NCBI GenBank assembly: GCA_000708835.1
Contig: DF237042.1
Span: forward strand, 1-64,000
Reading direction: 5' to 3'
From: Klebsormidium nitens
Lineage: Eukaryota; Plantae; Klebsormidiophyceae
Length of the DNA: 64,000 nt
The notes below the pieces were generated by a model. The model saw nothing but the letters and a program-made list of their open reading frames with translations, ran no database searches and was not told where the DNA came from. This document shows positions 1 through 64,000 of the stretch, one piece after another. The stretch's first letter is position 1, and the number at the start of each line of letters is the position of its first letter. The position numbers were made by a program, and so were the translations under genes.

Positions 1-1695
1 AACCAGTCGTAATCGTTACACTCTTGCTGAGGTGATCCCAAGGCGTGCTGAGAAGCTTCGCATGGTTTCCGCACATGTGAAGTAGACAGGCAGCGTGTGA
101 CCCTGTCCAACCGTCACAAATTGAGTTTATGTAACAAATTTGTGAAATTAGTTTTGAAATATCAGTGTTGTAGCCGTTCTGAATCCTTAGAATCCTTTGA
201 TCGATTCATGCCTTGCATGATCGACGACTCAGCAGCTTATCGGGCGGCCTAATTTAGGCGGCGAGTCCTAGGCGGCCCCGGGGCTCATCCAAATACCTAT
301 CCGGACTGTACGTGCACCTCACGTGCACCATTAGTGCACACTCACAAGGCCGGGTAGTCGGGAGAGCGCAAACTTCGGGCGGAATCATAATGGTATATAT
401 GACAATAGGTAGTTGTTCAATCTACTTATGCGCATCTACTATGCAATGATATGTAGCTAGCTTTGAGGAATATTAGTATAGATCGAGCTAATTTCCTAAC
501 TATAGCGCATGCATGTTATAGAAAAGCTAGATATAATTGTCGACTTCGCCATGCAACTGCGAAATGCGACGAAAGTTCAACCAAACATGCAAAAATTACT
601 GTGATTTCCAACGAACCGTCTTTTAGGAAGTGCAATGTATGATGTATAGGGGCCCTCTAGCTATACTGACCGCGCACATATATCACAAACGAACTACATA
701 TATGCAATCACTTAATTGCGTGCAGCTATCAATCGATGCACTGATGTACCAGCGCGGCCAAGGTGCGCCCAAGCTACTACTTAATTTAAGAGCTACATAT
801 AGCTCGCAACGGATCGGGCCCTAGCAACTTATTTAATCTATTCCTAGACGGCCATATCCTTCGCCTTCATGTTCAAACATATACGTGTGCGGGTATTTAG
901 ATATCTGGAGACTGAACTTATATAGGCCATGAGCAATCATAATGTGTTGCTGATGAAATGGTACGTCCGCGCGTCAGATAGAATTAGCGATCACTATACA
1001 ATATTACTTTTTCTCAAAAAATATACGACCGATAGTTGCCAGTGTATCAGGGCTTGCCAGAGTCAAAATATCCATGCAACTCATATATAGCCTGACAGCA
1101 TGCCTTTATGATTTCTCATACATGCGATTTATGCAGATGATGGATGATGGGCGGCGCGCTTCGCAATGATATTCACGCAACAATGTAGTTTGTTCAAAGT
1201 CTCGTGAAAAGTCTTTGGGCTCACGACAGTTGTGAGAGCAGCCTGAGCCTGTTGAAGACAGCTAGGCCGGGCTCCATTGCTTGCACCACCATCTATTATC
1301 AAATGTTGTGATAGGTAAAGCTACGCAAAGTTACAAATCATTGAATCTAACATGACTTTCTGGTTGCAATTTGGCGCTGCACAAAGTCAAGTGTCTATCA
1401 TGCTTTCTTGAAGCGATACTTGGAGGCTCGCAACCTATTGATCTGTAATGTTGTGCTTTGGAGTGAGTGGTCTACATACAAGCAAAGAATTCCGAACCTG
1501 TACAGCAAGGGACACTCGTCATTGGCACGTACACATTCGCAAGACAAAGCTAGCACTTGGCATGTAGACGGACTTGAAAAATCAACTCACTCACCTGAAG
1601 CATCCTTTGATCAGATCAGAGTTGATGCTACTTGACGTCTCAACACTGTAGAGGCCCTGTAGAGGCTGGTCGCATTCGTCTCAAAGTGCCCACCC

Positions 1696-3539
1696 TCAAC
1701 AACAATTCCCTGGTAGATTGGTTAAAATCGAGGACACCATGTACAGCGAACATGCCCTGGCAGATTTGTGCAACAGGGTTCTCACTCTGCAAGACTGCAA
1801 ACTTACAGTGGGGACATCGTCAGCCAGAAGTTGCGCCAGCTTCCCACAGTCCTTCGAGCATGGGCAGAAAGAGTCAGCACATATTGCATCAGCATGGCAG
1901 CCACTAGCTCGTTGGCTTCGCTCCTTATGGACAAACCAGACATCGTGAAGACAGCAGCGATAGATGGCAGCACAGTGGATAGAGGTAGGAGGCCCACATG
2001 CCCGGCCCATCACTCCCCTGTCCTACACCCCTCACCGCAGGGCCCCCAGCCAGAAGGCCGCGGTGGCCAGGCTGAGCAGCAGGGTGGCAGCCACGAGCGC
2101 GCGGTGCAGGACGGCCCGACTGCCAGCATGCAGCACTAGGCCGCCACACAGAATGGCCCCAGCAGTGGATACGTCTGCACGTTGACACCAACAGGTGCTA
2201 TGCGGCCCTAGGATACGAGAACCTGCTGCCGTGACATGCGGGTTGTGGAGCTGATTCCAGGCTCTCTTTGCTTTCATGAGGCGATCGATGCAAGTTTGCT
2301 GTCAGCTAGTTCCTCAAAGTACACAATATATTGACTGCACATCATTTAAGAACAACACTTGTTGACGCGTGAGGAAACACAAAAGCAGAAAATATTCTGA
2401 AGCCCTCATGTTGGTTCACCAGCAGGCCCGCCTGCCCCAAGCCAACCGTCCGACAGCCTGCTTTGTTGAGTGTACTCCGCACACTCACCTGCGACCACGG
2501 TGGTCCCCTGCGACAAGACTCCTGCGAAGTGGGCATGGTACTGCTGCAGCACCACGCACACCGGGGGTCACTTCTCGCAGCCAACAGCACCAGGCTGCCG
2601 CAACTGGCACGCAACGGAGCCGTCGCTCGAGATCATGCTTGTGACAGCCCACATTTCTGGCACAGCCCAGCTCCATGCCAGTGCTCCATCACTGGGGGAT
2701 CCCCTTCTGGGGGCAGCCGGCTCACCCTTTCCCACGGCGCGCGCGCTTGCAGTGCGGCAGAGCGCAAGAAGAAGAGCGCCAGCCCAGCACCCAGGAGGCT
2801 GAACACCCCCCGCCACACGCGGTTTTGAACAGCATTACTCCTCTCCAGTGACGCAATGATCTCCTCCTGCTCTGCAACAGGGGCCGAGGGCGAAACACGT
2901 CAGGCAGGATGCAGCAAGCAGGGCAGCAATTTGCTCTGGACCTTCCGATGGACCTGATTGGCATGCAGGCGTTGCCCGTTGACCATGCTGCTAGTGAATC
3001 AAGGGTTGACCTTGTAAGAAGTGCCTTGTTCACCAATTCTGCATCTGCCAAAAGGATTTCAAGCCAAGGTGCAGGGTGATAGAGACTGGATTACATGTCC
3101 CTTAAGAGCTTTGTCTACATTGTCCAACCTTGCTTGCAATAGAGCAGTTCTGCAGTTTGGTGGTGGGCAGTCTGATGCCCAGAACAACTGCATTTTTGAC
3201 GTTTCAAAGCAAAATTCACGTACTATCCCATGGCAGAAAGTGGAATCGAGTGATGCTGCTGGAAGAGCAACTACAACAAGCTGCCGCCTGCACCACCCCA
3301 CCATCAACGAAATCATATAATTAGAAAGTGTGCTGACTGGAACACCAAGTGGTCCAGAGCAACTCCTGATGGATACACAGACCTTACTACAAGTGCGCGT
3401 CATCTCAGTTCACGATCCTCACATTCCACTGACCATTGTAGGTTGTACCACAAAGTTGACCAAAGCTGCATACTCTCATAGGTAGCGAGCAGGAGTCACC
3501 TTGTGTGTCCAGGTAGTCTAGGTTACCGCTGGGGTCCAT
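1696..3539 (-). CDS. Small hypothetical multi-pass membrane protein (5+ exons; 3' end uncertain)
   Basis: Phase-consistent GT-AG exons 3539-3500, 2871-2726, 2543-2489 and 2174-2036 give MDPSGNLDYLDTQEQEEIIASLERSNAVQNRVWRGVFSLLGAGLALFFLRSAALQARAPWERQYHAHFAGVLSQGTTVVADVSTAGAILCGGLVLHAGSRAVLHRALVAATLLLSLATAAFWLGALR, with three hydrophobic stretches. A further exon probably lies near 1850-1806 (TVGSWRNFWLTMSP). The last exon is unresolved. Confidence 0.6.
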
Positions 3540-4890
3540 AGCAGCATTCCCTCTCTTGGGGCGAGATTGCAATCTCAGAGGACATGGGCCGCTGCCGCAT
3601 GAAACTCACGCCGTCCAAAACTTGCAGGCGCCACAGCTAACCCATGGATAAAAAGCAAGTATTTGTCCCGACTCTAAGCTTCAAAAGGGTTCTTCAAGGC
3701 TTCGCTGCTTGTATAGCGCTGCCTTCACGTCTTCAGGAGACCCATGCATGGAGATTGATGATTGAGACGAGCCCCTTGGAGGACCCTTATAATTTCACCT
3801 GTCGCTGACTTCTGCGCTCGCTGAACACGAGGCTACAGCCTAGGACACACTGAGCACTACCGTGACAGCCTCGGCAGGCTCGGGGACAAACATGGAAGGG
3901 TGTGTACATTCATGTTTAGGACCCTAGTATTACATCTGACGGTCAGTGAAAGTGCATACGGGGCTATGCACCGTTCGATCGCGTGCCACTCTATCCGCCA
4001 GGTCTGACGGCAGTTGAACCACCGTATTTAGTGCTGTACGGTGTACCTATTAGTCTGAGCCTGAAGTCGAAGCAGACTCTGAATCCCTGTACGTACACTT
4101 GAGCTTGGAATGCATGAGGGAAGCCGCAGCTTTCAAAATTTGACAACTCTAACATGTTAGGAGATTTTGCATATAACTTCAAGCAATGTAATCTGCCAGG
4201 GTGGGTTGTGCATGTGCCGCCCCCCTCAGGCTGCTGTTGGCGCTGCGGCCTTCCAGTGGAAATCTTGCGCAGCTGACTTTAATTTACGTTGCAATGCGGC
4301 AAGGTCCTGGAAAGCCTGCTCATGTCAATGGAGATTCAGTAGGTTCGCACGGCGCTGACTACAAACACAATGACGTTGACCAAGTGCGCAAAGGCGAGAG
4401 ATGGTAGCGAAATGCTAAATGTTTAATGCAGCATTTCTCCACAAGTCTCAGATCAGCAGGCCGTACCGGGTAGGGCACTCAAGTATCTGGAGCGTTGACT
4501 GCTGCTCCAATGCCATCCGCACCTTTCCTGGCAGGTCATTGAACTCGAACAGCGTGAACCAAAAGGCTTGTCACCAAACATATTACCAGGCAGTCTTTTA
4601 GATTCAAAAACCTACAATCAGATGACTGCAGCACTGTAAGCACTGTCAATGTGGGTTCGTTGTCTTGCAGCCAGCATTGCATTGCATTGGGGCCCTCAGA
4701 TGAGAAGCACTGAAGACAGGTTTGCTGAAGGAACGTGGTCGCGTCCCTTGCAGGGTTTTCGTGGTTGGCAAGCAAAAGTCAGCCTTGGACACTTATACCA
4801 TTCTCAACGCCCACACTTGAAGGGTTTGGAAAGGCAGTGGGCCGGCCAGCTTTGTCTGTGAGCAATAGTGTGCGGCGCATATCCGCGGGC

Positions 4891-7800
4891 ATGGCGCGCG
4901 GCGAGTGGGTGCAGCCGGACGGGCAGCGGCCGTCCACGGCGCCGGCCAGCGGGCGGTTGCTGGGGAAGACGCCACGAGGGTCGGGGCCACCCGCGCTCCA
5001 GATCGATCTGTCCTGGAATGATAACCCGAGCGCCACCAACAGCCCAGCCACACAAAAGATTAGGACGCCCTCAAGCACACCCGCACGCAACCCGATTGTT
5101 GAGGGGATTGATTCACCGGTGAGTCGCACGAGAACGATTTAGGATGGGCCCTCAATACAGAAATGAAAGTTAAAAGTTTATAGAAAAGTAGCATGCATCG
5201 TCGCAAGGCCAGCAGTGATCTTTCGGTGATGGCTGGTCGCTTCCGATTTTCCTGTCGGAGGAACAAAAGGGCTGCCACTTCCTTTGAAAATTGCATGCCT
5301 TTCTGATGAACACGTGCAGTGGTGCACAGCATGGCACACAGTGTCCACAATCGGGGTTGGTTGTGCCATCATGCAGCTTGAACTTGCATCAAACCTCTCC
5401 ATTGGCTCATTGCCAGAAGAGCGGTCATTCTGAAAGTTGGAGGGAACCCCATCAGCTCGTACAGCAGCCTATCAGCCTTCCTTCTGGTCAGCAAGGCCCA
5501 GCCGTCTTCCCTAGTGTCTCCACACTTAAAAGAGGCACATGTTGAAGCTACAGAGCAGAGTCAAAGCTCTGGAGGCCTGGTGCCCCTCTTCCAGAAATCA
5601 ACAACCCTTGACGCTGATATTTGTATCACTTGCTGCTTCTTCCATCAGTTCCGTTCGTCGGTCCGCTCCTTCACCCCTCCTGCTACCAGCCCTGAGCATC
5701 AGTGGCGGTCGAGCCGCGCGGGCCGTGCCCCTGCGTCGCCGAGCCCCATTGTGGGCACTCCGGGCGACCGCCCCACCCACCTGCTCACCGTGCACGGGGC
5801 GGGAGGAAACGTCGCCCTCTCAGGACAGGTGAGCAGACAAGGGCGGCAAGGGGGCGTGGGTGGGGCTGCCAAAGATTAACCGTCAATCAGCGGGCAAGCT
5901 GATGTGCGTTTGCGTGGGGGCATCACTCTTTCCTGAAAGGGAAGAGGCCAGCAAAGCTATAGAGGTGCGTCTAAATTGCTTCAAAACTTTGTCAAAGCGG
6001 TTTCTTTGTGCTTATGTTTCATGGTTCGATGACCTGACCGCAAGTCGGCGGGTCCTACCCCAAATTTGTCCGTGTGCTGCTCGTTCCAAGAGTCTAAGAG
6101 CACGCGCATGGCATGCAGAACCGGATCCATCGCAAAGCTGTGCCCAGCGTGCCTGCTTCTGGCAGTACCCTGGAGTTTGGGGCGTCCTCCTCCGAGCAGG
6201 CGAAGCCCATGAGGAAGCCCGCGCCGCCGCCCTCCAACGACCTCGCAGGTAAGAAACGAGCAGCATCGACTATGCCCGCTTTAGTCCATGCTGCAACGAA
6301 AGACCGCATCTGGGCCCCCGTAGATGTCCTGGGGGCCGCACTCTGAGACAACTGATATACTTCGTGTGAAGTCAATGTGCGCAAGCTCGCGTTGCTCTCG
6401 TTTCAGGCGTCACTGGCACGCGCCGTCCCAAGAACGGTGCTCCCGCTGACCGTGCTCTCGGCCGGTCCGCTTCGCCCACCACCTCATTATCCGTTGTCGT
6501 CTATCAGGCTCTCCGACCCCGCGCGGTGACAAGCCCCGGGGCCCGAAGCAGGTGGCGGACCGGCCGCAGGACAACCGGGAGGAGGCCCCCGTGCGCAGCA
6601 AGCAGCTCAGCGAGTACAGCCACCTCAATAAGAAGCGCGACCCGCTCGGACAGTACGGTGAGCGTCCGATGATTCTTGTCTGCTAAAACGAGCGAGATGG
6701 GCTGGGAGGTGGACAGGAGTACTGCAACCCAACATGAGGCGTCATGAATCCAGAACCACGACGCTGTGCTACAGATGATGTACAAAGATCGCGACAAGAG
6801 ACACCGCTTCTCGAGTTCGGAGCTACCTCCTGAAACGCGCATACAGCCGAGCTCTTCAGTTCGAAGTGCTTGACATATCGGGCTTGTCTCGGTGGGTGCA
6901 GGCTACCAGGGCGTCGAGTCCGCGACGTTCAAGCCGCAGATCAAGAGGACCGAGTACTCCGGCACCTCGCACATCGAGGCGGGCACGGTGAGGCCCCATG
7001 ACCGACCGACGTTGACAACGGCAAACACCTGCCCATTGCGGTCTGAACGCAAGCTGCACGGAGGGCCGTGCTTTACAGATGAATTGGTTTAGAGTCTCGT
7101 CCTCAGTCTTTCGAGATTGATTTTGAGCAGATACGATGCCCAAGCTGACAGGTCTGCTAAGCAGGAGGCAGATCTCCTCAAAAAAGCCCGAGCGACGTGA
7201 GACCAGTATCATCTATACGGATGTTTTGTAACCATTGCATGTGCAAGGCGGCTCTGGATGTAAACAACTTTAGCACGCTCGTTTGCATAGCCCGCATTTC
7301 CGCATTCGTCGAGGTCGCGGCCCGGCCAGCTGACGGCGGGCTGCCTCGTTGATGTGCAGGTGTGCACGTGGCGGGACGCGATCGTTGGGCAGGCCTCTCC
7401 CCGCACGCGGTGCATGGCCACCGGGGAGGCCAACCCCGCGCTGCGGCAGAGCACCGCCGCGCGCACCATGGGCTACGGCGACGCGCAGGGGGCGGGCGAG
7501 GGCACGCCCCGCACCGCGCGGCCACAGAGTGCGGCGGCGCGGGACCACGTGTCGGAGGTGTTTGCGCACAAGGCGCCCGAAGGCATCTCGCCGCGGGACC
7601 GAATGGTACGCGCAGCCATCGCGCCGCGCGCTTGATGCTCGCCGTCCTGGCTGGACGTCCAGCTTGACGCGCGTGCTTCTATCAAAGTTTGTTTGAACGC
7701 ATGAAGCCTTTTGGGTGCCTATCTTGAGAAGCCTTGCGACTATGGACACGTGGGCATCAAGATGCGAGAATGGCTGATGCAGTGATTGGGCTGTCCAGAT

Positions 7801-8075
7801 TGCCAGTCGAGCGGAGCAACGGAGCACTCTGGGCGGCAGGAGTGAGACGTTCTCCGTCACTGTCCAAGAGAACGCCCAGGTGAGGACGCAACGGTGCGCG
7901 CACGCAAACTGCTGGCTGGCAAAGCATCGCCTTGTTCGATGTCATGCTTCTGATTTGGAGCACGTCTCGTCCAGGGCTGACTTGCGAGCCCGGCGTGCAG
8001 GCGTTTGCGAGCAACAAGGCCCGGCTGGCAGGCAACAACAACATCTTCGGGGGCTTCCTCTACGAGCAAAAGTAA
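4891..8075 (+). CDS. Hypothetical low-complexity, Pro/Ser/Arg/Gly-rich protein (about 7 exons)
   Basis: GC3-rich exon blocks bounded by AG/GT: 4891-5118, 5649-5828, ~6167-6248, ~6508-6659, 6901-6987, 7360-7605 and ~8001-8075, ending AFASNKARLAGNNNIFGGFLYEQK*. The exon 2/3 phase is not fully resolved. No family recognised. Confidence 0.55.
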
Positions 8076-10130
8076 GCGGTGCCGGGGCGCGTGGCAGGAG
8101 GCGGCCGGGAGGTTTGCGGGTGTTTCACGGGGCCCCCGACAAGGACCTTGGATCCAGTGTACATATACTGCAGCATATGAACGTAGTGACTCAAAAGCCC
8201 TGGTCTATCTTGTGTTTGATTAGCAGGCACCCTGACATCGACGGTTATAGACACATTGAATATTTTTGGGCGATTCCGACCAGAGCGGGAAGCACTTTAC
8301 TAAACGACTTCGTCTGAACAGGGGGCACTGTTTGATTAGTCAAACAACAACTTAGTATTACAGCGTGTTGTGATGAAAGACTCAGGTTGACCATGCAGGC
8401 TTCTAATTCCGCTAAGAGTAGGCTAGAAGGGCAGGACTCGCAGTAGTCATTTTTGGTCGTCGAGCCAAGCTCGCCGTGTGAGTCCACTGATTATTGATCA
8501 CAATTACAGGCTTGCCTATATGTAGATGTCCAATCGATCAGAACGTTTAGGCTGGCCCTAAAGATAAATGCGGCCTCCCTTTGCACACGTGACAATTAAG
8601 TGCTAGGCCTCTTGAGTAAAGCCAGGGGCGGATTGGAGCTCCAAGTATATATATGTGTACGCCGGTACGTGCATCTATTTATAACGTTGTGGTTCTAATC
8701 GATCAATTGGCAAACATGAGACTATGAATGATCTTTGTGACCCTGGATCTGCGGAAGGCCCGGGCTATTCATGGAGCCGGCCAGTGAATGCTTTCGCGTA
8801 AATTAGCCAGGGCCGACATCGGCCTATCATTTTGATCATCTGGCAAAAGTTGCATGTGCGGCCTGTGAACATATCTCATGTTTCGAGATAAATGCTGCGT
8901 ACGTCCATTCAGGCTCGAACGACCATGGTAATGAATCTTGCATGCGGCTGCATGATTGAGCGAATCAAGACACCCAGCCATGGGTGGTGATCTCGAGAGA
9001 CCATGGACTAATTAATTGCGCACAGGACCTAATTAGTTAGGTTGAGTCTGATGCTTAATGTTTCAGCACTGCAGCGGATACTAACGCGGAAGCATACCGG
9101 TATATTGATATTTCCATGCAATTATGAACTATAAGACCGTCGCGATTGATTGTTCGAGAAGGAAAGAATTGATTGTATCATCTTGCCGCGGTCATCATGA
9201 TATGTGCAGGCGTTTGGCGGTCCGAGTCCGTGTGTGGCTAGGGGACGGCGACGTCCGGACTCGACATGTCCATAGCTAAATGGTTGCAGACGGTCATTAA
9301 GATATCTGAACGCGATCACGTATACTGCATTGTTTTTAGTTAAGTAGACTTTTGAGTCAATGTATGCATACTATATGGGCGGCCGCACACGCGTAGGCCA
9401 GCGCCAACATGCATGATCAAAACGGATTCATGCTCGGCCGATCAGTTGCCGCGCCACATGCATGATTTTTGCATGATTGTCATGTGGCGGCAGGGCCATG
9501 GCATGCGTGATTATTGCGCAAGAACGTAGATTACGCACGATCTCAATAAACATGCCAAGTTATCATACATGTATGCGCATGGCATACTTAGCAGTCCCGA
9601 CTTCTGAGCGCTACCATGGACGCTACCCGCGGGCCGCACCGCCTATAGACGGTCTGCGGCGGGCTGGCACTCAGCTCGCGGGTCACGCAGTGCGACGATC
9701 TCAAAGCGTGACGTACCATTGAACAGTGAGCCAGGATGGCAGCGCTCCAGATCTTACCAAATAGTCATACATGCATACGGTAGGCAATTGAATGATTCTT
9801 CAATGCCATCATTGATGGCTGGGCCGCCGGCCACCTTTGAACACTCAATGGCACATTGGTATTAGACTTGACATGATACATATGCAGTTGAGTGGCCGAC
9901 CCTCGATGGCACTTGCAATATAAAGGTTGATTCAGCTAGGGGCAGCTGTCAAGTCAAGCTTGGAAATGATTTTGAAAGTTGAAAGCCTCACCTAATCATC
10001 AAGTAGATATTGAAGAATGTCGGCCTCAGGGTAAGCCTGCATTCACAAACAGTACTAAATCGGACCGGTTGTTTTCCTTTCTTGTATACAGAGACGTTTG
10101 TCTTCAGTTTGTAGACGGCAATACCTCCGA

Positions 10131-11008
10131 TCACGTGCCGTCCCCTGTTTGTACGTCTATTCCCATGGAGCGCGCGGTGCCCATGATGCTGTCCGCTATT
10201 CTGTCGAGGGGGATGTAGGCCTGGTTGGGGTCGCCCTGCTTGATGCACGCAATCTCGTAGATGTCCTTGGCGCTCACTGCCGCCACCGCCTCGTGCCCCG
10301 CGCGCCCGCTGCCCTTTTCCAGCCCCGCAGCCTGCTTCAGGAACCACGACACCGACGGCGACCGTAACTCGTAGTCAAACGACCCGTCCTGGAGAAAACG
10401 CAAAGGTCGCTCATTTTGTGAGGGCCGCCAGATTGAAGTACAATTCCTTCTCATCAAGAAAGTGATCCACAGCGTTTCAATATGTGGGAGTCTTCTTAGC
10501 TCGTGGGCGGCGCAATAGTTGCTCTGGTTGCAGAAGAGTTCAATGGTGTTGAAGCGGACCACTGCAAGCAAGTGTCCTTGTTTGAAAAGAGTTGTATCGT
10601 TTGAAAAGTATAGTATCGGGACTCTCCAGCTTGTTTGGCACTTTGTTGACATGTCAGCGACCACAAATGCATGGCCCGAAATCTCATGCTGCAAAAGTAC
10701 AGTAGGCTCATGCTTATCACGCACGCCTGCCCTCTAAGTTAAGCAGGGCCTTGGAACTCTTGATGGACCAGACAAACCAATGCTGTCATCAATTGTGCCG
10801 GTCTCACCTTGTATGCTGTCAGGCTGACCGCCATGGGCACGTCCGGCTTCAGCTTGGCTGTCCTTGCGTTGAAGTCCTTGCAGAAGGCCATCAGGTTGAT
10901 CTTGTGCGCCCCCAGTGCGGGCCCCACCGGCGGCGCGGGCTTGGCCTGCCCCGCGCCCACTATCAAGCGGATGATGCGGTTCACCGGCTTGCCCGCCCGC
11001 GCCGCCAT
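10131..11008 (-). CDS. RPL11: Mitochondrial-type ribosomal protein uL11 (2 exons: 11008-10808, 10388-10131)
   Basis: [39 protein letters not shown]|[41 protein letters not shown] are canonical L11 motifs. The short N-terminus and sequence style resemble plant mitochondrial L11. Confidence 0.93.
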
Positions 11009-11718
11009 GCCCACCGGCAGCAGCTGACCGGCGCCCGCAAGAGCCGCCCCGGGCCTGATGTAAGTGGAGAGAGCTGCCAAATCTGGCAGCTTCAGAGAAT
11101 CCTGCTGGAGTTCACCTCAGCGAGGACTTCAATGCCAAACGTGCAGTCCCACCAAGCCCAATGTTTGACCGCACCTAAAATCCTTCTTAATGCGTCCTTC
11201 TCACTGGAATGAGCCCCGAATTGAAATTACCTACATGGGTATAAGATGTGTCATGAAGAGGTGAGCTATCGTTTGCAAGGGCTCGATGCAAGCTGGCGCT
11301 CAAGATTCCTTCAGAAGGCGCTCTCTTCGTTCAAGAAGTTCAACTTGAAGTTGAAGCTTGAAGTTCTTCGAAATGCCTGGACAGCAACAATCGACGTGAA
11401 TATTAATCACTCGGATTTGACCTTGAAACTATCCGACTTCCAAAACGGTAACGGTAATTGCAGCTTGGTAACGGCGTACTTAAACTCTGATCACAGAGCC
11501 GGAAGTTGGTACAACCGGTTCCCTGTTTGATGAGACGGTGATTGTGGGTGGTGAGAAACATTGTTAAAGTAATACTAAAGATCTTGAAATTGAACCTTTT
11601 GATGGAAGTGGTGGCGGCCAGCTGGGTGTTCAATCATCAATGGCTTCCGCCCCTGTGCAGCGCCAGCCCCTGGTGAGCTGATTGCTGCCTCTCTGATCGC
11701 CTGCGCGCTGCAGGCGCC

Positions 11719-14700
11719 ATGTCCAAGCTACAGGGCCGCCCCGAAGCGGTCGCAAAGCAGATTACGGCCGTCGCATTTGGATTCTACACTGAGGAGGAGG
11801 TGCGCGCCATCAGCGTGAAGCAGATCACGTCGCCCGTCCTGTTTGACAACCTGCGGCACCCCGCTGCAGATGGCCTCTACGACGCGGCGCTTGGCCCGCT
11901 GGATGCCAAGGGCAGGTAAGGGCAGCCCGAAGGAGTGAGACTGCTTGCGTGGCAGAGCAGGAAGAGCTGCTGGCGCAATTGCAGGCACCCACCTCCCTAA
12001 GGCCCAGATGTCGTGTATGATGCTCCATGTGAGGGCCCAAAGGAGCGCTCATTGGACAGTAGCAGTCACGTGGCACAGTACTGTGAGTCAAGTTTGAGCT
12101 GCCAGCATTGCCTTCTGTAAGTGCCCCGGTCTCTTGTTCCTATCCTGCCTTGTCCTGATGCGCGCTGTGTGCTGCGCCAGCTGCGCAACATGTGGGCTGG
12201 GCTACTACGAGTGCCCCGGCCACTTTGGGCACATTGCGCTGGCGGTGCCGGTGTACCACCCGCTTGTGTTCCCCGTGCTCTACAAGCTGCTGCGTGCCAC
12301 CTGCCTCCACTGCCACCACTTCAAGATGGATGCCAAGCGGGTGAGCAGCCCGAGCCGTGCCTTATGAGGCCATGTGACAACCCCTATAGATGCGAAACGC
12401 GTTATTTATGGACCAGTGTTGCTCTATTGATCCACTCGCTCTCACGGCGGGACCTCAAGGCAAGCCAAAAGATTGTGAAGGGGCTGATGTGTGTCCAAGC
12501 TGGGAGACTGGTTCTTCAGTCAAAACGATGCAAATACTGAGTGGAAAATTTTGATGGAGAGTCCTTGAATTGGAGACCCCCGGTGCACTACTTTGCCTGG
12601 CTTGGTGCCTGGGGCTCCTCTTGGCGGGTGCCTACTGCTCACTGGTGCTGCTGGCCTGCGGCCCCCGCTGCAGGTAGCGCAGTTCTCGCAGCGGCTGCAC
12701 CTCATTGCGGCAGGGCGGCTCAAGGAGGCGCTGACCCTGGCTGACATCTACGGCAGCGCAGACAACAGCGCTAAGAAGAAGAAGGGCGACGAAATGGAAG
12801 GGGAATCTGTGGAGGACACGCCCCCACTGCCCGGGGTCAGCAGTGCGCTGGTGCTGCAGGACGCGCCCGCGGTGGATGTGCCGGCAGTGCGATGGACGTC
12901 GCATTGCCTGGCGGCGGCCCGTGATGTTGTGCGCGAATTTTTGGAGAAGGTGCCCAAGGCCAAGTGCGACAACTGCAGCGCGAGCGCGCCCGCACTCAAG
13001 GTGGAGGGCAAGAACAAGATCTTCCAGGTGCGCACCCAATGCCGACCCCCTGTCCTTCGGGACCTGGTGTTGATCAGAAAGCGGAATGAACCACTGCCGC
13101 AGGTACTCAGGGCACCCTTCTGAGTGGGCCGATCAGATTGCGCGCCGGTTGTTTTGGCCTGCGTGCTGCACTGTGTGAGCTCAGGTCGAGCTGGGGTGCC
13201 ACAACACTTGGCTTGACCTCAGCCTTTTTTCGGGGCTCCATCACGCTCACATATCATGCTAGCAAGGGAGGAAGGTTTCCCAGTTCTGTGGGTTTTTGAA
13301 ACAGTGCAGCCATGCTCTCAAAGTGAATTCGGGAGCCCTGATCGTTCTGCTGTCCTGGCTGGCAGATGCCGCTGGCGCCCAAGGCGGAGCGCGCCAATGC
13401 AGTGCTGGGCATCCATCTGCGCAGCGTGCTGGAGGGGGCCGCGCCTGTGGATGTGACCATGGAGGACACAGCGGGTGCGCAGGCGGTGGAGGGAGACAGC
13501 GACGAGGAGGGGGCGCTCCCACTCGCCGCGCCGGCCCCTAAGGCGACTCCGGACAAAGGTGCTACGCAAGACTTTCATGTTTAACAAGCTGCACAATTCG
13601 CGGCTTTCGGTGGAGATTCAGAACGGAAATCCTTGTTTTTAACCTCGTATTTCCCGTTTGCAAGAAGATAGATAATTCGTTTTTATCGCACTGCTGACAA
13701 AAGAGTGGCGACCTACTTGGACAAGTCATGCTCTTCCTGCTCCAAATGATCAATAAATCACTTCGTCGTTTCGTGCCTGCAACAAGGTTTGGTGCTGGGT
13801 CCCATTCCGTTTTCCTTCCCCTCTCCCACTTCCGACACATTTCTGTGTCCGGCTGCTTGCAGGGAAGCGGCGGCCGCAGTTCCTGACGTCCGTGGAGGTG
13901 CGCGAGCACTTGCGGCGGCTGTGGGACAGCGAGGGGCCCCTGCTGCGACTCATCTGGGCGGCAGGTTAGCCCGTGCTGCGCCCATCTGCCTTAGTTAACC
14001 CTTTCCTCTTGCCTCGCACTGCGTTTCTTGCTGAAATTGGTGTTCAGTGCGCTGGATCATTAGAAAGCGTAATCCGTGGACCTTTTCACGCAAGTTATCC
14101 ATCCCCGTCAACAAACTATCAGTTGGTGGTCGCGGTTGCAGTACGATATGCAGGCCTTGGCCGATTTGAAGTATCGAAGTTTCCACGGGACGTCGATCAG
14201 ATGCTTGACTTTAGAAACTCAATTTACAAATGAATGTGAGGGGTCGTATTTGCAAGATAGACACGATCTCATACAAGGCTCCATACCTGCACTGAGCCTT
14301 TACGTCCTTTTTCTCATTATGTCCCCTTGTGTGCCGTGCAGAGGCTGGGCCGGTGGCGCGGTCACGTGCCGGCGAGCGTGCGGCGCGGCGTGGCAACGAG
14401 GCGGACGCGCTGTTCCTGCAGGCGCTGCTGGTGCCGCCCAACAAGTTCCGGCCCACCAACAAGCTGGGGGACGTGGTACGGCGCCGCCCCCATGCTCAGC
14501 CGCACAGCCAGCAGGCTGCTCGCAAAGAGACGGCGACTAGATTTGTCTGAATGCTGGTGGACAGCTGGCGCCCTTGCAGAAGAAGCCCAAGCAGCTCGTG
14601 CCCCCTGCCCTCAGGGAGCATGCCCTGTTTGTGAACAGCCCACTCCTCTGGACGCCTCTGAACGTGTCCATCGCACTCAAGAGCTGACGCTCGCCTCGTG

Positions 14701-17700
14701 TGGTCGCTTGCGCAGCTGTTCGAGCACCCCCAGAACTTCCACCTCCAGCGCATCCTGACCGCCAACATGACACTCGCGGAGCGGCTGCGCGCGGGGGCGG
14801 GCTGGACGGCGGCGTGGCTGGAGCTGCAGCAGAACGTGAGCGGCCTGCTCGACAGCACGGCCGCCGCCAGCGCGCGCGCCGCGGGCCCGCCCGGCATCCG
14901 GCAGCAGCTGGAGAAGAAGGAGGGCCTGTTCCGCAAGAACATGATGGGCAAGCGCGTCAACTACGCGTGCCGCAGCGTCATCAGCCCGGACCCGTACATC
15001 GGCGTGGCCGAGATCGGCATCCCGCCGTACTTCGCCACGCGCCTCACCTTCCCCGAGAGCGTCACCCAGTGGAACGTCGACCAGCTGCGCGCCGCCGTCG
15101 AAAACGGGCCCGACGTGCACCCGGGAGGTGAGCGACCTTGTAGAGGATGAGAAGCCGTTTGAAATTGCCATCTAAAACAGGCTGGACGCAGGCACGGCTG
15201 GTCCGATTACAAGATGTAACCAAGGTCTTTGCAGGCGCCGAGGCTTACTTTTCCAGCAAGACAGCATCATGGGACGGGCTGCTTCCACTCTCATATTGGC
15301 TTGCCTCTTTTTCACGTAGTAAAACGGCAAGTCTTAGTTTTACTGTATTTTCCGAACTGTACAACGTCGTGTGCGGCTAGCAGATTGATGGTCTGGACCA
15401 AATTAGTCGCATTCGCGCCTCTTTCGATGATAAGACGTACAGTAAAACCGCTTAAGCCGCACTCACTTAAGGCCACCCCTTTTCGACGGGCCCGCAGAGC
15501 GGCGCAGATCGCTAGTTTCTCATCGAAGCTGCCGACGGACCACGTGAGAGACCGAAGGTGACGCTGTAACTTCAGACGGCTCAGATGTTGCCACGTTGCA
15601 ACAGCTTTGTCACATGGAACTGCCACGGTGGTCAGTAACCACCGGACGACGTGTATGAAGTACTTCATAAGCTATGATAAGCTTTTCCGAAAAATATCAA
15701 TCACTCAATCAATCATTCATTCAGTCGGCAAATCAATCAGTCAAACATTTCCACAACTTGCTTCTTCTCGCGGGAACATTGCCGGTTAGAAATTTCTCGA
15801 TTTCTCCGCCTTTCACTGGCATCAGAGGCAAACCCGCCGCCCCCCATGTCTATTGAAACCTCATTCAGCATGCTTCCAAATGCAATGATTACCCCGGCCG
15901 GCTGGATAAAGGCCTCCTCGTTGACTTTTATCATCCCAATCCGGCTCTATTTGTTCTGCCCCTGCAGCGACCCACGTGGAGAACGAGCGCGGCGTGCTGG
16001 TGAACCTGGCCGGCCGCACGGCCCAGCAGCGTGCGGCGATCGCGAAGACGCTGCTTTCGCTGCCGGGCGCGGGCGCGGGCACGTCGGCGGCGCGCGAGGG
16101 CGCCATGCAGGGGCGGCGTGCGGCGGCCAAGGCAGTATACCGCCACCTGCGCGACGGGGACTGCGTGCTGGTGAACCGGCAGCCGACGCTGCACAAGCCG
16201 GGGCTCATGGCACACAGCGCGCGCGTGCTGCGCGGGGAGAAGACGCTGCGCATGCACTACGCCAACTGCAGCACCTACAACGCGGACTTCGACGGCGACG
16301 AAATGAACGTGCACTTCCCGCAAGACGAGCTCGGCCGCGCCGAGGCCGCCGCCATCGTCTCCGCTGATGAACAGTACATTGTGCCCACCTCCGGCGCGCC
16401 CATCAGGGGCCTCATCCAGGTGCGCTCAGTGCATCGTTCGGGAACGGGGCTGTTGGATCCGACCAGCAGTACTGAATCTCAGACTTGAACAAGGGTCGTT
16501 ACTTTTGTCAGCTTTGAGAAGTGAGGATTTTGTGAGGTCAAGTGCCACATGGTTGTAAGCACCCTCATGGACAGTGGAGATGCACGTCTCCCGCACGGAG
16601 TCTGTAGATTCTACAATGCAAGACCGCTCCTGCCAATTCTACAGTCGTACTCGTGAGTCGTCCTCGTTGCCTGCCAAGTCAGCACGTTCCCTGTCCCGAC
16701 CCCCCCGTGCTCCCTTCGCAGGACCACATCGTGGCTGCGGCCTTGCTGACGTCACGCGACACGTTCCTGACTCGCTCTGAGTACGCGCATCTGGTGTACG
16801 CCGGCTGCGGCCCGCTGCGCACCGTGGCCGTGCCGGGGCGCGCTGCGGACGGGCGGCTGCTGTGCGTGGACAAGGTCTACACCGAGGCCGACGTGAAGCT
16901 CCTGCCGCCCGCGCTCGTGCGGCCCCGCCCGCTCTGGACGGGCAAGCAAGTGGTGGGTCGTCGATTCTTTCTCAAAAACATTGCAGGACGTCGTCCACAA
17001 CGTTCTGAAGTCCGGAGGACTTTCTCAAGCGGATGAGGTGCTACCAGCAAGTAGTTCCTAACGCCATCTTGTCTGGAATGTTGCGCTACCAATTCGTATT
17101 TCAAGAGGAGCAGTTCTACAGCAGTCGGGGGAGGACCACCTGCGTGCTTCCCGACCGCCGATGCTGCTCGCGCCTCGTACCTCGTCCGCCTCCCACGCTC
17201 CGCATGGGTGCGTGCAGGTGACGACGCTGCTGAACCAGCTGACGGCGGGGCAGCCGCCCCTGACGTTGACCGCTGGCACCAAGGTCCCCGCGGACTACTG
17301 GGGCCGCAGCAGCGGCGAGACGGAGGTGGTGCTGGCGGGGGGCGAGCTGGTGGCGGGCGTGCTGGACAAGGCGCAGTTCGGCAAGTACGGCCTCGTCCAC
17401 GCCGTGCAGGAGCTCTACGGCGCGCATGCCGCGGGGCGACTCCTCTCCGCGCTCTCGCGCCTCTTCACCGCCTTCCTCCAGGTACGGCACCGGGGGTAGC
17501 GGGGGGGGGTGAACGGCCCTTTCCCATGTGGCTTTTATCCCTGATATCAACATTTTGACGGGATTGGCTGTAAAGAGATTATCTTCTTTGGGTCGACGGA
17601 GCAGCTGATCTACCTCCTGAAGTGAATGATCACTCCCGAGCTAGCGACCGGCTCAGGTGCATCTGAGTCTGTTTATCTGCCCTGGCTTTCTAGGAGGCTC

Positions 17701-20700
17701 GGATGATTGGCGCTACGTGACAGCTCTCTTTTCCTGATGGGGCTGCTCCTTCTGTCCGCGCCTGCCCTGACGCCGCTGCCGCGTGCGTGTGCCAGATGCA
17801 CGGCTTCACGTGCAGCATCGACGACCTGCTGCTCACCCCCCCGGCCGAGGCCAGCCGTGCAGAGCGCATTCGCACTGCGGAGAACGAAGTGGGCGATCGC
17901 GTGCACGCCACCTTTGGAGGGGTCGCGGCCAAGGACCAGGTAATCTTCGGCCCGCAGCACGAGCTCTTGTCCTTTCTGAGCTAACTCGATCTCCCTTTGC
18001 CTGTTCATTCAGATGATTGGAGAGCATCAGTTCGTAACTTATAGCTCAAGGCAGCAGTCTTTGATTACAAGCGCGAAAAATCCTGATTTTGTCAATCCAC
18101 TTTTGGAAAGGCAAGCAGTATTCGTTGTGTTTCAAAAGCTGGGATATCTGCTCGTAATCGCTTCTCGTTCTTACCTACACGTTGCGCTGCCAGGAGGTGG
18201 CTGACGGCGCGGCCATCCGCGAAGGCGTGGGTGTGCGGCTGCGCACGGGCGGCGTGGCGGAGGGCGTGCGGCTGGACCTGGCCATGACCAGCGCGCTGAA
18301 CCCCATCACCAGCGCCGTCATCAAGGACTGCCTGCCGGGGGGGCAGCGCCGCCCCTTCCCGCACAACACCATGAGCCTCATGACCGTCACCGGCGCCAAG
18401 GGATCCATGGTCAGCGCCGTATTACCCGGTTTGAGAACGTCACATCTTGAATAGTTATCTGCTCATTGGCCTGGCCGCATGCAGCCTTGCTTCGTGTCGA
18501 CGCGTCCTGCTATTGCTGACGTCAGCTGACGCGCCTGCCCCTGTGGTTGTGTTGGCAGGTGAACGCGAGCCAGATCAGCGCTCTGCTGGGGCAGCAGGAG
18601 CTGGAGGGCCGCCGCGTGCCGCGCATGGCCAGCGGCAAGACGCTGCCGTGCTTTGCGCCCTTCGACACAGCGCCGCGCGCAGGCGGCTTCATCGCCGACC
18701 GCTTCCTGACCGGCCTCAAGCCGCAGGAGTACTACTTCCATTGCATGGCCGGGAGGGACGGGTGAGCACGCCTGCCCTGGCCCAAGCTGCGCTTTACAGT
18801 AGCTCTGGTGATGTAGCTCGGCTTCACTTATAGTTCAAGCATTTGTATATCAGTGTCGGCAGCTGCTTGCTTCCCTCTCCCAGGGGTTGCATGGTTGATC
18901 CCAGTGTATTCTTGCTTTCGTTCCATGTCACTTTTATTGCCGCATGTAGTTCTACGAAGGATTGCTATCGCCGTTGATTTCAAAAGACCTGCACGGGGCC
19001 GCCTGTTGCTTTCTTATCTTGCTTATCTAGCAGAATCTCAGACTCTAGCGTCCTCTCCGAGCAGGCTGGTGGACACCACGGTGAAGACGTCGCGCAGCGG
19101 GTACTTGCAGCGGTGCCTGGTGAAGAACCTGGAGTGTTTGGCGGTGGGGTACGACCACAGCGTGCGAGACAGCGACGGCGGCCTCGTGCAGTTCCTGTAC
19201 GGCGAGGACGGCCTCGACGTGACGCGCACCAGCCACCTGCGCAAGCTCGACTTCCTCGCGCGCAACCGTCACGCCGTCACCGCGCAGGCCTGCCTCGACG
19301 GCCTTGACGACGCAGGTCAGGCCCGGCGCCGCTGCAAACGCGAGCAACGCAAGATACCTGGAGACGGCTGGTCGATTCCAGTAGAACGAACAGGGTACAT
19401 TGATTGGTTCTGAGTGAGGCTGTTTTCGGGGCTGTTCTATCTCCAGATCTCTATTTCCAAAGCAAAATGCTGCGCAACTTAGTCCAGATATTATGGTTTC
19501 GAAGCGGAGCCAGTCGGCTGAGCAACCTCTGGCCTTCCAAGCTCGACAGCACCGCTGATTGCAGATCTGTCGTCTCTCATCAGGCGTGGAGCGGTTGAAG
19601 CACAAAAAGTCCAAGGCAGACCCTACGGCCGGAACGCGCGTCGAGGAGGACGACCCGCGCGAGCAGCAGCTGACGACGGCCCAGGACAGCAACCCCCCCA
19701 GCACGCTCGGCGCAGTGTCGGAGAGCTTCCGGGACGCGCTGGATGGCTTCCTGACGAGCGCCGCCGCCAAGGGGGCGGGCATCCGCGGCAAGGCGGCGCG
19801 CGGCGAGTTCCGGCGGGCCATGGAGGCGCGCTTCATGCAGAGCCTGGCGGCGCCGGGGGAGCCGGTCGGGGTGCTGGCCGCGCAGAGCATCGGGGAGCCG
19901 TCGACGCAGATGACGCTCAACACGTTCCACTTTGCGGGGCGGGGGGAGGCCAACGTGACGCTGGGGATCCCCCGGCTAAGAGAGATTCTGATGACGGCGG
20001 CCGCGAAGATTGCGACGCCCGTGATGACGATACCCATGAGAAAGGGCGTGGCCCGCAGCGAAGCGGAGGCGCTGGCGCGGCGGCTGACGCGGGTGACGCT
20101 GGCGGAGGTGTGTTCGGGAGTGGAGGTCGGGGAGCGGCCGCTGGTGCGCGCGGGGGGCAAGAACAGCCGCACGTACCGCATCACGCTGCGCTTCCACGCC
20201 GCTAAGCAGTACCCCGCGGGGCTGGAGCTGAGCCTGGAGGAGCTGGCAGGCGTGGTGCGGGAGGGGTTCGTGGGGCGGCTCAAGGCGGCCATCAAGGCGG
20301 CCAACAAAAAGGGCGCGCGCACGCTGGGGACGGTGCAGGTGAAGGGGGGGGACGAGCAGGCGGGGGAAGGAGACGACGAGGAGGGGGGGGGCGGCGCGAG
20401 GCGGGGCAGGAGGAAAGAGCAGGACGAAGACGAGCCGGAAGGTGCGCACAATGTTAGCAGCGTATGGCCAGAACGGTCTTTCTTTTTGAGCAAGTTTCAT
20501 GAAGCACTTCGTGGATTTGACGGGGTTAAAAAGTCGTTACCCTGTAGGTCAACGGAATGGGCTCATATGCCAAGCTTCAGCGTGTGGATAGCTTATCTGG
20601 GCAAATCGGATGCTTGCTTGATTGTTAGTCATTTAATGACGTTGCTGCTGCCTGATCATTTCTGCTTCTAGACTATCTCTTGTGCATGAGGAACAAGCAA

Positions 20701-22983
20701 GCCTTAACTTGACGAGCCGCTCACTTTGCCACAGGCGGCGAGGAGGAGGGCGAGGACTTGGCGCGCGAGACTGCGCGGCACACGCAGAACAAGAGCTACG
20801 ACGAGCCGGACGAGGAGGAGGCCGCCATGGCGGACAGCGCGCGGCGGCAGGCCGAGGAGCAGGAGGGGCTCGGATGGGGGGAGGATGACGACGGGGGTGA
20901 GGGGACGCGCGACCTGGAACTTGGCCAACTTTGAGACATGTTCAAAGGGCGCTGTGGACAGGCGGAAGTCTACTCAAGAAGCCCAGTTTCTTCGTGGGTG
21001 GAAAGTCGAGACTTACTGCTCATGCTAGCAATCGCGAGAAAGCGGCAAACTCTTCAGGGATGGCTATTATGATGTTCCTTGACTGCCTTGATTGCAAAGT
21101 TCCCCGGCCGATTGACGATAAACGTGGAATGCGATGCCTCACGAGCGGTGCTTCAGATTTTGGAGCAGCATTGTGGATCTGGTAAACTGGTTCGCCGACA
21201 AGGTGCTGTTAGGAGCCAATTAAACACCTTTGCCAGATCGCAAGGGAACTTGTGCACCTGGAGGGCACCACTAGCTGAACAGTCGAGCGACGCCGTTCGC
21301 ATCACTCGCATGACCCTTGGTGGTATTCTTTGCCCGTGCAGGCGAGCGGCCGTCCACGAGCAACAGGGAAAACGGCGAGGATACATCAACGGCTGTCGTG
21401 CCAGTGCGGGGGAAGACGGGCGCGGCGGGCAAAGCGAAAGAGACGGAGGCGGAGGCGGCAGCCAGGGTGACGGCGGGGGACAACAGCTGCAGTGTAGAAA
21501 TCACGGTGCCGGTCGGCTCGCCCAAGCTCATGATGCTCGAGGTGAGGCGGCGGAACAATGTCAACGTGAGGGGCTTACCCTTCACTCTGAGATAACTAAA
21601 AGATGGCGCTTTGACGCTACCTCACTGTCCGCCTGACTGCCTTCCCTTCACATTGGCGATTCAGGGCGTATGAGCAACTTCTTCCTCGTGCTTCTTGCGA
21701 TCGTGCACCATCATGGGGGCCACGAGGGCGTTTGTGTTGCTTGCACCGTTGGAAACTCTGCGTGTCGAGTGCCTTCGGTGTTGAGAAGCGGCTTTTCCAG
21801 GCAGTGGTTAAGCGCTCACGCTTTGGCTTGACGTGCGACGGCTCGTTTGCAGATCGTGGAGAAGGTGTTGGCGGGGGTGGAGGTGCGGCACGTGCCCGGC
21901 ATCGCGCGCGCGTTCGTGCTGGAAGGGGAGGACTCCGCGGGGCAGATTCGGTTACAAACGGACGGCATCAACTTCGAGGGCGTCATGAATTACGCTGACG
22001 TCGTGGATGTCGACAGGATCACTACCAACGACGTCACCGCCATGCTGCGCATGTGAGTGTGTGCCGCCCGTTGGCCGGGCAGGCCAACCGCTCGCGACCA
22101 TGACGGACGCTTGTCTGCCAATGTGCGCGGTCAAGCGCTTTCCTTTGAACGGACCGCAGGCTGAGGTTTGTCGATCTCTGTTGCGCGCCGACTGTTGTTC
22201 AGCAAGTGGCAGCGCAACCTCGAGCGGGTCCAGTTCTTGCGGCGCCTTGTTGACACCAGCCGCTGGATCTGGCTACTCCGCAGGTACGGCGTGGAGGTTG
22301 CGCGCGCGACGATCCTGAGCGAGGTGTCGGCGGTGTTTGGCGCGTACGGCATCGCGGTCGACCAGCGCCACCTGAGCCTCATCGCCGACTTCATGACCTT
22401 CCACGGCGCCTACAGGTCAGCGCCCACGCGCGGGGTCGCCGGCCGGACTGCCCGCGCGAGCTCCCTCATTGGCGTTTGCTCCGGACGGATCTTGCCCCCC
22501 AAGCTTGTTTTCCGAATTGCTCTGCCCTATGTTCTAATAGAGAGAGTCTGGTGTACATTATTGCTTATCGACGCCGCTGGCGTCTCTTTCTCCGCCCGCC
22601 TGCTTGCCCCATTTCCTGCGGAAGGTCGACATTCTCGGCGGCCCCTTCTGTGGTGGAGCATGGGCCTTCTGATCGTCGGGCTGTTGCTGACGCCCTTCGT
22701 GTTCTGGAGTGCCTCTGACCCGCGGTGGTCGCTCGTCTGTTGCAGGCCGTGCAACCGGCTGGGCATCGAGAGCAGCCCGTCGCCGTTCCTGAAGATGAGC
22801 TTCGAGACGGCGACCCACTTCTTGACGGACGCCACGCTGCAGGGCCAGACGGACCACCTGGAGTCGCCCTCCGCGCGCATCGTCGTCGGCCGCGTCGTCG
22901 AGGTCGGCACCGGCGCCTTCGACCTCCTCCAAAACGTCGGCCTCGCGCGTCCCGCGGCCGCGCCCGCCAGCAACGGCAGCTAG
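11719..22983 (+). CDS. NRPA1: DNA-directed RNA polymerase I largest subunit (~20 exons)
   Basis: Clamp Zn motif [34 protein letters not shown], catalytic NADFDGD (~16279-16299), [53 protein letters not shown], and a Pol I-type acidic jaw insertion with [10 protein letters not shown] (~20340-20900). It ends [16 protein letters not shown]. All introns read are GT-AG. Confidence 0.97.
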
Positions 22984-24721
22984 CCCCCCGGGGCGCACAA
23001 CAATAGTGGCCGGAAACCGTGTGTACAGAACGTGCGGGGGACGGTTGTGGTTTAAGATGGGTGCGTCCTCAGCAGGACAATGCGAGTTACTTGTTTGAAT
23101 GAGCTGGTAAGGCAAGTGTTTTTGGAACCTATGCTGTTCAACAGGCCAGAGTAAGGTCTGTGTTTTCCGGACTAGTTGCATACTACCTTTGTCCAATCTA
23201 GTCGGGACTAAATCCATCATGTTACAACTCAACAAGATTTGCTCAGGCGGCAAGCTTTGCCCTTGTGAGCAAGTGTTCAAGGAGTCACGGCCTGAGCGGA
23301 GTCTTATGCCGGGTGAACCAATGGGACAGGCTGCCAGAGCGGTGTCTGCGCTGAGCTTCTGGTTGCACTAAGGCTGACGGGACTCTAGTCCAAGCGCGTT
23401 GTGATGGAGTCTCTGAATTCGTCTGGCCGGCCCTGCGCAGGATTGTCTAGCTTGCATGAAGCTACCGTCTCGATTTTCCCTGCAACGTTTGCCACGATCG
23501 GATTGCGCCCTTGATTGCCAACGCTAACATGTATAGCCGCAGGACATTCAAGGGGATTCTTGTAGAAGAAGGTCCAGGGCACCCTAGCCGCTGCCAGAGC
23601 TAGATCAGTACGATGGCTGTCCGATCGCATAGGCTGGCATGCAAGCAGAGTTAAATCTTCGACTGAGAACCGTGACTAAATTGAGAATATGTATTGCCAA
23701 GAGCGGAGAGTAGCACGAGCCTGTGTTTTATCCCTCGAATTTATATTACGCGATTTAATTGGACCCATTTCGCGTCAAAGTTTTAGATGGCCCACGGGCC
23801 ACAACCTTCCTCCCGGCCAATTTTGCTTAAGTCGTCCTTTTTCTTCACAATCTCCGATCGATCGCATGTGCAGCAACTTATTGCCCTTTATAACCCTTTA
23901 TATATAATTAGGGTGACCGTCAAGATTCTCCCGTCATTTCACGCGTACCGTACGGAGAAGGAGATTGTTAAGGAACAAGCCAGTGGCTGTCGCTTGCACC
24001 TGGCGCTGCCGCGGCACCGACTCGCAGCTCAATGTAGCGCCCGCCCGTTTGAACGGTGCTTGATTAGTAGCTATACCGGGGGGGGGGGTATGCGTTCTTA
24101 CATGGTTCATTGAATCCGCGCGGCGAGCCCGAGTTGATCGGACGCAGACTTAAGACTCGAGGGCCGGGCGCCGCGGCTGCGCACTCTTGGCTATTCAAAT
24201 GAGCTAATTGAGGCCGCCTTTGAATCCACTACATCTCAACTCGGAAAGCGCAAAATTCGGATCCCATGCAATGGCTGACGGGCCCCATGTCACGCACGCA
24301 CTGAATAGGTATCCAGGCCGGATTCTTTAGGGTCCAGATCTGGAATTTAAGCTGCTTGGCCGCGCTCTTATGTATATGGTTCAGCGCCGGCCCCTACAGC
24401 AACGGCCTGCCGGGCATATAGTAGCGTGCATGCGCTCCGTAATTGGACAAGCTCGGGTGATCGAGCGCCTAGGACGAGCACATGCACGGGTCTGACCATC
24501 ATGGCATGTTATCACATGTTATAATTGCAGGTCAATTATTGATTCTCTTTGGATGCCTGCAGGCTCAGTGATGTGCGATTTGCAACGCTTACAACCGTTG
24601 AGCCTACATGGAAAGACGGACAGCATGCAGGATTAAAGACCTCCGAACATCCCAAGCCTGAAGAATCGACCACCCCTGCCCCCCGGCAATCGACGACAGG
24701 AGCAGATTGTCAGACTTGTGT

Positions 24722-27700
24722 TCAACCGGCTTCCCCAGGAGTCAGTTTTTTGTACGTTACTAGTTGCTTCATTATATGCGCCAAGAGCGCCTTGGCTGTA
24801 TGAACGCTTGCTTCCTCGGACGCGCCAATTCCCTGCAACCACGTGGCAATGAATGAGCACACGTCACACACTAACTGATGCAACGAGTAAGGGGAGAACA
24901 ATGTTGGAGGTGGGCGTTGAGGGTTGGGAATAGATCACATGTACGACATGACCAGATTGAGGGACTTCGTTTCCAGACAGAAGCAGGTGTCGATATTTTG
25001 AATGAGCGAGCATGCAAGCTTTTCCGGCCCGCCGTCGTGTCACAGCACCACATAACGGACCAGAAGGCCATGGAAGGCGTGGTTCTCCTTGCAACTCTTA
25101 CCTTGGGCGTTACGCCGCAGATCGCCGAGCCTTCTATTGCATAGAAAAGCAGATCTTCCTCCGTCCCCTCCAGACACTGCAAAACGTAAAGTCGATCAGG
25201 AACGCCGTCCGCATTGCAATACTCCCTTATGCTAACAAGCACCACAGATACAGAAGAGACAGAAAATTTGTCAAAAGACATGGAGACTGTTCAGCACCAC
25301 GAGCGGAGAAGAGCAGGGCCCGTCGACAGACTCGGTCTACAGCCCAGCATGCAATCGTGGAAACAAAACGGCCAGACTGCCAGGCAGCGAGAGGGTGCCG
25401 CACCTTGTTGGTGAGCGATGCTAGCCGCACGGCCTGGCCCGCAAAGGACTCGTCCAGGTCGAAAAGTTCGAGAGCTGGGGGGGGAGGCTCGTGAAGGGCG
25501 GGCGGGAACACCGCGGGCTGGAGGGGCGGAAGCGGCGTCTCGAACTGCATGGCAGCGAGGAGCAGCGGTCCAAGTCAGCCGGCGAAACACTCAAAAGGCC
25601 CCCAATGGCGTTGAAGAAAAGAAACTAAGAGCAGATAGAAGCTTTTTCCCGCTGTCATGAAAACTGGGGATCGTTTCCGTCGGGTGAGGCGACTGGTAGC
25701 GGGAAGACCGTAAGACCGAGTCGGAGGACGACAGCAATGGTCGCGAGGCCGCCTTGAACTTCAGGGATCCGGGACCCCGCCAGCTTCTCAAGATTTGACG
25801 CCCCGCTCACGTTGGGGTGGATGAGCGTGAGCGGCGCGTGCTTGACGGCGAGCTTGGCGTAGAGCTGCGTGGCCTCCGGGATGAGCGCGGTGTCGAGGCC
25901 GAAGAGGCGGTCCTGCACGAGCGCGGGCAGGTCGCGCGGCACGTCGTCGCCCTCCTGCAAGCACGCGCGCACACGCCCCGCCAGCGCCGCCATGTCCGGC
26001 AGCGACACCGCCTCGCCCGACACGTCGGGCTCCTCCGCGTCGCGCGCGTGCAGCTGCGGCCACGGAGGAACGCGATGAGGACGAGACTCGCAACAGAACG
26101 GTACGCACGGGACTTCCGCCGGGTATCATGAATCGGCCGGAATCCGGTGCGTTCTCCACCTTTTTGCGTTCCTCGCCCTCTTCCTGGCAGCCGCACAGAG
26201 AGTTCCTCTGCAAGAGCACCCCCCCAATCCGGGAGAAGCGGCAGCGGGCTAAAAGGGGACGAGAATTTGTACTGGGCACCTCTTCATGGTAATTTCTTTA
26301 TTCAACATAGATGCAAAGGGTCTCTTTAGACCTGCGGGCTCCTTGTTGGCCCTGCTTTGCCGCTGCAAACGTGCCGCAAACAGCCGTGCTCTCATAAACC
26401 CCGAAAGGTGACTGCGGATGTGCCTTGCAACAAAGCGGCATCTCTAGAGGGCTCGTCTGGAACGGCTTGCCAGTCTCTCCCTGGCCCCTCGCCTGCCGCA
26501 TGCCTAGAAAGCAGCCACGGTTCTTGAAAACTGACCACCCGGCCAGTCAAATAGTCAGAGACCTTAAGTGTGGCGCGCACCTCGAGTCCGCCCTCGGGCA
26601 GGAGCCAGCGGAAGAGGAAGTCAGCAAGCTTGCCGTTCTCCTCCTTGTCCAGCCACGCGTCCGAGAACATGAGCGCGCTGCCCAGCACCGCCACGCGGCC
26701 CTGCCCCGCCTGGCCCTGCCACACCGCACCTGCAGCGCAGCGCACGTGCAGAAGCGGTGAGGCAGACACGTGGCGAAAGGGAGTGGTGAGACGCTTTCCG
26801 ACTCAGGAAGTAGGTCGACCCGCTTCCAGAGTCCGCAGACACACCGGAGCCAAGACAACGTCAATAGGAGGGACTTTTGTCGAGTGGGCGGAGCCCAGCG
26901 GAGGGCTCGTCACAAGAAAAGGGCATATGGCCAAACTTGCGATCTCAGATAACCCACAACTTCCTGTCAAAATCCAGCTTCAACCAGCCGCACAAAAGGC
27001 AGGTCTGTCTCTCCTGCACTGCATCAGACTGGGAACTTGGCGCGCGCGCGTCCTTACCAATCGGGCGGTGCATTGGGTATGCAATCTTGCCGGTGGACAG
27101 GATGGGCACGGCCGGCCGTTGTACTGTGAGCGTGCATCCCTGCGGGTAGACCAGCGGCAGAGCGCCGCTCGCGCTCGGGCCGTGGCCGTCCACGCCGCCC
27201 TCGTTCAGCCACCTGCCAACAACAAAGAGGAGCTTACGCCCTGAAGCTGCCTGCTGCAAAAGTCTCGATACAACACCAACCGACAACAGTTGATGAGGCT
27301 AGCTTGAAGTTTGCCATGATCTGACACTGGTGAGTGTGGGCAAGGTCGCAACACTTACTTGGCATGCTGCCCCCCGCTTAGAGTGCTCTCCCCTCCTCGC
27401 CCAGATCTGCCGCCGCCCTGCCAAGTGACCACACATTGGGTCAGAAACCCCGAATTTTATAATCATTGTGAGAAGATTACACACAGCTGACTGCGTGGTA
27501 TGCTGTCTTTCGTCAGAATTCAATGGCAACAATCTTGCTGTTTCCAAGACCCGTGTATTTGCAACTTTATAGCTGAAACACGCTGGCACAGCAACCAACT
27601 TCTGGTTTGACAACATAGTTCTGCACATTCTCCATCTTGCAGAAGCAGCTCGGCAGGGGTGGCTCACGGTGGCAAGTGCGCGGTTGAGCAGCCCGTCGGT

Positions 27701-28563
27701 GATGAGGACCTCCTTGGGGTGGGGGTACTTGTGAAACACGGTGCGCACCACGCTGTCAGCGTTGACCGCGATGCCCAGCCCCTCTGTGACCGCATTCACC
27801 CCGCTGCCCGCGCGCTCGTCGCCGCCCTCCCCCACCAGAAACAGCAGGCTGCCGCCCTCCGCAACAAAGCGGTGCAGGACGTCCACCTGTAGATGAACAG
27901 TGCAGACAGCTGGCGATGTTACACTGTGAGAGAAAGAGCTACGCAGGTCTTTGATCAGCAAAGAAGCTGGAGCCAGCACTGCAAAGGGGCATACAGGGGA
28001 CATTGTCTCATCCTTGTTCAGGCACTGCTGGAGCTGGCAACTTTACGACTGTAGGGCTCTTAGCATCTGGAACGGGCCAGTACCGGCTGGGGCTGGCAAA
28101 CGCCAGCTCCTGGCTCTCAAGGACAACAGGCTTCAGGTATTTGCGCGCCGAACATGAGCGCACTTGCCTCCGTTGCAGAGAAGTCCTCGCGCGGGCTCCC
28201 AAAGACCACGATTGACGCATCCGCCAGTCGCTCCGCCGTCAGCTCATCCTTGTTCCTGCACGCAAGAAAGCCTCAGGACTCTTTCCTCCAGATAATTCAC
28301 CTGATTGCAAAACCACTCGCCTGCAACCCAGCCACTTGGCAGTCCTTTTCCAGCAAAGCAGACCACTCCTCAACGCTATATCTTTTTGATATGAGTCCTA
28401 GTCATGTGGTGGAACCACGTTAAGCAGTTTTCAGGAATCTAAGAGTATGTTAGCTTTGGAGGCCGATCCCGGTGGCAGGTGAGAGGGGCTTACTGCTGAG
28501 CTTTGAAGATACCCCGTAAGCGCCGCGAGAGTTGTTTGAAACCACTAGTGGGTGTGTATGTCT
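24722..28563 (-). CDS. IFT52: Intraflagellar transport protein 52 (first exon not firmly located; candidate ATG at 29168)
   Basis: Exons encode SGFKQLSRRLR, FGSPREDFSATE|VDVLHRFVAEGGSLL..VNADSVVRTVFHKYPHPKEVLITDGLLNR, LVYPQGCTLTVQRPAVPILSTGKIAYPMHRP, VLGSALMFSDAWLDKEENGKLADFLFRWL and FETPLPPLQPAVFPPALHEPPPPALELFDLDESF. Stop is at 24722. Confidence 0.93.
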
Positions 28564-29222
28564 CTGGACAAGGAACAAGTAGCAATGTATTAGAAGCCAC
28601 AGTGTATCAAGTTGTGTGCAGTATGACAAGCATGATGGCCTCTTGGCCATGTTTGCTGGGTCTCAAAGTAGCTTCAGTACTTTTTGGGAACTGGAGTAGG
28701 ATACCCCAACTTGCATACCTTCTGAAGGAAGGAGCAAGCTGCACATTGTATACTCAGCATACAGGTGCTGCGCACAGCACTCAATCTACTCGCAATTGGC
28801 GTGCTCACCTCTTTTGACTGCATCGAACAGGACCAGCACCTCCCCCTCCCCAGCTGACCCATTCATGGGGAACACATCCGGCCCCATGCAGTGAGAGCCA
28901 CACCTTACCCTGCCAAAGTTGCAGCTGCACTGCGAGACTCACAAGAGCTTCTCCCAAGTGCTCCCCAAGCCAGCTCCCTGGACAGCTCGCTCGAGTTACC
29001 TCATCAGTCTCCCAAGGCTCAGTCAAAGCATTCAACAGGCCTCAATTTGATCAATTGTCCACTTTGCGTGTGGCTCACTTAAGCTGGACATTTCGATTCT
29101 GGGCTTCCCACAGCTGCCTCTTTGACCCTTGCAAAGCGTAGAGCTGTGTCCGCCTTGCTGCCCAACATTCTGACTTCTGTGCTGAGCTTGTGCCAATTGC
29201 ACTGTGCTGGCCAGCTTGCATG

Positions 29223-29231
29223 AAACCCTAA
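29223..29231 (+). promoter_or_regulatory. Telo-box (AAACCCTAA) just upstream of IFT52
   Basis: Exact AAACCCTAA motif in the presumed promoter/5' leader region. Function is inferred from plant telo-box literature. Confidence 0.35.
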
Positions 29232-30776
29232 ACGAGGTTGGTGTCGTTTGATTCGGACGTTGACACTTCGATCGAACGCGTCGGACTCGAGAGTGCTCGG
29301 CCCGGGGGGCCTGCGCCGAGGTTCAATCGGACGCTCTGGATCGAGTCACGGGAGACCTGCGCGGCTCCGCGCAGTGCCCCGGGGTCAGCGGGCGCCGGCA
29401 CGGAATAGTTGTGTTAAAGGACCGGCGATATCCGAGTACCGGTCAAAGTTGCCGTGCGCGGCCGCCGGCGGGCCCCGCGCACGCGCAGACTCAGCCGCCG
29501 CCAGCCTAGCTTGGCACATCGGCACGCAAAATACAGGAAAACTACGCTGCTGCACTAGTAGCTGATTAGCAGTACTGCCAGCTTAGGAAGGACAGAGCCC
29601 TCAGCCAGGGCCTTTATCCTGACGTACTCACGTACGTACCTACTTCCACCGTTTGGTTGATCTCGAAGTTCGAAAGCTCTTCAAAAGTGTAAATGTTGTA
29701 TGCGTACAGCAATCTAATAATATAATCTATCAGAAGGATTTCACTTCGTCATTTAGCTAGTGATGCAGCTTCCTTCTCGCATGCGGAAATGCATTCAATG
29801 ATGTCATGTGCACGAACCCTGCTCGATCGTGGACGGTGAGACGCGGTGATTGCACACGTTTACTTCTATATTTCGAACCGTTGAACCATTCTGGGACCAT
29901 TCTGATCGACCAGCCATGAACCACTATGAGCTTGAATACCGTATGAGATCAGTACCTTCACTACGTTCCTCGCTCACTGAGACTTCGACGTCAGACAAGG
30001 TGCACCGTGATGCTCGCTAGAAGTTCATTCGCTCATCTCGGCGTGCCATATACTAGTCTTTCGGGCTCCGAACTTTGCATCATGACGACGAGGGAAGAAT
30101 CAGTATTAGGGACCGCGTATACTAACCAGTCAATGATGCGGCACGAGGTCAAGCCAGACGGGCCGCAGGCGGGCTGATTGTGCATCTGCTGATCTGCACA
30201 TACACGTCACATATGCAAAGTCTGGCCCGAGCTATAGTCGAACATGGCCAGAAAACTTCAGCGCGCGTGGCAGCGTGGATGTGACTTATTCACAAATCAT
30301 TAAACAGACACTTTACATTCCAAGCTTAGGCTGTCGAAGCAGTTCGAGGCAGTGATTTGTTCAATGAAAAAGGGTTTGGAGCTTTGAAAGCTTTGCTTTT
30401 TGGCTTTCTAGTCTTAGAACTCGTGAATACGTGAGGTTCAATGGTGATGGAAAGTATGACTGCGGTTCCAACACTTTCATGATCTGTTGAGCTGGTATTG
30501 AAATTATATGTTATTGCCAAGCTCAATAGCACACTTGAAAATCTCAGACCGTAGGTGATTGACATTAGTCTGGAAAACCCCTCAATGCTTTGAAGACTCA
30601 GAAAGCAACTTGTACTCCCATATGGTTGCGCGATTTCAATGGACAACCCTCCTTATGCAATAGATAGTGGATAGAACGCGTGAACGCTCTCAATCTTGCG
30701 CCTGCAACTGCTAACGCTCTCGTTGACGCTTAAATGATTAAGATTATATTGGCCAATCAGTTTACCAGAATACTTG

Positions 30777-32079
30777 TCAACGTAGGCCCCCGACGTACCG
30801 CCGCGGCACTCTCCGGCCAATGTTACATACAATCTCGTAGCTGATGGTCCCTGCCCACTCCGCCACTTCCGCGGCATCGATGCTCGCCCCCTGCTGCTCT
30901 CCCAACAGCACCACCTCATCCCCTCGCGTCACCCCAGCCACGTGCGTGACGTCAACCATGCAGTAGTCCATGCACACCGTCCCGACCAGCCGTGCTTTCT
31001 GCCGGCGCACCAGCACATAACGCTTTGTTGCTCAGCGCGTGCATATACCCATCACCGTAACCAACCGCCAGCGTTGCGATCTGGCTGTTGCGGTCAGCAT
31101 ACCACTCCGTCCCATAGCTGACGGGCTCTCCGGCCGGGAGGGTACGGACCGCAACCACCTCGGTAGTCCAACGGAGGGCGGGGGCCAACTTTAATGGGCA
31201 GGGTTTACCCTCTAGAGGATCCAACCCGTAAAGCGCTAACCCGCAGCGTACCAGGTTTGCGCCCGCTTTCGGCAGGCTGAGGGCGCCCGGGCTGTTTGCG
31301 AAGTGTAACCAGGCCAGGTTAAGCCCACAGGAGGTGGCGATCTCCAACGCTTCCCGCCACCGGTGAAGCTGCATCCGGTTGAAACCGTCGCTGGGGCTAT
31401 CCGCGTTTGCGGGGTGCGTCATGAGCCCATCGATGCTGACGTTCTTGAACCGCGCGACGCTCTTAACGAAGGCTGCCAGATCGCGGCAGGGCACGCCCGC
31501 TCGCGCCATCCCCGTGTCCACCTCCACGTGGACCTTCCACGTGGCACCCGGCCTCACAGCCGCTGACAACGCCTCAAACTGATCCACTGTGCACAGCACC
31601 GGCGTCAGATCGAAATCCACCATCATTTCGTAGGCCCCCTCGTATGTCTGCCCCCAAACGAGGATCGGAGTCTCAATCCCCGCTCTCCTGAGTTCAATTG
31701 CCTCTTCCACGAGTGCCACGCCCAGCCATTCCGCCCCTCCGGCCACCAACGTTCTGGCGACCGGAACCATTCCGTGCCCATAAGCATCGGCCTTGAGTAC
31801 CGCGCACACTGCCGCACGCGGGGCCACCTTCCGGACCACCCGCAAGTTGTCCGCAATCGCGTCCAGGTTGACAGTCGCGAAGCAGCGCCGAATGGGTGCT
31901 GGGACATCTTGCTGCGACGCTTCGAGGGGGTGCACTTTTGCTCGCGCCTTTTGAGCATTCGCTATCGAAGTTTGGGCACCTTCTTCCTGGCAGAGGCAAG
32001 GATTGAGATGTTCCACGGCTGAGATTGACGTCCTTTTGATGTCGAAAAAGAGCCCAATCGGCATCGCATCGTACACCAA
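30777..32079 (-). pseudogene. alr: Bacterial-type PLP-dependent alanine racemase, intronless core, with one +1 frameshift at ~31020
   Basis: ORF 32079-30952 has ATVNLDAI, the PLP-lysine motif AVLKADAYGHG (K at 31792-31794), LGVALVEEAIELR, VDTGMAR, GLMTH, VRCGLALYG, the catalytic Tyr in GEPVSYG (31114-31116) and LAVGYGDGY. The C-terminus YVLVRRQKARLVGTVCMDYCMVDVT..GDEVVLLG..GTISYEIVCNIGRRVPRRY* continues in another frame to 30777. Family assignment is secure; pseudogene versus sequencing error is not. Confidence 0.9.
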
Positions 32080-34796
32080 TGGCTACTGTCCAGGATTGCT
32101 TGGATAACGTAATTCCAGATGAAATCGCAGTCACGCCAGCGGGCTTGCTCTCGTTCAGACTTTTGAATGGCTCTGTTCCTGGCTGAACATTCCTTTGCAT
32201 CTTCGTTTGTCTCCGGAACCAGCTGAATTGGCAAATGACAGCAAGCATACAAGCAATGATTAAGGAAAGACTTCAAGCCCAGATCAAAACAACAAAGTTC
32301 GGGCCTCTATTGAACTGAACCTCCTGAGCATATACACAATGAACTCCACGTTGTCGACCCAGCCAATACAAACGAGAGAGTGTATGCAGATTGGGTCGGC
32401 AAAAGACGTGCGCACCAGAAGTTCTACGGGACTCACTCAATCAGGAACACCCTTTCTGACTGCGCTCGAGCTACTGACAAGCCTTGACAAGATTCCTTTC
32501 CTTCCCTCCCTTTTCAAATGGCTACTCAACCACTGCCATCTGTGGGTTACTCTTCAAGAACACAATTTTGGATCGAGACAATCATGAGTCCAAGAGCACA
32601 CGCCAGCTATACAATCACTTCGATCAGGAATCCGACCTTCAAACTTCACGAGCCGCGCTGCCCAAAGTTCCATTCAGTCGCTTTAAGTCTTGGCTCACAA
32701 TGCTTGCTTACCCCCCTTTGTGCCGCCTGCAGCGCTTCTTGCTCGCCATCCTGCATTTGTTCACACAACATCGCAGACTGTACTGACGTCATGGTGGCAG
32801 CTCAAAGGTGCTCAGACTGCATAGGCCTACTCCTGCGCTGCTTCACCCTGGACCATGCTTCCAGCTCAGGCACTAGGGTCAAAGCTTAGACTGTTACGAT
32901 GCCCAGGTTCAACATACCAGTTAATAGTGCTTTCTCGTTCCTAACCTGCCGTGCCTTACACGTGGTGATTTGGGGCTTAATCTGCCCAAACTAAATATCT
33001 ACTTGTGCTGGAGGTGACTGCTGGGCATGATCACATTCAAACGAAAATCTGATGGGGAGCTGCATGAGCTGATGGTGACCATATAAGCGCCACATATGCG
33101 CTAGCTTGCCGGCCCATCTTGAGGTTGTCTGACAGATGCTAGCTAAGCACCTTCCAAAACCGTACCATATTCTGCAAGGATCCTGGGCAGAAAGAACTCA
33201 GCAGCTCACAGCCATTGTCGCATACGCAGCTTTTGACTTGACTCTCTCAAATGAGAACGCAAGCAGAGTCGAAACACCAGAGTCCGTCGGACGTGAAGCG
33301 TTACACAGCGCGCCTGCCTATATATTGATCACGGTTCAAGTCAGCCAATGATCGCGCCAAAGTGCTTGGGGCCAACATTAACCTTGTGACCTTAGCATGC
33401 TTCTGTACTGCGCCCTTCCTACCTAGTAGTATATATTAGGTACGTATACGCATGGACTCCGTCATAGATGGCTTCCAGCTGCTAGCGACCGTTGCTCATG
33501 TTTCTCATAAGCTTTGACCTTTTGCTAGATGGCAAGACAACCTATAAGGTAAGGCTAAGTCAGTTCTGCATGCATGTTGCATGCGACATAATGCAGCGTC
33601 TCTGCAGCATGCATGGTGAGTTAGCTAGCTGGGAATCTCTTTCGTAGACTGGCCGAGCATTGAAAGCGGCAATGATTGCCTCGGCAGCAACTGCAGCGGA
33701 GCCCGTACGGTCGGTGATCAACACGGTCGGAGATGGGCGTACCGTACACAGGCCGCGCGCTGCTTTGACCGTCTAACCTCTGCTCGAGAGTAATCGAGAT
33801 AAGGAGTCAGTGAGACGCCTTCTCCTTACCAGTTTCCGACTCGTTCCAGTCGGAAGTTCGATTTCAGGTTCCGGAAGGGGTGCTTTGTCTCGAGATATTG
33901 GAATTTGGAGCCCATTTGCATTTGACGGCAGCTTTCTTTGTTGGAATATGGCGCTGTGCCAATCTGGCGCTCGGGCGGCCGCGTTGGATTGAATGGATTT
34001 CGAGGTCGCCGTAATGCACCGTGGCCTTTCCCAGGGGCTGCTATGGAACGAGGGCCGGAGGGCGATGATCGGATGATTACTCTAGCCCTGTACGTGCAAC
34101 CGTTTCAAGCCAAAATTTTGGTCCAAAAAAGGGGTTGTCGATCAAAGGTATGCAACTGGAAAAGCTGACGTACCATCAATTATCTTAGGAAAGATTGCAC
34201 CTGTGTAGGAGTATGACTTGATCTATCCCGCTAGGTCTGAAACGGGTTACCCCCATACATGTTACACGCCTCGAAGAGCGATCAGAACATGCCACCATTC
34301 TGACAGATTGTACACTAAGCCTAATATACAGGATCGACCGAGAAGTTCGACGCAAGCTTTGAGTTGGCCGCCACGTCCACCATGATATGTACATTCCATA
34401 CTTGGAACAATTCCTCGAGCGATCATTTTGGAAAACGTCATTTCAGTGGTTGGACGCTTTGCAGCAAATTCTCATTACGTACAGCTGTGCCAGTGGTTTC
34501 GGGACAAGTCTTTGGAATGTGGAATATCTCCCTCTTCTTTAATCGTGCTCTGTTCAACAGAACGGTTCGCCAATTTATCAGTATTTCGATCATAATAACT
34601 ATGACTCCTTCGTGGCGCACAACCTGGTACAACTACCTATGATTTTCAGAATCCTTTCGCTGGCAACACAGTCCAACGTTCAAACAATGTCAGCGCTCTC
34701 TAGTTTCTTCGAGCTTATCTTGGCTACGCGTGTACGGCATCTAGCCTGATCTCAGCCGCCCGCGTGGCAACTGGGCACGGCTTGTGCAGTTACGAA

Positions 34797-34823
34797 ATCC
34801 AAATCCAAATCCAAATCAAATCA
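34797..34823. repeat. Short (TCCAAA)n-type microsatellite in the PsbS 3' region
   Basis: aatccaaatccaaatccaaatcaaatcaa read directly. Confidence 0.6.
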
Positions 34824-34908
34824 ACGCACGAGCATTACTACCTACAAAGCCCCCTGTCAAACTAAATCTCAAACACGCTACTCGCCCAAAACTGCCGTTG
34901 TAGCTCTT

Positions 34909-37340
34909 CTACTCAAGGTCGTCGTCGGTGATGAACTTGCCAGAGGCGGGCGAGATCGCGGCCACGCCGAGGGCCACGATGAAGAAGCCCAAAATAGGGT
35001 CGATCTCGCTCAGCGGGATGCCAGTCTCGATGTTCAGTTGCGCCAACGCACCTTTGCCCGTCAGCAGCTCACCCAGGAGCGAGGCCTGAACGTTCGAGAG
35101 GGGGAAGATCAGAAACGAGATGTATGTAAGCAATGCCAGGAAAGCTCCGATTGGCGCTTATATCTCTCGTCTTCAAGAGACGACTAATCTGTCGGAGGAA
35201 ACGGTGCATTCCACACTGTCGCCTCAAGTGAGAAGGTCTCGAGGTGAATAGACCTGCTCGGAAGCAGTACGTGAGCAAGCGACTCAGCAACAATGAGACG
35301 GGTCCACTTCCCTACTGTGGATGCCTGGCTTGGACCTGCCCTTCATCGCGATAGTGGACTTGCTCAAGTAGAACAGAGCGACTTCGCATTCCTCAATCAT
35401 GCTTTGGCGGCGCGCACACTCACCACGAAGCCGAGCTGTGCCATCCTGCCGACGAAGAGCTCGTTTGCCTTGGTGAAGCCGAAGACGGGCCCCTTCTCGT
35501 TCAGGCCCAGCGCCGCCTTGAAGCCCTTGCCGGGCTGGATGACCGCCTTGGCCAGGGCGGGCTTCGTCTCGTCGATGAAACGGCCGCGGTCTCCTAGAGC
35601 CTGCACGATTACAAATTAACTTAGACACAAGCTGTGGATTAAGTATTTTAGTTCCTGCTTAGCTTCGAGGCGTTAGCGAGGGATCAACTTGGGCACACTG
35701 ACCAGACTGATTTTGAAAGTCGCCCACGATCATTTTGGTAGTCGTCTTCTGCCTTTGACGGTAGTGGCATCATCGAGGTTGAGCTGCATCTTACAACGTC
35801 TGACACCAATCAGAGCGCACAACGTTTCTGAGCTCTGAATGTTCAAACAGCCTTCGGTGATTGCACGTTGATTGGCGCATCACCAGTCTTGTAGCATCGT
35901 AAGTCGACTGCCAGCTCACCCCGATGGCAATGAAGACGTTGAAGAGCAGGAAGAAGCCGATGAGGGGGTCAATCTCGTTAAGGGGGATCCCAGTTTCGTA
36001 GCCGAGCTGGTTCAGAATTCCTTGCCCAGTCACCAGCTCCCCAACCAAGGACGCCTGCGTACACAGAAAAATGGTTAGGCCACCGGCACTCATATCGAAG
36101 GTTGCCAGACTTTCTACTCGCTTCTCCAAATCCTTTGCGCAAAACGACTCGCCTTTTAGAGTCTTGCCTATTGCAACGGACATCTCCGCACGCTTGCATC
36201 TTTCAAGTGTTGACATTAGTGTGGCTGTTACTACCCATTCAAAAGCAACATGACGAGCTTGATCTACACATTGTGCCAGAATAGCTACAGATTGGCTGGC
36301 CAGTGCTCAATTCTGCAAAGACTGGACTGTCAGGAGGTGTGCCGGCCTGGCAGTGGATGAAAGGGTGCTGTCTCACCGCAAAGCCGAGCATGGCCACCCT
36401 GCCCACAAAGACCTCATTCTCCTTGGTGAAGCCAGTGGAACCAGAGGTGCCGAAAATGCCGCTCTCCACATTCTGCACGCACGAGCAATGAAATGACAGG
36501 TTAGAATGCGTGTTCTTTTCCAGGATATGACAGAACAACTAGACAAAACCAGCTACTATACACATTGCAGTTGACAGTCAAATGCGCAAGCTTGTGGCCA
36601 AGCACTGGAATCATTGTTGACCTGTAATTGGCTGGCACTTCATGAAATATTACACTTACCCCTCCCTTGGTGAGCTTGGCTGCCCCCTTGGCAGCAGACT
36701 TAACGGACCTGGTTGCCTTGGCCTGCACAGCAATTGAACAACCTGGTAAGGTACTGCTGACTGACAATCTCCCCACGCGTTTTCTGTAAATGCAAGCAAT
36801 GACGGGTGGCCAGCTGAACAGAGTGCACTGAGTAATGCACAACATGTACCCGGCCCAGTTTACCACCTCTAACCAACCCTGGGCCACCATTCTAGGAACT
36901 GTGGAGCTCAATTTTCAATAAACAAGTGCATTACCCATGCTTTGCCCTTGCAATGCCCCTCTCCAACATATTTATTGGTCTTTCAGCTTGACCAACTCTT
37001 CTCGCCATGGCTCTGAATCTCTCGGCTGCCTTCGAGTATGCCATCTCAGTGCAATCCGAATTGAGCATCTGGAAGACCAGCCTTTGAGAAATGTCCTTGC
37101 ATCACAACCACCCGTCGGAGTGTTTTGATGACTCACCGCTGCCCTCTTGCCGGTGCCAAAAATTGCGGTCACTGTCAACAGCGCATAGCCACTGGTGGAG
37201 GCGGCTGCGCAGGAGCGCTGGCGGGCGCTCAGCAGCGGGGCGGCAGAGGCAATGCTGCTGTTAGAGGACAGCTGGCCCACTTGAGCAGGGGCAACCAGCT
37301 GAAGAGATGTGGCGGCGCGAGCGGCGATTGTGGAAGCCAT
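34909..37340 (-). CDS. PSBS: Photosystem II 22-kDa subunit S (NPQ pH sensor), 6 exons, ~283 aa
   Basis: Exons 37340-37137, 36722-36660, 36472-36377, 36054-35920, 35600-35424 and 35085-34909. Ala/Ser-rich transit peptide, then the duplicated GFTKENEVFVGRVAMLGFAASLVGELVTGQGILNQLGYETGIP and GFTKANELFVGRMAQLGFVASLLGELLTGKGALAQLNIETGIP motifs. Confidence 0.97.
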
Positions 37341-38984
37341 GATAACAAGTGGCTGCGAAGATGTTGTTCCGTGGGCAGAAAGGCTGGAGGCGCAGGAGGA
37401 TGTGGAAGGAAGAGAAGATCGTGCGTGTTGGAATAAGAATACGGAAAATGCAGATACGCTTATAAACCTACGAAAGCTCTGGCAGTTTGATTTGATTTCT
37501 GCATTGGTGGCCGCATTGGTGCAATGTCCAGTGTCAGATCTCTGATCTACAGCTAGTCGAGTCCTAGCCGGACTCTAGCAATGTCGCGACAAGCAGCCCG
37601 CGCAATGCACGATTCTTCAAAACCGTCGTTTGAGACTGGCGCGGGCGTTGGACGGTTCAATGGCGGCGATTGCTTCCATGGACCCAGATTGCACCCTTGC
37701 TGAACACGTCGATGGCCTCTGCATTTGTCTTGTCACGTGTGAGTTCCTAAAAAGTGTGTGGTTGACACCTGTCAGCTTCTGAAGTTCACCCCAAAAAGTG
37801 AAAAAGTGCAAGCGGGTGGCCAGAAAGCAAATATTTGGCCGACGCGGCCCAAGCAGCACCGTCCGATGAAAAGCTGCGCGACGTGCCGCTGCTTGTAAAC
37901 GTCGATAAAGGAAGGCATCTCAATAATCAAAGGCTTCGTCAGCGCCGGTTTAATGGTGTAAAGCACCGCTGCCCGGCGGCCGCGCGACCCGCAGCGCGCG
38001 ACGGAATCGAGCGCGCTCGGGCGCGATCATTATAGCTGTGACTGAGTTTAGTCGCGGACTCACGCGGATCGCGGCCGTCACTGTGAACGATCATTTAGCC
38101 TCGACTCGGATTCGCCTAGCTAGCCTGCATACAGCATGTGGCGGCTGCGCGCTTTCGAGCTATACAGGTTGCAACCTATAACACATCGTTAATGTTCTGA
38201 TACACGTACGATCTCTCCTTAAATTAAAACGTACTAGGTTTTATATACTCAATCACGTGTCTTATCATACGTGGATACTAAATCATTGTAGAAATCTATT
38301 CAAGCTACGCTCCTCATTCATCTACAGCTATTAGCTATATGTAATCTGCTTTCGAAGTATATCCCCAACTGATTGAATCAATCCGTGGCGCTCAGCACAG
38401 CTCGCGTGACCATGTTGATTGAGTGTAGAACAAAGTGCGTCTATGAGAGTGCAACTGCATACGTAGTACTCAATAACGCTACAAACGCCTTCATGTTATT
38501 CCGGCCCAGGTCCTACCATTCTGAAAGCCGAGGCCCAAGGGGCGTGCGCGCAAACGCACGCGTTGAAACCTCATGGATTGCCAGCGCTACATATTGGTTC
38601 AATGGGGCAATCAATCAAGAAAAGAACATAGTCGATGGGAACGGTAACTTAGAGCAACTTAGTAACGATGTCCACGTCAAAACCATCGTGACTTTTGATC
38701 AGCTTGATCCCCTCATGAGGACAAAGTTCGACCTTGGTGCAAACTGCCTTGTGTCAGCGTCAATTTATGATCACACACCACTATCGGAATCTTGGAAGAG
38801 TTGTCTGCGCCCTGCAAATTCTCAGGGAAACTATGCGTGCAAACCCGTTGGCTCGACACTATCCTAAACCGCTCTGACTCATGACCATCTTGGACAATCC
38901 CGTGACATCCATATTGCAGAAAGAGAGGTGCAAGTTCAGGAACCTTCGTCGAACTTCCGATCGGGGACCTACGGGCCCTCAACC

Positions 38985-48276
<9,292 letters not shown>

Positions 48277-48606
48277 GATTGTCTAAAGACGCGCAAGCAA
48301 AGCGGTGACCAGAATGACCACAGCTCTTGATGCCCCCACAATTTCTTCTTCAACAAGCGCCCTGCAATCTGGAGAATATGCTTTTCGAGTGCAGAAAGCG
48401 ACTTCCACGTTTCAAGTCCGAGTTGAATGCCGACTCTGTGAGTGTGACTGGAGAAGCCAAGGAATGGGCGACAGACGGTCGGCAGCGGCAACGGTTCACG
48501 ATGAGCTGAGCACACCTCGAGAGCTCGAGGGTGTGCTAAGGGGGGGTAACGTCTCCGAAGCGTCACCACACGGCTCTTCCTTGGTCGCCTTGCGTCAGGT
48601 TCCAAA

Positions 48607-48615
48607 TTAGGGTTT
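48607..48615 (-). promoter_or_regulatory. Telo-box in the divergent AlaRS/TMCO4 intergenic region
   Basis: TTAGGGTTT (reverse complement AAACCCTAA). Telo-boxes are typical upstream of plant translation-machinery genes. Confidence 0.45.
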
Positions 48616-48770
48616 TGGTTGTGGTGTTCAACACAAGCGCCGTATGGCAAGGCGACCGCCCTCAGAAGCTTGCGATCTAGCTGTGGAGCCTTGGCCCTTG
48701 TAGACCCGCTAGCTTGCAATACCTACTCTCCTCTGGAGCCTGATCGGATTGCCCCTGCTCGCCAATTGCC

Positions 48771-51700
48771 ATGGCTGGCAGCCTCACCAGCTCCGATCGC
48801 TATGCAGCGGCGGCCTTGCTTGCACTCGCGCTAAGAGAAGCGCAGAGAGCAAGGAAAGGGGAGCTTGAGCTTGAGGAGAAGGAGGAATGGGCCTTGAAGG
48901 AGACGGCTAGGGCCGGTGACTTTTCCTGGTGCAGCCAAGAGTGTGGCATTCTGGAGAACACATGCAGGCAAGACTATGCCCCAGTTCTGAAGCAATGCTA
49001 TGATTTATCTGGTGGTATGGAAGGGGGTTCCTGCAATGAGAAGTCCTGAGGGAGTTCTGGCATGTGCATGCATGCATCAGTCTGATTACAGAGTGTTTTC
49101 TCGTATCTGCTTAACGAAGCGGCTGCTGATGGGGGCTTCCCCATTGCTCAATTGCGATGTTATACAATTGCAAGCAACAAGGAATTGCTTGGAGTTTATA
49201 GGCTGTGGGGCACATTGCATAAGGGTTTTTTCCAAAATTGTTGATGTCCCGGACCTCAGAAGAAGATTGGTCCCTTCTTACAGATGCTTACTGATTGAGG
49301 AGGACCGCTGGTCCAGCCTGGAGCGCCTGGGACAAACACCAGACACAAAGTTGCAAGTATCTGCTGTGAGGGTCGCTCTGGACCATTCAGCGAAGAGAGG
49401 TTTTCATTTCAGCAAAGAGGGTTTGGAGGAGATCTAGCTCTGTTTGCTACTCCTAGAGCTCGCTGAGTCTGTGCCCACCGTTAGAAAATTGCTTGGGACT
49501 GGCTTTGAGTTCAAGAGAGAGTCCTTCGCTGGAAGAGATTTTTGTGTATACAGTGAATGAATGATAGATCTACGGCCCGGACAACTTTTGAGTAGATCAA
49601 TCCAAATATCGTTTGCAAATGTCTTTGATGACACCGAGGGATAGGAGAGTAGAAAGGGGAATGTACAGATTAGCTGAGGCAGACTACAAATGCCCCTTCT
49701 ATGTTCGTTGGGCAAACTGTTGGGCGCCTCCCCTCGTGCAGTTCTTGCATGTTTTGAAAGAAGGGGAGGGCAGCAATTCTGGGGCTGAGGATGACAAAAG
49801 CCCTGGCAAAGCAGCGCTGGAGCTGTCAGGGCAGAAGGTGGAGGACACAGTGACAGAGTGAGGCGATCTCCGCTAGAGTTTCTGTGGTTCTAAACTCTGA
49901 GATCTATTTGTTCAGAGTCGTAGATAAGCTGTAAACGAGTAAGCCCTTGTGTAATTAGAATCTGTCTTTGCTTAAGACTGGTTTTGAACCATCAAGCGGA
50001 TTGCGCCCTTCTCCCTGCGTAGATCGCCGTGATCCAGGATGGTGGCGTCTGCCCTTGCTTCCTGGGCACCCACCTGCAGACCATTCTCACAGCCCATAAG
50101 AGCCCACATGACGATTTCCAAGCGACGGAAGGGTACATCTTTGTTTGCTGTGTCATCGACCTCCTGTCTACTCTCTACTCGATAAATCAAGTTGCTCCTG
50201 TTGCCAAGGAGGGAGTGAGAAAGTGTCCATCTGATACAGCTGTCTCCTCCGTGCAGTGACAAATCGCCTGCGCAATTGTCTGCGCGCTCGGCCCCCCTCA
50301 ACGTTGACAAGACTGTCAGCCAACAGGCACTGGACCGCCTGACTGCGATGCAACATACTTCGCCCTCGCCAAGCACCGCTGTATTTCAGGACAGCCCAGA
50401 AGCTCCTCAAGAAACAAAATCAGAGCCCCAAAAAACTTCCACGACACAAGGCGAAACGCCCACGAATCCCGACGACGCCCCCAGCACAAGCGCTCCTGTT
50501 CCCAGAAAGCCCAAACATTGCATGCTCCCCCCAGACGCGCCCAAGTTGTCTCCTCAACGCACTGTAGCGGTTGTTTATGAGCTGCTCTACGCTGCCGTGT
50601 CGGACGGATTGGACTACGGCAAGAAGGGCGGCAAGGTGCACAAGCGGCCGGGGTATGATGCACGGCAGCGGGTAGCCCTGCGCTTCCTGGCGGAGTGGCT
50701 CGACCTGCCCTGGAAGAAAGTGGTGAGGCGCCAACACAGGCTGCGTGCTCGATGACGCGCAAGTTTGCCGAGCAGGGCGCCGGCAGTGCCCTCTCAGAAG
50801 ACTTGATGAATATAAGTCCCTTTTCCCGGAACGATTGTAAGTAGTAGGAAGCGAGATACCATGCTTGCAATTGGTCTATCCCTCTCGTCAAACATTCTCG
50901 AAGTCTGTGCTACAGTTCATCTTTGATGTCAGCAACTATTCTGCCATCATATCAGGTTGCCGGCCAGCTTGTTCTCACAGACCATATTGACTCTGCAAAG
51001 TCAAGTAAAAACACCAATCACCAGATTTCATTGGAGTTCACAGATTGCTCGCTCTCTCTGCGCAGACTGAGCTGGAGGTGGTGGTGGCTCACGCGGCGCT
51101 GGCGGCAGAGACTGCGCGGCGGGAGATGCTGGAGAAGGAAAGAGAGGAGGACGCTGAGTCCGAGAAGAACCGCAAGAGCTGGGCCAAGTGGAAGCGCAAC
51201 ATGTACGTCGGCGGGGCAGCAGTAGCAGGCGGAGCGCTGCTGGCCGTCACCGGAGGTGGGAAAAAATTCGTGTTGTGCAATGAAGAGGGTTTTTTTCTTG
51301 CCGTTGGAGATTATTGATTGGCCACTCCGCAAGACAGCGTGAGGTTGATGGGCTCTGACAACATTTCTGCGCCTTCTTTTCAGTTCAAAAGGTCAAAGAT
51401 GCCAGAAAAGACACGTCAACTTGTGTTTTATTTCTGCCACTTCGAAAGTTGGTTAACTATGTCGAGGAGGAGTTTGTGACTGAACATACTAAATTTAGAG
51501 CGAGGGACTCGCTTTTGTCGTCTGCATCAATCACCCAACTGGCGATCCCTTTCGAATGACTAGAGCAGACGTGACTTCGCTTCAAGATTAGGCTGCTTCC
51601 TAAGCTGCTTGAGCCAGTCTCAAACCACCTTTTTACACGAACCTTCGAGACCAGATTCTTGGAAATCAAAAGTCGAAGAGCAGACGACTAAAGTCTAAAA

Positions 51701-54700
51701 GCCATCCCGTTTGCAGGCCTTGCTGCCCCAGCCATCGGTGCTGGTATTGCCGCTCTGACGACCGGGTCCGTGGCAGCGACTGCCGCTTTGGCTACGACCA
51801 CTGCGGGCACCGCAGTCGTGGCGGGGGCGTTTGGAGGTGAGGCGCTCAACTCGCAGCTTCTTCCCAAAGTCAGTTGGAAAATGGCCACAGCTCGGGAAAA
51901 TGCGATTTACATAAGGAGGTGGCAAACGGAGCGAGTTCTTTCGCAGCGTGTGCACGAGAACACAAGAACACCCGAACAGAACGACCAACAGCCTTTTCCA
52001 GCCTATATCAAAAGTGGGATCCGTGCTAAAAAGATCACTGGGCCTAGTTCAATCAACAGGTTGGAGCGTTCACTGTAGGCCCTTCTGCCTCGATTGCTGT
52101 ACTGGTAAGACAGTGCGCTGACGTAACATACTATTGTTGTAGCCGCTGGTGCTGGCCTGGGTGGCTACCGGATGTCGCGGCGGGTTGGGGACGTGAGCGA
52201 GTTCCAGTTCGAGCCCGTCGGAGAGAACCACCAACAGGTGCGACCTCAGTATATCTGAGATGTCAACGACGTTCTCCTTTGTTAGCGAACCGCTGAGCAC
52301 TTGGCAGGTTGGAAGCTGTACGTATCGTGAGGGGCGGTCTGCTACCCTCGAATGTTAATACTTGAAGTTGGCGGTTTAGGGACGCCAAACTGGAGTTGCA
52401 GTTGTTCGACTGCAGGAAAGTATCCCCGTAGGTCCTCTTCTGCTTAGCGATCGGCGACATTAACAAGCGATCTCTTACGAATTGCAACCTGACTGAAAGC
52501 CCTGTATAAAAAAGTAGCGCGACTTTTTTCAGTCCCTGAACAGAGCAGCGTAAAGGGATTCTGCATGTCTCAAAGGCTAAAAATCCCACTCAGTACGTTC
52601 TTGGTAGCAGATTCCAAGATGTTTTAATCTATCCGTTCGCAGGGCTGCTTGGCGGTGGGCGTCTACGTGGCTGGCGTGTGCTTCGAGCCCCAGGATTACG
52701 TCAGCGCGTGGGAGGCTCCTGACCGCGACCTGGAGCGGTTCGTCGTGCGATGGGAGAGCAAGGAGGTCATCCCCGTCGCCACCGCCGTGCAGGACTGGAT
52801 CAAGGCCAGTGAGTGCATAGAAATGAGCTTTCACACTCTTGACGATCTGGTACTTAAAAAGGCCATGGCCGGGAACGGGTGGGGTTGGCCTGGTGTTTAG
52901 GGTTGGGTTCGGGTGCGAAGCGCAATATTGGTAATGAGTTCGGCCCAGACTTTGCAGCTGACCCGTCTTGAACGCCTGGGAAGACCACGGGTCTTTTATC
53001 AGTTGCAAGTAATGATTCACAAATGGCCCCAGATGGAAACAGACCGTTTCTTAAGTAGACTGGAACCAAGGCTCCGTTTGACTTCTGAAGGAGCTTCCTC
53101 AACGTCGAGATACTTGTCCCCGGCTCTTCCAAAGCCCGATCCCTTGTTTGTGGCCTGTAGGTCTCATGAGCATTGCAGAGGTGCCGCTCTTCTGTAGCTA
53201 CTAACCTCTCACACCAGCCTCCGCAGGTCTTCTCTTTGACTGAAGGCCTTGTTTTCCGTTGTGTCGCAGATTTGACTGCGGAGATCGTGAAGAAGGGCGC
53301 CATGATGACTGTGCTGCAGGGCCTGCTGCTGGCTGTCGCGTGGCCCGCCGCCATCGTGGGCGCGCTCAACGGCATTGAGAACAAGTGGGCCGTCGTCATC
53401 AACAGGTGTGCGCACGCGCGCCTCCCTCTTCGTGCGTCCACATCATATCGAACCTGCCAATGACACGGCGCTACACTGGATGGTTGCACCATAACTCTCG
53501 TCCTACGTTTCATATGTGCAGCAGTTACTTCAAGCAGAGACGAAAGTGATCTGGTCGAGAAGGCCCGAAGACACGATCGGTGCGATCATCTAAGAGACGG
53601 TTCTCCAAATCTTATTCTTGAAGGAAACATCTCGACACTGTGCGTTTGGCTGGACACGCAACCGCTGACGGCAACTTCGTGCGTCTGTTCAGGGCGGACA
53701 AAGCGGGGGTTCTGCTGGCAGACGCCCTCCTGAGCGGGAGCCACGGGGACCGTCCGGTGACCCTGGTCGGGGCGTCGCTGGGGGCACGTGTCGTCTTCTC
53801 GTGCCTCGAGGAGCTTGCGCGGCGCGGCGACACAGGTGAGCGACCGCGCTCTGCGTTTATGGCCGTGCGGGGCCGCCGCTTGCTTCCACAGAACGTGAAG
53901 GTCGCAAAAAAATTCCCGGACCCTGCAGATCAGCCTGGCGGATGTCGGTGCCAGAATGATACGACGTTGCGTCCTAAGCTTTGGTTGCCGTGCTGCATGC
54001 CGTCCCTCTGCGGGCTGTCCGCGTTTGAAACCTGTAGAGTGCCGTCCGATGGATGTTGACATGGCGTTCGAAGCAGACCCCATGACAGAGCTGTCCTCAG
54101 TAAACGGTTGACTGAAAGCTTTCCTCGGTAAAAATTAACCCCGGCATTCACTTTCTGGCATTGGGTTATCTGGAACTGTCGAGGTCTATCTGTAAAACAT
54201 GGTCGGATTGTTGCGCATCTGCCATGACCGATCGAGCCATCGAAACCGTCCCCGTTGAGTGAAAGAGGCCAGTCGGCTTACCTAACGTGTTTTGGTCGCC
54301 GCTACAATTGCGAGACACAAGTTCACCGTTCGGAACCCCGCGTGCTAATAACAACCATCAAACGGCAACGGCATCATGGAGCGTGCGGTGCTGCTGGGCA
54401 TGCCGCTGCCGCTCAGACTTCAATCAGAGCGTTCTGATTGCCACCAAATCCTGTGAGGAGAACACTTTGTCATCCAATTTCTCCTGTCTGCGTGCCAATA
54501 CTTCTTCTCTGTTGCAGGCGGCATCGTGGAGCGCGCGGTGCTGCTGGGCATGCCGCTGCCGCACGATGTGAAGCGGTGGGAGACCGTCCGGGGGGTGGTC
54601 GCCGGGCGGCTGGTGAACGGGTACGCCACCAACGACTGGACGCTCGGGGTGATCTACCGGGCCAACCTGATGACCACATCCATCGCGGGGCTCCAGCCGT

Positions 54701-55383
54701 GCCCGCACACCGGCGTCGAGAATGTCAGTACTGCTGCCTGATGTTCTTCCGCTGCCTGACAGTCTGCCAATGCGTGCGATGCTTCGAAGTTCAATTGAGT
54801 TGCGAAGTTAAGAGGGCAGTGCGAGTTGCCAAGTTCCGAGTGGTTTGCTGCAAATTAGCTGAAGGTTCGTCTGCGCACCTGTGGTGCGGAGCTTCCGACA
54901 AAGCGAGTGTGCAAAGCTGCTCGGTTGCTTTCCTTGTGTTTGACTATATGGAACTGGTTACTCCTCTCCTCAAAGCGCGGTCGCTTTTAGGAGGCACGTG
55001 CCTTTATGTCTTGCTTCCCTGACGTAGCCCCTAAGTCTTCCTCAAATCGGACTTTTGAGTTCAAGCCATCATCCGATGCCACAGCGGAGTTTAGCGCAGT
55101 GCAGCAGCTGCTGGTCTATCCAGCAAGCAAAGGACCGAAGTCTAACAACGTATGTCATCACGTCTGCCAGGTGGACGTCACGCCCTGGGTCAAGGGCCAC
55201 ACGTCATACTTGCATCATCTGCGGGAGATCCAGGCGCAAGTGGACGTCGACAGCTGCTGGCCGGTGGGAGTGCTCGGGTTGCCCGAGGCCGAGTCGGTGC
55301 CCGCGGGAACGCCTGCAAAAGAGCAACTAGAGGCGGCAGACGTGGAGGCCATGGCCGCGCAGGCAGGAAACCTGACTCTCTGA
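48771..55383 (+). CDS. TMCO4-like / DUF726 alpha-beta-hydrolase-fold membrane protein (~13 exons)
   Basis: RTVAVVYELL..GYDARQRVALRFLAEWLDLPW, WAKWKR..GGALLAVTGGLAAPAIGAG, RRVGDVSEFQF, nucleophile-elbow-like RPVTLVGASLGARVVFSCLEELA, IVERAVLLG, VAGRLVNGYATNDWTLG, and ENVDVTPWVKGHTSY. One internal exon near 50020-50140 is not resolved. Confidence 0.9.
54369..54412 (+). repeat. 44-bp intronic copy of the start of the next TMCO4 exon (54519-54562)
   Basis: cggcatcAtggagcgTgcggtgctgctgggcatgccgctgccgc versus cggcatcGtggagcgCgcggtgctgctgggcatgccgctgccgc; 42/44 identical. Confidence 0.9.
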
Positions 55384-56024
55384 GGACTGTGGAGACACGC
55401 AGAGAGTTCACACAGAGTACGACAAACCTTTTGAGTCCTTTTTAGGACATGCTGAGATCATAAACTGTACATATGCGCGCCTTTTGGCATGTGGCGACGG
55501 TGAAGAGACTTACTGACGGGGAAATGTTTTGAAATGTATTTTGTCGGCCGTGGGTTCCTCTCAGCCGGGACGGTTGACGCTCGGCGGACTCGTTACTGTA
55601 GTTGTCCCGCCGCCGTTTTAGTCCCTCTTTAATCAATCCGTACTGCAGGACTTACTAAAGCCCTGACTGCCGGGCGGGCTGATTCAGCGGGTACGGCTGT
55701 GTTCGAGAAGATCAGAACTGTTCAAGATAACCCGACTCCCCAGGTCTGGATGGTGAATAATTCCATAGCCTGGTTTGCGATAAGTTAAAGATGGATATTC
55801 CAGTCTACTTCACCGATATGGGTTTTCGGTCCACGACCGACTCGCGAATATTGAGGAAATATTGAAAAAGTGACATAAATATCTCACAATCTGCTCGTCT
55901 TAAAATATACAGCACTTATGCTATCCAAATTACCGAACCGTGTTGCTTGAGAACTTCAAGATGAATGACCGGAGTTTTTCCAAGTGGATTATATTTCCAG
56001 CCGTTAGAAAACCATTGTGTACCG

Positions 56025-56044
56025 NNNNNNNNNNNNNNNNNNNN
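56025..56044. other. Assembly gap (20 N) flanked by a 15-bp direct repeat
   Basis: cagccgttagaaaac occurs at 55998-56012 and at 56056-56070. Confidence 0.95.
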
Positions 56045-56945
56045 AGGAATGGGTTCAGCCGTTAGAAAACTGTGCACTGTTTTAATTGCAGCCAAATTAA
56101 AGACCCACCAACATCCGATCAGATAATTCTAGCTTCGCTTCGGTTGGGAAATGTGAAAAACAATCATCTCAGGCCTTATATATAGTGGCTCAGAGAGTCA
56201 ATTAGGTGCGGTATTGGTTTTCCTCCGACTCCCGTCCAACTTACCCACCGGTCTGGATTGGGTCGACCGGAAACCCCATATGGTATGTCAACGTTTCGCT
56301 TCTTCGCTTATAGCTTTTAACATCACACATGTTTAATACAAGTCTTTCTGCCATATATTATCTAAGAACACGTTTCAGTTGCATGCAAGCATGGCATGAA
56401 CTTGTATTTATTCCATGATAAAGCCAAGATTCTTTGAAATTTGATCTGATCGACGGAATATGTAATGATAATTGTCAGATTGCGCAGTCATGCATGGCCC
56501 GCCATGCAGATGATTTTGACGATCGATTGTTATTTGATTAAATGTGATCATGATCTTGAGGCTTGCAAGTTGTTGCGCACTTATTTTGAGTGAGTGAACT
56601 ATTGAAACTGTGTCATCAACTGTAACAGGTTTTCAGTGTACACCAATTGTCTACTTGGTGTTATGTTGCTCAAGTAACCGGCTGTTGAGAGTTGGAGTTT
56701 ATAGAATATTTATGTATTTGAAGTTTATAGATTGATCGAGGGTAATAATTTGCCTAAAGTTTGCAAAGCAATTATTTTGTATAGGTAATGAATTCCCAAT
56801 TCCCATTGTTGGACGTAGTTGTAAACGATGTTCGATAATACAAGAGTTATTATAAGATAGCGGTTTATGAAATTTTCATGCATGACCTTTGACCATTTCC
56901 GATTTTTCGTTGATCATCAAAAATGGCATACCTTTTCTCATCTGC

Positions 56946-57108
56946 TCAATGTGAGCAGGATTCATAATGGAATGACTTTGTTATCTAATTCTTCCATATT
57001 CAATGTCAAGTGATCATATAGTAATTATGTTCAATGTGAGCAAGATTCATAATGGAATGACTTTGTTATCTAATTCTTCCATGTTCAATGTCAAGTGATC
57101 ATAGTAAT
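56946..57108. repeat. Tandem duplication, period 85 bp, about 2 copies
   Basis: tcaatgtgagca(g/a)gattcataatggaatgactttgttatctaattcttccat(a/g)ttcaatgtcaagtgatcata... starts at 56946 and again at 57031. Confidence 0.9.
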
Positions 57109-57582
57109 CAATGTCGCACAGATCAAGGTGATGAGATGTGACATTACAAACACGTTGCTGCGCAAAGAATCAGGATGCAAATTTTTCTACATGTAACTTA
57201 GCGTGCGATTATTGCTCATCTACAATTTATATGTCGGCCTGTTAGATGTTCTTCCAGCTACATTAATGTACAAGCGTTTCTCAGCTTCAAAGTGTTGCAG
57301 AACCCATCCGTATGATCCTTCCCTTCCGAAACGTTGCTGATTTATTTGTATTGAGAGGTTTTCCGCCCAATGCTTGCAACGTATCGTCTTCTCCCTCAAC
57401 GACCATGTCCAACTCAGTTGCTTGCAAATCTTTCCACACACTATCCGTTGCACCCTGTCCCTGTCCCTTCGCCTTCGAGTCTATTGCAGGAAAACTGAGA
57501 TGATCATGTACTTCACTTTGCTGCTGTCTGTCTGTAACAAAATTTGTGGTAGGCGGAGTGTGGTCAACGTCCAGCATTGCTT

Positions 57583-59266
57583 TTACTGGTTGGAGACTCT
57601 GTTCTTGGCGTCCTGCGCAGCACCTGCAAACATTTAGAAAGGCTATTTAGCCAAATGATATGTACTGCCAACAAGCAAGGGAGAACAATACTTCCTACAC
57701 CGGTGCAAAACAATCGAAGGTGTGAAACGAAATTTGATGTTTTGCTGAAAGATAGGAAAACATGTTTGCAAGCATGAAAGAAGATATAACAGTCTAAACA
57801 AGACAGTCTCAGTTTTTCAACTGGGACTAGGCAACTCGCAATATTGTAAGACTAGTACGCCGAATGAAGGGTCAAATCACTGCCTCAATACACACCTTGC
57901 GTCTTCTTGGACAAATCCTCTCCCGTCTGCTTAGCGCTCTCGCCCGCCTTGTTGGCAGCATCTTTCGCCTCCTCGCTTTTGCCTACAAAGTTAAGAGAGG
58001 AATGTTTCATTCATCCTTCTTTTTTGAATTCAATTCTTATGAAAAGTGCCACAGGTCATAAAATCTGCCAGACATCATAGATATCTGTTTCTGTTGATAT
58101 GATTGTTTCAAGAGATCTGACCACCGAGATAATCCTCAATTTCAATCCTAGACTTCAACCTTGCATGCAGATACTGCACAGAAGAACATCAGAGCAAAGC
58201 TTCACAATCAAACTCTATAAGATTGACCTTCTGAACCCTCACCTAGGACAGTCTCCTTCGCGGACTGAGCGTAGCTGCCGACCGTCTCCTGTGCAGACTT
58301 GGCATAATCGGTGACAGTGTTTGCAACAGAGTTGTAGGTGTTGCCAACAGCCTCCTTGGTCTGCTGGTATGCAGACTGGGTGTTGTCCTTGGCAGCACCG
58401 GTGTAATCGCTGGCGGTCTTCGCAGCCTGGTCATAGGTCTCGCCGGCCTTCTCCTTGGCTCCCTGAGCATAGTCCCCAGCCTTGTCCCGAGCACCCTGGG
58501 CATACTCGCCAGCCTGGTTGTAAGCGGAGCCAGCCTTGTCCTTGGCAGCCTGGGCAGTCTCCCCGGCCTTGTCCTGAGTGTACTGACCATACTCCCCAGC
58601 CTTGTTCTGCAATTTCGAGAGGAAAACCCATCAGATTCGAAACAAGCAAGATCTGAGTATTTCTATGCAGAACATATTCCAATTCGAAGATGGAAACTGC
58701 ACCACAGTTGATAACAAATTGCTTCTCAGATAAAGAAAAATGCCATGCTAAAACCTTGTCAAGCAAGATACAACACAGGACCTACAAGCACGCTCTAGCA
58801 ATCGTTGAAAAAGTCAATGTGATGACTGCAACTAAGTACTCAACTTGCAGCTGAGCATATGTACACGTCAGCAATGCCTGTTAATGTCATCAGTAAGTCT
58901 GACATGCAAGCAAAAAAGTGGAAGATGATATGCATGTACTATTCTTCTCTCTAGAGACGGCAAATCACAGATGTGAAAGCAATGAAGCGAGGACCATAGA
59001 CCAGAACTCACCCGGGCATCCCCTAGGGCACTGCCTGCCTGGTCCTTGGTCTGCTGAGCGCTCTCCTGAGCCCTGCTGCCCATCTCCCCGGCCTTATCCT
59101 GAGCCTTGCTTGCATAGTCAGAGGCAGTGCCCTTGGCGTCCTGAGCCTTGTTCTGGGCTGCGCCTGCATAATCCTGAGCCTTGCCCTGGGCTGCGCCAGC
59201 ATAGTCCTGGGCCTTGCTGCCGGCATCATCGGCGGTCCTCTTCGCGCTATCCTGGTAGGAAGACAT
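57583..59266 (-). CDS. Late embryogenesis abundant (group 3-like) protein, 4 exons, ~248 aa
   Basis: Exons 59266-59012, 58606-58243, 57982-57896 and 57623-57583 are all phase-consistent. A/K/Q/D/Y-rich 11-mer repeats (KAQDYAGAAQG, DKAGDYAQGAK). Confidence 0.88.
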
Positions 59267-59446
59267 GTTGGCTGCTTGGTGAGAGTGATCAAACTCTAAC
59301 TGAACTGCTTGAGCGTGTTCCGTTGGAAGCGACTTTGGAAGCAAAGATAAAGGCTTGAAGTTTGCAAATGGTGAAGTTGCTTTGCAGGATGTGTGTGTTC
59401 TGCAGAGTTTATGAAAGCTTGTGGCAGTTAGGGCAGGTCAATCTGC

Positions 59447-59680
59447 CATGCACTTTGCAGCCTTCGGGTCTCACATCGACTCTAGCCTTCTGCAAAGCGA
59501 ATTGCGGACTTGGCTCTAGGCTGGCGCTTGCCGACTGTGCAGAGGCAGTTCCAGTGCCGAAGCATGGCTTGCTACGCGTGACATCTGTCACTTCGCGAGT
59601 GCCCTCCGCATGCCAAGTGGCAAATTGCTTTTGATTGGTTCGATCGCCAATATTTGACGTCAAAATGTAACAGATGTCAC
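59447..59680. promoter_or_regulatory. Shared promoter of the divergent LEA pair with stress-type cis motifs
   Basis: CATGCA (RY) 59447-59452, GCCGAC (DRE/CRT) 59530-59535, ACGCGTG (CE3-like) 59574-59580 and TGACGTCA (bZIP C-box) 59655-59662. Short motifs, so function is inferred from context. Confidence 0.4.
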
Positions 59681-59977
59681 CTGCAAAATGAGTGAGAGAT
59701 CTGCACGAATGAGGCATTGCCACCTGGATGGCCGTGGACATCGAGAAAACAGCCCCAGCGGCTGGCCATGATCGAGCAATGCCAATACCGGTATAGCGAA
59801 CTCCAGGGAGTGCTTCTCTTCTGCGCTTCTCTGGAGTCCTGCACTACATGAACACCTACCACGCATTCTCGTATTCACAATTCAATAGCAACAAGGTTTA
59901 CAGCAGCTTCCAATCTTCCGCAGCTCCTTCGCCCACTTCAGATTATCTCAGCAAGCCTTCAAAAACTAAGCTTAGTC

Positions 59978-62112
59978 ATGGCCACCCAGTCTGACGCCCG
60001 CTTGAAAGGACAGGAAGCAGGTCAGCAGGTGAATTCTGCTCTTGACACTGCTGCGGTGAAGCTGCAGCATGGAAAAGAGCACACAGAGGATGCATTCAAG
60101 CAAGGGCAGGTAGGAAAACAATGTTGCTCCTACCACCACGCATTAGAATAGGGGCGGAAATTGAAAGGACAACTCTCTCATTGCATATGTATGACCTGCA
60201 TACAGTGCAATGCGGCACCTCTTCTCATTTGGCGGAAGTGGTAAAGTGAATTGTGGACTTCTTCAATACACAGGACCTGTGTACAAAAAGTATGATTTCT
60301 TTCATCTTCACCTCCACGACTATACTGAATGTCTTTCTAAGTCTGAAGTACCTTTAGGCAATGCCTTACATTTTAGGAAGGGCAACAATGTGTTACGTTG
60401 TGTTGCTACTCTTAAAATTTGTTCGCTCACTTTCGCTTGGAGCTTGCCAAAGTTGCAGCTCATTATTCAATCCTATCCTGCTGGATTTTGAGATTGTCTC
60501 TTCAGTATGGCAGATAGCACTGATATTTTCATGTTAGAAGGCTTTTCTCCTACCGACAGCTTTTGACTTGCACTGGACGATCTTTGACGGCCAGAGGAAT
60601 TTTAAGTGTTCTGAGAACGTACTTCTTTGATGGTGACTCAAAGACAACAGTGAAAGCTGCAGAGTGTCAGTTTTAGAGGGCCGGACTGTCTGTCAAAAGA
60701 TGGCATATCCCTGATCCGCTGATCATCTATTCAGAAGTTCCAAATTGGAGGCTTTTGAAAACCCTAATCTCAGCTCAAATCGCTTCTGCTGCAGGATTAT
60801 GCTGGAGATGTGGCAAACACGGCACACCAAAAGGGTGCTGAGGCTGCCCGTGAGGTTGATGCGGAGGCAAAGACCACTCAGCAGAAGGCCAAGGAAGCGC
60901 TCGGCGCAGCGCAGCAGTATGCCGCAGCAACTGTGGACAGTGTCACCAAGACCGCAGGATCTTATGCTGCCCTGGCCAAGGACAAGCTTCTAGGTGAGAG
61001 AGCCAGCGAGCACAGAAAATACTTGTCCCAATTTATGCCTTTACATTCCAACACTGGTCATTGATTAGCAGTCGTACTCTTTGGTTGACAGACCAGCATG
61101 ATAATGTGCTTGCAGGTATGATGATACTTGCCTTCCATGTGCGACCGGCTTCTGGTTCGATCAAGATAAGACCAGACCGAAGATTTTTACATTCTCACTT
61201 CCCTAGTATTCTTTGCCAACTGAACACCTCCATCCGCATCAAGGCTTCTTGCACAATAAATCGTAAGCGCTTTAAGAGCGGCGCACGTAAATTTGGGACA
61301 GGTTGATCATTAAAAGCCGGAGTTTTCAAATGCTTTGGTCTTGTTTCTAAGGGCAGGACTGAGACCGCTCTTGTTCGTACAAACCGGACTTTTCAGCCGT
61401 ACTTGCTCTTGATCTCTTTTTAAGGACGGTCTCAAACCGGGTTACAATTCATAGTGTTGGCAGCTTACAGACTCCTCAACTCATCTGGAACTCAAAACAA
61501 GTAAACCTGGATTGCAGACAGGGCCATACGCCCTTCGTATACTCACAAAACGCAGCATAGCTCCAGATGAGTTTGAGTCTGTACATTCAGGACTTCGTAA
61601 GAAGTAAGCGTCACTGAGGTGGCCACTTACATCAGATCTAACTTCGCTAAGTTTGTGGACTTGATTGCTGATCTTGATCGATCCTTTGTGATGGTGCAGG
61701 CACTGGCGAGCAGGCCAAGAATACTGCAGAGGGTGTCTCGCATGAGGCAGGAGCACAAGCTCAGGAAGCCGGCCATGCCACCAAGGGTTACCTCCAGAGC
61801 GTCACTGAGACCGTCGGTGGTTATGCGGCAGCAGCCAGAGACACAACAGTCAGCTATGCAACAGCCGCCAAGGACACCACGGTCAACTATGCCGCTGCTG
61901 CCAAGGACACCACGCTCGACTATGCGACCGCAGCTAAGGACACTCTACTGGGAAAGAAGGAGGAGGCAAAGGATAAGGCACACGAGGTGGGGGATGCGGC
62001 GCAAGCGAAGGGGGAGCAAGTGAACCAGGAAGCCAAGGGGGCCGCCAAGAGCGCGGGTGATTATGCGCAAGGAATGAAGGAGACCGTGGTGGGGCCGAAG
62101 ACCACTTACTAG
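59978..62112 (+). CDS. Late embryogenesis abundant (group 3-like) protein, 3 exons, ~247 aa
   Basis: Exons 59978-60109, 60795-60993 and 61700-62112 are phase-consistent: MATQSDARLKGQEAGQQ...DYAGDVANTAHQKGAEAAREV...GTGEQAKNTAEG...ETVVGPKTTY*. The coding frame of the last exon is absent from the supplied ORF track. Confidence 0.85.
61822..61953 (+). repeat. Four 33-bp coding repeats (11-mer YA.AAKDTT.. units) in LEA gene 2
   Basis: Units start at 61822, 61855, 61888 and 61921: YAAAARDTTVS, YATAAKDTTVN, YAAAAKDTTLD, YATAAKDTLLG. Confidence 0.9.
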
Positions 62113-62132
62113 GTACAGCAGATTCGCTTTCT

Positions 62133-62165
62133 GCATCTAGCTGTGTAGCATCTAGCTGTGTAGCA
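62133..62165. repeat. 15-bp tandem duplication just after the LEA gene 2 stop
   Basis: gcatctagctgtgta x2. Confidence 0.8.
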
Positions 62166-63402
62166 AGGCCGAAGGATGATAGGGAACTTATGCTTACACG
62201 CTGCTGCTTGAGGTTCCATGCAGGAAGCTCAGAGACGATAACGCAATACTTGTGTATATCCATGATGTGTGGAACGTAAACTGAGGTAAATTGTGGGAAT
62301 ACTGACATTGTTAAGAAAGTCTTAATCTGAAAGTCTAGGTTGTTCAGTGGTGCCGAACAGTCTGATTGTGGAAAAACAGGCAATTTCTTGCTTAATGATT
62401 CTGTTAACAAATGTGGGAGTCAATGCAAGGTTGAGATCTAAGTTGGGGGCTTAGCCTGTACGTAAAGTAGACTCACTGGACTATAGCGATATTGCAGCTT
62501 GCCTTCTGCGAGACACAAAGCGACTTGATTCACAGAAGCTATGCTAGCTTTATTGACAACCGTCCTCGACGAAAAGCCTAACAATCGCTCCTTCCTGAAT
62601 TTTTCTGCATATTCCACAATCACATGAATGGTCTGTATATCAGACCACGATGACTCTCTATCATGAAACCAAGCTTCGGAATATGTGAAGCTGCCATATC
62701 CTAAACTTCCCTAAACAATCGAATCAAAAGGATCCATCAATACCTGAGAATTTATGGCAATCATTCACAAACACGAGCGGGGCTAGCCGCTCCATCTTTC
62801 TCCGCATTATTATGTCCATGCGGCAAGTTCCTCAATCGTCAACATGTCAATACTATTAGTCATCAGATTGCATAAGAAAAATGCATCAGCTGGCCGCCCA
62901 TCATGCATGCCATAAACCGCTTCAGTGATATGATCAAAAGAAACCGTCGAAAGTTATGCTGGTCATGTGGGGATTTGAGCACATTATTCCAATCAAGCGT
63001 TCGAACGTCTTTTCACCGTATCGGATGTGCGCCGCACGGTCGAACGTCCTTCACATGGATCAACTGATCGATCCGAGTTCCTTGACATCCAATAATGCTT
63101 GAAGTAGAAATTAAAATGTGTCCCAGCGCGGCTACAAACGTGACCGTTAGTCACATGTTTCGACGCAATTGCGTGATTGCATTTGCAATGCGTGATCGAC
63201 TTCGAAGCTCCAGTGCCCGATGCAAGACCGCTTCTCCATCTGACCGCGTCAGTACTTCGGTTACTTACAAGTACATAAACTACATCAAGTCCTTCTATAT
63301 AGAGAACTGCATGACGTCGCGCCCCTCTATGTACCTCACGTGCAAAGAAACCAAAGCTTGTACCGTCAGGCACGCTCTCTATAATGTATACTGCACCATA
63401 AG

Positions 63403-64000
63403 TTAGAAACGAGAGCCCGGCTGCTTCAGGAAGTCAAGTTCTTCCGAAGTACTTTTCCGCCCCAATATTTGATTCCGGTGCGGAAACCTGCCAAATCGGA
63501 GAATGACTTCTCTGTGCTTCACAGCAAACTCATGGAACCCGTCACAGAGCTCGGCAACGTCGGCGGGAGCTGCCGACTTCAGGTCCACGAAAAGCTGGCA
63601 GGCGCGGTCTTGATCCTCCAAGTCTGACGAGAAACGAAGAGGCGTGTTTAACGAAATAAGTTGGTGGTACCGCCATCAAAAAGAGCGACAAATCTAGCAG
63701 AAGGACAGTGGCTGTCTGAGAGCCTGCGAGCTGGCAAGACATGAAGAAAGTGGACTTCTTTTTGGGACACGAGACACGACGAGTGCACTCCAAAGGGCAC
63801 AGGCAACTGGACCCGGATTCTACCAAAGTAGGCATCAGATCATGGGTTCAAAATGCATGACAAAAGAAAAGCATGTCCGCACGTCAGACCCTCTTGCCCA
63901 CAAAGAGAGCGCAGCCGGAGGTGTTGCATGGTAGATTCGACAAAGTGCCACCCCACCTTCCGAGTGCTCGAAGGGCATGTAGAAGAACGAGCGCTCCAGG
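63403..64000 (-). CDS. DUF924-family protein, last two exons (gene runs off the window)
   Basis: Exon 64000-63957 LERSFFYMPFEHSE joins in phase to 63623-63403 DLEDQ...FAVKHREVILRFGRFPHRNQILGRKSTSEELDFL. These are the signature DUF924 motifs. Confidence 0.88.

Follow-up and report, generated by a model that had tools for sequence, protein, structure and literature searches.

A bacterial-type alanine racemase gene in the nuclear genome of Klebsormidium nitens, probably acquired from a Myxococcota-like donor and frameshifted in the reference strain

Among D-amino-acid enzymes, alanine racemase (Alr) is one of the most often transferred, and its passage from bacteria into eukaryotes is recurrent, with cases described in fungi, in Schizosaccharomyces pombe and in the rotifer Adineta vaga (Naranjo-Ortiz et al. 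2016, PMC5169069). The gene described here, from the alga Klebsormidium nitens, records an event of the same kind, in which a fold-type III racemase of bacterial origin has become a domesticated nuclear gene. It differs from those cases in its recipient, a streptophyte alga with reported plastid peptidoglycan, and in its donor, which is apparently Myxococcota-like; neither Klebsormidium nor Viridiplantae is mentioned in that paper. A second point of comparison comes from the same alga. In their moss work, Dowson et al. 2022 (PMC9434261) discuss the missing glutamate racemase and name a K. nitens MurI (GAQ85716.1), which, like Alr, is a bacterial-type D-amino-acid racemase absent from most green plants and relevant to the peptidoglycan stem peptide, but which, unlike Alr, is PLP-independent and belongs to a different family. 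K. nitens Alr is not mentioned there.

The closest described enzymes are the bacterial biosynthetic alanine racemases (TIGR00492; structures 1vfh and 1sft), with which K. nitens Alr has in common the two-domain architecture, the PLP lysine motif, the catalytic tyrosine and the near-invariant residues. Its TIGR00492 score, 341 bits when summed over two pieces, equals those of true bacterial members (338 bits for the bacterial relative P0009). Unlike bacterial Alr, however, the gene is nuclear, includes an intron and a 5' exon, and adds a 59-residue extension to the N terminus of its product; in the reference strain, its frame is broken at position 31020. The gene had already been deposited: a protein search gave a match of 100% identity to GAQ81860.1, annotated 'alanine racemase' of Klebsormidium nitens and located on a 210-kb scaffold. 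In the literature searched, no paper cites GAQ81860 and none that names Klebsormidium discusses its Alr; a search for the run and metagenome identifiers used below likewise found no paper. All coordinates refer to the window, by which we mean the whole stretch analysed, positions 1 to 64,000 of contig DF237042.1 (assembly GCA_000708835.1).

A racemase core in an algal gene

The bacterial-type Alr core occupies 31986..30777 on the minus strand, where an earlier note, made from the letters of the sequence, had placed it. Pfam Ala_racemase_N (PF01168) matches at 2.8e-66 over profile positions 1-220 of 220, and Ala_racemase_C (PF00842) matches in two successive frames, over positions 1-61 (4.4e-16) and then 55-127 (2.5e-26), so that the whole C-terminal beta domain is encoded, with a frameshift inside it. 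Two pieces likewise tile the NCBIfam alr equivalog TIGR00492 without loss, at 2-293 and 295-368; the cut-off of this model is 168 bits, and the N-terminal piece reaches 269.3 bits by itself. Models for DadX, VanT serine racemase and broad-spectrum racemases score far under their own cut-offs. The closest solved structure is alanine racemase 1vfh (1.1e-51), in which the PLP lysine and the catalytic tyrosine align with those of the algal protein. Both residues are conserved: the lysine, in the KAxAYGHG motif, is encoded by AAG at 31794-31792, and the tyrosine, the base contributed by the partner subunit, by TAT at 31116-31114.

The earlier note had described a complete core with a set of named motifs. 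The motifs hold, since GYGDGY, CMD and TISYEI are all present, but the core does not form one open frame, because of an extra T at 31020. Of the 48 columns conserved to 93% or more among about 200 bacterial Alr sequences, K. nitens retains the residue at 46. R316H and G328R, which flank the frameshift, are its sole replacements at 97%-conserved columns. The intact enzyme should have the chemistry of an alanine racemase: a fold-type III, PLP-dependent homodimer predicted to interconvert L- and D-alanine with the lysine and the partner-subunit tyrosine as bases.

The same note had called the gene intronless. This is true of the core, which contains no intron, but not of the whole gene, in which a further exon and a 725-nt intron precede the core (Table 1). 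An independent 20-kb Logan contig from a second Klebsormidium species (L001, run SRR23617307) carries the same gene at 85% identity and conserves the start context of exon 1, CCACCATGAC, its 27-codon frame and its GGGG|GTAAG donor; in K. nitens an in-frame stop lies 3 codons upstream of the exon 1 start. The donor of intron 1 and its polypyrimidine-AG acceptor are likewise kept in L001, with an interior that does not align. Splicing of intron 1 is thus predicted from the gene model and these borders, as no RNA-like contig lies within 31862-32758 and no read spans the intron 1 junction. At the other end of the gene, similarity between the two species falls directly past the Alr stop.

Table 1. 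Features of the K. nitens Alr locus in window coordinates.
Feature	Coordinates	Strand	Description
Upstream stretch	33272..32793	- (tentative)	RNA-like contig X5 rec9 (32759-33272); closed in the exon 1 frame
Exon 1	32792..32712	-	27 codons, ATG 32792-32790; starts the N-terminal extension; from tblastn of GAQ81860.1
Intron 1	32711..31987	-	725 nt, GT..AG, phase 0, precedes the core; predicted, from gene model
Exon 2 to break	31986..31021	-	32 extension codons, whole PLP-barrel domain, first half of C-terminal domain
'Intron 2' of GAQ81860.1	31251..30999	-	253 nt, frame-restoring; its removal costs 84 codons, the catalytic tyrosine among them
Extra T (GCG-T-TAT)	31020..31020	-	+1 frameshift relative to L001 and all homologues; from DNA alignment
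Post-break C-terminal segment	31019..30777	-	original frame, YVLV...CMD...TISYEI..., ancestral TGA 30779-30777
Premature stop	30954..30952	-	in the shifted frame, after 22 out-of-frame codons; ORF 30952..32079
3' untranslated region	30776..30529	-	at least 248 nt; RNA-like contigs X5 rec5 (30529-30693) and X6 rec11 (30615-30872)

Contigs from two RNA-like runs (X5 and X6) cover the 3' untranslated region, the core and the exon 1 region, and cover neither the intergenic stretch 29302-30509 nor intron 1. Their RNA label is an automatic guess, and the contigs are short, with a depth that cannot rank genes; it is this exon-only coverage that argues that the runs are indeed RNA. One of them, X5 rec9, reaches 480 nt upstream of the Alr start codon, and 32793-33272 is possibly a long 5' leader with upstream ATGs or else a separate upstream transcript. 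Rfam gave no match in the whole window, and no tandem repeats were found between 27 and 36 kb.

The neighbourhood is that of an alga. IFT52, split into exons, adjoins Alr downstream in the window, and an Rpb1-like gene also flanks the locus. The linkage recurs in L001, where both neighbours accompany Alr and the exon blocks match those of the window at 88-97% identity. The IFT52 block is inverted between the two contigs (24693-29002 in the window, 3770-7956 in L001), with the Alr and Rpb1-like blocks keeping their relative orientation, so that Alr and IFT52 lie on the same strand in the window and are convergent in L001. Contigs from a DNA run tile 29000-33500 without a difference and cross both junctions, at an even depth of 16-20 that is also the depth of the flanks.

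A bacterial-looking protein with an intron-free core might bring to mind bacterial contamination or a chimeric assembly. We regard either as vanishingly improbable and, in practice, excluded, because the linkage to IFT52 and the Rpb1-like gene recurs in an independent assembly of another species, the 5' exon and its intron are conserved, and the DNA depth is even across the junctions; the exon-only RNA-like contigs argue the same way. The K. nitens Alr is a nuclear algal gene, with the features of a eukaryotic one: a conserved exon 1 and GT..AG intron, untranslated regions and RNA-like contigs confined to exons. Composition cannot discriminate its origin: GC3 is 0.73 in Alr, 0.76 in its bacterial relatives and 0.86-0.93 in the IFT52 exon pieces, which are very short samples.

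The frameshift, the deposited model and selection

The extra T shifts the frame after ...SNKA; with that base removed, the frame is open to the ancestral TGA with no further stop. Position 31020 is covered with 0 gaps by one DNA contig (X1 rec2) and by two RNA-like contigs (X5 rec6, 30886-31036, and X6 rec12, 30957-31140), and runs of three studies, one of which may be the source of the assembly, contain in full (5/5 words) an 81-nt sequence with the extra T at its centre. The contigs that cover the position are short, with a low depth of 2.4-4.2. We conclude that the extra T is real in the K. nitens reference strain. The K. nitens runs are probably all derived from one culture strain, to which the frameshift may be restricted. 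One uninterrupted frame for the whole protein, absent in K. nitens, is present in three more distant relatives (P0003, P0121 and P0122; see below).

In the reference strain the main transcript would thus yield a protein lacking its last ~80 residues, among them CMD and the tyrosine of TISYEI. In Alr structures this segment holds the Met and Asp of CMD and a tyrosine that binds the PLP phosphate, and with these lost the truncated product is most likely inactive; it is from their absence that we infer a loss of Alr activity in K. nitens.

The deposited GAQ81860.1 (345 aa) has no such truncation. It maps to exon 1, intron 1 and an exon from 31986, and then removes an 'intron 2' that spans the break before a last exon ending at 30780 (Table 1). 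Both borders of this 'intron' are crossed by unspliced, collinear RNA-like contigs (X6 rec13, 31115-31283, with X6 rec12 and X5 rec6), and no joints were reported in the run contigs over the Alr locus. We conclude that GAQ81860.1 is a prediction artefact, produced when the gene-finding program skipped the frameshift. Were the 345-aa spliced form instead a real product, it would be a protein without its catalytic tyrosine in some new role; the GT..AG borders do exist and removal of 253 nt does restore the frame, but three RNA-like contigs run unspliced through both borders, and in L001 the same stretch is coding sequence like any other, under constraint and free of a frameshift at the site, so that we give this form hardly any credence. 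The analysis of the locus thereby corrects a database gene model: GAQ81860.1 should not be treated as a working enzyme, and a widely used reference strain carries a broken copy.

Comparison of the window with L001 indicates that the gene has been under purifying selection. Across Alr, dN/dS is 0.186 at a dS of 0.456 (synonymous excess, p = 4e-21), with 108 substitutions at the third codon position against 38 and 29 at the first two. The N-terminal extension is less constrained than the core (dN/dS 0.38), and the segment downstream of the frameshift (30777..31019) is under constraint like that on the rest (dN/dS 0.17, p = 4e-5). Among the amino-acid changes that could be assigned to a branch, 15 fall on the K. 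nitens branch and 13 on that of L001, and the lineage-specific rate excess that we sought in K. nitens among these changes was not found. Since dN/dS is 0.19, the gene should have been functional until recently, and the simplest reading would be that it functioned through nearly all of the divergence and then underwent very recent inactivation.

These data also bear on whether the K. nitens gene could still be fully functional, by ribosomal frameshifting, by a minor corrective splice or because the extra T is a recurrent sequencing artefact. There is a single lesion in about 400 codons, constraint persists even past it, and nearly all near-invariant residues are kept. However, the extra T is present in contigs of three separate studies, both DNA and RNA-like, with no joints; the only GT..AG intron that would restore the frame deletes the catalytic tyrosine; and both replacements at 97%-conserved columns flank the break. 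We therefore consider full function improbable and favour recent inactivation.

The L001 copy has a lesion of its own: at about 1754-1775, within the barrel domain, a four-G run is shortened to three, splitting Alr into ORFs of 79 aa and 312 aa. This deletion would be a second, independent frameshift in a constrained gene, and inactivation was perhaps independent in both sampled genomes.

Relatives and origin

Three sequences from two JGI metagenomes and two Logan runs (P0003, P0121 and P0122) group with Klebsormidium at 63% identity. Each is an unbroken ORF, 408-409 residues long, that also bears a related N-terminal extension. P0003-type contigs are sparse, and among their ORFs are a split patatin gene and a nucleoporin-like frame of FG repeats, features which together argue that P0003, P0121 and P0122 come from a eukaryote. 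A Pfam search of ten ORFs of this second lineage matched only a split patatin exon, and its contigs show no synteny with the window besides Alr itself. The FG-repeat ORF, a 649-codon frame at 1207-3156 on the minus strand of contig L087, consists almost entirely of FG/GFG repeats with a basic tail and has no Pfam match. Two pairs of contigs (L002/L003 and L087/L088, from JGI metagenomes 3300060284 and 3300060285) carry P0003 and P0121 as intact alleles, 96-97% identical and with the same neighbouring ORFs, which suggests two haplotypes or two strains of one eukaryote.

We placed these sequences in a quick tree (202 rows, LG+G4) and in two careful ones (121 rows, LG+G4; 60 rows, LG+C20+F+G4). 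The five eukaryote rows form one clade in all three, with support of 100/100 in the 60- and 121-row trees and an SH-aLRT of 100 in the quick tree. In the 60-row tree, this clade is sister to the bacterial sequences P0004, P0006, P0007 and P0009 (98/85), the last of which lies on a dense bacterial contig. It falls within a 20-row clade with Myxococcota MAGs (100/99), and within a 34-row clade (93/89) that contains all 8 labelled Myxococcota, including Anaeromyxobacter and Myxococcaceae. Nine cyanobacterial sequences, a sample made up entirely of Leptolyngbyaceae, form a separate clade at 100/100. K. nitens Alr is 49-51% identical to its sister bacteria and 41% identical to one cyanobacterial locus.

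The phylogeny had been proposed earlier as the way to tell an endosymbiotic from a horizontal origin, and the trees favour horizontal transfer, with the eukaryote clade nested with support in a bacterial one. The main competing account is vertical inheritance from the cyanobacterial ancestor of the plastid, with later loss from the majority of the other green lineages. A nuclear location and bacterial ancestry are indeed found in other genes for plastid peptidoglycan, and an approximately unbiased (AU) test in which eukaryotes and cyanobacteria were forced together did not reject that union under LG+G4 on 121 rows, where it cost 49 log-likelihood units (p = 0.125). Under LG+C20+F+G4, by contrast, the same constraint cost 53 units and was rejected (p = 0.0027), in the maximum-likelihood trees the eukaryote clade lies within a Myxococcota-rich one at a depth of five well-supported nodes, away from the cyanobacteria, and identity is higher to the sister bacteria than to the cyanobacterial locus. 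Moreover, the best 120 protein-search matches include no named eukaryote other than K. nitens. A vertical origin is, in our judgement, highly unlikely.

Acquisition of Alr from a bacterium is thus well supported by the trees, in agreement with the earlier note. Its impression that the sequence looked myxobacterial rather than cyanobacterial also gains support, from the Myxococcota-rich placement and from the AU test under the richer of the two models: the donor was most likely Myxococcota-like, with the qualification that MAG labels can be wrong and that the cyanobacterial sample is narrow. A scan of metagenome contigs with the algal-clade alignment yielded, among the matches listed, only bacterial relatives, at no more than 50% identity. 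The closest bacterial Alr with a long genomic context (L084; GCA_030012885.1, JASCQV010011607.1) lies in a dense, operon-like stretch with genes for pyruvate kinase, MlaE, an ABC ATPase and MlaD; its assembly comprises >11,000 contigs and may be that of a host or a metagenome, of which the bacterium forms a part.

Domestication, probable loss and a possible role in the supply of D-alanine

Taken together, we think it probable that the K. nitens Alr is a nuclear gene derived from a Myxococcota-like bacterium, domesticated and maintained by selection in the genus, and recently inactivated, though still transcribed, in the reference strain. The transfer would have preceded the split of K. nitens from the second Klebsormidium species, and the same acquisition would be common to the further eukaryote lineage of the P0003 type. 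After the transfer, the gene would have gained its 5' exon, a spliceosomal intron, the N-terminal extension and untranslated regions. Purifying selection indicates that its activity mattered for most of the history of the genus.

Plastid peptidoglycan has been reported in Klebsormidium (Takano et al. 2018, as cited in PMC9434261 and PMC9954125), and in Arabidopsis the D-Ala-D-Ala ligase is located in the plastid (PMC9954125). The 59-residue extension of Alr, with 8 acidic, 4 basic and 6 Ser/Thr residues and an abundance of Gln, Glu and Ala, does not look like a typical transit peptide. A cytosolic Alr could nevertheless feed the peptidoglycan pathway, or it could use D-alanine released by neighbouring bacteria. 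Should the reference strain make a plastid wall despite its broken allele, Alr cannot be its sole source of D-alanine.

It is conceivable, although we would sooner doubt it, that Klebsormidium and the second lineage recruited a Myxococcota-derived Alr as the D-Ala source for plastid peptidoglycan, and that the reference strain and its relative have recently lost it through independent single-base frameshifts. Were this true, the recruitment would fill a step that has no known enzyme in mosses and other streptophytes, and the recent losses would mean that streptophytes have a second route to D-alanine.

More generally, the locus adds a clean, datable bacterium-to-alga transfer. A bona fide Alr, kept by selection in an early-diverging streptophyte, would be a concrete candidate for the supply of D-alanine in streptophytes that have plastid peptidoglycan. 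The reference strain, with its broken copy, must obtain D-alanine otherwise, if it needs it at all.
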